A DNA stretch of 64,000 nt from a virus, in IMG/VR virus record IMGVR_UViG_3300027724_000010, positions 5,815 to 69,814 of that record, one strand, 5' to 3'. Below, in pieces: positions 1-64,000 of this stretch (positions within the stretch are counted from its first letter, which is position 1; each line of letters starts with the position of its first letter). A model generated the notes under the pieces. That model saw only the letters and a list, made by a program, of their open reading frames with translations, did no database searches and was not told the DNA's origin. Position numbers and translations under genes: made by a program.

Positions 1-177
1 AAAAAGAATAATAAATATTCAGATAATTTTATAAATGGTACACAAAGTAGATATGTATATTCTATTAAACCAGAAAAAGATATTATAGTTACTCCTAAAA
101 AAACAAATAAAGATGATGCAGATGCTTTTTTTGATAACGAAGAAAATAAACAATTAGAAGCTCAACGACAACGAAAA

Positions 178-636
178 GTGGATGAAATTAACTCTATTGT
201 AGATATTAATAAGCTAAACGAAATGGAGTCTAAAGTACCAGCAGATAAATTAGAGTTTTATAAACCACATTTTGATAGACGTCGACAAGAGTTAAAAACT
301 CCAAATATACCAAATCAAGAAGCACCTAAAGTATATGCTGATAGAGTAGTTACTGTTAATGGTAGAGAAATACTTGTTAAAGTATCTGGTGGTATGTATT
401 ACACTAATGGTAAAGCTGTACCAGAAACAGAGAATGTAACTATAAGTCTTGCTAGAGTAAAAATAGACATCATAGATGGAGTACTAAGAACAGCTAATCA
501 CGAAGGTAAAAATTATTATATTTTATCAAATGGTAAAGTAGTAAGTGCTGATGCAGAAACTTTAGGTTCTGAAACAGTAAAAGATAGATTTAAAAAAGAT
601 ATAATCATAGCGAAAGCTTCTAAATATAAGTGCTAA
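178..636 (+). CDS. hypothetical protein; stop overlaps the next gene's start (TAATG)
   Basis: 152-aa ORF with ordinary amino-acid composition, co-oriented with and translationally coupled to the giant ORF. Confidence 0.6.
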   Translation: MDEINSIVDINKLNEMESKVPADKLEFYKPHFDRRRQELKTPNIPNQEAPKVYADRVVTVNGREILVKVSGGMYYTNGKAVPETENVTISLARVKIDIIDGVLRTANHEGKNYYILSNGKVVSADAETLGSETVKDRFKKDIIIAKASKYKC

Positions 637-3600
637 TGGCGTGTAAAATAAGTGTAAAAGATACAGTATATAATAGTATTGCTAATATAGCAGGTAGTGA
701 AGACGTATTCAGTAAAGAAGCAGCAATTAAAAAAGCTAGACGTATTAATGCTATATGGGGTGATAAAACAGCTACTATAACTCAATATAGAAGTGAAGGT
801 GGTTATAAAGTAGTTACTCATAACCTAGATAAAATAATAGAAAGAGAGTATGAAAAACAATTAAGAATCGAACAAAATTTAAATCAACAACTTGGTAACC
901 TTAATAACGATATACCTACTTCTGAAGCTGAAGTATCAATAGAAGAAGAAGTATTTGATAATACTTTCGAATTCTATAATGTTAACAATCCAGATAAACT
1001 TAGACAATCACAAATACGATCTTTAAATAGTTTATTAGATAGATCTGTAAGAGCATTAGGATTTACTAAAACTACTATAAAAAAATATAATGAAGATTAT
1101 CAACGTAGAAATCCTGGTAAAAAGTTAAATCAACAAGGTCTTATAAATCTAATAGATAAACAAATTGCTCTTGGTGAGAGATCTGAAATAGATGGTGTAA
1201 CTTATGCTGAAGAAGTATTTCATGGTATTGTAGCAGCTAACGAAACAGCTCAGGAGTTTCAAGATATAATCAATCTTAGAGATGCTGATGGTATATTAGA
1301 AATATCTAAAACAGATATATATAAGAAAAATTATGAAACTTATATGTCTGCTTATGGTGGTGATGAGAATAAAGTTAAATTAGAAATAGTAGGTAAACTA
1401 CTTGCTCAAGCAATATATGATAAATTTGCTTATGATAGTATACCACAAAAACTATTAAGAGCTATTGATAAATTCTTTTCATTTTTTACAAAAAAACTAA
1501 GATTAGCTAATCTATTAGATAGAAATCAATTTAATAAAGATTTGTATGCTGCTTTAGATATAGTTATGGAGAATTGGCAAAACGATATGTATAATCATCC
1601 GTTTACAACTGCTGTTCCAGTAACTGTTCCATTTGTTTTTAAAGAAATAAATAATTTTGAAGATACTATTATAAAAAATACATCAGAATTACGATCTAAA
1701 GTTAGACAATTAGAAGAGAGACAAGGTGGATTGATAGGTAACTATAATACAAAATATGAAGATTTAACTAAAAAATATTCAGGAATATCTAATAAAACAA
1801 AATATCTAGCAGATTTAGAAGCTAAAGCTACGAAAACACCATTATCTAGATATGAGCAACAGCAAGTCTCAGAATTAAAAGAGTATTTTATTCTTAAAAA
1901 TATAGATGATATAGATGTAAATAGAGAGAAACAAGTAAAAACTATTAATGGTAGAATAAAAGAAATAAATAATCTAATAAACAAAAATAAACTACAATTA
2001 GGTATACATACTTATTTTTTTGGTATTAATAATAGTGGTGGAGCAAATGAAGATATAGAACAACTTTATAAATATATGCAAAAAGTTGTTAAACAAAAGT
2101 TATTCTTGAGTATGGAATCTTGGCACAGCTTAAACGAATCTTATAACTTACATATAAATATCATAAACGAATTGCGAGCTTGGTACCAAGATAGTAGTAA
2201 TGGTAGAAATGAGTTTCCAGAGTTAACAAAAGAACAAAATAAAAGATTAAAAGATGTTGTATTTGGATTAAAAGTTAAGTTGGATTGGATAAATACATCA
2301 TTAAATTCTTCTGCTAAATCTGTTAAAAGAGATTTTCATAAAAAATATGTAGATTTAAATCCAAATATAGATACAACTGAAAATAATAGTTATACAGAAA
2401 TAGGTAACTTTAGAAAATATTTCGGATCACTTAGAAACGCGCAAGACGAAACTGCTAGATTATTCTATAAAACAATAATGGATGTAAATAATTTAGTTCA
2501 TAATAAAGTATTAAATAATACTATAGATTTTTATAATAAACATAAAGATCTTATAAAAAGAATGGGTCCAAAAGAGTTTAATAAACTTAGAGAAAAAGAT
2601 GCTAGTGGTAATCAAACACATTATTGGTTGAGTGATAGATTAACAAGCGTATTTGAGTTTAATTATAATTCGTTTAGAGAAACAACTATTAAAAATTTAA
2701 TAATATACGCTAAACAAAAACATAACAAAGATTATAACATACCGTTTGATGAGTTCGAGTTATCTGAGTTTTTTAATGCTACAACTTTAAATAATATTTC
2801 TTCTGCTGTATTAGATAACGAATTACTAATAAGAGAAGAATTGCGTAATATGTATAATGCAGCATATGGTAATTGGATAAGTTTAAATACAGAGCTTAAA
2901 TACAACTATGAAGATATTATAGAACAGCGTAGACTATCTATGAATAAAACTAAATTTGCTAAATGGTTACAATTAAATGCTCCTACTCATACATATACTA
3001 AAAAAGATGGTACAGTTGTTACTACTGTTATTTATAAAGGAGAACTTATTAAACCATCGAGCGGTCAAAAAAACCTATTAGGTAATCTAACAGAAGATTA
3101 TACAAATCCAGAATACAATAGATTAAGATCTACTAATCCAGAATATATAGAACTATTAGAAGATCTAAAAGAAAAATCGTTAGATGCTAAGCGTAAATTA
3201 CCTTTACATAATTACTCATGGGAGTACTCAGAAAGATTACCACAAGTATCTAAATCTACTATGGATTTATTTGGTAGTAGTTTATCTAACTATACTGAAA
3301 AATTTAAAGAATCATTTTCAGCTAGACCAGATGATGATATGTATGCTAATAGAGCTGGTAATACAATATTAGAGAGACCACCTATTAGATTTATAGAAAA
3401 GATAAATCCAGATCTAATAACAGATGATTTATTTAAATCAGTAATGATGGTAGAAGAAATGTCTGTTAATTTTGTAGAGTTTACTAAAGAATTACCTACT
3501 TTACATGGTATATTAGATTTAGTTAAACGCGGAGATGTTGTAGACAAAGGTATAAGACTATCTAAAAATCCTAGAGATTCGGTATCTGATTTAGAAAAAA

Positions 3601-5144
3601 AGATGAGAGATGTAATGCTTAGAAGTGTATACGGTGGTAAAGATGAACAATCTTATAATCTAACTATAGGTAGTGTAGATCTTAATAAAGTATTAGATAG
3701 ATTAAAGAAGTATATACGTAACGTTAGATTGTTAGGTAATACTACTGCACAACTTACAGGATATTTTTCAGCAATGCTAAATAAAAGTGAAGAGATATAC
3801 GCTAAAAATTTAGATGGTAAACTATTATTAGAGTCTGAAAAAGAAATGTATTTACATACTATAAGTATTACTAATGATGCTATATCTCCTATTAAAACAA
3901 GTAAACTAACTGCTGCATTACAATACACAGGGTTAGTAACTAATAACATAGAGACCTTTGCTAATGTTAATAGAAGTAAATTATTAAGAGCAGCTAGTAA
4001 AACTATTAATTATGGTGGTTGGGAAACTATAGATGTACTTGTTAAATTACCAATTATAATGACAATAGCTAAAGAAATACGACTTGTTAATGGTAAATGG
4101 TATACTAAAAATAGTTATACAGTAGATGATGATGGTTGGTTAAATGGAGAATCTTTATGGGGTATGATGGAGTTAGAAGATAATAAAATAAAATTTGATC
4201 CTAGAGTAACTCAACAAGTAAAAGATTTATGGTTAACCAAATCAAGAGTATTAGCTAATCAAATAGATGGTCAACTATCTGATTTAGATAAAGCCTCTAT
4301 ACATAATCACTTTCTTTTTAAGTTTTTTACAATAAATATGAACTGGTTATATGAAAGATTAGATAGAGGATTTAAAAAAGAAATATTTGATTGGCAAACA
4401 CAACAAGTAGAAGGTGGTTATTATGTAGTAATTTGGAGAGCTATACAAAGATCACCAATACAATTTGTTAGTGATGTATTCAAACATAACGATCAGTTTA
4501 CAGAATTAGAAAAACAATCATTACGTAGAGTAGCTCACACCTTAGTAGCAGCTACAATGTTATTTATGTTTGTTTATATAGTAACTGCTATATCTTTAGA
4601 TGACGATGATGATGACGACAATCCAATGCTAGCATATTTTATATACATACTTAATAGATTACAGATGGAAGAAAACTCTAAAACATCATCTGTAGATTTA
4701 TTCTCGTATATTACAAGACCAGCAGATGGTATAGATCAATTGGACGATTATTTACCAATAGTAAAATGGATAGCATTTTTAGCTGGAGAATCAGAAGAAG
4801 TAGAATCTGGTATATATAAAGGTTACGATCAAAGTACTAAAAAACTTATACAAGCTACCCCACTATTAAAAGGTTTCTATGAAAATATAGGTGGTGGTGT
4901 AATAAACGAAGCGTTAGGGAAACCAGAAACAAGTATAACAACAGCTATTAGTGGTAAAAACCAAGTAATAAAAAGTAAAATAAATAGCGATATGGGTAAC
5001 TTAGCTTTAGTAGGTATGGGATTATTTACTAGATTTTCTGGATGGGCGTTAGGTAGAACAATAGCACCAGTAGTATCTAAAAATTATAAATCTAGTTTTA
5101 TGGATTTACCTACTAAAAAAGCTCAAAAAGATAAAAATAAATAG
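636..5144 (+). CDS. very large (~1503 aa) coiled-coil-rich virion-type protein, possibly a tape-measure or internal/ejection protein; the true start is likely the ATG at 636 that overlaps the upstream stop
   Basis: single uninterrupted 4.5-kb ORF, long K/E/N/L-rich helical stretches, one C-terminal hydrophobic segment followed by a poly-Asp tract (LDDDDDDDN); no catalytic motif recognised. Confidence 0.8.
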   Translation: MACKISVKDTVYNSIANIAGSEDVFSKEAAIKKARRINAIWGDKTATITQYRSEGGYKVVTHNLDKIIEREYEKQLRIEQNLNQQLGNLNNDIPTSEAEVSIEEEVFDNTFEFYNVNNPDKLRQSQIRSLNSLLDRSVRALGFTKTTIKKYNEDYQRRNPGKKLNQQGLINLIDKQIALGERSEIDGVTYAEEVFHGIVAANETAQEFQDIINLRDADGILEISKTDIYKKNYETYMSAYGGDENKVKLEIVGKLLAQAIYDKFAYDSIPQKLLRAIDKFFSFFTKKLRLANLLDRNQFNKDLYAALDIVMENWQNDMYNHPFTTAVPVTVPFVFKEINNFEDTIIKNTSELRSKVRQLEERQGGLIGNYNTKYEDLTKKYSGISNKTKYLADLEAKATKTPLSRYEQQQVSELKEYFILKNIDDIDVNREKQVKTINGRIKEINNLINKNKLQLGIHTYFFGINNSGGANEDIEQLYKYMQKVVKQKLFLSMESWHSLNESYNLHINIINELRAWYQDSSNGRNEFPELTKEQNKRLKDVVFGLKVKLDWINTSLNSSAKSVKRDFHKKYVDLNPNIDTTENNSYTEIGNFRKYFGSLRNAQDETARLFYKTIMDVNNLVHNKVLNNTIDFYNKHKDLIKRMGPKEFNKLREKDASGNQTHYWLSDRLTSVFEFNYNSFRETTIKNLIIYAKQKHNKDYNIPFDEFELSEFFNATTLNNISSAVLDNELLIREELRNMYNAAYGNWISLNTELKYNYEDIIEQRRLSMNKTKFAKWLQLNAPTHTYTKKDGTVVTTVIYKGELIKPSSGQKNLLGNLTEDYTNPEYNRLRSTNPEYIELLEDLKEKSLDAKRKLPLHNYSWEYSERLPQVSKSTMDLFGSSLSNYTEKFKESFSARPDDDMYANRAGNTILERPPIRFIEKINPDLITDDLFKSVMMVEEMSVNFVEFTKELPTLHGILDLVKRGDVVDKGIRLSKNPRDSVSDLEKKMRDVMLRSVYGGKDEQSYNLTIGSVDLNKVLDRLKKYIRNVRLLGNTTAQLTGYFSAMLNKSEEIYAKNLDGKLLLESEKEMYLHTISITNDAISPIKTSKLTAALQYTGLVTNNIETFANVNRSKLLRAASKTINYGGWETIDVLVKLPIIMTIAKEIRLVNGKWYTKNSYTVDDDGWLNGESLWGMMELEDNKIKFDPRVTQQVKDLWLTKSRVLANQIDGQLSDLDKASIHNHFLFKFFTINMNWLYERLDRGFKKEIFDWQTQQVEGGYYVVIWRAIQRSPIQFVSDVFKHNDQFTELEKQSLRRVAHTLVAATMLFMFVYIVTAISLDDDDDDDNPMLAYFIYILNRLQMEENSKTSSVDLFSYITRPADGIDQLDDYLPIVKWIAFLAGESEEVESGIYKGYDQSTKKLIQATPLLKGFYENIGGGVINEALGKPETSITTAISGKNQVIKSKINSDMGNLALVGMGLFTRFSGWALGRTIAPVVSKNYKSSFMDLPTKKAQKDKNK

Positions 5145-5154
5145 ACATAAAAAA

Positions 5155-5186
5155 AAAGAGAGAGATAAGTTCTCTCTCTTCTTTAA
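5155..5186. terminator. bidirectional rho-independent terminator between convergent genes
   Basis: perfect hairpin GAGAGAGA-TAAGT-TCTCTCTC flanked by an A-run upstream and a T-rich run downstream. Confidence 0.6.
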
Positions 5187-5398
5187 TATCTTCTTTTACT
5201 AAACCAAATAGATAATATTACCCAAAATAGTAATCCCATTATCAATAATAATGGTGATCCCCATAAAGGTAATGTTACTAACCACCATCCCCAATTTACA
5301 TATCCAAATACTTTTAATAATAAAAATACTATAAATATTGTAGCTGGAACAGCTCCTAATTTAAAACTTATTGTTAATCCTTTTTTTTCGTTACTCAT
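5183..5398 (-). CDS. small membrane protein (2-3 TM helices)
   Basis: 71-aa ORF, strongly hydrophobic with W/G-rich segments. Confidence 0.5.
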   Translation of the reverse strand: MSNEKKGLTISFKLGAVPATIFIVFLLLKVFGYVNWGWWLVTLPLWGSPLLLIMGLLFWVILSIWFSKRRY

Positions 5399-5781
5399 TT
5401 TATTAATTTTAAACCTTCAAATAAACCTACTTCTAAAGCTTTTTCATAAGTATCATAACCACTAGAATAATAATCGCTAGAATCACCTATATTATGAAAA
5501 TCTTTACCATAATAATCTATTTCTACTGTATATTTAATATCTTTTATAGATTCTATATTTTCACTATAAAAAGTAACTTCTACTATACAATTATGCTCTT
5601 CTCTTAACCACTTTTGTAGTAAAGATTGTGTAGGTGCTGCAATATCAAGTAAATATAATTGATTATATGGACTATGATGTACAAATGTTTTACTTTTAGC
5701 ATAATAATAATGAGATGGAGCATTAAATCCTTTTTCTTTAGCTAATTTTGCTGTTTCATACTTTACTACTTCTTCTGTCAT
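5395..5781 (-). CDS. hypothetical protein
   Basis: 128-aa ORF; ATGA overlap with the downstream gene. Confidence 0.6.
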   Translation of the reverse strand: MTEEVVKYETAKLAKEKGFNAPSHYYYAKSKTFVHHSPYNQLYLLDIAAPTQSLLQKWLREEHNCIVEVTFYSENIESIKDIKYTVEIDYYGKDFHNIGDSSDYYSSGYDTYEKALEVGLFEGLKLIK

Positions 5782-5832
5782 TTTATTAAAGTTTGTGTTG
5801 TTATTTCTAAAGCATATAATGTAGCATCTTCA

Positions 5833-6099
5833 TTATTTATCATCATAAGTAATTTTATAAGTAGAATTTAATGTTTTAAAAGTATTATCATCTATAACTT
5901 CTATTACCACAGATGTTATTAAATCTCCTACATAACATGATTGACCTATTACAGGTCTTTGTATTATTACACCATATGATTTTCTACCTATATTAATACC
6001 ATTAGGATGGTTATTATTAAATTTATTATCTTCTATTTTTTCTAAAGTAGCAAATTTAAATTTTGATAAATCTATTATTGTTTTTTCTATTTTACTCAT
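5833..6099 (-). CDS. hypothetical protein
   Basis: 88-aa ORF in the co-directional gene string. Confidence 0.5.
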   Translation of the reverse strand: MSKIEKTIIDLSKFKFATLEKIEDNKFNNNHPNGINIGRKSYGVIIQRPVIGQSCYVGDLITSVVIEVIDDNTFKTLNSTYKITYDDK

Positions 6100-6100
6100 T

Positions 6101-6604
6101 TTAATTTTTAATTATTTTATTTTTATAATTTGTATAACAATTATAGGCATCTATTTCGTTATAAAATCCACCTAAATATTTTGTTTTATTATTTATTTTA
6201 ATTTTAGCAATCCATTTATTTCTTTCTTTACTATAACTTACACCTACATATTTGGAAGATGTTTTTAATTTTCTACTATTATTATAATGAGTGGTATTTT
6301 CTCTTCTATTAAGATACTCTAAATTGGTTATATTGTTATTTGTTTTATCAAAATCAATATGATTTACTTCTTTTATAGAATCATATAAAAAATGTTTAAT
6401 AACTAATCTATGTGCTAGATAAGAAATAATTTTATTATTTTTAGTTAATCTAAATTGAATATATCCATCTTTACAATAGTGATATTTTAATAACTTTTCT
6501 TTATTAAACCTTAAAGATTTAACACTTCCTAAATTACTAACTTTATATAAACTTTCATAACCTATAATATCTATCCAAATTTCATTAAAATTTTGTTCAT
6601 TCAT
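6101..6604 (-). CDS. HNH homing endonuclease (I-HmuI-like) with NUMOD4 and C-terminal AP2 DNA-binding domains
   Basis: N-terminal WIDIIGYESLYKVSNLGSVKSL (NUMOD4-like), AHRLV…NNITNLEYLNRRENT (HNH_3-like), C-terminal YVGVSYSKERNKWIAKI…LGGF (AP2 domain). Confidence 0.8.
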   Translation of the reverse strand: MNEQNFNEIWIDIIGYESLYKVSNLGSVKSLRFNKEKLLKYHYCKDGYIQFRLTKNNKIISYLAHRLVIKHFLYDSIKEVNHIDFDKTNNNITNLEYLNRRENTTHYNNSRKLKTSSKYVGVSYSKERNKWIAKIKINNKTKYLGGFYNEIDAYNCYTNYKNKIIKN

Positions 6605-6685
6605 GACTAATTATTTAGTCACAAAATTACAAAAATTATTTTAAATAATTAGATAATCACATAAATCTTACTCATATTAATTTAT

Positions 6686-6859
6686 TTAAAACGTTCTAAA
6701 ACTATTTTTCATTTTAGTAGTACCTATTTCTGTACTAATAGTATAAAGACCAGTATTATTATCATATTCTGTAATAACACCTTCTTCTACATATTTATGG
6801 TTTATCCATAATCTATCATGAAAATATATTTTTGTTCCTATTGTATATATTTTACTCAT
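6686..6859 (-). CDS. possible small protein (57 aa), below the ORF-track cutoff
   Basis: ATG…TAA ORF with ordinary composition (MSKIYTIGTKIYFHDRLWINHKY…) in an otherwise empty intergenic gap. Confidence 0.3.
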   Translation of the reverse strand: MSKIYTIGTKIYFHDRLWINHKYVEEGVITEYDNNTGLYTISTEIGTTKMKNSFRTF

Positions 6860-6934
6860 CTTTTAAATATTTTATTATACCAATAATAAATATGCATAGA
6901 GAATACTATTATTCTTTTAATAAAAATATTCATT

Positions 6935-7402
6935 TTATAATACTTTATAAATTATATCTAAATATTCTTCACAACTTGAATAGCTTGGTAATCTTTTATA
7001 AGAATTGTTTACTATTTTTTTATACTTTTCATCCATTACACAAACATAAGCAAGATTATCTTGATAAAATATATATGCTATATTATACATAAAATTTTCT
7101 ATTATAACAGTTTGTTCAGTTACAAATGCTGATGTAGACATACCACGTTGCCAACCACCTGATCCACTACCCCATGTTTGTTTTACAATATGTATATTTA
7201 TATCATTCCAATTCTCCATTTTACCTTGTTTGTACAAAGAAGTTATAGGTCCTTTAACAACAACATTTTCCCAATATTCTAGCATTTTGTTTATTGCTAC
7301 TTTACCACCTTGACCTACTAAATAATTAGCGTAACTATTATACTTATCTAATATATTTAGTAAATCTGCTATATCTTTTATATCTATTTTATATCTATCC
7401 AT
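6935..7402 (-). CDS. hypothetical protein, probable partner of the adjacent nucleotidyltransferase
   Basis: 155-aa ORF whose stop is 2 nt from the NTase start; G-rich loop WGSGSGGWQRG. Confidence 0.55.
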   Translation of the reverse strand: MDRYKIDIKDIADLLNILDKYNSYANYLVGQGGKVAINKMLEYWENVVVKGPITSLYKQGKMENWNDINIHIVKQTWGSGSGGWQRGMSTSAFVTEQTVIIENFMYNIAYIFYQDNLAYVCVMDEKYKKIVNNSYKRLPSYSSCEEYLDIIYKVL

Positions 7403-7403
7403 T

Positions 7404-8453
7404 TTAATACTCTTTTCTTATCTTTAATAACAATTTTTGTAATTGTTTTTGATTTACTTCTCTTGGTAATCCGATTTTATTTTCTTCAAATAACTTTTTA
7501 ACTTCTTCTTCTAAATTAGAAGCTAATTCTATTATTTCTTCATAAGAATATTTACCATTACGGATATCTATTAATTGATCTTTTTCTGATCTATTTAATA
7601 TCAATCCATTACCTAATATAATATCTTTAACAGTATATAATAATCTTACACAATGAGATAAATTTTTAGTATCATATTCGTTAGCTACTTTAGCATTATC
7701 TTGATATCGTAAGGGATTACGTTTTTCTAACCATTCTTGATACTCTCTATAATCTTTACAGTGTGTAGAATAAGCATTACGATCAAAGCGCATATATTTT
7801 AAAAATCTACTATCTTTAGGTATACTTTTTAGTTGTACATCATTACTATTTTCATTTATTATACCACCAGCTTTTCCTAAATAATACATACTATAAATAT
7901 CAGGAAAATTATTTACAGACGCTAATCCTATATCATTTTGATTTTTACTAATTATTTCAAAATACTTAGTTAATGATACAGAAAACTCTCTATCCATAAG
8001 TACATAACAAAAATCTAATGGTGTTTTACGCTCCATTCTAGTTTTCTCCCAGTTAGTTTTCTTATTCATACCTTTAGCTTTTTTAATCTGACTAAACGAA
8101 TATCCTAAAAAAGTATGTTTTAGTTTAGTAGTTAAAAAAGGTGTAATATCTGGAAAGTATTCTTTCCATTTATCAGTTGTAAAAGTAATTTTATCGCTTC
8201 CGAGTATATCCACAATATTAGGATTACCTTTAACTAGTAGTTCTATAAATCTACCAATCTCGTAATAAGTAATATCTTGTTTAGCATCGCTTATTTGTTC
8301 TATATATCGTCCAGATAATATCATACTAGTAGGTAGGATATAAACACCTTTAATGTCTATATCACTACCTTCTTTATTTGTACCATATAAGTGAGAACCA
8401 ACAATACATTCGTGTATTATCCATCCACTTTTTTTGAGTTGTTCTACATTCAT
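7404..8453 (-). CDS. Pol-beta superfamily nucleotidyltransferase (predicted-NTase family), substrate unknown
   Basis: N-terminal GSHLYGTNKEGSDIDIKGVY matches the [GS]x9-13 DxD minimal NTase signature; 349 aa. Confidence 0.7.
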   Translation of the reverse strand: MNVEQLKKSGWIIHECIVGSHLYGTNKEGSDIDIKGVYILPTSMILSGRYIEQISDAKQDITYYEIGRFIELLVKGNPNIVDILGSDKITFTTDKWKEYFPDITPFLTTKLKHTFLGYSFSQIKKAKGMNKKTNWEKTRMERKTPLDFCYVLMDREFSVSLTKYFEIISKNQNDIGLASVNNFPDIYSMYYLGKAGGIINENSNDVQLKSIPKDSRFLKYMRFDRNAYSTHCKDYREYQEWLEKRNPLRYQDNAKVANEYDTKNLSHCVRLLYTVKDIILGNGLILNRSEKDQLIDIRNGKYSYEEIIELASNLEEEVKKLFEENKIGLPREVNQKQLQKLLLKIRKEY

Positions 8454-8546
8454 TTTTTCTTAAATATATTATCAAAGAAATCTGTAAAAAAAGCTAATAT
8501 TATAACTATTTGTACAATAGCACTACATATCATTATAATTGAATTA

Positions 8547-8918
8547 TCACTCATTGTTTTGTATTTTTAAATTTTTAGCAACTTCTGAAAAATATCTATC
8601 TCTCCAAACAATAGATTCTTTTTTATGGTCTATATGTTTTTGCTCGTTTAATTTATCATTTAAACATTTTACTTGGTGTAATAGTTCATTAATACGTTCG
8701 TTTTCTAAAAACTGTTTAGTCCAACCATTTGTTTTTAATTCTTCTATTTGTTTTGGAGATATCTCTTTATTTTTTATAGTTTCTTCTAACTCTTCTATAT
8801 AAGATTTAGCTTGTCCTAGTTCTATTTGAAGTTTAGAAATCTCTTGTTTTTGATATAAAACTATATCATCTTTTGTATATTTTCTTTGTAACTTCAACAG
8901 ATACGCTCTATCATCCAT
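8547..8918 (-). CDS. coiled-coil hypothetical protein
   Basis: 123-aa ORF with K/E/L/Q-rich heptad-like sequence. Confidence 0.5.
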   Translation of the reverse strand: MDDRAYLLKLQRKYTKDDIVLYQKQEISKLQIELGQAKSYIEELEETIKNKEISPKQIEELKTNGWTKQFLENERINELLHQVKCLNDKLNEQKHIDHKKESIVWRDRYFSEVAKNLKIQNNE

Positions 8919-9000
8919 TACTCGTAGTATCTATATCTAGGTATTACTCTAGCACAAACTCCATGTGATCTACTAAACATTCTTCTAAACATTCCTTTTA

Positions 9001-9243
9001 TCATTTTTTAAATATTTGATTATTTTTAGCTATAAAACTTAATATCTCATAATCTTTTTCTACTACTTTTTCCCAGAACTCAGGATTATTTTCTACTTGT
9101 ATACATAAAATCTTATAATGGTAATAACCTATACAATCAGGATTATAATCTATATCATCTTTATCTTTTTTAGTAACTAACATACCTACTTTCCAATCTT
9201 TAGGTAAAGATGGATACCATTTTTTTAATTTATAACTACTCAT
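9001..9243 (-). CDS. hypothetical protein
   Basis: 80-aa ORF overlapping the upstream gene by 8 nt. Confidence 0.45.
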   Translation of the reverse strand: MSSYKLKKWYPSLPKDWKVGMLVTKKDKDDIDYNPDCIGYYHYKILCIQVENNPEFWEKVVEKDYEILSFIAKNNQIFKK

Positions 9244-9967
9244 ATTTTTTATTAAATTTATCTAAAATTTCTAATTGATAATCATCTAGTTTACTTCTAA
9301 CATAATCTATATCATCTTTAGTAAGATCATTATTAATATGATTACTAAGTTCTCCTATAATACTAGCATTAGTATCTGTATCTCCACCTATCTTTACAAT
9401 CTGTTCTATAAGTTTTTGTGTTACAGGGTGTTTTTGTGAATTATAAATAGCAGAAATTATTGTTAAAGTGTCCATAGCATTTATACAAAACTTATTTAGT
9501 ATTGGTGCTCCCATAAAATTTACTTGTTTAAACACATACATAAAATATAACAAATAAGCTGCTCGTATTGAATCTTTATGATTATGAGTACAAATTACAG
9601 AGTCTTGTATTAAACTTTTACTATACATTGCTGGAGCTAACCTCATTAAACATCCATTACCATAACTAGTTATATAAGCTTCTGGATGATTTTCACACCA
9701 TTTAGCAAAATTATCACCATATCCTGGACTACCATCATCATCAGTATTAGGATATAGATGATACCACTTTTTATAAGCTTCTGCAAAAGGTATATCATGT
9801 AATACAGCATCAGCACTAGCTAGTGTCATTATACTGTCATCTGTAATATGCGAATTAGGATTATGTAAGTTAAATTCACTATAATCACCTTTATATTTAA
9901 ATTCATAAGGTTGTCCTGCTAAATCACCTAATATAGCACCATAAAGTTTATTTATACATAAAGACAT
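9236..9967 (-). CDS. ADP-ribosylglycohydrolase (DraG/ARH family)
   Basis: N-terminal YGAILGDLAGQPYEF and overall size/layout typical of ARH-fold hydrolases; C-terminal GGDTDTNASIIG matches the ARH Mg-binding acidic motif. Confidence 0.7.
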   Translation of the reverse strand: MSLCINKLYGAILGDLAGQPYEFKYKGDYSEFNLHNPNSHITDDSIMTLASADAVLHDIPFAEAYKKWYHLYPNTDDDGSPGYGDNFAKWCENHPEAYITSYGNGCLMRLAPAMYSKSLIQDSVICTHNHKDSIRAAYLLYFMYVFKQVNFMGAPILNKFCINAMDTLTIISAIYNSQKHPVTQKLIEQIVKIGGDTDTNASIIGELSNHINNDLTKDDIDYVRSKLDDYQLEILDKFNKKYE

Positions 9968-10289
9968 ATTTTTGTTTTTTACCTATTGTTAATAATAAAA
10001 ATCCACTTAACCACCTAAAAAGATGTATATTAGATTCTTCTTGTCCAAAAAAATCTTCTACATTAAAACAATGTAATACTAATTTATCACCTTTTGTTTT
10101 AGAAAGTTTTTTAAAAAAAGATTCATATATAAAATCTTCAAATTCCCAGTAACCATCTAATATATCTAACTCATTATTTAGATTTTCTAAAGTTATACTA
10201 TCACCATTAATTTTTATAGTATTAGTATTTATTCTAGCTCTTATTTCGTTACTAGGTATAAACTCTTTAAGTAGATCTCTTATAATCAT
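9948..10289 (-). CDS. hypothetical protein
   Basis: 113-aa ORF; ATGA overlap with the upstream gene. Confidence 0.5.
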   Translation of the reverse strand: MIIRDLLKEFIPSNEIRARINTNTIKINGDSITLENLNNELDILDGYWEFEDFIYESFFKKLSKTKGDKLVLHCFNVEDFFGQEESNIHLFRWLSGFLLLTIGKKQKYVFMYK

Positions 10290-10930
10290 TCTGCTATACT
10301 ACTATTGTGGTGATCTAATATTTTTACTTCTCTTTTATTCATAATATCTATTAAATACTCATAAGTAAATGGTTTATATTCTCCTAATAGTTGTATTGCG
10401 GAATCTATTCCTACATCAAATGCTTTTATAGAATTATAATATTTATGTATAAGTGATTTACCAGTTCTTATATTATCATGAACATGACCATAAAAATGAT
10501 AACTACTTCTACCTATAGAATCCCAACTTAAAATAGGTTCATGAGAAAGTACACATAATTTACCATTTATTATTACATTTTCTCTCCATCCTAAGTAAGT
10601 TACATTATTATCTTTACATGCTTGCACTAGTCTTTCTACATTATCATGATTACCACGTAATACATAAATATTATTACAGTTTAAAGATTTAAATAATGCA
10701 TCATAATCTTTATCTCCAAACATTAAATCTCCTAATATGAATAAATAATGATGAGGTAAAACATAATTATTTATATTACCTATAATTACCCCATTCATAT
10801 GATCTACAGATTTAAAATCTCTAGTTGCTCCACTTTCCCATGTACTTAAATCTTTAATAAGGTTAGAATGATTAATGTGTAAATCTGATACTAGATGTAC
10901 TTCATTATCTGGTGCTTTTATTTTTATCAT
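10286..10930 (-). CDS. calcineurin-like metallophosphoesterase
   Basis: motifs VSDLH, GDLMFGD and GNHD in the canonical order. Confidence 0.75.
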   Translation of the reverse strand: MIKIKAPDNEVHLVSDLHINHSNLIKDLSTWESGATRDFKSVDHMNGVIIGNINNYVLPHHYLFILGDLMFGDKDYDALFKSLNCNNIYVLRGNHDNVERLVQACKDNNVTYLGWRENVIINGKLCVLSHEPILSWDSIGRSSYHFYGHVHDNIRTGKSLIHKYYNSIKAFDVGIDSAIQLLGEYKPFTYEYLIDIMNKREVKILDHHNSSIAE

Positions 10931-11139
10931 CTTTTAAATTTTACTTCTATTTTAGTATTTTTTTGTCTTTTAATATGCGGAAAATAATAACTAAGATTAT
11001 TATATATATTATTTGTTATTTGCTCTGGATCAAGATTAGTAGTATAAAAACTATATAACACTTCAGTAGTATTTTGATTAAATCTCCATTTTTTATGATT
11101 CTTTTTAAGTTTACAATCATATATTTTAACAACAATCAT
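10927..11139 (-). CDS. hypothetical small protein
   Basis: 70-aa ORF coupled to the upstream gene. Confidence 0.4.
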   Translation of the reverse strand: MIVVKIYDCKLKKNHKKWRFNQNTTEVLYSFYTTNLDPEQITNNIYNNLSYYFPHIKRQKNTKIEVKFKR

Positions 11140-11258
11140 TTACTTAAACAAAGTATCTTTTAAATAATTTATTACTTCATTTACAAAATTATCAAACTCT
11201 AACCAATCTAAATCAATTTTTTTATCTGTTTGTCTCATTTTAAATTATTTAAATATTA

Positions 11259-11290
11259 TAAAAAAGTAGCAGCTAACCCCTTACTGCTAC
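11259..11290 (-). terminator. rho-independent terminator (minus strand)
   Basis: GTAGCAG-CTAACCCCTTA-CTGCTAC hairpin followed on the minus strand by a T6 run. Confidence 0.5.
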
Positions 11291-11470
11291 TATATCAGGG
11301 AATAATGGGAATCACTTTACCCACTACTTTGATTAACCTGCTCATAGTCCACTATGATGCTTCTATATACTATAGATTTTCGCCTCTTTGTTATATTATC
11401 TACAACCCCTTCGCTAACAAAGGATAGGTTTAGTATATTTACTCTACTTATATGGAGAAAGGGATTCAGG

Positions 11471-11995
11471 TTATTTAACTTTATAAGATGAACCACCTAC
11501 AGTAACTGATATAATTTTTTTAGGATCTACTAGTTTAAAATTACCTTTATTAGTTTTAACAACTAAATATCCTAAAGAATCCATAAAATTTTTATCAGAC
11601 ATTTGTCCGTTTAATGTTCTAATACTACCATCTTTTTTTTCAAAAGTAATACCAAAAAACTTACCAACATTTGTTCTAAGTATTTTTACTACTGCTTTTT
11701 TAGAAACATTATTTTGTGTAGTAGCAACAACAGGAGAAACTTGTTGAGTAATTGGTGCAATATAATATACTCTATATTTCCCATCTTTATATGTTAAATT
11801 TGGTATATAAAACATAGCTGTTTGATCCATTATTTCACTAATATCTGCTTGATAGAATTTCTCATTAGGATATAATTTTCTACACTCTATTTTTATATCC
11901 AAAGTTGTAGTTGGTCTAACAGCAAGTAATTGTTCAGCTACTGCTATAACTGTAGCTTCTAACTTATTTAATTTTTTAACTTTTACGTTTGACAT
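11471..11995 (-). CDS. hypothetical protein with a K-rich N-terminus
   Basis: 174-aa ORF; basic N-terminal segment suggests nucleic-acid binding but no motif recognised. Confidence 0.55.
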   Translation of the reverse strand: MSNVKVKKLNKLEATVIAVAEQLLAVRPTTTLDIKIECRKLYPNEKFYQADISEIMDQTAMFYIPNLTYKDGKYRVYYIAPITQQVSPVVATTQNNVSKKAVVKILRTNVGKFFGITFEKKDGSIRTLNGQMSDKNFMDSLGYLVVKTNKGNFKLVDPKKIISVTVGGSSYKVK

Positions 11996-12000
11996 TGTTT

Positions 12001-12465
12001 TTATTTATTTTCGTAATTAAATTTTTTATATTTTTTAAGCTTTAACGTTTTTATTTTATAACTATCCATTTGTTTAGCTAAATTTACTAAACCAAAATTT
12101 ATAGCACCTTGTATTATACAATTAAGATAATCAGGTGTTGGTAACCTATCAAGATGATCGTGATATAAACTCATATTTTCAATATATACACAAGCTATTT
12201 CACTATCTATTATAAAATGTTGTTTTTCATAAAATGCTTCAAACATATCTAGCCTTTTATGTTGTGTAGGTGTTAATATATATAATATACCTTCAACAAT
12301 ATTACCTTTATTTGGTCTTATATCTGCATAACCACGTGGAGTTATATACAACTCATAATCTACAAGGTTGTATTTACCAAAAACTTCTACTTTACCAACT
12401 CTAGCTTCTAAACGATCTATAAGTAGATTAGATCCGTAAGCGAAATACAATAATCTTTGCATCAT
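12001..12465 (-). CDS. gamma-glutamyl cyclotransferase-like (GGCT/AIG2 fold) protein
   Basis: N-terminal YFAYGSNL motif characteristic of GGCT/AIG2. Confidence 0.7.
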   Translation of the reverse strand: MMQRLLYFAYGSNLLIDRLEARVGKVEVFGKYNLVDYELYITPRGYADIRPNKGNIVEGILYILTPTQHKRLDMFEAFYEKQHFIIDSEIACVYIENMSLYHDHLDRLPTPDYLNCIIQGAINFGLVNLAKQMDSYKIKTLKLKKYKKFNYENK

Positions 12466-12944
12466 TTGTTATAAATTACAACTGTAACATCACAGTCTTT
12501 TAATTCTTGTTTAATAAGAAGTTTAACTACATCCCAATCGCCGCCTGCAATACCACATCCTATTTGCGGTAATCCTATATGCTTACCTTTAAATTCATGA
12601 TTCATTTTACGTAAACATAATGTTAAAGCTTCATAATCTAAATTAGGTCCTAGCTGATATTGTGTGTAAGCATTTACAACTACTACTCTTGGATGTATTA
12701 TTTCATCATTTATAAATTTGTAATATTCTCTATAACTTATTCTACCTAATTTATTGATATCTCCTTTAAGCATTGGTAATTCTAATGGATATTTTCTAAA
12801 ATTATTAGTATCAAATATATCACTCATTTGTTTAGCTATACCAGCACCTTGTAAACAAAAACAGTTCGTTCCATGTGCTATAACATCAAAAGAGCCTGCA
12901 AGCGCAAGCTCTATTAAATTTCCATCTATTTCTCTATATTGCAT
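12462..12944 (-). CDS. macro-domain-like protein (ADP-ribose binding/processing)
   Basis: HGTNCF…GAGIAKQ glycine-rich loop and ~160-aa size consistent with a macro domain; divergent. Confidence 0.5.
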   Translation of the reverse strand: MQYREIDGNLIELALAGSFDVIAHGTNCFCLQGAGIAKQMSDIFDTNNFRKYPLELPMLKGDINKLGRISYREYYKFINDEIIHPRVVVVNAYTQYQLGPNLDYEALTLCLRKMNHEFKGKHIGLPQIGCGIAGGDWDVVKLLIKQELKDCDVTVVIYNK

Positions 12945-12946
12945 TC

Positions 12947-13162
12947 TTATTTCATTTTATAATTATGATATATATTACTAAGTTCGAAACCTAAAAAAGC
13001 AAAAGAAATAATTGTAATAGTATCTATATAAATATTTTCTTTACCTAAAAAAATAACTATTAAATAATAAATTACAGTTGGTATAAGAAAAGTTAAAACC
13101 ATTATAGCATAAATTATAAAAAAGTATTCTATAACAGAAAATATTTTTTTTAATGTTTTCAT
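12947..13162 (-). CDS. small membrane protein
   Basis: 71-aa ORF with two hydrophobic helices. Confidence 0.45.
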   Translation of the reverse strand: MKTLKKIFSVIEYFFIIYAIMVLTFLIPTVIYYLIVIFLGKENIYIDTITIISFAFLGFELSNIYHNYKMK

Positions 13163-13171
13163 GTTATTTAT

Positions 13172-13363
13172 TTAGTACCAACAAGTTACTATAGATGCTG
13201 GTGGTATAAAAACACCTATAAGATGTATTACTTCTTCTTTGAAAGGTGCTTCAAAATCACAATTAAACAATCCAACAAGATTTGCAATCCAACATACTGC
13301 TATAAAAACCCATATTAAACATCCAAAAAGGGATATCCCATCATCTAAAATATCGTTTCTCAT
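13172..13363 (-). CDS. small membrane protein
   Basis: 63-aa hydrophobic ORF. Confidence 0.4.
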   Translation of the reverse strand: MRNDILDDGISLFGCLIWVFIAVCWIANLVGLFNCDFEAPFKEEVIHLIGVFIPPASIVTCWY

Positions 13364-13432
13364 TTTTATTTATTTGTTATTAATTTACAAAAGCTTCCAT
13401 TTCTTAAGCTCTTGTTGTGTAAAATTTCTAAA

Positions 13433-13882
13433 TTAATCTTTTTGACAATCTCCTCTAATTCCAAACATAATTGGAAATCTTGGAAGACCATCATCAGTAT
13501 ATTCAAAAAATCTTATATTAGCAATCTTACCAATATATTTTTCTTTGTTAGTTAAAAATTCTTTTCTATCTTCGTGTGAGTATTTTAATCCTGCTCTAAA
13601 AGTATAGGTATTAACACCAGATACCTTTTGATTAGTATATTTTAATACTGGTACTCCCCATTCTGGACGTTGTTCGGCAGGTACAATATCAACTATTTCA
13701 GCATCTATATCTTGAAAATCTTTATACTTTAATAAATTAGACGATCTACCATTACATTTGTAATACCCATCAGTTCTTACAATAGATCCTTCATATCCTG
13801 TCGATATAAATTCTTTATGATATTCTAATAATTCTCTTTCGTTTTTTATTTTAAATGTATCTACTAATATTATAGTATTCAT
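13433..13882 (-). CDS. ATP-dependent DNA ligase, C-terminal fragment (motifs IV and V plus OB domain)
   Basis: EGSIVR (motif IV) and LLKYK (motif V); C-terminus YIGKIANIRFFEYTDDGLPRFPIMFGIRGD closely resembles Chlorella-virus/T7-type minimal ligases. Confidence 0.8.
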   Translation of the reverse strand: MNTIILVDTFKIKNERELLEYHKEFISTGYEGSIVRTDGYYKCNGRSSNLLKYKDFQDIDAEIVDIVPAEQRPEWGVPVLKYTNQKVSGVNTYTFRAGLKYSHEDRKEFLTNKEKYIGKIANIRFFEYTDDGLPRFPIMFGIRGDCQKD

Positions 13883-14496
13883 ATTTTATTACTTTTTTTA
13901 ATATTATCTATTGCCCAAAGTGCTTGTTGGTTTTTATAATTAAAACATTTACGCTGTTCTTCGGGATCTGTTAAATCGAATAAAGAACATGGGATAATAT
14001 GATCAATATGCCACTCACCATAGTTATCCCATGACATATTATTTACAAATGATTTTTCAAGATGTATTTTAAATTCTTCAATTGTACAACCTATTAAATC
14101 CATAGTAGTATTTGATTTTTTAGATATTCCAAAAATAGCATGGTGCACTCTAGTTCTTAAATTTTCTTTAAGTCTATAATTAATATCTATTTTTCTTCTT
14201 TCTATTTTATTATTAGGGTGAGATACTCTATATCGTTTATTAGTTGCTTTAATTACTTCTGGATATTTTTCTCTATACTCTTGAGCTTTTTTAAGAATTT
14301 TTTCTGTATTACTATTATAGTGATTTTTACTGTATTGTATATGCCTTTCAGGATCTGCAGCATAAAGTTTTCTTCTTCTTATATTATTGCAGTCAACACA
14401 TACATACCATTGATTCTTTAAATGTTTAAACTTATCAATATTTAAAAAATTATTACAATGGTTACATTTTACATCACCGTTTTCATTTGTTTGCAT
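13879..14496 (-). CDS. HNH endonuclease inserted between the two ligase halves
   Basis: N-terminal Cys pairs (CNHC…CVDC) and canonical HNH WHIDHIIPCS…N motif. Confidence 0.8.
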   Translation of the reverse strand: MQTNENGDVKCNHCNNFLNIDKFKHLKNQWYVCVDCNNIRRRKLYAADPERHIQYSKNHYNSNTEKILKKAQEYREKYPEVIKATNKRYRVSHPNNKIERRKIDINYRLKENLRTRVHHAIFGISKKSNTTMDLIGCTIEEFKIHLEKSFVNNMSWDNYGEWHIDHIIPCSLFDLTDPEEQRKCFNYKNQQALWAIDNIKKSNKI

Positions 14497-14550
14497 ATCT
14501 GTACTTTATTTTAGTACAAATATACACATTTTATTTTACTTTTTATTATA

Positions 14551-15201
14551 TTATTTCAGAATATTTTCTAATTTATCTTTTCTTTCTGAATATAATAAAT
14601 CAGGATCAACAATATCATAAACATGATATTTTACATTTTCTGTTTCTCCTTTTCTATACTTCTTAATAAGTTTCATATTATCCTGAAAACCTAATCCATG
14701 AGCGTATAATTCTCCATCTAAAATAATATCTTGTGGAGTAATTTGTAATAATTCTTTTTGAATATGTTCCATATTTTCAATAATTCTACCATCTCTAGAG
14801 ATTAATTTAGGAACTCTTCCATCAGCGTATATATGAGCTAAACAACGCATACCATCTAACTTTGGTTGTACAAAACAATTATTCCAATCTATTTTGTGTG
14901 CTTCGTCTTTATAAGATTTAGCTAGCATTGGTAGTTGTACTGTATTATCTTCTGCTTCTTTTTCTGTTAAAAAATATCCTTCTTGTAACTTAGAAGCAAT
15001 TATAGAATTAACTTCTAATACTGCTTGTTGTTCTGCTGTAGTAGCGTTAGCTTTACCTACATTTTTAGGTTTAGCAACTTTAGTATGTTCTACTTCATTT
15101 GCTGTACCAACCATACCAGAACGCTGTATAATACTACTACCATTTGCTATTACATTTAAGTATCTAGTATTTCCATGACTATCTTTACGATATATTATCA
15201 T
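14551..15201 (-). CDS. ATP-dependent DNA ligase, N-terminal fragment (adenylation domain motifs I-IIIa)
   Basis: KLDGMRC (motif I KxDGxR), ILDGELY (motif III) and YHVYDI (motif IIIa). Confidence 0.8.
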   Translation of the reverse strand: MIIYRKDSHGNTRYLNVIANGSSIIQRSGMVGTANEVEHTKVAKPKNVGKANATTAEQQAVLEVNSIIASKLQEGYFLTEKEAEDNTVQLPMLAKSYKDEAHKIDWNNCFVQPKLDGMRCLAHIYADGRVPKLISRDGRIIENMEHIQKELLQITPQDIILDGELYAHGLGFQDNMKLIKKYRKGETENVKYHVYDIVDPDLLYSERKDKLENILK

Positions 15202-15362
15202 TTTAAACTAATTTTATTATATTATTTATAGTACTTGTTTTTTGATTTATAACATTATGTTGATATAAATCATAAAATTTAAAATCATCAGATACATATT
15301 CAAAAATAGCATAACCATCAAGTTGTAATCTTAATATCCCAACTCTATAAAAATACTCTTTT

Positions 15363-15680
15363 TTATTCATTTTTTAGTAATTTTAGATATATGTCTTTAT
15401 GCGATTCTTTAAAAAATGATTCAGAATATGTATGTAGTAATTCATTATTACAGTATTTTAATACGTGTTTATTATATAATTTATAATGTATTTCGCTTTT
15501 ATCTGTATTATCGTTTTCTATACACCATTGTATTTTAAAACCATTCAAATATCTAGGTTCATCTGATTCTTTACACTCGTTTAAGCGCTTTCTTAATATA
15601 TGTAATGGATTATTTTCATAACCCATAAATTTTAGAGCAGCTTCTTCTTCTGAAAAAGCTACTCCGTTTATCATTATCAT
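15363..15680 (-). CDS. hypothetical protein
   Basis: 105-aa ORF. Confidence 0.5.
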   Translation of the reverse strand: MIMINGVAFSEEEAALKFMGYENNPLHILRKRLNECKESDEPRYLNGFKIQWCIENDNTDKSEIHYKLYNKHVLKYCNNELLHTYSESFFKESHKDIYLKLLKNE

Positions 15681-15681
15681 C

Positions 15682-16032
15682 TTAAAATAATTTAATAATT
15701 TTTGTTAAACCAATATATTCTTCTCCTCCGCCTTCATGCTCACAACATTTTCTTATTTTTAATTTATATAATATTTTATCTATTAACCAGGGTATAGTAA
15801 TGGTAGGAATAACTCCCTTAACATTATATGAATCTATTATTTGATTAAGATACCATAACTGTTCATAAGTATTTACTCTAACAGTTAGATCGTTTAAAAA
15901 TCTTGGTCTATTTACATACATACGAATACCTTCTTCAGTATATTCTTGTTCTAATTTTTTAGCTATAGCGTAACTAGTATCGTCTGGATATTTAACTATT
16001 TGCATTTTGTTCTCTATTATCACCATCACCAT
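15682..16032 (-). CDS. hypothetical protein
   Basis: 116-aa ORF; likely uses an internal start because it overlaps the upstream gene. Confidence 0.5.
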   Translation of the reverse strand: MVMVIIENKMQIVKYPDDTSYAIAKKLEQEYTEEGIRMYVNRPRFLNDLTVRVNTYEQLWYLNQIIDSYNVKGVIPTITIPWLIDKILYKLKIRKCCEHEGGGEEYIGLTKIIKLF

Positions 16033-16492
16033 GAAGAGTATTTGTTTCTCTTCTTAGCATTAGTTTGTTATAATTATCTTCTAGTATTTTTAATATTTCT
16101 TCTTCTGGAAGATGATCTAATATACCAAAAGCAAAGTTAGATAGTATATAATAAACTTTTTCTTTATCTATTGGTTTATTATCTCTATAATGTTTTTTTA
16201 CTATACCGTATAACAACTCAACTCTAAACTCTCTCTCATCTAACTCTTTTCGTTCTGTTATTACTTTATTAAATGATATACCTAGTTCGTTACATAAAGC
16301 ACATAAGTACCATACTACATCACCTAACTCTTTATTTATACTTTCTTCTGATTCACCATCTAGTATTTTTTCTTTTACTTCATCTATCTCATCAAAAAGA
16401 CCTACTAAACAGTAATATAAACCAGCATCATCTACTTTTTTAGGGTATACTGCTGTTTTATTTATAATTTCTTCGTATTTTATTAAATTCAT
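15992..16492 (-). CDS. MazG-like nucleoside triphosphate pyrophosphohydrolase
   Basis: LFDEIDEVKE…ELGDVVWYLCALCNELGISF matches the MazG EExxE/ExxD metal-binding helices. Confidence 0.75.
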   Translation of the reverse strand: MNLIKYEEIINKTAVYPKKVDDAGLYYCLVGLFDEIDEVKEKILDGESEESINKELGDVVWYLCALCNELGISFNKVITERKELDEREFRVELLYGIVKKHYRDNKPIDKEKVYYILSNFAFGILDHLPEEEILKILEDNYNKLMLRRETNTLHGDGDNREQNANS

Positions 16493-16770
16493 TTTTTATT
16501 TATTTTTAATCTTTCGTGTAATCCAAAATCAGCACCAATAAGACCACCAACTAAACTAAATATAACCAATAAATAGTTACCTTTAATTATAGCATTTACT
16601 CCTATAGCTGTACTTATTAACCAAGTTATATGAACAATGCTACCTGTCCAAAATAACTTCCATCTATCTTTTTCTATATTAGCATTTACATTTACAGTTC
16701 TATAATATATAAATATAAACTGAGTAAACAATATTATAAATGCTTGTAACCAAATATTAAGTGTTTCCAT
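16489..16770 (-). CDS. small membrane protein (3 TM)
   Basis: 93-aa ORF with three hydrophobic helices. Confidence 0.5.
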   Translation of the reverse strand: METLNIWLQAFIILFTQFIFIYYRTVNVNANIEKDRWKLFWTGSIVHITWLISTAIGVNAIIKGNYLLVIFSLVGGLIGADFGLHERLKINKK

Positions 16771-16821
16771 TTAACTATTTTTATAAGTTTTCATAATTTA
16801 GTATTGTTCTCCACTCTTCCA

Positions 16822-17115
16822 TTATTTAATGTTTTTGTTATTAATTAAATAATGATAATTATAAAAAAGCATATTACACATAACATGGGCAGAATGGGGT
16901 AATTGAGATTCAGAATCATATACTTCACCATCCATCATTGCTGTTAAATGTCTCATAGCGGATTCCATTATTTCTTTATCATCCAATCCACCTTTCCAAT
17001 TATCTGCTGTATATTTTTTTGCACCGTATTCTAATACGCGAACCATTGGTTCTAAAGATTTCCACTCTACTAAACTCCATTTAGTTTTACCTTCATTATA
17101 TCTACTTCCTGACAT
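16822..17115 (-). CDS. dATP/dGTP pyrophosphohydrolase-like protein (DUF550 family)
   Basis: WSLVEWKSLEPMVRVLEYGAKKY…W…AMRHL…GE…DSESQLPHSAHVMCN matches the DUF550 pattern recalled from phage homologues. Confidence 0.6.
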   Translation of the reverse strand: MSGSRYNEGKTKWSLVEWKSLEPMVRVLEYGAKKYTADNWKGGLDDKEIMESAMRHLTAMMDGEVYDSESQLPHSAHVMCNMLFYNYHYLINNKNIK

Positions 17116-17144
17116 ACTTTATATTTTTACATTTTATATTATAT

Positions 17145-17181
17145 TTTAAATTAAAAACCCCACCCACTTTTCAGCAGATGG
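17145..17181 (-). terminator. probable rho-independent terminator (minus strand)
   Basis: G/C-rich inverted repeat (ACCCCA…TGGGGT) followed by a T5 run on the minus strand, downstream of the 17210..17392 gene. Confidence 0.4.
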
Positions 17182-17209
17182 GGTAAACGAACACTTATGT
17201 TTAAAACTT

Positions 17210-17392
17210 TTATGTTACTTCTTGTAACATTCCTGAATCTATTAAAATTATATCCGCAGATCCAGTAACAGCTAATTTATTTAAAGCTACTACTTGATCA
17301 TCTGTTAGTTCTGGAAGATATAGAGTAATTTTAGTACCTTTATCAGCCATAACTCCATTGTGTTTTAAAACAACGCTTTCTAATCTTATCAT
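17210..17392 (-). CDS. hypothetical small protein
   Basis: 60-aa ORF. Confidence 0.4.
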   Translation of the reverse strand: MIRLESVVLKHNGVMADKGTKITLYLPELTDDQVVALNKLAVTGSADIILIDSGMLQEVT

Positions 17393-17435
17393 TTTTATAA
17401 ATTTATTTACTGCAAAGATACAATAAATAATTATA

Positions 17436-18086
17436 TTAATGATAAATACTTTCTTTTATTTTATCAAATTCGACAAAATATTCTCCATCTATTTCTTCTA
17501 GAAACTTATCTTTTTTATATTTACTTTCCGGAGAAAGTATTTCTCTAAGAACTTCTTCTAAACTTTTATGCTTCAATACTATTTTAGCTGGAATATTTTT
17601 TAAAAATAAATAATCTATAACTTCGCTTTTAGAATTTACTTTTGTTCCGAAATATTTAATAGTTTCTTTATACTCTTCAGATACTGCAGAATATCTAGAA
17701 TTAATTATTTTATTTATATCGTTATCCCATTTAGGATCTATAGATAAATAAATTATTACTTCGTCTTCTTTTATATTTATTTTTGAAAAATATTTACAAT
17801 TTACTAATAAATCAAATAGAGTGGGTAAAGGTTTATTTAAAAATATTTCATTATTGCATAATTCGTATTTTTTAAATAAAAGCTTTAATGTTCTATCGTA
17901 ATTATCATCTACTTTTTCAAACAAATAACAATTTATTAAACCATTATCATAACATAAACCCTGTAAAGAGTATTCAGCATTAGCTTCTTTTGATTTTACA
18001 TTGCTTAATATATCATTAAATAATGGTAATATTAGTACCGAACTTACAGTGCATTTATTCCACAACTCTCTATACGTCATCATCAA
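17436..18086 (-). CDS. hypothetical protein
   Basis: 216-aa ORF. Confidence 0.55.
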   Translation of the reverse strand: MMMTYRELWNKCTVSSVLILPLFNDILSNVKSKEANAEYSLQGLCYDNGLINCYLFEKVDDNYDRTLKLLFKKYELCNNEIFLNKPLPTLFDLLVNCKYFSKINIKEDEVIIYLSIDPKWDNDINKIINSRYSAVSEEYKETIKYFGTKVNSKSEVIDYLFLKNIPAKIVLKHKSLEEVLREILSPESKYKKDKFLEEIDGEYFVEFDKIKESIYH

Positions 18087-18264
18087 TTATTTCTACTACA
18101 TAATCTTCTTTTGTTAAATTTAATACTAAATCTAACATTTTATTTGTTGTAAATTTTTTTACATCTTCTGGCAAAACATTAAAATTTATCAAATTTGATT
18201 CTAACTCTTTTATCTCATCTTCTGTAGATAAAAGAATATATGCTTTTATATTGTTATTTTTCAT
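18070..18264 (-). CDS. hypothetical small acidic protein
   Basis: 64-aa ORF. Confidence 0.4.
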   Translation of the reverse strand: MKNNNIKAYILLSTEDEIKELESNLINFNVLPEDVKKFTTNKMLDLVLNLTKEDYVVEIIDDDV

Positions 18265-19231
18265 TTTCTATAATATATTTTGCTTTTATTTTTATAATTG
18301 TATTATGTAAACTTTGTTTTGTTTTTATATAAATATTTTTATTACCATAAATATTCCAACCTTGTTTTGTGTATCTAGATCTTACTCTATTCCAATAATA
18401 TAATTTTTTTAAATCTGTTCTGTTTGTTGTTATATTAGTTAAATTATCTAATAAATATTTAGTATAAGCATCTTTACTTTTATACTTTCTTACAATATTA
18501 TCAATATATGTTCTACCAAACTTATTAGAAGAAAAATATAATCTAAACAGAACTTTAACCGATTGTATATTATAATAATTGTATAATGTCAATAATGTCA
18601 TATATTGAGCATTAGTAGATTTTAATTTATCTAAATAATCAGATACAAAATCAGTATGTAATAATAACGGTAAATCTTCTTCTACTAACAAACTAAGATC
18701 TACAAAAGGTTTATCTATAGTATATTTAGAATAAATATCATAAAGTTTTTTAGCATCTTCTGTTCTAATAACAAGAGTTAAAGAATCATCTATTAAATCA
18801 AATTTACCAGCTTTCATTGTCCATTGTTTCCACGATTCGAACCTACTAACGCATGTAGGATTATTTGTATTTAATGAAGCATCAAATACAGTATCAATAC
18901 CCCTATAATGTGCAGTAGCATTTGGCTGAACCGTATTAAAATATACCCATACATTAATACCTCTAAAAGAAATATTTTCGCATGTAGTATTTGTATCAGA
19001 AAAAATATAATCTGCTTTATGGATATCTAATACCTTTTTCAGATTATATTTTTCTTTTACAATATTTATCCTATTTTTAGGAGTATTTAAATTATTACTA
19101 TAATATGTTTTATTTTTTTCTATATTATAAATATATTTCGTAGGTATTAATAGATTTTTTAAATCATTAATAAACAGCTCTAAATTAATATATCTATCTG
19201 AATTTTTTATTTTATATGTTTCTATATTCAT
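18254..19231 (-). CDS. hypothetical protein
   Basis: 325-aa ORF. Confidence 0.55.
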   Translation of the reverse strand: MNIETYKIKNSDRYINLELFINDLKNLLIPTKYIYNIEKNKTYYSNNLNTPKNRINIVKEKYNLKKVLDIHKADYIFSDTNTTCENISFRGINVWVYFNTVQPNATAHYRGIDTVFDASLNTNNPTCVSRFESWKQWTMKAGKFDLIDDSLTLVIRTEDAKKLYDIYSKYTIDKPFVDLSLLVEEDLPLLLHTDFVSDYLDKLKSTNAQYMTLLTLYNYYNIQSVKVLFRLYFSSNKFGRTYIDNIVRKYKSKDAYTKYLLDNLTNITTNRTDLKKLYYWNRVRSRYTKQGWNIYGNKNIYIKTKQSLHNTIIKIKAKYIIENEK

Positions 19232-19237
19232 TTTATT

Positions 19238-20452
19238 TTATTTAAAAATTGAAAGACATCCTAATACAACATCTTTAAATTTTACTTCTGATTTAGCTAA
19301 TGATTTTAAAATAAATAATTTATTATCTTTTTCAAAAACACTACTATTACCTATTTGAATCAATCTACTTTTTAATTCTGGAGTTACTGGAACGTTATTT
19401 TCAATTATTCTATCAATATAGTTAGATAATCGAAATGTAATAACACTTCTTATAACATATTCATTTTTAGATAAAGCAAAAGATTCTTCAATTCTTTTAA
19501 CTACTGTTTCAAATTTAGGTGTACTAATAATCTCTTCTGGTGTTATTATCTTATCAAAATCGTTGTTTATAAACGCTCCAAAACTATGAATAACATCTCC
19601 AAGAACTATTTGTCCTAGTTCGATTATTTTTGGTAAATCGTTTTTAGTATTTGGATATAATAGAGCTACCTGTTTAAAGAAGTTAGTCCATCTACGAATA
19701 GAACAAGCATTTGTATATTTTTTATCACTAGAATAACCAGAAACTACTTCTGGATTCATAAATATAAAATTTACATATTCGTCTGGAATAATTTTTCTAT
19801 CATCAATATATAAACCATCTGCAAAAGCGCACCAAGCTTCTTTGTTCCACTCTATTTCTATTGGAGTGATTCTATCTGCTTGTGCTCCATCGAGCTGTTG
19901 GACGTCATAATTTCCATCGTCTGGATTAGAAGATAAAAATACAGATACACCTTTTGGTAATTTCCAACTACCAAAAGCTTTTTCTTTAATTATCTCCATT
20001 ACTGCGTTTTGAAAAAATCCTAAGTTTCTACTAAAATCGTCTAATACAAGTATATCACCTTCTTTAACTCTAGATACAAAATCAGGTATAGCATCGCTCA
20101 TAACTGGATCGCTGTTACCCATTACCCAACCATTATCTATATAGTTTGGTATTTGTTTTTGAGTAATCCATTTTTTTACAACACCAGTTTCAGTATCTTT
20201 ACATACTTCTATCTTTATCATCGGATAACCTTTTAATTGTCCAATCTCATCGAACTGAGATAATCTAACAATTTCACAATGTATACCCTTTTCTTTTGCA
20301 AAACTTTTTAATATCTCTGTTTTACCAATACCATGCTCTCCAACTAACATTAAAGCAGCATTATCCATTTGCATGTTTAAATCACATGCTAATTTATTAG
20401 TATTATAAAAAATTTCGATATATTTTTTCGCATCAATTAAATTAAATTTCAT
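19238..20452 (-). CDS. AAA+ ATPase (MoxR/CobS-like)
   Basis: Walker A LMLVGEHGIGKTE and Walker B ILVLDDF; ATGA overlap with the downstream vWA gene. Confidence 0.7.
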   Translation of the reverse strand: MKFNLIDAKKYIEIFYNTNKLACDLNMQMDNAALMLVGEHGIGKTEILKSFAKEKGIHCEIVRLSQFDEIGQLKGYPMIKIEVCKDTETGVVKKWITQKQIPNYIDNGWVMGNSDPVMSDAIPDFVSRVKEGDILVLDDFSRNLGFFQNAVMEIIKEKAFGSWKLPKGVSVFLSSNPDDGNYDVQQLDGAQADRITPIEIEWNKEAWCAFADGLYIDDRKIIPDEYVNFIFMNPEVVSGYSSDKKYTNACSIRRWTNFFKQVALLYPNTKNDLPKIIELGQIVLGDVIHSFGAFINNDFDKIITPEEIISTPKFETVVKRIEESFALSKNEYVIRSVITFRLSNYIDRIIENNVPVTPELKSRLIQIGNSSVFEKDNKLFILKSLAKSEVKFKDVVLGCLSIFK

Positions 20453-21699
20453 TTACTATCAATTTTTAATGTTTTAAAATTATTACCCCAAGAACTTCTA
20501 AATGATTCTATAGATATACCATTACTAGTTAAAACCACAATCATTGGTTTTAAAGGTTTAACTTTTGTAAGAGATACATAACCATCAGTTAAATAAACAA
20601 TAGATGCTACATCTTTACATTCTTTGTTAATATACGCTATAGCAGGATCAACTACTGTTCCACCACCACCACTATAACCTTTAGTAGCTAATCTAGATAA
20701 TAATTCCGTAGAATTTTTATATGGATAAATGGAATCTTTAGTTATACTAGCATCACATTCGACAACTAATATATCCATTTTTGATTTTTTACCAATATTA
20801 TCTAACTCACTAAATGCTTCTTCTATATTTTTACCGTTCATAGAACCTGATGTATCTACTATAACTACTATTTTAGGTTTAAATTTTACTTTAAACATGG
20901 TTACATCATCAAAAAATTTAGATGGTTTAGTGTAACTTTTCTTTATTATAATTTTATTAGAAAATAAACCAATAAACGATTTTAACTCGTTTTTCCAATC
21001 AATTTTAGATATATTAGCGTTTAATAAATCAGATATAAACTTTTTTAAGAAACCAGGGATTGATCCCTGATTTCTATTTAAAGCATTAGCTTCTAATAAT
21101 ATTTTATTAACCTGAGCTTCTATTGTTTTATCTAGTACTTCTTGTGATACTTCTGATTTTTCTAACTTTTTCCATAAATCGTGATCTATCATCAATGGTT
21201 GTCCTTTAGAAGAACATTGATTATATAAATCTTTAAATTTAGGATTATTAGATTTTTTTAAAAAGTTATAAATAGCATCAGTACCTTCTTTGACTATATC
21301 TATTGGTACTTTCATATTATCATCATCGTACCAAATACCACCTTCTATAAAATAACTTTTATCTTTAAATATTTCATCTATTACTATATAATTTATATAA
21401 GCATCTGTAGAAATATTAAATAAATTAAAATCATCATAATCTTTGTATACTCGATAATGTTTAAGAATCAAATGATGTAACTCATGTAATAATAAAAATT
21501 GATTTTTTTTATGATTTTTACTATCTATTGATAACCAAAAATCAGGATTTAAATTAATTTCAAAATTTATACCATTCAAAACTAACCCCGCTGTTGTTAA
21601 AGAATTACTAAATCTTATACTAATTAAAGATAAAAAGTAAAAATAAAAATTACTATGTGCTTGTAATTCATAATTTACATCACCTATTTTTGGATTCAT
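20449..21699 (-). CDS. putative metallopeptidase-vWA protein (DUF2201-like layout: HExxH N-terminal domain plus C-terminal von Willebrand A domain)
   Basis: HELHHLILKH (HExxH) in the N-terminal half; VVIVDTSGSMNG (MIDAS DxSxS) in the C-terminal half. Confidence 0.7.
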   Translation of the reverse strand: MNPKIGDVNYELQAHSNFYFYFLSLISIRFSNSLTTAGLVLNGINFEINLNPDFWLSIDSKNHKKNQFLLLHELHHLILKHYRVYKDYDDFNLFNISTDAYINYIVIDEIFKDKSYFIEGGIWYDDDNMKVPIDIVKEGTDAIYNFLKKSNNPKFKDLYNQCSSKGQPLMIDHDLWKKLEKSEVSQEVLDKTIEAQVNKILLEANALNRNQGSIPGFLKKFISDLLNANISKIDWKNELKSFIGLFSNKIIIKKSYTKPSKFFDDVTMFKVKFKPKIVVIVDTSGSMNGKNIEEAFSELDNIGKKSKMDILVVECDASITKDSIYPYKNSTELLSRLATKGYSGGGGTVVDPAIAYINKECKDVASIVYLTDGYVSLTKVKPLKPMIVVLTSNGISIESFRSSWGNNFKTLKIDSK

Positions 21700-21708
21700 T
21701 TTTTAATT

Positions 21709-23424
21709 TTATGACTTTTTAATTACTTTTGCTACTTCTTCTTGAATACTTTTATTTCTTTGATCTCGCATTCTTTGTAACATATCTTCTCGATCTTTCA
21801 ATACTTGCTCATATGTCATATTGCTAAATTTATCAACAACATCATTAAAACCAGTACTACCATCTGATGTTTTTGTATTACCCAACGGATCGGTATTATC
21901 ATCAACTGATTTTTTATAAATACCAGTTGCCGTATCATATTTTATTTTCAATGCTGGTTTAACATTTAATCCATCGTCTATTCTCCTATCCAGAATATCT
22001 TTTACCGGATTAGATTTGGTAGTATTGTAAATCGCATATGAATTAGATACGTTATTTAATATATTCCAAAGCGAATCTTTAGAATCATTATCTTCTGTAA
22101 ATATATTACTATATGGAACAATAACTTTTTTTAATTCATCATCCGCTGCTGACACATTTATTAAAGAATTGTTATTTAAATAATAATGATCATAAAAATA
22201 TTTTTTAACTCGTCTTATATTTTCTAAAGTTATTTCTAATGTTGCTTTATCTTTAATATATGCTGTTAAACAATCTTCTAATTCGATTTTTATCTTCGTA
22301 TTCATTACATTAGAGTAATTATTTATAGCATAATCTATAATTGAAGAGTTTATTAATAACCACATTAAAATATAATCAAAATTATAAGTACTTTGTAAAC
22401 TACGAACTTCAATAGTAGCATGACTAAATGGTTTACATAAATAATTAAGAAAATTAATATTATAATACCTACCTTCTAGATTCCATTTAGATGTACCATT
22501 AATATATTCATTAAGAGATGGTAAAGAATCAATAAAACTTGTTTTAATTCTATTATCAATTCTAAATAATTTATAAATAGATTTAACATCTTTATCAATA
22601 AGTTTTGGTAAATTTTTACAATGATCTCTACCGTTTTTTTGTAATTTATCTGCTAAAAACTTTGTATCTTTTTTATATGGAATTATTAATTGATTTAACT
22701 CATCTGTTAATCTTTGAAATAAAGAATACATAGATAATAACTCTGTTTCTCCTTTAACAATGTTTCCTATATGTATATGTAAACTACAATATTGATCTAT
22801 ATCTGTACATGTTCTAGCAAAGTTCAAAAACTTTCTTAAACTTTCCATATTTTTTATATTCATTATATTAGATACATACTCAGCTCCAGTTATTGAACCA
22901 TCATATAATACAGCAAATCCCATATCATTAGCAATATCTTCTTTTATATAACCTCTACTAGTTTCTAATTCAAAACCATAAGTATATGTTATAAAATCTA
23001 ATACTGATCTTTTATTCTCGTAGTTATTTAATGATCTATTATAATGACTTATATTATATATTTTTTTATCTGGAGAATATTTATTAGTACTTGATATAAA
23101 TCTATCATATTTTGATATATATACATCTTTATTATCGGTAATATTGATCAGTTCATCTTTAAATCTCTTTAAATAAGATGCACAAACTCTATAAGTATGA
23201 TTTCTAAACATCAAAGTAATAGTTTTACTTGAATATTTAGTATTATTATCTATAATATCAGTATAACTAATTAATTTTGATTTATTTTGTATACTATTGG
23301 TATAAGTATCAAATTCTGTATTAACTTTTGGAACATATTTACCATCTAATAATACAGCTGTAACATCTTTAGTATATACTTTATCGTTTATTATTACTTG
23401 ATTTTTTTTTATTTTTTTTTCCAT
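21709..23424 (-). CDS. amidoligase-like protein (GCS2/glutamine-synthetase-like carboxylate-amine ligase, Amidoligase_2-type)
   Basis: YDGSITGAEY…CSLHIHIG motif shared with the paralogue at 28330..29214; sits in an operon with GATase-II, ATP-grasp and GGCT genes. Confidence 0.5.
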   Translation of the reverse strand: MEKKIKKNQVIINDKVYTKDVTAVLLDGKYVPKVNTEFDTYTNSIQNKSKLISYTDIIDNNTKYSSKTITLMFRNHTYRVCASYLKRFKDELINITDNKDVYISKYDRFISSTNKYSPDKKIYNISHYNRSLNNYENKRSVLDFITYTYGFELETSRGYIKEDIANDMGFAVLYDGSITGAEYVSNIMNIKNMESLRKFLNFARTCTDIDQYCSLHIHIGNIVKGETELLSMYSLFQRLTDELNQLIIPYKKDTKFLADKLQKNGRDHCKNLPKLIDKDVKSIYKLFRIDNRIKTSFIDSLPSLNEYINGTSKWNLEGRYYNINFLNYLCKPFSHATIEVRSLQSTYNFDYILMWLLINSSIIDYAINNYSNVMNTKIKIELEDCLTAYIKDKATLEITLENIRRVKKYFYDHYYLNNNSLINVSAADDELKKVIVPYSNIFTEDNDSKDSLWNILNNVSNSYAIYNTTKSNPVKDILDRRIDDGLNVKPALKIKYDTATGIYKKSVDDNTDPLGNTKTSDGSTGFNDVVDKFSNMTYEQVLKDREDMLQRMRDQRNKSIQEEVAKVIKKS

Positions 23425-23425
23425 T

Positions 23426-24865
23426 TTAATATGTTTTTATGGACAACGATTCACCATTTGCAACAAAAGTTGCTGTTGTTGGACCAAATAACGGACGGAT
23501 TGTTACTTGTAAATCATCAAATTTAGTTATATAATCTAAAGTACCGTCTGTTTTTTTATAAACTACAGTATGTAATTGTCTTTCTTTAAAAAACGGTATA
23601 AAATCTATTACTGTATTAAGTAACCTAGGTTGTTCACTATTAAAAAATTTATCTGCAGAATCTGATTTATTATAAAATCTTCCACGAATAGCATTATAAA
23701 TATGTTTATCTTTAACTATAATACCATCCACAAAAAGTATTTTATTAGTATAACTAGATTTTTTACTAAATAAAGCATACATTTCTTTCATAGCTGTATT
23801 AGGATTTAAAACACACTTATATTCTCCTTCAAGTGGTTTTCCAAGATTCATATCAGTATATCTACACTGATGTAAATTAATTCTTGGGTGTGCTACAGGA
23901 GAATCATTAAATGTTTTTCCTTCAGTAATATTTTTAATTATAGCTACATTTGTACTATGATTAACTACACCAGATGTTGCTTTAATTTTTGGCGCAGTAT
24001 AATCCCAACCGAGATAATTATTATTATAATAAGTTGTTTTCTCTTCATGATTTCTAACTATAATTTCAGATTTCTCTAACGCATGATTATGAAATGTTAA
24101 TAACTCATTATTTTGTACTTCTTGTACTTTATATAACCTATCAAAAACAAGATATAACGCATTTTTGATACTACTAAAATACCAACCACTAGGTGTTTCT
24201 ACATAATACAAAGGTCTCTCTTCAGTATCGTTATTAGCACCTTTCCATGCTTTAAAACAATTATTAGTATAATATAATAATGCAGCATATCCTTTGTAAA
24301 ATTTTAAAACATCAGCTTCATCTGCTTTACCAGATAGTGCTCTTCCTAGCGACATTGCTAAGTAATGCGAGTCTATATGTAATTGCTCATCAACATTCTC
24401 TACATCTTTTAAAAATTCTCTTTTAATATCATACATATTTGATAAAGTCCCGTTATGAGCTAAAGAAAAATGATTTAACCCATCCGAAGATTTATATACA
24501 AATGGATGACAATTATTAACATTATAAGTACCAATTGTACCTTTTCTTGTATGAAATATACAAGGTTTATTTAGTAATGGTATCTTTTCGATATTTTCGA
24601 ATTCGCTAGCTATAAAATCTCTAGCTTTTTTTTCTAAATTAGTACCAGTAAATCTAGTATCAGCTATAGATAAACCACAAGAATCGGTACCTCTATCTTC
24701 ATTTATTATACCTAATAAGTATAATTTATTTATATTAACTTTTTTACCCTTCTTCGGATAAAAACCAGCAAGTCCACAAGCTAATATATTTCTATCTGGT
24801 TTCATTAAATATCCCATAAATAGAGATATTAAAAAATAATATATTATAAAATTAATCAACATCAT
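23426..24865 (-). CDS. class-II (Ntn) glutamine amidotransferase-like protein
   Basis: N-terminal …ILACGLAGFY with a candidate nucleophile Cys after a short leader, plus DRGTDSCGLS; 479 aa. Confidence 0.5.
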   Translation of the reverse strand: MMLINFIIYYFLISLFMGYLMKPDRNILACGLAGFYPKKGKKVNINKLYLLGIINEDRGTDSCGLSIADTRFTGTNLEKKARDFIASEFENIEKIPLLNKPCIFHTRKGTIGTYNVNNCHPFVYKSSDGLNHFSLAHNGTLSNMYDIKREFLKDVENVDEQLHIDSHYLAMSLGRALSGKADEADVLKFYKGYAALLYYTNNCFKAWKGANNDTEERPLYYVETPSGWYFSSIKNALYLVFDRLYKVQEVQNNELLTFHNHALEKSEIIVRNHEEKTTYYNNNYLGWDYTAPKIKATSGVVNHSTNVAIIKNITEGKTFNDSPVAHPRINLHQCRYTDMNLGKPLEGEYKCVLNPNTAMKEMYALFSKKSSYTNKILFVDGIIVKDKHIYNAIRGRFYNKSDSADKFFNSEQPRLLNTVIDFIPFFKERQLHTVVYKKTDGTLDYITKFDDLQVTIRPLFGPTTATFVANGESLSIKTY

Positions 24866-25373
24866 TTTTAAAATTTTTTATTACATTTTTTGAAAAAGTT
24901 ATTAACTGCTCTATACTAGCTTCGTTTTTCATTGTATTAGCTAGTAGTGATATAATCCAGACATTTCCAGAAACATATCCTTTAGTATTATCAATTCTAT
25001 CTATAGATGCCCCATTAAGATTTCTACCATTACCATACACATAATCTAATTTTACATTTAATAGTGGACAATGTGTAGGTAAAATTTTAAAATCATCTTC
25101 TGTTATTGAGAATTCTATATTTCTAGTTCTAGCTGTATTTTTAGCAGTTAATAATTTTACTTTTAAATAATTTTCGCTTTTATATTTAAGCTTTTTCTTT
25201 TTATATTTTTCTGAAGAATATAAAGTTTTAATTTTATCTGTTTTTCTATATATTTTATCATATTCATTTTTACATATTTTACAATATTCTGATAAACCAG
25301 AATTTGTATTTTTGTTTTTATGAAATTCCATATTATCTTTTTCTATATTACATTTTTTACATATCTTTTTCAT
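24852..25373 (-). CDS. HNH homing endonuclease (zinc-finger N-terminus, IDRIDN-type HNH core)
   Basis: CKKCN…CKIC Cys pairs and NGASIDRIDNTKGYVSGNVWIISLLANTMK. Confidence 0.7.
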   Translation of the reverse strand: MKKICKKCNIEKDNMEFHKNKNTNSGLSEYCKICKNEYDKIYRKTDKIKTLYSSEKYKKKKLKYKSENYLKVKLLTAKNTARTRNIEFSITEDDFKILPTHCPLLNVKLDYVYGNGRNLNGASIDRIDNTKGYVSGNVWIISLLANTMKNEASIEQLITFSKNVIKNFKNDVD

Positions 25374-25398
25374 TATATTTTATATTCTTCGCTATATA

Positions 25399-27234
25399 TT
25401 ATTTTTTATCAATTAATCTTACAAATTCTTTTAAATAAACCGAAGCAGTAACTTCTGCCATACTTGGTGCAGAGTTAATTTCGATTATAGAAAATTCTGG
25501 AGAACTATTTTTACGTTCGTTTCCATCTTTATTTAAATTGGATTGTACTCTAACATCACAAGCTCCAAAATCTAATCCAACAGATTTGAGAGCTTTTATA
25601 CACTCATTCTGGATATTTTTTAAATTAACAGGAGCATCAAACAAAGGATTTTTCTCACTAATCCAATTACAGTTACTATTGTTAAAGAACCATTTTTGAT
25701 TAGCTGGAGTATCATTTCTCCTAAGCTTTCTCCACATTAAAAATACTCCATTAGTACTTACATGTATTCTATATTCTTTTGCAAAATTTTTAAATTTCTC
25801 AAAGATATAGTTTTCTATATTTCTACCTTTAGACCAACGTAACAACTCTTGTTCACTATCTAACTTATAATTACCTGTTCCACGAGATCCTAATATATGT
25901 TTTGCAACAATAGGATATTCTATATTAGAACCAGCTAAAGCACTAATAACATTGTCTATAGAATTTTGATAAACATACTCTGGTGTAGTTACTTTACCAT
26001 TTATAAAACAACGTTTCATTAGTAACTTAGATGAACTATTAGTTATAGCTTCTTCACTATTTAATACTACATCATACTCTTTAGTTGCTTTTGTTGTAGA
26101 TCCTAATCTTATTAATACTTTTTTAGTACTTTCTAAAACTTTTCTAAATACTCTATGAGATGGATGTCTAGATTTAATCTCAACTTCGTATCTTTTTTTA
26201 GTTTTATCTATATCATCTAAATAAGATTTATAATCAAATGTATATAATCTATCAACTAATTGATTAGTTAAACAATAACTATTATCAGGATTAAAAATAT
26301 AATAGATTTGTCTATCACCACATTGTACTTGATTACCTAATTTAATATAATCTCTAGACCTAGATACTTTATTAAGATATTTTTCTAATTCTACTGGGAA
26401 ATTATAAGCAATATATTGATCCCAAGATCCAGTATTTGGATCTATAGTTATACCTCTAATTTTAAAATCTACAATTTTATATTGTTTAAAAATATCCATT
26501 TTAGGATTATCTTTAGAATTATATAGAATAAAAGAAGTACTACTTTTAGCTATTTCGTTTAACTGTTTCATCGTTGTTAAGGCTTTTTCTATTGTTGTTT
26601 CATATGGTTCTTTAGTTTCACCTAAATATAAACCATATGGACCTGCTGCATTAGAAGCAACTTTATTAAAATGAGCTACTAACTCTTTTACAGTTACTTC
26701 TTTACAAACTACTGGAGGTAAAAAAGTATAAACTGAACTATTTATAGAACACCATGATAATTTTTTAATTCGATCAAACTCTGAATCATTTTTATCACAT
26801 ATATTTAAATAATTAAAGAGTATTTGTTGACCATAATAAAAATGTCTAAACATACAAAACGCATAATATCTATGTCTACTAGAAGTATAATCTCTTAAAT
26901 CTAGTTCAACAATTATAGACTCATTTATAGTAGTATAATTGCTAAGAAATTCGTATTTACCAGTAGCTTTAGATTCAAATATTTTAAATTTAAATCCAAA
27001 ATTTGATATTTCTTCTAAAATTTCTTCAAATGTTTTTTTAGTTTCATCGCACATTATTTTTATATCATCTTTCTTAAGAAATAGATACATATATCGTGAT
27101 GATGCTCCTGTAATAGCACCATTACAACCATTTAATCTATTAATACTACTACCAAGTAATAAATCTATATTCTCTTGTGTAAAAGGAGTACTACGAAATA
27201 TATGTGCAGAAAAATTTGATGTATTATGTCTCAT
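25399..27234 (-). CDS. ATP-grasp ligase (RimK/glutathione-synthetase-like C-terminal domain) with a large N-terminal domain of unknown function
   Basis: C-terminal YPIVAKHILGSRGTGNYKL…EYRIHV…E…N matches the ATP-grasp fold signature. Confidence 0.65.
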   Translation of the reverse strand: MRHNTSNFSAHIFRSTPFTQENIDLLLGSSINRLNGCNGAITGASSRYMYLFLKKDDIKIMCDETKKTFEEILEEISNFGFKFKIFESKATGKYEFLSNYTTINESIIVELDLRDYTSSRHRYYAFCMFRHFYYGQQILFNYLNICDKNDSEFDRIKKLSWCSINSSVYTFLPPVVCKEVTVKELVAHFNKVASNAAGPYGLYLGETKEPYETTIEKALTTMKQLNEIAKSSTSFILYNSKDNPKMDIFKQYKIVDFKIRGITIDPNTGSWDQYIAYNFPVELEKYLNKVSRSRDYIKLGNQVQCGDRQIYYIFNPDNSYCLTNQLVDRLYTFDYKSYLDDIDKTKKRYEVEIKSRHPSHRVFRKVLESTKKVLIRLGSTTKATKEYDVVLNSEEAITNSSSKLLMKRCFINGKVTTPEYVYQNSIDNVISALAGSNIEYPIVAKHILGSRGTGNYKLDSEQELLRWSKGRNIENYIFEKFKNFAKEYRIHVSTNGVFLMWRKLRRNDTPANQKWFFNNSNCNWISEKNPLFDAPVNLKNIQNECIKALKSVGLDFGACDVRVQSNLNKDGNERKNSSPEFSIIEINSAPSMAEVTASVYLKEFVRLIDKK

Positions 27235-27237
27235 TTG

Positions 27238-27615
27238 TTATTTTTTATTAAAATCTCCAGATTTAACAACTCTACCATCATCATTATTAAAGTATAACCA
27301 TGCTTCAATAGTTTTACCATTTAAATTAACAGGTATCAACTCTCTTTTGTACCAACTACCATCATGATTTTCAGGATCATATCCTTCTAATCTATCTACT
27401 CTTGGTAAATCTCTTTCTTGTACTTCCCATACATCTACTACTATTTGTGTATCGGGTGTTTTATTTACAAAAGGTATACCCCTTTCTTTCATTTGATATT
27501 TCTCTACTGTTACTCCAGTACCTTTATGATTATCTCCAGTATCTATTAATCTAGAGTTGGATCCATTTTTACGAAGTGTGCCGTAACATGCTATATATAT
27601 ACTTTCTTTATTCAT
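27238..27615 (-). CDS. gamma-glutamyl cyclotransferase-like (GGCT/AIG2) protein
   Basis: ACYGTLRKNGSN…DRLEGYDPE…Y motifs of the GGCT/AIG2 fold. Confidence 0.7.
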   Translation of the reverse strand: MNKESIYIACYGTLRKNGSNSRLIDTGDNHKGTGVTVEKYQMKERGIPFVNKTPDTQIVVDVWEVQERDLPRVDRLEGYDPENHDGSWYKRELIPVNLNGKTIEAWLYFNNDDGRVVKSGDFNKK

Positions 27616-27757
27616 CTTTTAATTTATTTTTATAAAAATTTTTTACTAAATTTATTATTTCTTCATCACTCCAATCTTGCTTCATCATATTGTACCACCA
27701 ACAAGTTACTAAATATATTTTATATTATGGTACTACTATTATACCATATGTTGATAT

Positions 27758-28333
27758 TTAATATAATTTATTTATTAAATCTTTTATATAAGTTAAATTA
27801 TGTCTGTAAAAACCAGCACTATGCATCCATTCTGGATGAAACTGTACTGTTAATGCTTTTACTTTTGGAAACCACAGTATCTCTGGTTCTATTATACACT
27901 TTATTTCTTCTTTAGCTGTATAATGATGTTCAGTAGCGATACTACTATACCCAAACACTTTAAAATTTTCATCTTCTATAATATTTTTTGTCCACACCAA
28001 TTGATGATGTGCGCTATTTGTTAATATTTCTGTATCAAAAATACCTGTTTCTAGATTTCTTATTTTAATATTGTGCTCACTTGGATGCTTCATGTCTTGT
28101 ATAAGCGTTAATCCATTTAAAGCAGCAATTAATTGATGTCCACGACAAATACCAAAAATAGGTTTACCTTTTTTAACAGCATCGTAATACTGATTTATAT
28201 GTAATCTATCTTGATCAGATGGTTCTGGACCATAAATATTAGATTTATAGTTTTCTTTACCATAAATAGATGGATGGATATCAGCACCACCTGGTAAAAC
28301 TACAAAATCTTCACTTAAAAATCCATATTTCAT
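27758..28333 (-). CDS. class-I glutamine amidotransferase-like gamma-glutamyl hydrolase (PuuD/peptidase C26-like)
   Basis: VLPGGADI…GICRGHQL nucleophile elbow and C-terminal H…E (QFHPE). Confidence 0.7.
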   Translation of the reverse strand: MKYGFLSEDFVVLPGGADIHPSIYGKENYKSNIYGPEPSDQDRLHINQYYDAVKKGKPIFGICRGHQLIAALNGLTLIQDMKHPSEHNIKIRNLETGIFDTEILTNSAHHQLVWTKNIIEDENFKVFGYSSIATEHHYTAKEEIKCIIEPEILWFPKVKALTVQFHPEWMHSAGFYRHNLTYIKDLINKLY

Positions 28334-29214
28334 ACTGTTTCTAATATTATAAAGTCGTTATTTCTAATTAACTTGTTTTTTAACTTTTTACAAGCTTCTC
28401 TACTATATTCTGTATCATCTACTAATTTTAAATTATCGTAGTATTTATCATAATACTCATCCAATAAATTAGCATCTAATACTTTTTTTATCATTTTTAT
28501 ACCGTAATCCACAAACTGTGGATAGTTGTGTATACCAGCCCCTAACACTCTATATTCTATTCTATTAGATGCTTCTTGATCTTTACCTATTATTCTATGA
28601 TCGCTAAGATTTCCATATAACTTTCGTCTATCTACATCTTTATCATAATACATAGATTGAAAACCTAAAAATACATCATTAAGAATCATAAATTTATGTA
28701 ACTCTTCTTTTGTATATTTTTCATCCCAACCATAATGAATATGGTAACCACAACTTCTCAAATTACCTACCATAGCTGGATCTGGTCTAAACGATATATC
28801 ATTCCGATATACACTATAACTTGGTTCACAACCAAAAGTCATAGCTTGTTCGTTATCTAACTCCATCATATTATATCTAGCACTAGATACTATATCTAAA
28901 CTATACATTGGATCAATTTCTGCTAACCATTTATTAGTATATTCAATACAATCGTCAATTATAGATTTATACATCCAATACTCTTTCATTGGTGGTAATG
29001 TAAACTCTATCATTACATTATCTAATTGTTGAAAACATCCTTCTAAAGCTATAGGTTTAGGATCTTTTTTTGTACCTTCTACTATATTTATTAGAGATTG
29101 ATATTCATTTATACCCTTTATTATACACGGAAATTCAGGATCTCCCCCTATCAAAAAATTTGATTTCATTTTACTAGTTATTTTTATAATAAATATCTTT
29201 ATTACCCCATTCAA
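28330..29214 (-). CDS. amidoligase-like protein, paralogue of 21709..23424
   Basis: SCGYHIHYG motif equivalent to the HIHIG motif of the paralogue. Confidence 0.45.
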   Translation of the reverse strand: MNGVIKIFIIKITSKMKSNFLIGGDPEFPCIIKGINEYQSLINIVEGTKKDPKPIALEGCFQQLDNVMIEFTLPPMKEYWMYKSIIDDCIEYTNKWLAEIDPMYSLDIVSSARYNMMELDNEQAMTFGCEPSYSVYRNDISFRPDPAMVGNLRSCGYHIHYGWDEKYTKEELHKFMILNDVFLGFQSMYYDKDVDRRKLYGNLSDHRIIGKDQEASNRIEYRVLGAGIHNYPQFVDYGIKMIKKVLDANLLDEYYDKYYDNLKLVDDTEYSREACKKLKNKLIRNNDFIILETV

Positions 29215-29692
29215 TTGGAGTTTTGTTATTTTTTATGAGTATTTTATTTATATTTATAAACACATCACTACCCACAAATACTTTTTTACCAGAATATTGA
29301 TCACTCATTGGGTGAACAACTTCTAAAATATTTCCACTAACTATATTTGTTTTAAACTTTTGAGCATCTCTACCCATCAATAACCAAATAATATCTGGTC
29401 TTTTTTTACTTAAACTTGTTATTAGATGCTCAGTAAATGGTTTCCATATTTTACTATGAGAACCAGATAAACCTTGCTCAACAGTTAAAGAAGCGTTTAA
29501 TAATAAAACACCTTGCTCGCACCAATTAAACAATGATTTAGCTTGATAAACAGGATTACCATATATTGGAAACCCTGTTCTTTTTAATTCTTCAAATATT
29601 ATTTTTAAACTAGGATTTATATATCCATTTTCTGTAGCAAATGCTACTCCACACGCTGATGGTACACACTTGTATAATCCAGGATAAGGCAT
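29174..29692 (-). CDS. uracil-DNA glycosylase, exon 2 (family 1 UDG C-terminal two thirds)
   Basis: GVLLLNASLTV…GSHSKIWKPFTEHLI…IIWLLMGRDAQK…HPMS is colinear with family-1 UDG from the GQDPY motif onward. Confidence 0.85.
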   Translation of the reverse strand: MPYPGLYKCVPSACGVAFATENGYINPSLKIIFEELKRTGFPIYGNPVYQAKSLFNWCEQGVLLLNASLTVEQGLSGSHSKIWKPFTEHLITSLSKKRPDIIWLLMGRDAQKFKTNIVSGNILEVVHPMSDQYSGKKVFVGSDVFININKILIKNNKTPIEWGNKDIYYKNN

Positions 29693-30763
29693 TTTGTTAT
29701 CACTAAGACTCTTTATTCTTAGTTTCTGTACTTTTATTTTCGAGTTATAGGTACAGTTCAGACTATATCTTCTACTTTTCAGTAGTGCTGATTTCGTGGA
29801 TATATTATATTCTATAAATTATTATTTATAGTTTCAATATCTAGTCGTTAGGCATTTACTAATATATTATTATTAGATTTAGCAAGGGATTGTCCACTTC
29901 TGGATATTCCCCTTTTAACAGCATTTATACAGAACCCTCATGTAATTTATATATCATTGAAGGAATAATATAAGGTTTAATTATATTAGTAAAATTTATA
30001 ACAGATTTTAGTTTTATATAAATAGAATTATAATAGGAATGATAACTTGCTTCTATATTAAATTTATCTTTTAATAATTTTATTAAAAATAAAACTTCTT
30101 CTTTTGAGAATGAGCAAGTATATATCATATATCCATGTGTAGCTTTACTACCATCATCCATAAACCAAATTGCTAACCCAAAAGAATCAATTTTAGTTAT
30201 AAAATCTTTATTGATAATTTTAATATTATCTTTATAAAAAAAATTTCTATATTTACTAAATATAGGATTAGATTTACTTTTGAAAGTATAATTTTGATTT
30301 AATTTATTTTTAAATCTATTATCTATATTTTCGTAATATCTAAATTTTCCTGCTAATTTAAAATCATTTAAAAAATTATGTTTATATTGACAATACTCTT
30401 TTTGTTTTACACCATGTGCGAAAACCATGCTGGATTGTTTTGCTAATCCTGATATTTTAGATAGGTACCCATCACCTAATAATGAACCAATTATAAATTG
30501 ATCCAAAATATCCGAATCTATACTTAGATATCTATTCGATTTTAAACTATAACGATTTAAATCTGAAATGACCTTTTTTACAGGTATTTTCAGCAAATCA
30601 GCAATTTCTATATTAGTTAATTTATTAGAATATAATTCTAATATATTTTCTGTTAATTTACTTTTTTTTCGTATTTTCATTGTGAATTATTTTTCACAAA
30701 TATACTAAATTAATCCTAATATCCCAACTTTATTATATTAATAAATTGTTAAATATTTTAAAA
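29690..30763 (-). mobile_element. group I intron interrupting the UDG gene after the GQD codons; carries a LAGLIDADG endonuclease ORF
   Basis: UDG ORF breaks at GQD|PYPG; minus-sense R-like CCTAACGACTAGAT (~29843) and S-like GATATAGTCTGAAC (~29748); the last intron base is G (omega-G) immediately before the CCT codon. Confidence 0.65.
29925..30680 (-). CDS. LAGLIDADG homing endonuclease (double-motif)
   Basis: FIIGSLLGDGYLSK and LAIWFMDDGSK motifs ~100 aa apart. Confidence 0.8.
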   Translation of the reverse strand: MKIRKKSKLTENILELYSNKLTNIEIADLLKIPVKKVISDLNRYSLKSNRYLSIDSDILDQFIIGSLLGDGYLSKISGLAKQSSMVFAHGVKQKEYCQYKHNFLNDFKLAGKFRYYENIDNRFKNKLNQNYTFKSKSNPIFSKYRNFFYKDNIKIINKDFITKIDSFGLAIWFMDDGSKATHGYMIYTCSFSKEEVLFLIKLLKDKFNIEASYHSYYNSIYIKLKSVINFTNIIKPYIIPSMIYKLHEGSV

Positions 30764-31009
30764 ATCCTGTCCCAATATAACAACTTTCGTATTATCATAC
30801 TCGCACTCACTAAATGCTCTAAATACTTGATTTTTTTCAGGATATACGATTGTATTTTCATATAATACATCTAAATTATTTAACAATTCGTCTAATCTAG
30901 AATCTAATCCTGTTTCTTTTACAAAATTATTCCACGTTTTAAACTCCGGAACCATTTTTATAATTTTTAGAACCATTTGTAGCTTTAAAAAATCCAACAC
31001 CAAATTCAA
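30758..31009 (-). CDS. uracil-DNA glycosylase, exon 1
   Basis: …VYPEKNQVFRAF…KVVILGQD matches the UDG N-terminal segment up to the water-activating GQDPY loop. Confidence 0.8.
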   Translation of the reverse strand: MNLVLDFLKLQMVLKIIKMVPEFKTWNNFVKETGLDSRLDELLNNLDVLYENTIVYPEKNQVFRAFSECEYDNTKVVILGQDF

Positions 31010-31090
31010 ATAAAATCACACATAATAAATACCACCAGCTTGGTTGTATATCGTCTGGTAACATTAGTTGAACTAGTATAAACGTTTCTG

Positions 31091-31420
31091 TCATATACCT
31101 AATAAATTTTTAATTAAATTAGAAGAATAATTATCATATAATTCTTCCGAATGGTACTGAACGGCAGCTATTGGTAAAGTTTCATGTCGAAATGCTTCAA
31201 TAAGTAAACCACCATCTTCAGTAGAGTCTTCAGAAAACAATAAAGGTTCTAAATCTTTACCTAAATTCAATAAACAAACAGCTTGATGATGATGAGAATT
31301 TACTTTAAATTCTTTAGTATGTTTTTTTACAGTATATGGTGTATCAATACCAGAATAAACGTCGTGAGCTGTAGCCCATCTACTAGATGATTGTGGATGA
31401 TATATTAAATTTTGAGTCAA
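31091..31420 (-). CDS. class-I GATase-like gamma-glutamyl hydrolase, exon 2
   Basis: …SHHHQAV…LPIAAVQYHSEE corresponds to the catalytic His/Glu region of class-I amidotransferases. Confidence 0.65.
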   Translation of the reverse strand: MTQNLIYHPQSSSRWATAHDVYSGIDTPYTVKKHTKEFKVNSHHHQAVCLLNLGKDLEPLLFSEDSTEDGGLLIEAFRHETLPIAAVQYHSEELYDNYSSNLIKNLLGI

Positions 31421-31423
31421 CTT

Positions 31424-32410
31424 AGATCCAAAATATACTGCTAATTGTTGTCAATTTGTTATCTTACAAGTTCTTTATCTTGTAATTCTTATAGTTTCCT
31501 ATAAGTTCAGACTATATCATATTCTTTATAATTTATTTACTTTTTATAACTATTATTAATATTTTTTATTATATTTGCACTTATGAATAAAAATGAACAA
31601 ATAGTAAAATCGCTTCATAAAGAAGGATTAAACGATAGTCAAATTAATGCTATAAGTGGTATATATAGAAGTACTGTTGGTAAAATACGTAAAAAATTAG
31701 ATTTAGAATCTAATGGTTCTAAATATGTACCATTATACAGTAAACTTAAAGAACTCTATTTGGATAATCTAACGGATTCTGAAATAGCTAAAAAATTAGA
31801 TATATCAGATAAAGCTGTATTCTATATTAGAAAACAATTAGATTTAAAAACCAAATTTAAAGTTAAAAAATATTATAACTCTATTGATAAAAGAAAAGGT
31901 TACTGGTTACGTAATATTCGTAATTCAGCAATGCAAAGAAATTTAGATTATAACTTACAAATAGAAGATTTTGATTTACCAGAATTTTGTCCACTACTTG
32001 GGACAAAATTAAATTATAATGGTAAACCAAATGATCCTTATAACGCTAGTATAGATCGTATAGATAATACTAAAGGTTATATTAAAGGTAATGTTATAGT
32101 TATATCTAGAAAAGCTAACCAAATGAAAAATTCTGGTACACTTGACGAATTATTAACTTTTGCTTCTAATATCAATATTCTTGTAAATTATTATAAAGAT
32201 CAAGGCGCTCTTGGAGATATTACCGACGTATTTCCAAACATAGTATTATGTAAAGAAATTTAGTCTCGATCTCTAGTCGTTGAACTTTTAAAGTTATTTC
32301 TAACTAAACTTAGCTGCTGATTGACATATACAATATATATTGTACTTAGTGTTCCAGCAATTCACCTCATTTTTAACCATAAATCACTTTATGGTGGGTC
32401 CCAACATTAG
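31424..32410 (-). mobile_element. group I intron in the class-I GATase gene, carrying an antisense HNH endonuclease ORF in its P8 region
   Basis: host ORF breaks right after GICLGF; minus-sense R AAAGTTCAACGACTAG (~32280) and S GATATAGTCTGAAC (~31503); plausible U/G splice sites giving …GICLGF|TQNLIYHPQ…. Confidence 0.6.
31583..32263 (+). CDS. HNH homing endonuclease (IDRIDN-type) with an N-terminal helix-turn-helix-like region
   Basis: PLLGTKLNYNGKPNDPYNASIDRIDNTKGYIKGNVIVISRKANQMKN; encoded opposite to the surrounding genes and the intron. Confidence 0.75.
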   Translation: MNKNEQIVKSLHKEGLNDSQINAISGIYRSTVGKIRKKLDLESNGSKYVPLYSKLKELYLDNLTDSEIAKKLDISDKAVFYIRKQLDLKTKFKVKKYYNSIDKRKGYWLRNIRNSAMQRNLDYNLQIEDFDLPEFCPLLGTKLNYNGKPNDPYNASIDRIDNTKGYIKGNVIVISRKANQMKNSGTLDELLTFASNINILVNYYKDQGALGDITDVFPNIVLCKEI

Positions 32411-32721
32411 TTAAACCCTAAACATATACCGAATATAGGAGTTTTAGAATCAATATACGCTTTCAATCTATTATTCATAAAGAAATCTTTATAAACATCT
32501 GTATTAGAAGTATAAAATCCTGGTACTTCACCATAATTTGCTGGATTAACATCTAATCCACCTGGTAATAGTATCATATCTACATCTACTTTTTCTTCCC
32601 ACGGTAATATAATACGTGGATTACCAAAATTACTAATAAACTCTAAATATGTTTTATTAGCACCAAAACTGTTATCACCCATAGATGATCCTGGAATACC
32701 TATTACTTTTTTTTTACTCAT
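32407..32721 (-). CDS. class-I GATase-like gamma-glutamyl hydrolase, exon 1
   Basis: ILLPGGLDV…PIFGICLGF nucleophile-elbow region; the ORF stops immediately after it. Confidence 0.65.
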   Translation of the reverse strand: MSKKKVIGIPGSSMGDNSFGANKTYLEFISNFGNPRIILPWEEKVDVDMILLPGGLDVNPANYGEVPGFYTSNTDVYKDFFMNNRLKAYIDSKTPIFGICLGFN

Positions 32722-33116
32722 TATTTTGTTATTTTATTTATCCACATCTTTATAGTATTACCACTAGATGGATTTATAAAAGTTTTTACTAACAACCAGT
32801 TATTATTCTTTTCTAATACTTTCTCAAGAAATACACAAGTACCATAACCATTTGTATTTATAATTAAATCATTATGACGTTTTGCTATTTCTGTAAATAA
32901 TTCTGATATAGCATCTATATGATCACTACTAAAATCACTATATCCAGTCATTCTAAAATTACCTATTTCGGATGCACCGCAACAATAAGGTAAGTCACTT
33001 ATTAACATATCTATAGTAGATAAACCATTATTATAACTTATTATTAATTGATCATATTTAAATAAACTATCTATCCAACTTTTTAAATCTTTAATTTTAT
33101 ATTTGTTTTCCATCAA
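32721..33116 (-). CDS. hypothetical protein
   Basis: 131-aa ORF; TGATG overlap with the GATase exon. Confidence 0.5.
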   Translation of the reverse strand: MMENKYKIKDLKSWIDSLFKYDQLIISYNNGLSTIDMLISDLPYCCGASEIGNFRMTGYSDFSSDHIDAISELFTEIAKRHNDLIINTNGYGTCVFLEKVLEKNNNWLLVKTFINPSSGNTIKMWINKITK

Positions 33117-33181
33117 CCACCTAAACTATCGTTAATAATATCTCCATTATCATCAAATGGATTTGTTAATTGTTTCATCTT

Positions 33182-33712
33182 TTAAATATTTATTACTGAA
33201 ATATAAACTCTATTTTTAGTTCTTTTATTTACAACATCATGTATATCTTTCCAACCATTAGTTTTTAATAACTTTCTTTGGTGAGTATTTTGCTCTATAT
33301 CTGTACATAGTATAGATGAGTAGTTTAATACTCTACCTATATCTTGTCTAAATTGGTTTAAAATAGTACCAATACGCATACCACGATATTTTTCAGTTAC
33401 ATTAACATTACAACTAACCATAAAAGCACAACAATGTGGCATCTGATATAGCTTCCATGTAGATATAACTTCTTCTTCGTATTTTACAGCATAATCGCCT
33501 AATCCTAAATTAGTTGCAACAAATACATAGTTATTCATATCAAATGGTACACCACGTTCTTTAGCATCTTCTCTAGCTTCTTCTTCTGATTTTGAGTATT
33601 TCAACTCACCTATTAGATTTTTATCTTTATAAAAAGTTATATCATTAATATCACAAGATAATATTCCTGCTAATATTTTACGATATTTATCTAATATCTC
33701 TAATGTTTTCAT
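33182..33712 (-). CDS. GNAT-family N-acetyltransferase
   Basis: YRGMRIGTILNQF (R/Q-x-x-G-x-G/A acetyl-CoA loop) in the right position of a 176-aa protein. Confidence 0.6.
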   Translation of the reverse strand: MKTLEILDKYRKILAGILSCDINDITFYKDKNLIGELKYSKSEEEAREDAKERGVPFDMNNYVFVATNLGLGDYAVKYEEEVISTWKLYQMPHCCAFMVSCNVNVTEKYRGMRIGTILNQFRQDIGRVLNYSSILCTDIEQNTHQRKLLKTNGWKDIHDVVNKRTKNRVYISVINI

Positions 33713-34673
33713 CTCTTTTTAATTTTTGTTTAAACAACTCTTCTAAATCTTCATAACTATATTCTACTACAAAAGCAAATGGATCTTTACATCCAGTATC
33801 TAATGGTAGATTAAAATAGTTAAGACCATATTCGTTTGTATATTCTATACATTTTTTAACTCCTGTTGCATCGTTATCATAATTTACATAAATAGTTTTA
33901 AACCTTGTTTGTAAATCATAAATATCGAAAGGAGATATAAACATATTTTCTGTATGCGGAGCTATTGCGGGATATCCAAGTTTAGACCAAACTATTATAT
34001 CTTTATAACTTTTAGTAATTATTAGTATATCACCTTTTTCTGGTAATTTATCATAACCTTGTATATGACCAGCTACATTTTTACCATAAAACTTTAATCT
34101 TGGATCTTTAGCTAGTGGTCTATAACCTTTATATATTTGATTTTTTTTATCAAACATATATATAAATAACGGATCTCCAATTTTAGATTTATGCCATATA
34201 ATACCATTATTTCTAATCTCACCAGAATAAATATCCCAATATTTTAAATCTTGTGCTGTAATATTTGCTTTACTCCAATATTCTAATTCCCAATCATGAA
34301 AATAATTTCTAATCTTGCAATAAGATTCGATTTCATTTGTTATAGGAGTATTTATTGTTATTTTTTTATGTTCTTTATTTAAGTATATATCGTTATATAT
34401 TTTATCGTAAGCTTGAGCTATTGATATATTAAAATATTGAGCAACAAATTCTACAGCGTTTTTTGGATTATTACTAATACCAAAATCAGTCCATTTCCAT
34501 TCACCATTATAAAAAGAAATTCTAAAACTAGCATTTCCTTCAGTACGAAGTGGAGATTTTATCCATTGATTATTCTCAAATTCTCCTATATAATAAATAT
34601 ATATATCTTCATCAGATACATAGTTATTTAAATCTTTTTTAGTGTAAATGTATATATTATTTATATCAAACAT
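33687..34673 (-). CDS. putative DNA primase (TOPRIM-type)
   Basis: C-terminal half has ILIITKSYKD…YVNYDNDATGVKK resembling TOPRIM DxDxAG; N-terminal region RTEGNASFRI…W; located next to the DnaB-like helicase block. Confidence 0.45.
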   Translation of the reverse strand: MFDINNIYIYTKKDLNNYVSDEDIYIYYIGEFENNQWIKSPLRTEGNASFRISFYNGEWKWTDFGISNNPKNAVEFVAQYFNISIAQAYDKIYNDIYLNKEHKKITINTPITNEIESYCKIRNYFHDWELEYWSKANITAQDLKYWDIYSGEIRNNGIIWHKSKIGDPLFIYMFDKKNQIYKGYRPLAKDPRLKFYGKNVAGHIQGYDKLPEKGDILIITKSYKDIIVWSKLGYPAIAPHTENMFISPFDIYDLQTRFKTIYVNYDNDATGVKKCIEYTNEYGLNYFNLPLDTGCKDPFAFVVEYSYEDLEELFKQKLKRDENIRDIR

Positions 34674-34684
34674 TCTATATTATA

Positions 34685-34716
34685 TAAAAAAAGAGAGTAG
34701 CATTACACTACTCTCT
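34685..34716 (-). terminator. rho-independent terminator (minus strand)
   Basis: GAGAGTAG-CATTACA-CTACTCTC hairpin followed on the minus strand by T7. Confidence 0.55.
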
Positions 34717-34747
34717 AATAATCAAAAATATTTAAAATGCATACACG

Positions 34748-35377
34748 TTATATGTCATCAATACTAGATATTGACAATTTTGTATCATCTTCTTCTTCTG
34801 CAACACCAGTTAATCCAGCAGCTTCTATCAAATCTAATTCATAAGAAGTATATTGAAAATCTGGTTTACCATCTATCATTGGTTGTATTACACCTTTACC
34901 CCTGTATTTAGGTAATTTACTATAACCATTTTTATCCTTTACTACTTTTAAGTATACAGGATCATTGGTTTTATTAGTATTTACAACTTCACAATACTTT
35001 TCTACAAACTCATCAAATGTTTGTACTGCCGGTATTGTATTCATTGTAGCTTGACTAACTCCACAAGATGTAGCTATATGTCTAATATACCCCATATATT
35101 GCTTCATTAATCTATCATACTCTTCTTGAGCAGTCTCTGTTGTACCATCTTCTTTTAAACGATTATTATTACAGTACTCCAATTTAGGAGGTAATAATGA
35201 ATCAGTTAAAAACGAAATAGTATCATCACTATCATTTATGCGTTTAAACATAAACTTTACAGCAGAAATATGCTCATTTGGTTCTACTGAATGTAAAACT
35301 ACATTATCTACTGCTGTACTTACTGGAAACGGTACTGTGGTTCTTTTTTTACCACCTGTGTTATTAATATCAAACAT
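34748..35377 (-). CDS. hypothetical protein with an acidic C-terminal tail (possible ssDNA-binding protein)
   Basis: 209-aa ORF ending …AEEEDDTKLSISSIDDI, reminiscent of phage SSB acidic tails; no OB motif verified. Confidence 0.5.
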   Translation of the reverse strand: MFDINNTGGKKRTTVPFPVSTAVDNVVLHSVEPNEHISAVKFMFKRINDSDDTISFLTDSLLPPKLEYCNNNRLKEDGTTETAQEEYDRLMKQYMGYIRHIATSCGVSQATMNTIPAVQTFDEFVEKYCEVVNTNKTNDPVYLKVVKDKNGYSKLPKYRGKGVIQPMIDGKPDFQYTSYELDLIEAAGLTGVAEEEDDTKLSISSIDDI

Positions 35378-35395
35378 ATTTTATGTATTTAATTT

Positions 35396-35734
35396 TTATT
35401 TGTTATTTGTTATTTCTACTTTTTTGTTTTTAATAGCAGTTAAGTAATCTGCATTTTTATGTAAATTTATATAACTAGAATGAACAGCTTGTAAGCTATC
35501 CAAATCTGTTGTTGTTCGAATTATATCTAAAGCATCATCTAACTCACTTCTACCTTTAGAAGCCCAATCTCTAAGAATACCACCAGTATCTTCTGATATA
35601 AGAAACTCTGGTACATCTGTAAATAACCCTGTTCTATCTTTAGATGAAGTCGCTAAATGATTATCATTAGTAATCTCAAACACTAAATCCATTTCGTAAC
35701 TAAAACCATCTCTTGTAACTTCTTGTAAACCCAT
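35396..35734 (-). CDS. RecA-fold ATPase (Sak4/AAA_24-like), exon 2
   Basis: continues the RecA-like core (…DLVFEI…SSKDRTG…) after the intron. Confidence 0.5.
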   Translation of the reverse strand: MGLQEVTRDGFSYEMDLVFEITNDNHLATSSKDRTGLFTDVPEFLISEDTGGILRDWASKGRSELDDALDIIRTTTDLDSLQAVHSSYINLHKNADYLTAIKNKKVEITNNK

Positions 35735-36321
35735 TTTTTGTACAGTATTTTTACCGTTAGATCCAGTAACAATAGCAAACTCTTCTTTTCTTCTAACAGT
35801 ACAAAATACATGACAACTTGATGTTAATATCGCATCAATGAAACGATTATGTCTTGGAGTTACACTACCCCAATTCTGAAATGTACCACCTAATCTAGAA
35901 TGTATTTCTAAACAACCCGTTTAGATTCTTATTATTTCTAATAAGCTTAGACTATATCTTATTTATTATTAAGCATGTATTTACTATTATAAATATAATT
36001 AATATTATTAATTGTATTAACAATACAATAAATACCAGAAACTGGTGAAACGGATCTCCAGTTACTTAATATAAATTGCTCCGTTTCGGGAATACTATTT
36101 AGTATTTTATCCCTACTCCCCATCACAGGGATAGTCGTTGAACTTTCACCATTTAAGGCGCTTAGCTGCTGATTGTCCATTTTATAAATATTTTTTGCAA
36201 ATATACAATAAATATTTAAATATATATATTATTTTCAAACTTTCACGCTTATTTTTTCAAATTACGTTGTAGTTAACATATCTTTAGGAGTTTCCAGCAA
36301 TTAGAAGCATAAAGGCAGTTG
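35735..36321 (-). mobile_element. ORF-less group I intron in the RecA-fold ATPase gene, homologous to the GATase intron core
   Basis: minus-sense R AAAGTTCAACGACT (~36145) and S GATATAGTCTAAGC (~35950); shares agtcgttgaacttt…cttagctgctgattg…ccagcaatt blocks with 32270-32370; elevated local GC. Confidence 0.6.
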
Positions 36322-36645
36322 TTATTTACCTTCTCCGCTCCATTCATGTGTGATACTATCTATTATAATTACATCCATTTCAGCTTTTTCTGCTGTATGG
36401 ATAGCTTCAATATATCTTTCTGGAGTATACGGCGCTGTTAAACTTATAGTATTAAACTCACCCATATCCGAATATAAAGAAGCAGAATCTCTCTCTGTGT
36501 CTATTACACAAATCTTAGACCAATCTCCACATAACCCATATGCTGTTTTTAAAGCACTATAGGTTTTACCACTACCTGCTGATGCAGAAAATAGTATTCT
36601 CAATTTTTTAGCTTTCTTGGAAGCTTTCTTTAAAACAAAACTCAT
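36322..36645 (-). CDS. RecA-fold ATPase (Sak4/AAA_24-like), exon 1
   Basis: Walker A SASAGSGKT and Walker B VIIIDSITHEW. Confidence 0.65.
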   Translation of the reverse strand: MSFVLKKASKKAKKLRILFSASAGSGKTYSALKTAYGLCGDWSKICVIDTERDSASLYSDMGEFNTISLTAPYTPERYIEAIHTAEKAEMDVIIIDSITHEWSGEGK

Positions 36646-36673
36646 ACTCTATATTTAAATTTTTTATATTTTA

Positions 36674-37168
36674 TTAATCATAAATCGAACTTTTGATTAG
36701 ATCATCTAACCAAATAGTTCCCGAATTAGGAACTTTTAACAATACACAGGCGTATTCACGAGCGTTTAATTTACGATTATAATCAAAAGATTGATCTTCG
36801 TTTATTAATCCTGTTTTAGTTGTATAAACAATACTCTGATCATTTATTTTGATAGTGTATTTAGCAGATGGATCATCAACTACTACATTAAGCTGATCAA
36901 GATGATCTTTATCTATTTTGTAGATAAAAAATCCATTCATATCATAATAATAACTACCATTAACCACATCATGATTCTGAGGTACTACTATATATAAAGG
37001 ATCGCTTTCTATAGCCATCAATCTATTACCAAATACTTTAATAGTATTTGTAGGTTTATGTAATATACAAACACTACAATTTGGTGAATCTATATCTAAT
37101 CTATCTTTTATATATTTTTTTGTTTCTTGGGTTTTCAATATAAAGAACCCAGGTTTTATATTTGACAT
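36674..37168 (-). CDS. hypothetical protein
   Basis: 164-aa ORF. Confidence 0.5.
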   Translation of the reverse strand: MSNIKPGFFILKTQETKKYIKDRLDIDSPNCSVCILHKPTNTIKVFGNRLMAIESDPLYIVVPQNHDVVNGSYYYDMNGFFIYKIDKDHLDQLNVVVDDPSAKYTIKINDQSIVYTTKTGLINEDQSFDYNRKLNAREYACVLLKVPNSGTIWLDDLIKSSIYD

Positions 37169-37178
37169 ATTTTATATT

Positions 37179-38198
37179 TTAATATTCTACATTTTTTCTT
37201 TTAAGAGGTATTATAGTATTTACTTCTAACTTATTAATAAACTCTTGGATAGACTCTCCAACATCTCTCCCTTTGATAATATGAGCATAAAGTATACGTT
37301 CTTCTTTACCGTTTACTACATGAGTAAGCGGTCTTCCATTATATTCTGTACCTTTACCATTAGATTTTAAATATTTATATGGACTATTTAATACTAACAT
37401 TACATCACATATATGATACAACTGTCTACCAAAATAAATATCTGTATATAAAGGATACATAAGTTCACTTTTATGTAATCTTTCTGGTTTTAGCATGGAA
37501 TCGTTTAATTGAGATAATATTAAACTTGTAACACAAGCTTTGTTATTACCATTTTTATCACCATTCGCATTAGAATAACGTTTTTTAATTATATTTAGTT
37601 TATTAACTAAGTTATTAATTGCTTTATGCTCATCATCTCCATCGACTAATAAAGTATGGTCTAAACACATTAATACTTCTTTACCGTATCCAGGTTGACC
37701 TTCTGAACAAAATAAACAAATATAGTTATATATTTCTTCATCTGATCCACCATATTCGTAATAATATATCGGAAGTTTGGATAATGCTTCCAATTGTGAT
37801 TGATCTATATCTATATCAGCAGCTTTGAGATATAAATCTTTAACTTTAATATTATTAGCTGCTGAAATAATTCTACTAATCAATGATCTAACAGGCATTT
37901 CTAAAGTAAAAAACAAAACTACAGTATTCGGATTTGCTATTGGTGCATGCATTATTATATTATTTAATAATGTAGTTTTACCACTACCAGAGTGTCCAGC
38001 TATACAACATACAGTATTTTTTGGAATACCATCTAGCATAGCTTCGTTAAGATTCGAATACGGTGTTTTTATACCGGGTACATACCCATCTTTTAGTTTA
38101 GATATATAATTATTGTATTGATCAATACCTTTTGTTACTGAGATCATATCATTAGTAACACTATTTGCTTTAAAAGAGTTTTTTTTTACAAAATCCAT
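37179..38198 (-). CDS. DnaB-like replicative helicase (RecA-like C-terminal domain)
   Basis: CIAGHSGSGKTTLLNNII…VVLFFTLEMPVRSL…R matches DnaB helicase H1/H1a/H2 motifs. Confidence 0.75.
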   Translation of the reverse strand: MDFVKKNSFKANSVTNDMISVTKGIDQYNNYISKLKDGYVPGIKTPYSNLNEAMLDGIPKNTVCCIAGHSGSGKTTLLNNIIMHAPIANPNTVVLFFTLEMPVRSLISRIISAANNIKVKDLYLKAADIDIDQSQLEALSKLPIYYYEYGGSDEEIYNYICLFCSEGQPGYGKEVLMCLDHTLLVDGDDEHKAINNLVNKLNIIKKRYSNANGDKNGNNKACVTSLILSQLNDSMLKPERLHKSELMYPLYTDIYFGRQLYHICDVMLVLNSPYKYLKSNGKGTEYNGRPLTHVVNGKEERILYAHIIKGRDVGESIQEFINKLEVNTIIPLKRKNVEY

Positions 38199-38245
38199 TT
38201 TTATGTTATATGTTATTTAATTTTTATATTTTATATTTTTATTTT

Positions 38246-38779
38246 TTATACTTCGTATATTACACCATCTAAAAATATAGATTCTGAACTAGAAGAAACA
38301 GATACAGAAGATCTTCTTTGTTCTTCTTTTTTTAATTCTATAATTGTATTGTGTAATCTACTATCAAAAACTCTCGATCTATCATATTTATATATAAAAT
38401 TAATAAGATCTCCCTGATAAGGGTATTGTTTTGATCTACACCAGTATATAGCAGCTTCTATTACATCTTCTGCTGTATAGTTATGTAAGAATTTTTTATA
38501 AGCTACTTTTAACCTACTTTGTAAAGCGTTGCTACTACATCTATTACCTTCTGGAAAGGTTTCTAATAAATTTTTTAAGAACTGTTTATCTTCATAAAAT
38601 TTTTGTTTATTTGTTATACCTAATTTACTTGCTGTTTCATCTGTTAATATGAGATTATCAAAAGATAACTCATTATCAAAATCAATTTCTGCAAAACCAT
38701 GTGCTACGAGCGATGCTATAACAGATGGTTCTACCATTCTTGCTAAAGATGCTATTTGATCGTTTGTATAATCATTCAT
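38246..38779 (-). CDS. hypothetical protein
   Basis: 177-aa ORF. Confidence 0.5.
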   Translation of the reverse strand: MNDYTNDQIASLARMVEPSVIASLVAHGFAEIDFDNELSFDNLILTDETASKLGITNKQKFYEDKQFLKNLLETFPEGNRCSSNALQSRLKVAYKKFLHNYTAEDVIEAAIYWCRSKQYPYQGDLINFIYKYDRSRVFDSRLHNTIIELKKEEQRRSSVSVSSSSESIFLDGVIYEV

Positions 38780-38996
38780 ATAATTGTCCTACTTTAAACT
38801 TTTTAGGGTTTTCACCAGAAATACCGATGATAATGTTCTGTATATCTACAGTTATTACTGTATCTAATCTATTCTTTCTTAAATATACTCCATTGATTAT
38901 TTCGTACTCAACTGAAGTTTTCTTTTTCTTACTGTTATTTTTTAATTCTCTTTGTTTAACAGTAGATTCTCTAATTTTTATATCTTTTCTAGGCAT
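38772..38996 (-). CDS. hypothetical small basic protein
   Basis: 74-aa ORF. Confidence 0.35.
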   Translation of the reverse strand: MPRKDIKIRESTVKQRELKNNSKKKKTSVEYEIINGVYLRKNRLDTVITVDIQNIIIGISGENPKKFKVGQLYE

Positions 38997-38999
38997 GTT

Positions 39000-40070
39000 T
39001 TATATTAAATCTTGTAATGCGGTTTCTATCCAAACTTTCTGTATTGTATTTTTACTCAACAATACATCTAACTCTGCTGTGTAATTCTCTCTATATAATA
39101 TACCACGTAAAAGTTTTTGCTGTACCATATCATTAGAACTATTAATATCTGCTAATAAGCATCTATCTAAGTTTTCATAATTTTCACCAGCACCACCTTT
39201 ATTTACAAGTACTAAATGATTAATTTTACCTTTTTTAAAATCATTAAAGTATTTATCATCGCTAGTACCGTGATAAAAATATTTTGAAATCTGTTCGGCC
39301 ATTTCACGAGTATTAACAAATACTAATACTCTTTGATCTTTATATTGTTCTAAATAATTCTTAATAAATCTTATTTTAGATTTTAACGTATTTAAAAATC
39401 TAAGTCGGGTAAGCGCTAATAACATTTTTCTATTGGAGTTTGTTTCAGAATCTATTCGCAAAGATAAAGAATTATAATTTTTAACTTCGCTTGTGTAGAA
39501 TGATTTTTTAACTCCTGTAACTTTATCTTTGTATTCTACTAAAATATCCAAATCAGTAGATAAAGGTAATAATATATAATTAACATTAAAGGGAGCAACA
39601 TCTTTCGCATTAACTGCATCTTGTGTAGTATATTTATATACTAATTCTAATTTTAACGCATTAAAAATTATATCTCTCTTTGTACGATTATTTGGAATAG
39701 TACCTGTCATACCAACAATTTTTTTATAAGACATTGTTGATACTATATCAAATCTATTCTTATTTAACATTTGTATCTCATCCAATATTACAATATCCCA
39801 ATCAGTATTGGAATATTTTTTTAAACTATTATAACAAATAGCGTGAATATTTAACTTAAACCCCCATTTTTTAATTTCATTTGGTAATCCTACGTCTCTA
39901 ATTTCAGTATTTGGTACTAACCACAATACTCTTCTATATTTATTTTTATTAATAAAATGTAAAAGAGCTAAGGTTTTACCGGATCTTACGGATTTCTGTA
40001 TTAAACATTTATCACAACTATCTAAAATAGATTGTAACTCATCTTGAGATGTTGTGAGTGTATATTTCAT
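39000..40070 (-). CDS. superfamily-2 (DExD/H) helicase
   Basis: Walker A SVRSGKT and DExx box VILDEIQ, followed by a second RecA-like domain. Confidence 0.65.
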   Translation of the reverse strand: MKYTLTTSQDELQSILDSCDKCLIQKSVRSGKTLALLHFINKNKYRRVLWLVPNTEIRDVGLPNEIKKWGFKLNIHAICYNSLKKYSNTDWDIVILDEIQMLNKNRFDIVSTMSYKKIVGMTGTIPNNRTKRDIIFNALKLELVYKYTTQDAVNAKDVAPFNVNYILLPLSTDLDILVEYKDKVTGVKKSFYTSEVKNYNSLSLRIDSETNSNRKMLLALTRLRFLNTLKSKIRFIKNYLEQYKDQRVLVFVNTREMAEQISKYFYHGTSDDKYFNDFKKGKINHLVLVNKGGAGENYENLDRCLLADINSSNDMVQQKLLRGILYRENYTAELDVLLSKNTIQKVWIETALQDLI

Positions 40071-40169
40071 TTTTTAAATGTTGGTTTTTTGTATATTCTT
40101 GATTTAAGTGGTACTACCAATAACAAATATACTATAACTATTGGTAACACCATTGTTGCAAATATAATA

Positions 40170-40631
40170 CTAATAATATTCATGACCTAATGTTTTAATT
40201 ATTAATTTTCTTTTTCTTATCTTTTTTATATCTCTTTTATTTGTTGCTGTTTTAGGATTAAAAAAGTATAAAATATCACACTCTCTTAAGCGGTCTTCTA
40301 ATAAACAACTAGCAATTTGTAGATCATGTTGTGTAAAAGTATCAGATATAACATATTGATTTTTTTGATAAATAACATCTATAATAGATGACGGAAACTC
40401 TACATTGTTCATACGATTTAATATAGAGCTTCCTATCGCTATTTTATCAATATCTGGTGTACCATTACCTTCTGCGTGTAAAACTCTCGCTATAAGCTCT
40501 GAATTGTGTTTTAGAGCATATTCTGTTAATAATTCACTATGTATTATCTGCTCTTGTTTTTTAACATCCTTATAAGCAAAATATATAAGAAGAATTAAAA
40601 TTATAGCACCAGTTATTGTTAAATATTTCAT
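40170..40631 (-). CDS. SleB-like cell-wall hydrolase (Hydrolase_2) with an N-terminal signal anchor; probable endolysin
   Basis: N-terminal TM helix; HAEGNGTPDIDKIAIGSSILNRMNNVEFPSSIIDVIYQKNQY matches the Hydrolase_2 core. Confidence 0.65.
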   Translation of the reverse strand: MKYLTITGAIILILLIYFAYKDVKKQEQIIHSELLTEYALKHNSELIARVLHAEGNGTPDIDKIAIGSSILNRMNNVEFPSSIIDVIYQKNQYVISDTFTQHDLQIASCLLEDRLRECDILYFFNPKTATNKRDIKKIRKRKLIIKTLGHEYY

Positions 40632-41080
40632 ATTTTTACTGTTAATTTTTCATCAACGTATATACATACTTTGACAAATTTATTTAATAAATAATTTATA
40701 CCATTACAAGGTGGTACTATAATATAATTATAAAACACCTGAGACCAAAAACCTATATAATAATATTTAAACTTATCATATTTTGTTTTTAATAATGATA
40801 AATGTTCAATATATTTTTGTTCTTCACCATTTTCTCTATAATAGCGATCATCTGTTACATACTTTTTTACATACTTTTCAAAATATCTTTTTTCATTATT
40901 ATAAGGTCTATAAAACTCTTCGTAAATATATACATTACTAGATACAGTAACACCCATAAAAACTACAGAAATTAAAACGTAAAAAAATATAGGAAAATAA
41001 CTCCATAACATAAATAAAACATATAAGAGGATTGGTATTAATATAAACCATCTACCTTTAATTTCTTTTTTATCAGACAT
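40628..41080 (-). CDS. small membrane protein (lysis cassette candidate)
   Basis: two TM helices near the N-terminus; overlaps neighbours. Confidence 0.45.
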   Translation of the reverse strand: MSDKKEIKGRWFILIPILLYVLFMLWSYFPIFFYVLISVVFMGVTVSSNVYIYEEFYRPYNNEKRYFEKYVKKYVTDDRYYRENGEEQKYIEHLSLLKTKYDKFKYYYIGFWSQVFYNYIIVPPCNGINYLLNKFVKVCIYVDEKLTVKI

Positions 41081-41519
41081 ATTCGTTGTTTTTAGGTATT
41101 TCTAAAAAATTAGCTTCTATATGTTGATTACCAGAGTTTAGTAAGTTACCTTTAGATAAATAATTACCTATCAGTTCTAAATTATCTAATCGTTCTGTTA
41201 ATTGTTTATTAGATATATTACCCATGCTAGTTTCCATTATTAGATTATTTACTGCACCAGATAATAAATCTTGTTTACGTTTTAACTCATCTTGTTCTTT
41301 TTCCATATCTGATCGAAAATCTATACTAACATATTCTTGAGAGCCATATGATGCAAACTCCATAATATAATAGAAAAAGAAACCATTCAAAAGTAAAAAC
41401 AAAAACATCTTAAAATCACTATCGAAAGCTGGATATATTACATAATCGATAGCTAATACAGCTAGAAAACCTAATAGTTTTCTACCATATATACCAGAAA
41501 ACAAATTAAAATTTTTCAT
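41073..41519 (-). CDS. membrane protein with a C-terminal coiled coil (spanin-like candidate)
   Basis: two N-terminal TM helices and a K/E/Q-rich C-terminus. Confidence 0.45.
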   Translation of the reverse strand: MKNFNLFSGIYGRKLLGFLAVLAIDYVIYPAFDSDFKMFLFLLLNGFFFYYIMEFASYGSQEYVSIDFRSDMEKEQDELKRKQDLLSGAVNNLIMETSMGNISNKQLTERLDNLELIGNYLSKGNLLNSGNQHIEANFLEIPKNNEYV

Positions 41520-41739
41520 CTAAATAATTGTTAATTATAGGAAGAAGTTCCAAAAAAAAGTACATAATAAAATATATCGCAGAGCACGAATCAATTACAT
41601 AAGTAAATATAGCTCTTGTATGTTGTAATTCGGTAGTAGTAGTTAATGAATAATCTATACCTGTAAAAAATGTTATATAATTTGTATATATCAGACATAC
41701 AGTAAAAATTAATAACCAAAATTTCTGACTACCTCTCAT
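41506..41739 (-). CDS. small membrane protein (holin-like candidate)
   Basis: 77 aa with two TM helices. Confidence 0.45.
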   Translation of the reverse strand: MRGSQKFWLLIFTVCLIYTNYITFFTGIDYSLTTTTELQHTRAIFTYVIDSCSAIYFIMYFFLELLPIINNYLDEKF

Positions 41740-42110
41740 TAGTATTTAATATTTAAGGTTAACTTATCATTTATATACTTAAAACCTTCGTTTACTGCAA
41801 ATAGAATAACTCCTGGTATAAATAGAAAAACTACAAATACAAACGGCATGTCATCTTTTATATGTTTTGTCCAAATATTTATAATATATTCTATTATTGC
41901 TAATACTACAAACATACTTATTATTACTAGAGATGCATTAAATAAACGTTCCCAAAAACCTGGTGGTGCTTCTCTTAATCCTTCTGAAGTACAATAACAT
42001 AACGACATATCATTAAATACATCTATACTTTGTATTATAAACCAATATATAATATATATTATAAATGGTACCATAAGTACTACTATACCTGGTATTTTAA
42101 CTGTTTTCAT
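41739..42110 (-). CDS. small membrane protein
   Basis: 123 aa with three TM helices. Confidence 0.45.
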   Translation of the reverse strand: MKTVKIPGIVVLMVPFIIYIIYWFIIQSIDVFNDMSLCYCTSEGLREAPPGFWERLFNASLVIISMFVVLAIIEYIINIWTKHIKDDMPFVFVVFLFIPGVILFAVNEGFKYINDKLTLNIKY

Positions 42111-42111
42111 T

Positions 42112-42414
42112 TTATTTAATTGTTAAATATTTATCTAAAAATTTATTAATAATATGTATAATAAAAAATATTAAATATCCAAACCATAATAATAATAATG
42201 GATATTGTATTATTTCATCGTTACTATATTCATAATTAGTTAAGTTTTTACCATGTGTAATATCATAATAAGGCCATATTAAAAAACTACTAAATCCAAT
42301 TGTAATATAATATACTTTTGCTGGAATTTTTTCTAAATAAGGGAAACTATATGTTAATATTATATATAATCCATATAGTATTACAGGAATCCAAAAAAAC
42401 CATCTACCTTTCAT
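42112..42414 (-). CDS. small membrane protein
   Basis: 100 aa with three TM helices. Confidence 0.45.
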   Translation of the reverse strand: MKGRWFFWIPVILYGLYIILTYSFPYLEKIPAKVYYITIGFSSFLIWPYYDITHGKNLTNYEYSNDEIIQYPLLLLWFGYLIFFIIHIINKFLDKYLTIK

Positions 42415-42489
42415 CTTTATTTAAATTTATTGTTATAAGCTAAATAATTAGCATAAATTATAAGTACTAAATATAATAAGTGACTACCT

Positions 42490-43179
42490 TTAAGATTCAT
42501 ATTCAATTTTTATTGGTAAATTAATAGGATTATGATGTAGATCAACAATACTAGCATTAATAAATGTAGTATCACCAATTAATCTATATCCATAATTAAA
42601 AATATTTTCTTCATCGTGTAAATGTCCAAATATATGATAATTTGGTTTTACTCTACCTAATACGTGATTAAGTAAAGATTTACACCCAACTTGTTCAGTA
42701 AGAGTATTATTAACATGTGTAAGATCTAGTATACCCTTTGGTGGACCATGTGTAATAAGAATATCCGTATTATCCGGTATTTCATCCCAATATGTATTTA
42801 TTTTATGTCTAGGTACATTATAAGCCCATCCTGTACCAAAAGTAGGAGTATATGGAGATCCAAATATTCTTATTTTATTAATTACAACTAATTCGTGTAT
42901 TAATCTATAAATATTGTTATACTCATATATATCTTTATAAATACCATGTTCACTAGTATTATGGTTACCTGGAACATATATTTTGTATTTAAATGGTAAT
43001 TCAGCATACCAATCTATAAATTCTAATTGAGCATTGTGATTAAGTACGGGAGATTTTGAATTAGCAGTATCTCCAGCACATATAATCATATCTACACCAT
43101 CTATGAACTCAGGATCATATAAGAATTGATCTAACCACTTATGTTGCTCATGGGTATCAGATATCGCTATTATTTTCAT
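42490..43179 (-). CDS. metallophosphatase (Ser/Thr phosphatase / lambda PPase-like)
   Basis: ISDTHEQH, GDTANS, GNHN, THGPP and GHLHD motifs in order. Confidence 0.75.
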   Translation of the reverse strand: MKIIAISDTHEQHKWLDQFLYDPEFIDGVDMIICAGDTANSKSPVLNHNAQLEFIDWYAELPFKYKIYVPGNHNTSEHGIYKDIYEYNNIYRLIHELVVINKIRIFGSPYTPTFGTGWAYNVPRHKINTYWDEIPDNTDILITHGPPKGILDLTHVNNTLTEQVGCKSLLNHVLGRVKPNYHIFGHLHDEENIFNYGYRLIGDTTFINASIVDLHHNPINLPIKIEYES

Positions 43180-43197
43180 TTCGTATTGTAAACATTT

Positions 43198-44109
43198 TTA
43201 AATTATTTCTTGATTTTCAATTTTATTAACAATTTTATAAGCTTGTGATATATACCAATCTTTGTTTAGATTAGGATATCTCTCTTTTATCTTTTCAACT
43301 TTAATTCCTTTTTTGTAATCAAATATTTCTTCTTTTGGTATATTTAAAGCTAATGTAACTGGTGTATTAGCTTCTATAGCATCTATACCATCTTGTTTTT
43401 TACCTTTAGTCCAAAATTTAGATATTGTTTGATTACCACCAGCATAGTATCGTAAAAATCTATGATTCATCAATTCTGATTTAGCTACTTTAAGATCGGG
43501 ATTATAAGTAGTTAATAACCAAGAATAACTACCAGATCCTTTTACTCCATAACAAAAATCATAAATATTATTATGATTGTTTATTGTATCTTCTATAGGA
43601 GTACCATTTTTAAAATATTCTTGTAATGCTTGTGGTATAATAGAAGCAGAAGAATCTTTATGATATGCTCCTGATTTTATTAAATCAGCATGAGTTTCAA
43701 ATACCCCTTTGGTTTTGATATCTCCAGATTCTGTGATTGCTAAATAATTGTTTATGTCCCGAATTACATATTTTCGGTAAACATTAGTTTCATATGGTAT
43801 TTTACATATATTAGTTATTTCTTCAAATATAGAATTTAATAATTCTACATCTTTTCGTTCTACTAATATTTCTATACCATCAGTATTTTTAGATAAAATC
43901 GTTGCAGTGGGAATTCTTGTATATATTTTATCTGCTAGCATACAAATGGTTAATATGCCATTTATAGTAGTAAATAAAGTAAATTTTGTATCGTATAATG
44001 CTGAATATTCAGAATTAGATAGGCCAAAAATTAAATTTATAAGAATCTTTGTGCTATAATTCAATAAATATTGAGTTTTTTTATCGTACGTTTTTCTTTT
44101 TTCGTACAA
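43198..44109 (-). CDS. family-B DNA polymerase, C-terminal exon (motifs B and C); the annotated start is an alternative codon and the exon probably begins upstream
   Basis: KILINLIFGLSNS (KxxxNSxYG-like motif B) and LSKNTDGIEILV (DTD-like motif C). Confidence 0.5.
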   Translation of the reverse strand: MYEKRKTYDKKTQYLLNYSTKILINLIFGLSNSEYSALYDTKFTLFTTINGILTICMLADKIYTRIPTATILSKNTDGIEILVERKDVELLNSIFEEITNICKIPYETNVYRKYVIRDINNYLAITESGDIKTKGVFETHADLIKSGAYHKDSSASIIPQALQEYFKNGTPIEDTINNHNNIYDFCYGVKGSGSYSWLLTTYNPDLKVAKSELMNHRFLRYYAGGNQTISKFWTKGKKQDGIDAIEANTPVTLALNIPKEEIFDYKKGIKVEKIKERYPNLNKDWYISQAYKIVNKIENQEII

Positions 44110-45137
44110 TCCCTCTAATAAATTACAATATATTTCTGAAGGTATATGCTTTGGAGATACCTTATTTTTAAATTGTAAATGCGGATAATAACTTACACTT
44201 TTTGTTATCTACTATTACTAGTAGTGTCGGACTATTTCTTAATTTTACGCCAAATAAATCCATATATAGTTGGTTTATATCCATTGCATACTGCATAGAT
44301 ATTTTGCCATTTCCAACTAGGATTTTGTTGTAGAATATCTTCTACTGAGTTCCATATTTTTATAAGATTCATATTTTTATCATATTGATAAAAACAATTC
44401 ATCTTTTGTTTAGCTTTACTAACATTATCACTCATTATGAGTTTAACATTAGGGTTATCTCTCCAGAATATTTTAGATCTATTACCTATTTTAGTAGCTC
44501 TACTGGGATTATTTTTATAACTTTCTAGTTGGGATTTAGACATTAGTTTTTTAGTTTCGTCACTAACTATATTAGATTCATCACTATTATCCGATCTTAA
44601 ATTATATCCACAACGTCTATCTAAAGACGTATAATAATTCATCCAATATAACTCTCTATTTTTCAATAAATCTTCATCTCTATCTAAAACTTCAATAACT
44701 ACTGTTTTAAAATTATCAGCTCCATATTTATACCAAGAATTTATTAAATGTCTATTTTCATCTTTACTTTTAGATTTTAGAGTAGATCTATGATGAACTA
44801 ATCTTTTATATATATTATAAGATCTTCCTATATAAATTTTATTATTTATAATATTTATAATACCATATATCCCACATACGTTATATGTTTCTTTTCTATT
44901 TATAATCATATTTTATATTTTAACTAACGGCAAAGATAGTTAAAATATTTAATATTGCGTAAAATTTTGGACGCTTTTTCATTATAGTTTATGTATTATA
45001 CTATAACTACTTCCTGTTATTAAGATATATCGCTATATCTCAGGTAGTCTCTGCACCTTCTCTCTCTGAGAGCTTGGCTCAAGATTATCCTAACTATAAA
45101 ATTAGGGTTTCCTTGAATTCATCCAATAGTTTTAGTT
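44110..45137 (-). mobile_element. group I intron in the DNA polymerase gene carrying a GIY-YIG endonuclease ORF
   Basis: minus-sense R-like GTGCAGAGACTACC (~45040) and S AAGAAATAGTCCGAC (~44213-44228, just 3' of the endonuclease ORF); the exon-1 ORF ends inside PolB motif A (…FDFN). Confidence 0.55.
44232..44909 (-). CDS. GIY-YIG homing endonuclease
   Basis: CGIYGIINIINNKIYIGRSYNIYKRLVHHRS (GIY…YIG…R…H) then E…N in the catalytic domain, followed by a basic DNA-binding C-terminal half. Confidence 0.8.
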   Translation of the reverse strand: MIINRKETYNVCGIYGIINIINNKIYIGRSYNIYKRLVHHRSTLKSKSKDENRHLINSWYKYGADNFKTVVIEVLDRDEDLLKNRELYWMNYYTSLDRRCGYNLRSDNSDESNIVSDETKKLMSKSQLESYKNNPSRATKIGNRSKIFWRDNPNVKLIMSDNVSKAKQKMNCFYQYDKNMNLIKIWNSVEDILQQNPSWKWQNIYAVCNGYKPTIYGFIWRKIKK

Positions 45138-46112
45138 CTACTCTGTTATGTTAAAGTCGAACGTTATGATTACAAATTTTTCATTACTTTCGTATATACC
45201 CGATTCTACTGCCGAGTGGATCCCTCCAGATCCTATTTGTGTTGTTAATCCTTTATATGTAATAGATTTAGATACTGAATTTTTCAAACTTATAAGTTTT
45301 TTATCTGAATTGATATTACTTTTTAAAGTAGGTATCAAGGTTGTAGACTTATAAAATTCTAAAATCTCATTATATATAGGTAAATTAAATTTAATATACG
45401 GTAATATTATATCTTTAATATCTATTTTATCATAATAAGTTCTTAGTTTTGAAAAATCTCTAGTATCAATACTCATAGCTTGTGATAAATATTTATAAAA
45501 ATATTTCTTACCCATATCTGGTTCTGGAGAATTTAATATATCAATCTTATGAAGATTACCAAACTCTATTCTAAGCTTAATTAGTTCTTTTGTTATATTA
45601 AATACATCTCTAGTTACTTCTACGTCATATTTACAATATTTAATAACTTCATTAACTTGTGCTAGTGTTTTTATTTCGTCATTAAAATGATACGGTAAAT
45701 CTTTTATACTTTTTTTTCTAAGTATAAACTCTAAAGCTTTTAAACTCGTAGTTTTTGCTCCGCGTGGTCCATAATTATTTACTAACATGAGATCTATTGT
45801 TTTATTACACAATTTATCTTCTCTATAAATAGGCCACTCACTATTTATTAACTCATCATTAAACTCTTTTATTTCTTTTGCTGTAGATAATCCTGCTTTA
45901 ACTATTCTAGTTAAAATATTCATATCATAACCTAAAGAGTTATAACCAATAAAATAAGTATTTTCGTTATCTTTTAGATATTGTCGTAAATCTCTTATTT
46001 GATTGATATCATTCCACACTGTAAATACTGTATGTTTATTTTCTTTTGGATCATAAAATACAGCAACAAACAAATTTACATAAACTTCCAAATCGAACAG
46101 GACTAATTTCAT
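45138..46112 (-). CDS. family-B DNA polymerase, N-terminal exon (3'-5' exonuclease domain up to motif A)
   Basis: Exo I LVLFDLEV, Exo II FIGYNSLGYDMNIL, Exo III YCKYDVEVT, and the start of motif A ITFDFN at the C-terminus. Confidence 0.65.
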   Translation of the reverse strand: MKLVLFDLEVYVNLFVAVFYDPKENKHTVFTVWNDINQIRDLRQYLKDNENTYFIGYNSLGYDMNILTRIVKAGLSTAKEIKEFNDELINSEWPIYREDKLCNKTIDLMLVNNYGPRGAKTTSLKALEFILRKKSIKDLPYHFNDEIKTLAQVNEVIKYCKYDVEVTRDVFNITKELIKLRIEFGNLHKIDILNSPEPDMGKKYFYKYLSQAMSIDTRDFSKLRTYYDKIDIKDIILPYIKFNLPIYNEILEFYKSTTLIPTLKSNINSDKKLISLKNSVSKSITYKGLTTQIGSGGIHSAVESGIYESNEKFVIITFDFNITE

Positions 46113-46151
46113 ATATTTTATTTTAAAATTTTATATTATATTTATCAATAT

Positions 46152-46409
46152 TTAAATAATTATTGATTTTAAATCTTTTATTATTAATTCTTCCACAACT
46201 TCCCAGCAATCTATATATAAACCATGATCAAGTAAACCAATAATTGTTGGATCAGTTATTTCTATATAACCCACAACAAAATTTAAATTACTTAAATTAG
46301 CATTTTCTATACCTATAGTCATTAATATATTTGCGTTATTACTATTTTTACTATCAACTACAGATACCCAAATACCAAAAAATATGTTAGTATTATACCA
46401 ATAACTCAT
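46152..46409 (-). CDS. small protein, possible degenerate member of the tandem family
   Basis: 85 aa with only weak resemblance (…VVEELIIKDL…). Confidence 0.4.
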   Translation of the reverse strand: MSYWYNTNIFFGIWVSVVDSKNSNNANILMTIGIENANLSNLNFVVGYIEITDPTIIGLLDHGLYIDCWEVVEELIIKDLKSIII

Positions 46410-46677
46410 TATTACTTATATTATTTATATCTTCTATTATTAACTTATTAAGTGTTTCTTTTAGTTGTAAATGCATATTATGATTTATAATATTAATAAT
46501 AGTAGTATTTTTTATTTGTATATGTTTTATCATAGGATTTAAATTAATTAGATCATTTACATCAACATAACAATGAAAATAAGATCTTTTAGATTTGTAT
46601 ATACTTTTTTTTTTATTTACTATTGCTATTACTATTATACCCTTAATTGTTTTTTGAATTTCGTAAAACATCTTCAA
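46393..46677 (-). CDS. tandem-family small protein
   Basis: contains NTTIINIINHNMHLQLKETLNKLIIEDI. Confidence 0.55.
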   Translation of the reverse strand: MKMFYEIQKTIKGIIVIAIVNKKKSIYKSKRSYFHCYVDVNDLINLNPMIKHIQIKNTTIINIINHNMHLQLKETLNKLIIEDINNISNNELLV

Positions 46678-46975
46678 ATCGATTTAATATGTTTTTATCG
46701 TTTAAATCTTCAACAACTATAGCTCTAAAACTAATATATAGCTCTTTATGTATTTTATGATTTAACATATTTATTATGGTATTATTTTTTATTTCTATTA
46801 GTGGAGAATTTGTATTTTCAAAAATAGTACTTATTATTTTATTATATACTTTAGATATTTCTTTTTTGCTTACTATACTATGATGAAGATAAATATTTGT
46901 TTTATCTGTAATAGTTATATAAGCTCTTTTTGACCGATCATCTCTATTTAATCTATAATAATATTTAATGTTCAT
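46643..46975 (-). CDS. tandem-family small protein
   Basis: contains TIINMLNHKIHKELYISFRAIVVEDL. Confidence 0.55.
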   Translation of the reverse strand: MNIKYYYRLNRDDRSKRAYITITDKTNIYLHHSIVSKKEISKVYNKIISTIFENTNSPLIEIKNNTIINMLNHKIHKELYISFRAIVVEDLNDKNILNRFEDVLRNSKNN

Positions 46976-47264
46976 ATTTTATAATTATTGAGTGTTTTGC
47001 ATACATTATTCTTTTAAACTCTTCTTTAATCAACATAGTAAATATCTCTTTATTAGATTTATATCTATCATTTCGTATCATTGATAAAACTATATCATTA
47101 TTTATTCTATGTGGTTTCTTATAATATACAGATTTTTCTGGTGCTTTAAAATCAAGATAAATTACTCCACTATAAAGATTGCGATGACCTTTTTTGTTTG
47201 TAATAATTAATGTATTAGATCCCGCATAATTACTTAGTTTATAATAGTATTTAGGCATTTTCAA
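46965..47264 (-). CDS. tandem-family small protein
   Basis: contains IVLSMIRNDRYKSNKEIFTMLIKEEF. Confidence 0.55.
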   Translation of the reverse strand: MKMPKYYYKLSNYAGSNTLIITNKKGHRNLYSGVIYLDFKAPEKSVYYKKPHRINNDIVLSMIRNDRYKSNKEIFTMLIKEEFKRIMYAKHSIIIKYEH

Positions 47265-47568
47265 TATTTAATTTTTTAAAAAGTTTATCAATATCTTCTT
47301 TAACAATTATATCAAATATATCTCTATTACTTATATGTTGTTTATTATGAATCATTTTTAATATTATTTCATTTGTTACCGGATAAAATCTATTAGCAAG
47401 AACTTCTTCATCTTTTAGTACTTTATTTTTAAAATTATAAGTTTTATAACTTATAACTGAATAAGGTTTATCTGGATTTTTGATATTTTGTAAATCTATA
47501 AAAATTGTTTTAGTATTATTAATAATAACTGATGAAAATATCAATCTGTAACCTATTTCATTATTCAT
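47251..47568 (-). CDS. tandem-family small protein
   Basis: contains IILKMIHNKQHISNRDIFDIIVKEDI. Confidence 0.55.
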   Translation of the reverse strand: MNNEIGYRLIFSSVIINNTKTIFIDLQNIKNPDKPYSVISYKTYNFKNKVLKDEEVLANRFYPVTNEIILKMIHNKQHISNRDIFDIIVKEDIDKLFKKLNIENA

Positions 47569-47582
47569 CTTAATATAATATT

Positions 47583-47912
47583 TTATTTATATGATACTCT
47601 AATATAATCATACCAAACTCCGTTTTCTAATATAAAATTACCAATATCTTCTTTTAATAATATAGTAAATATTTCTTTACAGTTTAAATACCTACCTGTT
47701 TTAATCATATCTATAATTAAATCATTAGTTATTTTATGTTTAGTATTATTTAAATAATCTATATTAGTAGCTTTACAACCATCTACAATAATAAATATTG
47801 CAGGTTTAAAAACAGTACATATTTTATTTTCATTTATTTTATATTCTTTTATACTAATACAAGCTTCTATATTAGTATCAAAACCTTTACGTAGTGTTAT
47901 TTGATAAATCAT
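47583..47912 (-). CDS. tandem-family small protein
   Basis: contains LIIDMIKTGRYLNCKEIFTILLKEDI. Confidence 0.55.
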   Translation of the reverse strand: MIYQITLRKGFDTNIEACISIKEYKINENKICTVFKPAIFIIVDGCKATNIDYLNNTKHKITNDLIIDMIKTGRYLNCKEIFTILLKEDIGNFILENGVWYDYIRVSYK

Positions 47913-48231
47913 TACTTGTACGTTCTATTATTTTTTTAATTTCATTATTTACATCTTCGTTTACTATAATGTCAAATAATTCTTCATTTGCATCGTAATG
48001 TTTAGAATCTATAATATTTAAAACTACTGGGTTTGTAATTTCTATATTTAAACCACCTAAATACTTTAACTGTAATAATTGTTTATAATAAGATGTTTCA
48101 TCTATATCGAATCTATAGATACCATTCCAATGTAGACTACCTTTTTTTTCAATTATTTTTACTCTAATAGTATCAAAAGAGCTTTTAATACCTGGTGTAA
48201 TTATTACATAATATAGTTTACTCTCTTCCAT
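47887..48231 (-). CDS. tandem-family small protein
   Basis: contains VVLNIIDSKHYDANEELFDIIVNEDV. Confidence 0.55.
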   Translation of the reverse strand: MEESKLYYVIITPGIKSSFDTIRVKIIEKKGSLHWNGIYRFDIDETSYYKQLLQLKYLGGLNIEITNPVVLNIIDSKHYDANEELFDIIVNEDVNNEIKKIIERTSNDLSNNTT

Positions 48232-48559
48232 ACATTGTTTTTTTATAGTAAGCTATTTTTACTTTTGTAGTAAAACCTACTTGTGTACCAGTAATAAATT
48301 TAACAACCCATGTTTGATGTGAGTATATTACAGATACTTTTTCTTTTTTTCGTTTCTTATTTTCGGATCCTATTTCTATAAATTCATACTCTTTTTGATC
48401 TTCTGGTATTTCTGAGTTTATATCTCTATATAATAAGATAGCATCACCCCTATATGATTTTTGATTATTCCAACTTAACCAAATAGGGATAATGCTACCT
48501 TCTTTTAAATGTTTTTTGTGAATCTTGTGCTGCATATTATTTTTTATGCAAAAATACAA
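48218..48559 (-). CDS. hypothetical protein interleaved in the array; lacks the family motif
   Basis: 113-aa ORF, K-rich. Confidence 0.45.
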   Translation of the reverse strand: MYFCIKNNMQHKIHKKHLKEGSIIPIWLSWNNQKSYRGDAILLYRDINSEIPEDQKEYEFIEIGSENKKRKKEKVSVIYSHQTWVVKFITGTQVGFTTKVKIAYYKKTMYGRE

Positions 48560-48567
48560 GATTTATA

Positions 48568-48978
48568 CTAATAATCATAATTTATATAAATAAAATAATC
48601 TTTTATATCTTCTTTTATTAATATTTGAAATAGTTCAATATTTGATTGAGCATGTCCTGATTCTATCATATTAATAACACTAGAAGATTGAACTGGTATT
48701 TTAGTATCTGATACACTAATAAATTTATCCCAAAAGGTTAACATAAATATATGTTCTCCATCTTTTGATATATATCCTTTAGAATTATTATTGTTTTTAG
48801 CAAATTCGTAAAAATATATAGGTTTTTTTATAACTTCATCATTTAATTTATCTATTGCTATTATAACTATAAAAACAAAAAATAAAAAAATAAACAAAAA
48901 ACCAAAACTATGCATAAATACTTCATTAGTCATAATACTGATATTTTGTAACCATATCGGGAAAAATATAACTATCAA
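48568..48978 (-). CDS. tandem-family small protein with an N-terminal TM helix
   Basis: hydrophobic FGFLFIFLFFVFIVIIAI and SVINMIESGHAQSNIELFQILIKEDI. Confidence 0.55.
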   Translation of the reverse strand: MIVIFFPIWLQNISIMTNEVFMHSFGFLFIFLFFVFIVIIAIDKLNDEVIKKPIYFYEFAKNNNNSKGYISKDGEHIFMLTFWDKFISVSDTKIPVQSSSVINMIESGHAQSNIELFQILIKEDIKDYFIYINYDY

Positions 48979-49306
48979 AATCTTCTTTAATTAAGATATT
49001 AAATAATTCTTTATTGTTTAAATAATGACCAGATTTTAACATACTTAAAATAACTTTATCTTTAATATATATTTTATTATCTGGTAATATTTTATAAACA
49101 CTACTATATGTTATCAGTATTGCATATTTAACTTCTAAATCACTAGATTTGATTGCCAGCTTTATTACAGTATCATTATGTATAACATAATTATAATAAT
49201 ATAAACCAGTATTAACTATATATGGTTCTTCAGTCATTTTACTGTGTAATATATATAAACTACAAATAGTAGCAACAATACTTACAATAGCTACAAACGC
49301 TTCCAT
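48926..49306 (-). CDS. tandem-family small protein with an N-terminal TM helix
   Basis: contains VILSMLKSGHYLNNKELFNILIKEDF. Confidence 0.55.
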   Translation of the reverse strand: MEAFVAIVSIVATICSLYILHSKMTEEPYIVNTGLYYYNYVIHNDTVIKLAIKSSDLEVKYAILITYSSVYKILPDNKIYIKDKVILSMLKSGHYLNNKELFNILIKEDFDSYIFPDMVTKYQYYD

Positions 49307-49680
49307 GTTATATTTTTACTATTTTTATTAAAATAATCATTAATCATTATCTTAAATATATCAGAAGATGTTTCATATCTTTCTTCTTTAATCATTTTAA
49401 GAATTAATTTATCTTTTAATTTTAATTTACATATTTCAGTTATATCTGTATGACTAGTAGGTGATATTTCGTCATATATACTACAAATAGGATGAATACT
49501 ATCATTATATTTCATTTTAACATGAATATTAAACAACTCAATAGAATTAACAATATCACTATATTTATATATTGTTAAATAGTAGTAAACATTATTTTCT
49601 AAATAATATAATCTTATTTGATCTATTAATAAAGGTATTATTGCACCAAGAATGAAAAAACCAATAGACTCATCTAACAC
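49291..49680 (-). CDS. tandem-family small protein with an N-terminal TM helix
   Basis: contains LILKMIKEERYETSSDIFKIMINDYF. Confidence 0.55.
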   Translation of the reverse strand: MLDESIGFFILGAIIPLLIDQIRLYYLENNVYYYLTIYKYSDIVNSIELFNIHVKMKYNDSIHPICSIYDEISPTSHTDITEICKLKLKDKLILKMIKEERYETSSDIFKIMINDYFNKNSKNITWKRL

Positions 49681-49957
49681 GTTTGGTATATTTTCTTTTT
49701 GGTTTTATAGTTGTTTCTACAACTTCTACATCTGATTCCACAATTGGTTCATTTACCTTTACACTTTCAAAGATAGGATCAAAAAATACATTAGGGGTAT
49801 CTTTGTTTATTTTATTATTTAATCTTTCATTTTGTTTATAAGTACTATTTGTAATTATAAAATTAAATAAAAACGCCAAAACCATAACACCTGCTATAAA
49901 TAAAAGAGCTAACATAATTATTATTTTAATAGATTTAAAAAAATGTAGAGATAGCAT
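49670..49957 (-). CDS. small membrane protein
   Basis: 95 aa with one TM helix; lacks the family motif. Confidence 0.45.
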   Translation of the reverse strand: MLSLHFFKSIKIIIMLALLFIAGVMVLAFLFNFIITNSTYKQNERLNNKINKDTPNVFFDPIFESVKVNEPIVESDVEVVETTIKPKRKYTKRVR

Positions 49958-49993
49958 TATACTATCTCTACGTATACTAATGATTGAAAAACA

Positions 49994-50794
49994 TTATTGT
50001 TTTTGTAAAAGTATATTTGTTCCAGATCCAAATACGTTTCCAGAACCATATTTACTTATACCTTTTCTCGCCCATTCTAATTCTATTTCTAATTCTTTTA
50101 GTTTTAGATTAGCTGGTGTTGATAATAGAGTTGCTGATTTAGCATCAAATTGAGCAGCTTCGTATTTACCTTTAGCTTCTGCTACAAGAGCATTACCAAG
50201 ATTAAGCTTTTCTTCTTCCATTTTAGATGCTAACTTATTTTTCTCTACTTGTTCAGCTGTTTTTTCTGCTTGTTGTGAGATGGTACCCGGTAAATCTACA
50301 TCTGTAATTTGTACTCTTGCAAAGGATAGATAGAAATTTGGTAATTCTTCAGATAAAATTTTACCAAGCTTTTCTTCTGCTTCTGCTCGTTTACTAAGAT
50401 TCAGATCTACTGCTGTATATTGAGGTATAACTTCTTTAGCTGCTGATTTTATTGTTTTTTCTAATTTAGCTTCTACATCAGTAATTTTACTATGTAATAA
50501 ATTTACTTTATCAGGAGTATAATTAAAATCTACAGATATTTCAACATTTGTAAGCATAGAGTTTAAATCATTAAACTCAAATTTTGATATAGTTGTTTTT
50601 TCTCTACAATCGTACTCTACCAAATCATCAAACATCCAATGTAACCCACCGTGGAATCCTTCTGGATAAATAGTTGTCATATTTGTTTCACCACCCCAAC
50701 TCACTTCTACACCCTTATGTCCAGGCGATACGCTTTCGCATGATCCCAAACTAAATACTAATAAAATAGATAAATAACTAAAAAACTTTTTCAA
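49994..50794 (-). CDS. SPFH/Band-7 (prohibitin/HflK-like) domain lipoprotein
   Basis: signal peptide with lipobox LVFSLGSC; SPFH core …ARVQITDVDLP… followed by an A/E/K-rich helical region. Confidence 0.7.
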   Translation of the reverse strand: MKKFFSYLSILLVFSLGSCESVSPGHKGVEVSWGGETNMTTIYPEGFHGGLHWMFDDLVEYDCREKTTISKFEFNDLNSMLTNVEISVDFNYTPDKVNLLHSKITDVEAKLEKTIKSAAKEVIPQYTAVDLNLSKRAEAEEKLGKILSEELPNFYLSFARVQITDVDLPGTISQQAEKTAEQVEKNKLASKMEEEKLNLGNALVAEAKGKYEAAQFDAKSATLLSTPANLKLKELEIELEWARKGISKYGSGNVFGSGTNILLQKQ

Positions 50795-50967
50795 TTTTTA
50801 ATGTTTTAAATGTGTTAAATAAAATCTTCATGATCGTTTTTATAGAGTCGATCAATACTCTCTTTTGAACCATCATCTGGTACTGTTCGATTAAAATATC
50901 GATATGTTACCCAAAATAAATAAATAACAATGCTAGGCGTTATTATATACAAAAATAGTTTCATTTC

Positions 50968-51249
50968 TTATTTTTTTCTTGTACATATTAAAGAACCCTT
51001 AGCATGAGCATCTTCTGCAAAATCAGATGCTAACTCAACAAATACGGTAGTATTGAAATTGCTACCTACGTCAATAGTTCTACAATATTTACCAGCATTA
51101 AACCTGCCGGTAGCTATTGCGTTACCAATTTTGCGAACAAAATTGTCCTTTCTAGAACATCTCGACGCTGAGAGTAATAGTTTTCCATCTACTACATCTC
51201 CTACAACCGTTACTCGATTGCTTTTGTGTTTACTGTGAAGTACTAACAT
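50968..51249 (-). CDS. hypothetical protein (GC content noticeably higher than its neighbours)
   Basis: 93-aa ORF rich in G/A/R/V codons. Confidence 0.5.
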   Translation of the reverse strand: MLVLHSKHKSNRVTVVGDVVDGKLLLSASRCSRKDNFVRKIGNAIATGRFNAGKYCRTIDVGSNFNTTVFVELASDFAEDAHAKGSLICTRKK

Positions 51250-51324
51250 AAATTAAATTAAATTTTATTCTTTATTCGCAATAAAAGAAGAGTTACTATT
51301 TCTAGTAACCCTTCACTCTCAAAA

Positions 51325-53163
51325 TTACGAACACATTTCTCGTACTAAGTCATACCGATTGGACTGGTACAAACTTTTTAATGGAGTATATATATCGATA
51401 ATATCCATATCAGATATTTTTGTAAATACCTGATTTATTGTACTCATATTATAAGTACAAATATGAATAACATTTTCGATATTATCGAAATATCCAGATT
51501 TATTTACAGAATCTCCAAGCTTTGGTACATCCCATAATACTATTACACCATCCCAGCTAAACCACTGTCTCATTTTCATCTGAAAATCAGCCATACTAGC
51601 TGCTGCGGAGTGAGAGTTGTTTAAATCACCATCAGATATTACAAGCATAACTTGATAATCGCTGACTTGCTCTCTTCTATGTGCTTTTTCTACTTCACTA
51701 GTAGAAGAATCTACCCATTTACGAATATTTTCAGCTATCCCTGTAAAGTTAGTTGAACCCATACTAGCATTAACAAATGCTCCAACACTATTAAAGTTAG
51801 TTTGGAAATCTGCTTCTCTATCTACTAATTTACTTACTACTACTGATTGTTTACCCATAAATCTATTATTAGATGTTAGAGCTGTACTTTGATCTGTAAT
51901 ACAATCAGTTGCTGTACCAAATCTAAATAGTAAGTTATCCATTTTGTTTGGATTCTTTAATAAAGCAAGAGTTGTTAACAATCTAGCAATCTGCATAGGT
52001 CTACCATTCATGGAACCACTACAGTCTACTATTGGTAGTAATGGTACATTAAACTCTACTTTGTCGAGTATTGCTTGTATTGTAACATCTGTGGCTTTAC
52101 CTTGTAGAAATTGCTCAAGATAACTAAACAAAGAAGTAGCACCAACGGTTACTTTAGCATCTTTAGTAACTTTAGCTAATTGAGCTTTCTCATTGTCAGA
52201 TAAACCAACAGTAGATGCTTTAGCTTCTAGAATACGTTTTTCTTGTTGTAGTTTAAGTTTAGATTTCTCCCAATCTAAAAACCATTTAGACAACTTGGTC
52301 CATTTAGTTTTTGGTTTATCATCACCATCTAACAATCTACGTCTAACTCTATATCTAGCACCACTTGGTAGCGTGTTTATCCAATTTACAAACTGTTCTT
52401 TATCAAACTCAGCAATTTTACCAGTGGAAAACAATACAAACTCTAAATTTTGATTATATTGTTTTTGCCATTCTTTATACCCAACAAATGCGGTATAATT
52501 TTCTTTTACATCAACTAACCACTCCATCTCTTTCGATAAATCTAATACTAATCTATGATAGCATTTCATTTTATCTTTGGTTCGATTCTGAAGTTGTCTT
52601 TTACCTGTAACTGTGCCGTCTTTTTTTTTAGCTATTCTAGCACTAGATCGTGGTATATGTACAAATTTTGCTACTTGATGTTTCATAAAAGGGTTGTTAC
52701 CCCTAATATATTTAGCAAGTAATTTTATCAATCCAGTATATGCAATAGGGTTATTTTGAATTATATTTAACAATCCCCATACACCAGTAATAGATTTCTT
52801 ATTAGTTTTTATTTGAAGAGTTACTAACTCTCTTAAACCAACATATTCTACTATTAAAGGCAAAAATTTTACAAATGTTTTAGGTTCAGCATTAATTAAC
52901 CAACTCACATACTCTATCCATTGTGGATTAGCAGCATTACCACCAGCATCTACTTTAGATTTAAATATGTTATGTTGTCGATTAGTAATATCACCTAAAC
53001 TGAAACATATAATATGAAACAATTGTATAAACATATTGTTATCCCCTGCTTCTCTTCTAGCAGCATCTAAATATTTAACAATTGATCCTTTTACGCCATT
53101 TTGAAATAGCGCAAATAAACTTTTTAACCCATAGAATGGGTTTTCATAAACTAACTTTTTCAT
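51325..53163 (-). CDS. von Willebrand factor A domain protein (CobT-like partner of the adjacent AAA+ ATPase)
   Basis: LPIVDCSGSMNG MIDAS motif in the C-terminal third; 612 aa. Confidence 0.7.
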   Translation of the reverse strand: MKKLVYENPFYGLKSLFALFQNGVKGSIVKYLDAARREAGDNNMFIQLFHIICFSLGDITNRQHNIFKSKVDAGGNAANPQWIEYVSWLINAEPKTFVKFLPLIVEYVGLRELVTLQIKTNKKSITGVWGLLNIIQNNPIAYTGLIKLLAKYIRGNNPFMKHQVAKFVHIPRSSARIAKKKDGTVTGKRQLQNRTKDKMKCYHRLVLDLSKEMEWLVDVKENYTAFVGYKEWQKQYNQNLEFVLFSTGKIAEFDKEQFVNWINTLPSGARYRVRRRLLDGDDKPKTKWTKLSKWFLDWEKSKLKLQQEKRILEAKASTVGLSDNEKAQLAKVTKDAKVTVGATSLFSYLEQFLQGKATDVTIQAILDKVEFNVPLLPIVDCSGSMNGRPMQIARLLTTLALLKNPNKMDNLLFRFGTATDCITDQSTALTSNNRFMGKQSVVVSKLVDREADFQTNFNSVGAFVNASMGSTNFTGIAENIRKWVDSSTSEVEKAHRREQVSDYQVMLVISDGDLNNSHSAAASMADFQMKMRQWFSWDGVIVLWDVPKLGDSVNKSGYFDNIENVIHICTYNMSTINQVFTKISDMDIIDIYTPLKSLYQSNRYDLVREMCS

Positions 53164-53194
53164 TTTTGTTTTTTTTGTTTTAAGTTAATTATAA

Positions 53195-54301
53195 TTAAAA
53201 TGCAAATTTTGATGTTGCACCATTAAATACGTATATCTTCTCTAAAGATAATTTATAGACTTCGTTTTTAATATCTTTAATTAAATTATCGATAACAAAT
53301 ACAGTATCATCTTCAGTTACACCTTTATCTTTAGCATTAATATACTCTGTTATTTCACTTATTAATCTTTCGGAATCAATAGTTACTTTAGTATCAACAC
53401 TTATTTCTCTTTTTAGTGATTCACATAAAGCTTCTGATGGGTAATAATAAAATATCCTATCATTATCATCACTAAATCGTATAGCATTAGAAGATACACT
53501 TGGTAATCTCATTGATTCATAATACGGTTTAGAATTTTTTGTTAACGAGTAATAATATTTATAATTTTCTTCTTGTATATTTAAACAATTCGAATATTTT
53601 ATAAAATTATTAATTCCGTGTATTTTTATTACACCAACAATACTATTACATATATCATATGATAAATTTTTTATTTTACTTAAGTAATTTAATAATTCTT
53701 TTTTCATAGATATTTCTATAATACTAGAAATAAATTCTAAACCTTCTTCTGGTAATAATCTATCGAATTTAAAATCAAATATAAATCTACCAGGTCTATT
53801 AAAAAAGTAATTACTTAATTTACTTTTATCGTTAAAACTACAAATCGTAATTACTTTTTTACCAAAATCTATTCCATCTAAAAATGTTAATAACGTATTA
53901 GATGAGTCTTCTTTTGCATATAATTTTTCAAACTCATCGAAAAATACAATAACATCAGAATTTATTCTATTAATAATATCTATAATAGTATTACCAGATA
54001 ATGCTTCATCTATAAATATTGTTGGTATTTTAGATTCAATAATAAAATTTTTAATGGTTTGAGTTTTACCCATACCACTTAAACCTGAGAACAATGCACC
54101 AAAACTATTTGATTTATTAGTGTGTTCTAATAATAAATTAACATATTCGTTAGATATACCAAACATTTTTTTATATTCGTAATTTGGTAATTTACTTAAA
54201 TATGTACCAGTCATTGTTTGTACAATTTTGTAAATACCTAGTGGTAAACTATCAATGGTTTCACCACTATTAAAATGAACTTCATTATTACTTTTAATCA
54301 T
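53195..54301 (-). CDS. AAA+ ATPase
   Basis: Walker A GALFSGLSGMGKTQT and Walker B VIVFFDEFEK. Confidence 0.7.
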   Translation of the reverse strand: MIKSNNEVHFNSGETIDSLPLGIYKIVQTMTGTYLSKLPNYEYKKMFGISNEYVNLLLEHTNKSNSFGALFSGLSGMGKTQTIKNFIIESKIPTIFIDEALSGNTIIDIINRINSDVIVFFDEFEKLYAKEDSSNTLLTFLDGIDFGKKVITICSFNDKSKLSNYFFNRPGRFIFDFKFDRLLPEEGLEFISSIIEISMKKELLNYLSKIKNLSYDICNSIVGVIKIHGINNFIKYSNCLNIQEENYKYYYSLTKNSKPYYESMRLPSVSSNAIRFSDDNDRIFYYYPSEALCESLKREISVDTKVTIDSERLISEITEYINAKDKGVTEDDTVFVIDNLIKDIKNEVYKLSLEKIYVFNGATSKFAF

Positions 54302-54339
54302 TATTAAAATTTTATATTAAAAAAAATATACTATAAGAA

Positions 54340-54378
54340 TCTATCCGTAGCGGATTGACTCGGATTCGAACCGAGAGT
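54340..54378 (-). ncRNA. tRNA 3'-half-like element (T-arm plus a second hairpin); not a complete tRNA
   Basis: minus-sense CTCGG-TTCGAAT-CCGAG T-arm followed by an ATCCG-CTA-CGGAT hairpin; no matching 5' acceptor strand, D-arm or anticodon arm found. Confidence 0.3.
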
Positions 54379-54411
54379 AACCATTTGTTATTTATTATGA
54401 GTATATTAAGG

Positions 54412-54517
54412 TAAAGCAGATGGGACTCGAACCCACGACCACGGCTTTATCAGTGCTGTTAAATTATTATAAGTAGATATTCTACTATACGTGCTCTACC
54501 AGCTGAGCTACTGCTTT
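54412..54517 (-). tRNA. tRNA-like gene with a ~35-nt insertion between the D-arm and anticodon arm; anticodon-loop-like CUGAUAA (Ile GAU-like); non-canonical
   Basis: acceptor AAAGCAG/CTGCTTT, D-arm GCTC-AGCTGGTA-GAGC and T-arm GTGGG-TTCGAGT-CCCAT are all canonical; the middle is 56 nt instead of ~22 and the anticodon stem is weak. Confidence 0.35.
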
Positions 54518-54559
54518 ATTAAAATACACTATTATTAGTCTAACCAATTGACGTACTAT

Positions 54560-54592
54560 CCATGCGGATTGTATAGGACTTGAACCTATCTT
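54560..54592 (-). ncRNA. tRNA 3'-half-like element (T-arm plus a second hairpin), driven by the conserved promoter copy 1
   Basis: minus-sense ATAGG-TTCAAGT-CCTAT T-arm followed by ATCC-GCAT-GGAT; the 3' tail CAATCCGC is shared with the element at 54340. Confidence 0.3.
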
Positions 54593-54606
54593 GCTCGAAA
54601 GCTATT

Positions 54607-54649
54607 AGTTATTATAAGTGTATTATTTGTATCTTTGTCAGATGCGAGG
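54607..54649 (-). promoter_or_regulatory. sigma70-like promoter, copy 1 of a conserved 43-nt element
   Basis: minus-sense CCTCGCATCTGACAAAGATACAAATAATACACTTATAATAACT has a -35-like CTGACA, ~18-nt spacer and -10 TATAAT; 42/43 identical to 55721-55763. Confidence 0.5.
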
Positions 54650-54758
54650 GGAGTACAGGATTCGAACCTGTGTTACGAGCACCCAAAGCTATTTTAAAGT
54701 ATTATAAGTACGTAAACATACTGTATATACGCGTCCTAAACCACTAGACGAACTCCCC
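54646..54758 (-). tRNA. tRNA-like gene with a ~39-nt insertion between the D-arm and anticodon arm; anticodon-loop-like UUUGGGU (Pro UGG-like); non-canonical
   Basis: acceptor GGGGAGT/ACTCCCC, D-arm GTCT-AGTGGTTTA-GGAC and T-arm ACAGG-TTCGAAT-CCTGT are canonical; the insert is related to that of the 54412 element (CGTATA…TACTTATAATAMTTTAA). Confidence 0.35.
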
Positions 54759-54977
54759 AAAAAATCATACTATATCTACAAATTAAAAGTCTGTTGCTGA
54801 AACCAGCTTAAGTTATTATAAGTATGATTATTTCTTAATTATTACTGAACATTACACAATTACTCTTTTCTATCTCTCCAGTATCTACATTAAGTGTAAT
54901 TACAACTGGTAATAATTTTGTTATTTTTTTACCTGTTACTGTCATGTAACAAGGTATATTTGCTTTTAAAGCATCCA

Positions 54978-55181
54978 TTATATCCTGGTTTTTAAAGTCT
55001 CTATTTCTTTTTTGATACGTTTTATATCCTTTTCTGATAATGGTGTACTAATAACAGCTATTTTATTACTGTTAGTAATATCTTTTATTCTGTTAACTTT
55101 AACACCAGATTTTAATTGATTTTCTAATCTATCAATTACTAATCTTCTTCTACCAATTGTTTTTACGGATTTGTTTATCAT
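54978..55181 (-). CDS. hypothetical small basic protein
   Basis: 67-aa ORF; ATGA overlap with the upstream gene. Confidence 0.45.
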   Translation of the reverse strand: MINKSVKTIGRRRLVIDRLENQLKSGVKVNRIKDITNSNKIAVISTPLSEKDIKRIKKEIETLKTRI

Positions 55182-55648
55182 GATAATAATTTGTTAGTGT
55201 CTGTTAAAAAAGTAGCTATAAAATTTCTTTCTTTAGTAGTTAAATTAAGTAACTCCTTAATTATCCACTGTATTGGTTGTAAATCTGGAGTAACTTTACC
55301 AGTTTCTTTAGATTTATGTTGATTTTTAACATTACTTTTAGTAAATCCATTTTTAGAACCAACCGTTATCATGGTATCTTGTTTCTTTAAAGTTTGATAA
55401 TAATATGCATTTATATTCTCAACTTTTCTATGTGGTAATTTTTCAGCTGCTATTACAAATGCATACTGTAAATTGTTGGGATAATCTGCTACACATTTTT
55501 TAATAATAACTCTTTCCCATTCTGCATACGGAATTCTTACTTGTTTTACTCCACTTTCTTGCTTCATTGTAAATTTGTTTAAATGTTTAAATAATGCGGA
55601 AAACAGAGGTCGTGATCCCCATACCTTACAGTACCAACACTTTAGCAA
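55178..55648 (-). CDS. hypothetical protein; the true start is probably the internal ATG at ~55568 (MKQESGVKQ…), since the annotated 5' end runs into a structured non-coding leader
   Basis: 156-aa ORF whose first ~27 codons lie in a GC-rich hairpin region. Confidence 0.55.
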   Translation of the reverse strand: MLKCWYCKVWGSRPLFSALFKHLNKFTMKQESGVKQVRIPYAEWERVIIKKCVADYPNNLQYAFVIAAEKLPHRKVENINAYYYQTLKKQDTMITVGSKNGFTKSNVKNQHKSKETGKVTPDLQPIQWIIKELLNLTTKERNFIATFLTDTNKLLS

Positions 55649-55700
55649 AGTGTGCTCACCCTGGTGAGTTTGCTTTCCGTTAAAAACACACTAATATTAA
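55590..55700 (-). promoter_or_regulatory. structured 5' leader / candidate cis-regulatory RNA downstream of promoter copy 2
   Basis: minus-sense CGGAAAGCA…TGTTTTCCG closing helix enclosing hairpins CTCACC-AGG-GTGAG and CACTTTGC-TAAAG-TGTTGG (CACTTTG/TAAAGTG), locally GC-rich. Confidence 0.35.
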
Positions 55701-55720
55701 TTTCCCTAAATCTTTTTATG

Positions 55721-55763
55721 AGTTATTATAAGTGTGTTATTTGTATCTTTGTCAGATGCGAGG
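55721..55763 (-). promoter_or_regulatory. sigma70-like promoter, copy 2 of the conserved 43-nt element
   Basis: same CTGACA-N18-TATAAT arrangement; overlaps the stop codon of the small Zn-ribbon ORF. Confidence 0.5.
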
Positions 55764-55912
55764 CCAACAATCTTCAAAATCTTCGGAACATTGTTCTTCA
55801 TATTCTAATAATAATTCAGTATTACATTTCGGACAATTATGTGATTCATTAATATTAGAATATACTTCTAATTCAAATAAATCATAATTACAATTAGGAC
55901 AATTCATTTTAT
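55757..55912 (-). CDS. possible small zinc-ribbon protein (51 aa), below the ORF-track cutoff
   Basis: MNCPNCNYDLFELEVYSNINESHNCPKCNTELLLEYEEQCSEDFEDCWPRI with two CxxC pairs. Confidence 0.35.
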
Positions 55913-56045
55913 TATTACTTTTTTACAAAATTTCTTAATATATTCCATATCTAACGTCTTAATATCAATAAATTTTGGAACACTACAAAATTGTTTTAAA
56001 TTAAAGTCGTATAAAAGATCATTTACCTTTAATGTTTTTACTTTC

Positions 56046-56462
56046 TTAAATTTCATAATCAGTTTTAAAATAATAGTTAAAAATTTTACATTCTGGATTT
56101 AAGTTTTTAAAATCGGGAAATAACGTATCACCAATTGTGTTATCATCGATATGTGAAATATGTAATTCGGTAAATATTGGTGCAAATTTTTCATAAGTTT
56201 TTTTACCACCAATACACCAATCACAAGTTGGACACCCATCTTCATTTAAATAAGAATGGATTACGATTTCTCTACCCTTTAATGGTGGAAGTGTTTGTGC
56301 TGTTCTCCAACCAACTAACAATGTACCTCCCATTGTTAATGTTTTAAAATGTTTGAAATCTTCTTTTGATTTCCATGGTAATCCATCGTTTAATCCGATG
56401 TACCCTAAATTGTTAACGGCTAAAATCGCTCTCATATTATTTACATTTGTTTTCTTCAACAA
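56046..56462 (-). CDS. dihydrofolate reductase
   Basis: AILAVNNLGYIGLNDGLPWKSKEDFKHFKTLTMGGTLLVGWRT…LPPLKGREIVIHS…GG and …GDTLFP follow the DHFR motif order. Confidence 0.8.
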   Translation of the reverse strand: MLKKTNVNNMRAILAVNNLGYIGLNDGLPWKSKEDFKHFKTLTMGGTLLVGWRTAQTLPPLKGREIVIHSYLNEDGCPTCDWCIGGKKTYEKFAPIFTELHISHIDDNTIGDTLFPDFKNLNPECKIFNYYFKTDYEI

Positions 56463-56625
56463 TTATCACTTCAGTTCCTTGATAAATTCTACCAGTACAT
56501 AAAAATTGATCAACAAATTTTTGTGCATCTTCATGTGTTTTAAAATTTGTTCACCCATTATGTTAAAATTAATTAACACAAATATACGTAAATTTTAAAA
56601 CCTAGAGAAAAAGATTATAACTTAT

Positions 56626-64000: not shown

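Follow-up and report, generated by a model that had tools for sequence, protein, structure and literature searches.

The three similar hairpins in this viral DNA probably belong to two distinct RNA genes with a 17-nt hairpin module in common, namely an (8/4)-class tRNA-Ser and a separate family of RNAs with a three-way junction and a pseudoknot. The window, meaning the whole 64,000-nt stretch that we analyzed, is phage-like and rich in AT, with a GC content of about 26%, and carries nearly all of its genes on the minus strand. Re-read on that strand, the sequence details given in the preliminary description were all correct, both for 55590-55690 and for the distal segments. At 55690-55590 (minus strand), a closing helix CGGAAAGCA/UGUUUUCCG encloses CUCAC-CAGG-GUGAG and the CACUUUGCUAAAGUG hairpin, and the near-identical hairpins of the distal ORF-free segment are part of a 47-nt repeat (family D4; 63261-63307 versus 63627-63673, 96% identical). 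The pattern AACTCAC-N(1-10)-AGGGTGAGCA occurs at exactly three sites in the window, all on the minus strand (55653-55670, 63270-63292 and 63636-63658), and in none of 100 dinucleotide-preserving shuffles, in agreement with three orientation-conserved copies; the count of the 9-mer alone, without the extended motif, is not significant in the window. That the hairpin is a genuine RNA helix was borne out by compensatory changes at 5/5 of its pairs in the distal family. The reading of the three sites as copies of one regulatory stem-loop did not hold: the copy at 55.6 kb is part of a tRNA-like cloverleaf, and the two distal copies are part of a pseudoknotted RNA family.

On the minus strand, the 82 nt from 55678 to 55597, which run up to G73, are predicted to fold into a four-arm cloverleaf that is both the minimum free energy and the centroid structure (z = -2.07; 8 of 200 shuffles fold equally well), and we annotate 55597..55678 as a non-canonical (8/4) tRNA-Ser(GCU)-like gene. 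ARAGORN and the predicted fold agree on its arms. The D-arm, CUCAC-CAGG-GUGAG, has 5 bp and a 4-nt loop (55655..55668, minus strand) and is the first hairpin of the preliminary description. The anticodon arm, ACACU-UUGCUAA-AGUGU (55637..55653, minus strand), has the anticodon GCU at 55646-55644 flanked by U33 and A37. Two further hairpins went beyond that description: GUACU-GUAA-GGUAU, a long variable arm of 5 bp with a GNRA loop (55621..55634, minus strand), and GGGG-AUCACGA-CCUC, the T-arm (55606..55620, minus strand). The acceptor stem GGAAAGCA/UGUUUUCC has 8 bp and the T stem GGGG/CCUC 4 bp, for a total of 12 bp; C(-1)-G could be added to the acceptor stem as its ninth pair, for a tRNA-Sec-like 9/4 reading. 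The five helices are all intact and together have 27 base pairs without a mismatch. The T-loop has U55 and C56, while A54 and C58 are non-canonical and leave no U54-A58 pair. No CCA is encoded after G73, the next bases being CAU. The cloverleaf is strand-specific because four G.U pairs, two of them in the variable arm, become A.C mismatches on the plus strand, where the closing helix persists only in part and the variable arm is lost. The element is an island of 49% GC in a surrounding region of about 27% GC.

We performed ARAGORN with relaxed settings (-ps90 -i, or -ps80) and obtained a tRNA-Ser(gct) at 55596-55678, drawn with acceptor and T stems of 8 and 4 bp, respectively, a long variable arm and a canonical anticodon loop; default ARAGORN called no tRNA at this element. 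Relaxed settings yield many false calls (145 versus 80 in 1.87 Mb), so this call alone is weak evidence and the argument rests on architecture. An Rfam/Infernal scan of the supposed leader gave no cis-regulatory, tRNA (RF00005) or tRNA-Sec (RF01852) match at the gathering score, and the two tRNA models gave none at E <= 10 in either 4.5 kb or the isolated 141 nt. The element recurs unchanged in other samples, with identical copies in L099 and L100. The D-arm 17-mer had one chance match in IMG/VR, inside a GC-rich coding region (L069), the pattern of D-arm plus anticodon loop had no match in JGI metagenomes, and a single-sequence model (R2) found no divergent homologue in the loci searched (815,498 bases). 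The cloverleaf is therefore without covariation support, as only identical copies and no divergent homologue were found.

Mukai et al. defined tRNAs with a 12-bp acceptor branch split 8/4 or 9/3 (2017, NAR 45:2776; PMC5389517), the class traits being a D-arm like that of tRNA-Sec ("long stem and tetraloop"), G73 or U73, and a long V-arm, and (8/4) tRNA-Ser with serine anticodons occur in bacteriophage tRNA clusters (PMC5389517). Like these (8/4) tRNA-Ser and allo-tRNA, the 55.6-kb element divides the 12 bp of its acceptor branch 8/4, combines a long stem with a tetraloop in its D-arm, and carries both SerRS identity elements, a long V-arm and G73, as well as a serine anticodon in a canonical 7-nt loop (UUGCUAA, with GCU, U33 and A37). 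It also shares their setting among phage tRNA genes and the ability to escape standard tRNA finders. In contrast, the published phage cases are alpha-proteobacterial or marine, whereas the present phage looks crAss-like and Bacteroidota-infecting, and the T-loop here is AUCACGA; the likeness is one of architecture. Most likely, the predicted cloverleaf marks a non-standard serine tRNA gene, a member of this rare published class. The putative tRNA-Ser would be excised from its transcript and then receive CCA, would be charged by the host SerRS through its V-arm and G73, and would decode AGU and AGC, which together make up 38% of the phage's Ser codons. Among several neighboring tRNA genes is a tRNA-Leu(UAA) at 57775-57858, which likewise fits the phage's codon usage (69% UUA). 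The region around the 55.6-kb element is also rich in aberrant tRNA-like genes.

Undetected divergent tRNAs have reportedly been postulated in crAss-like phages by Yutin et al. A tRNA that is invisible to default ARAGORN and Rfam would mean that phage tRNA repertoires, and with them inferences of codon supply and recoding, are undercounted.

The 55.6-kb element lies about 30 nt downstream of a sigma70-like promoter cassette, a 47-nt repeat at 55717..55763 (minus strand) with CTGACA at 55755-55750, a 19-nt spacer and TATAAT at 55730-55725; because of this spacer length, it is missing from the promoter scan. A second copy of the cassette is found at 54603-54649 (family D3, 96% identity). The ORF listed as 55178..55648 starts with TTG inside the element and has a plausible ATG at 55567, 29 nt downstream of it; of the ATG start described earlier, what stands is this downstream codon, not the start of the listed frame. 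Relatives were obtained via the neighboring ATPase gene. In one of them (L095), the flanks are 97% identical, promoter leader (...ACTTATAATAACT.ATAAAAAGATTT...TTAATATTAGTGTGTTTTT) and ORF start are unchanged, and a 268-aa ORF fills the slot; in another (L093, 84-89% identical), promoter and ORF are kept and the slot is empty. The flank with the promoter-like cassette is conserved in both. Strains with an identical downstream ORF also carry an identical 55.6-kb element. As the slot is empty or refilled in close relatives, we consider the element an accessory cassette behind a repeated promoter-like unit.

Two alternatives to a working tRNA were weighed. The preliminary description had taken the element for a structured, possibly riboswitch-like 5' leader of ORF 55178, and its place between a promoter-like box and the ORF start, as well as its high degree of structure, would suit a cis-acting leader (riboswitch, operator or attenuator) for ORF 55178-55567. 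However, one close relative has the promoter and the ORF without the element and the other has the 268-aa ORF instead, the fold makes up a full cloverleaf whose anticodon loop is canonical, and Rfam holds no cis-regulatory match. The leader reading is largely refuted by this slot polymorphism, and we give it hardly any credence. The other alternative is that the element is tRNA-derived and not working, be it a decaying pseudogene, a processing signal or a decoy for host tRNA-targeting defenses. A non-canonical A54 and C58, covariance models without a match, and surroundings full of aberrant tRNA-like genes all point this way, and the element is dispensable, being absent from the closest relatives; a pseudogene, or a tRNA-like RNA without a role in translation, is thus conceivable. 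Yet the five helices are without a mismatch, U33, A37, U55, C56 and G73 are all present, the sequence is identical across samples, and the anticodon fits a heavily used codon. We therefore treat a non-working tRNA as the less probable reading, though one to be taken seriously, and a serine tRNA gene as the preferred one.

Each of the two distal hairpins forms helix B of a three-way junction with a pseudoknot, in a family with members of 84-214 nt. Copy 1 in the window is 119 nt long (63185..63303, minus strand), with helix A at 63300-63296/63194-63190, helix B at 63290-63286/63276-63272, helix C at 63271-63262/63205-63196 and the pseudoknot at 63283-63281/63187-63185. Copy 2 is 136 nt long (63534..63669, minus strand), with the corresponding pairings at 63666-63662/63543-63539 (helix A), 63656-63652/63642-63638 (helix B), 63637-63628/63554-63545 (helix C) and 63649-63647/63536-63534 (pseudoknot). 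Between them lies a 47-aa ORF (63307..63450, minus strand) whose exact protein is found in seven contigs of other samples, so that the window order is RNA, 47-aa ORF, RNA and then about 650 nt without ORFs. With the family model R1, copy 1 scored 37.4 bits for its 5' part (66.6 bits full-length in identical relatives) and copy 2, which belongs to alignment A1, scored 38.6 bits. Both window copies reach E values of about 1e-9 with R1, have every family element and are identical in at least five other samples.

In the family, helix A (UGCAC/GUGCA) closes the three-way junction and helix C is variable in length. The loop of helix B is a conserved UUCC(A/C)AAGG, of which CC(A/C) pairs with the 3' tail (U/G)GG as the pseudoknot. 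Read on the minus strand, the consensus begins with (U)UAAUG-CAC, followed by CA(C/U)AA or CAUU, the 5' strand of helix B, UUCC(A/C)AAGG and the 3' strand of helix B; its 3' part consists of CAG, a variable stretch, CUG, A, GUGCA, GA and (G/U)GG. The conserved segments are AAUG, UUCC-AAGG and CUGA...AGA-GG, and about 30 nucleotides in the junctions and loops are near-invariant. CUCAC/GUGAG, the version in the preliminary description, is the commonest form of helix B (78/141).

We assessed covariation in two alignments, in both of which helix C had been shortened artificially, with GAAA in place of its interior. Pairing was found in 97.5% and 97.3% of cells, respectively, versus 27-49% with slid partners, and none of 500 shuffles reached the observed covariation score. 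Compensatory changes occurred at 3/5 pairs of helix A, 5/5 of helix B and 7/10 of helix C. The covarying pseudoknot pair was C-G in 29 and A-U in 12 sequences of the first set, with one unpaired, and C-G in 46 and A-U in 8 sequences of the second alignment (100% paired). Different pseudoknot states are found on identical interiors (L002 versus L065, L106 and L185; L008 versus L132), and the compensation therefore arose repeatedly. The strand of the family RNA is fixed by U.G wobbles. Covariation in relatives, which had been proposed as a check on the paired regions, thus gave a split result: all four pairings of the distal family covary, while the 55.6-kb element is available only in identical copies. 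A 12-codon ORF (AUG CAC CAC AAC ...) was considered and rejected, as variants of helix B and of the linker bring in stops or frameshifts yet keep pairing. A T7-like or N4-like promoter was likewise rejected as an account of the conserved 5' segment; covariation involves the two strands of helix A and of helix B alike, and the segment is therefore transcribed and folded.

The distal motif had exact matches in 68 IMG/VR contigs, and wider scans, which freed first helix B and then each strand of helix A as well as of helix B, yielded at least 141 unique RNAs in IMG/VR; well over 100 contigs of uncultured phages carry the family. We found no match to Rfam 15 over the distal region, either at the gathering score or at E <= 10, and no family match in 50,697 GenBank phage records; DNA searches of the window regions against GenBank phages, in near and distant modes, also gave no match. 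Across the genomes of 185,579 species there were only two family matches, both in metagenome-bin contigs. The signature strings of the family were not found in the literature. Fremin et al. gave 8,495 unnamed candidate structured RNAs from IMG/VR (PMC10690425). The distal family is apparently a widespread, strongly supported and undescribed RNA family, and may sit among those 8,495 candidates. Near-invariant junctions, a covarying pseudoknot and at least 141 unique versions make up a profile of the kind that earlier led to new ribozymes and riboswitches.

Next, we characterized the genomic neighborhood of the family. In the orientation of the RNA, the recurrent gene families upstream are all on the opposite strand, including the large terminase 3-6 kb away, and those downstream are all on the RNA's strand; in distant crAss-like phages, the family RNA mostly stands at the head of small genes that form a block on its own strand. 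The immediate downstream ORFs are small and mutually unrelated, without a dominant cluster, and begin 19 to 365 nt from the RNA. tRNA genes follow 0.8-5.8 kb downstream in 22/73 loci, and the window is alike. No protein cluster was present in more than 16/73 loci within 6 kb on either side; the annotated clusters nearby are a terminase and an exonuclease. The terminase (TerL) is 32-34% identical to crAss-like phage terminases, and the window helicase is 29% identical to helicases of Flavobacterium phages of about 90 kb. Window proteins and the few comparable proteins of the family loci are only 25-45% identical, and the RNA is thus far better conserved than the phage genomes around it. Upstream of the family RNA we found neither conserved sequence nor a fixed promoter: conservation begins sharply at UUAAUG and ends past the GG tail. 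Terminators 3' of the RNA are not enriched (8/133 members, or 6%, versus 12% of control windows), a terminator T-run abuts the 5' edge in 11/133 members (about 8%), and some members have a TGnTATAAT box before the next gene.

The family RNA is most likely a 5' module that defines or protects the 5' ends of early RNAs, or that itself accumulates. In environmental crAss-like phages, it would form a self-contained module where early transcription units have their 5' border, and would be transcribed within longer RNAs; its compact pseudoknotted fold may define or protect the 5' end of these RNAs. Alternatively, the fold may accumulate as a stable, abundant early RNA, like the early ncRNAs of phi14:2. 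In this cultured crAss-like phage, very abundant RNAs that appear early and persist come from the g004-g005 and g005-g006 intergenic regions, and early transcripts are made by the virion RNA polymerase without a common upstream motif (Drobysheva et al., bioRxiv 10.1101/2020.03.07.982082). As in phi14:2, two non-coding stretches here flank a small gene that heads an early, same-direction block, and no common upstream promoter motif is present. The two systems differ in that phi14:2 has no detectable family member and no sequence or structure homology (best R1 match 8.7 bits) and that its RNAs are longer, so the parallel is organizational only. Exonuclease-resistant RNAs (xrRNAs) are known from flaviviruses, and 5' stabilizer structures also exist in bacteria. 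Like these, the family RNA has a three-way junction, a hairpin loop that pairs just 3' of the closing helix, and a position at the 5' side of the RNA; unlike xrRNAs, with which it has no homology, it shows no evident 5'-end pseudoknot of the kind typical of them. Its place at the start of the crAss-like early gene block makes the family RNA a testable candidate for organizing or stabilizing the first transcripts.

The main rival to a 5' module is punctuation of a polycistronic early RNA, either by a ribozyme that cleaves itself or by a site cut by RNase P or another nuclease. About 30 near-invariant nucleotides around a peripheral helix C of variable length, the pseudoknot, an abrupt 5' edge of conservation with arbitrary sequence upstream, and tandem copies between small genes would all suit such a role, and the processing site suggested in the preliminary description for this repeated hairpin is possible for the distal copies. 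Against it, Rfam gave no match to a ribozyme class over the distal region at the gathering score or at E <= 10 (hammerhead, HDV-like, twister, twister-sister, pistol, hatchet and hairpin ribozymes), and by our reading the topology has neither the P3 helix of an HDV-like fold nor the CUGANGA/GAAA core of a hammerhead, both of which we rejected. We regard cleavage or processing as a possible but doubtful explanation. A ligand-sensing riboswitch for the downstream genes is much less credible. A conserved, pseudoknotted three-way junction upstream of ORFs is what one would expect of it, but these ORFs encode unrelated small proteins at variable distances, some members have a TGnTATAAT box before the next gene, and no conserved 3' expression platform, terminator or alternative pairing with a ribosome-binding site was seen; the same points disfavor the earlier reading of the distal copies as a riboswitch or an operator. 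A simple read-through leader fits awkwardly with the terminator at the 5' edge of about 8% of members. Also disfavored are a stand-alone terminated sRNA and a guide RNA with a dedicated partner protein (retron, bridge RNA or omega RNA), for which no obligately adjacent gene (reverse transcriptase, recombinase or nuclease) was seen within 6 kb in the 73 loci.

The tRNA D-arm and helix B of the family have in common a 17-nt identity, AACUCAC...AGGGUGAGCA, that is far beyond chance, and the order of helices is alike in both RNAs: a closing helix, an A-rich linker, the hairpin and a long helix. Common ancestry, local sequence exchange or a shared partner are possible sources of this identity. Identity and order together would fit a common recognition module, either through one protein or RNA partner that binds both RNAs or through mimicry, by the family RNA, of the acceptor/D-arm half of the 8/4 tRNA. 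However, the stem sequence varies freely within the family and is therefore not itself required there, so that sequence is not what would be recognized, and the AA linker is UU in many members. The family RNA is without a T-arm and a V-arm, and a tRNA-derived origin of helix C was rejected, as T-loop-like motifs were present in only 3/141 interiors. In addition, the family model R1 gives the 55.6-kb element no score, and no second phage with both elements was found among the loci searched. We consider a common recognition module unlikely. Equally improbable, in our view, is a new functional RNA class, a ribozyme or nuclease-blocking 5'-end module that heads each early unit and is built on the acceptor/D-arm half of an 8/4 tRNA. 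Such an origin would account for the 17 nt that the family RNA has in common with the tRNA-Ser of the same phage, and, if true, the family RNA might correspond in function to the abundant early ncRNAs that phi14:2 makes. Two distinct RNA genes with a shared hairpin module remain our preferred account.

Finally, we considered the strain-variable slot at 55.6 kb in its own right. In T4-type phages, promoter-stem-loop cassettes (PeSLs) reportedly mediate a modular shuffling of genes (Arbiol et al., 2010). As with PeSLs, repeated promoter cassettes here flank a slot, whose cargo is the tRNA, a 268-aa ORF or nothing. The present case differs in the phage group and in the promoter sequence, and recombination at the repeats is something we infer here. 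A strain-variable slot behind a repeated promoter would amount to a cassette-type exchange of tRNA genes and ORFs.

Two tRNA genes in the window, at 54647-54758 and 54412-54517 on the minus strand, contain short inserts of 33-39 nt. Both matched Rfam (40.4 and 45.9 bits), and default ARAGORN made no call for either; a further insert-bearing tRNA gene was found in the close relative L095 (L095:149-265). By our reading of the sequence, the inserts in the two window genes would lie in the anticodon stem, between positions 28 and 29, and their removal would leave tRNAs that resemble tRNA-Pro(UGG) and tRNA-Ile(GAU). Comparison of the window with L093, another close relative, revealed compensatory changes in the tRNA bodies at pairs 1-72, 28-42 and 29-41 and in the T stem; the flanks of the inserts were divergent, and the second gene differed in its anticodon loop (CUGAUAA versus UUUGUAA). 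The box UACUUAUAAUA occurs in each insert and again as the -10-like element of a repeated promoter. To our knowledge, no bacterial or phage mechanism has been described for short tRNA inserts between positions 28 and 29. The inserts could be introns, could indicate that the genes are split and contain an internal promoter, or could form a tolerated extra arm.

The repeated promoter is a sigma70-like cassette, CTGACA-19-TATAAT, that includes the box (C/U)ACUUAUAAUAA and precedes small ORFs and tRNA-like genes; its minus-strand copies lie at 55717-55763, 54603-54649, 54808-54824 and 59061-59077. Behind the 55.7-kb copy is a slot that is empty, or occupied by a tRNA or by a 268-aa ORF, depending on the strain, and this difference in content suggests that slot contents are swapped as cassettes via recombination between promoter repeats. 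Similarly, the middle promoters of the cultured crAss-like phage phi14:2 are sigma70-like and often precede tRNA genes (Drobysheva et al., bioRxiv 10.1101/2020.03.07.982082).

T-arm-like hairpins (GGUUCAAGUCC, GGUUCGAAUCC) were identified at 54524-54612 and 54330-54400 on the minus strand and, in L093, at L093:1672-1768, each followed directly by a hairpin of acceptor-like strands, CAAUCCGC-N-(U/C)GGAUAG. The L093 version runs in the order T-arm, AUCCAGC-A-CCA, UUUUC, GCUGAAU and D-arm; read as a 3' half, CCA, linker and 5' half, it resembles a circularly permuted tRNA gene. Folding of these elements was statistically unconvincing (z = -0.7 to -2.2).

Leu-like tRNA-like genes, detected only under relaxed ARAGORN settings, were found in several contigs bearing the three-way-junction pseudoknot RNA family (L001:7470-7566, L031:9435-9517, L089:5108-5202, L114:3407-3501, L131:8858-8946, L159:10703-10798 and, three in one contig, L137:5606-5688, 5796-5880 and 6012-6095). 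They keep a common body, AGUCAGG...GCGGAAUGGUAGACGC...ACAGGUUCRAAUCCUGUCCUGACU, with aberrant and highly variable anticodon and variable regions. In the window, minus-strand genes at 7404-8453, 9236-9967, 12462-12944 and 14551-15201 encode a nucleotidyltransferase of the RlaP family (PF10127, "RNA repair pathway"), an ADP-ribosylglycohydrolase, a protein with a weak macro-domain match and one with an ATP-dependent ligase domain. Given the unusual tRNA genes in this phage, these genes may bear on tRNA repair or counter-defence.

The roughly 650 nt downstream of copy 1 of the family RNA (62540-63185, minus strand) have no ORF of at least 40 aa on either strand and a GC content slightly above that of their surroundings. 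This stretch, in which Rfam yielded only faint noise, may encode further non-coding RNA. Near copy 2, the related contig L193 is 99.6% identical to the window but wholly divergent upstream of 63756. This break (window 63757, L193:3695), about 85 nt 5' of copy 2, is another recombination junction, and a divergent gene junction lies approximately 1-1.6 kb upstream in L193. Two near-identical copies of the family RNA also occur in other phages (L078 and L079, both from IMGVR_UViG_3300036770_002019, and L124). One 86.7-kb contig has copies at both of its ends and several others end within a few hundred nucleotides of the RNA, consistent with tandem copies interrupting assemblies.
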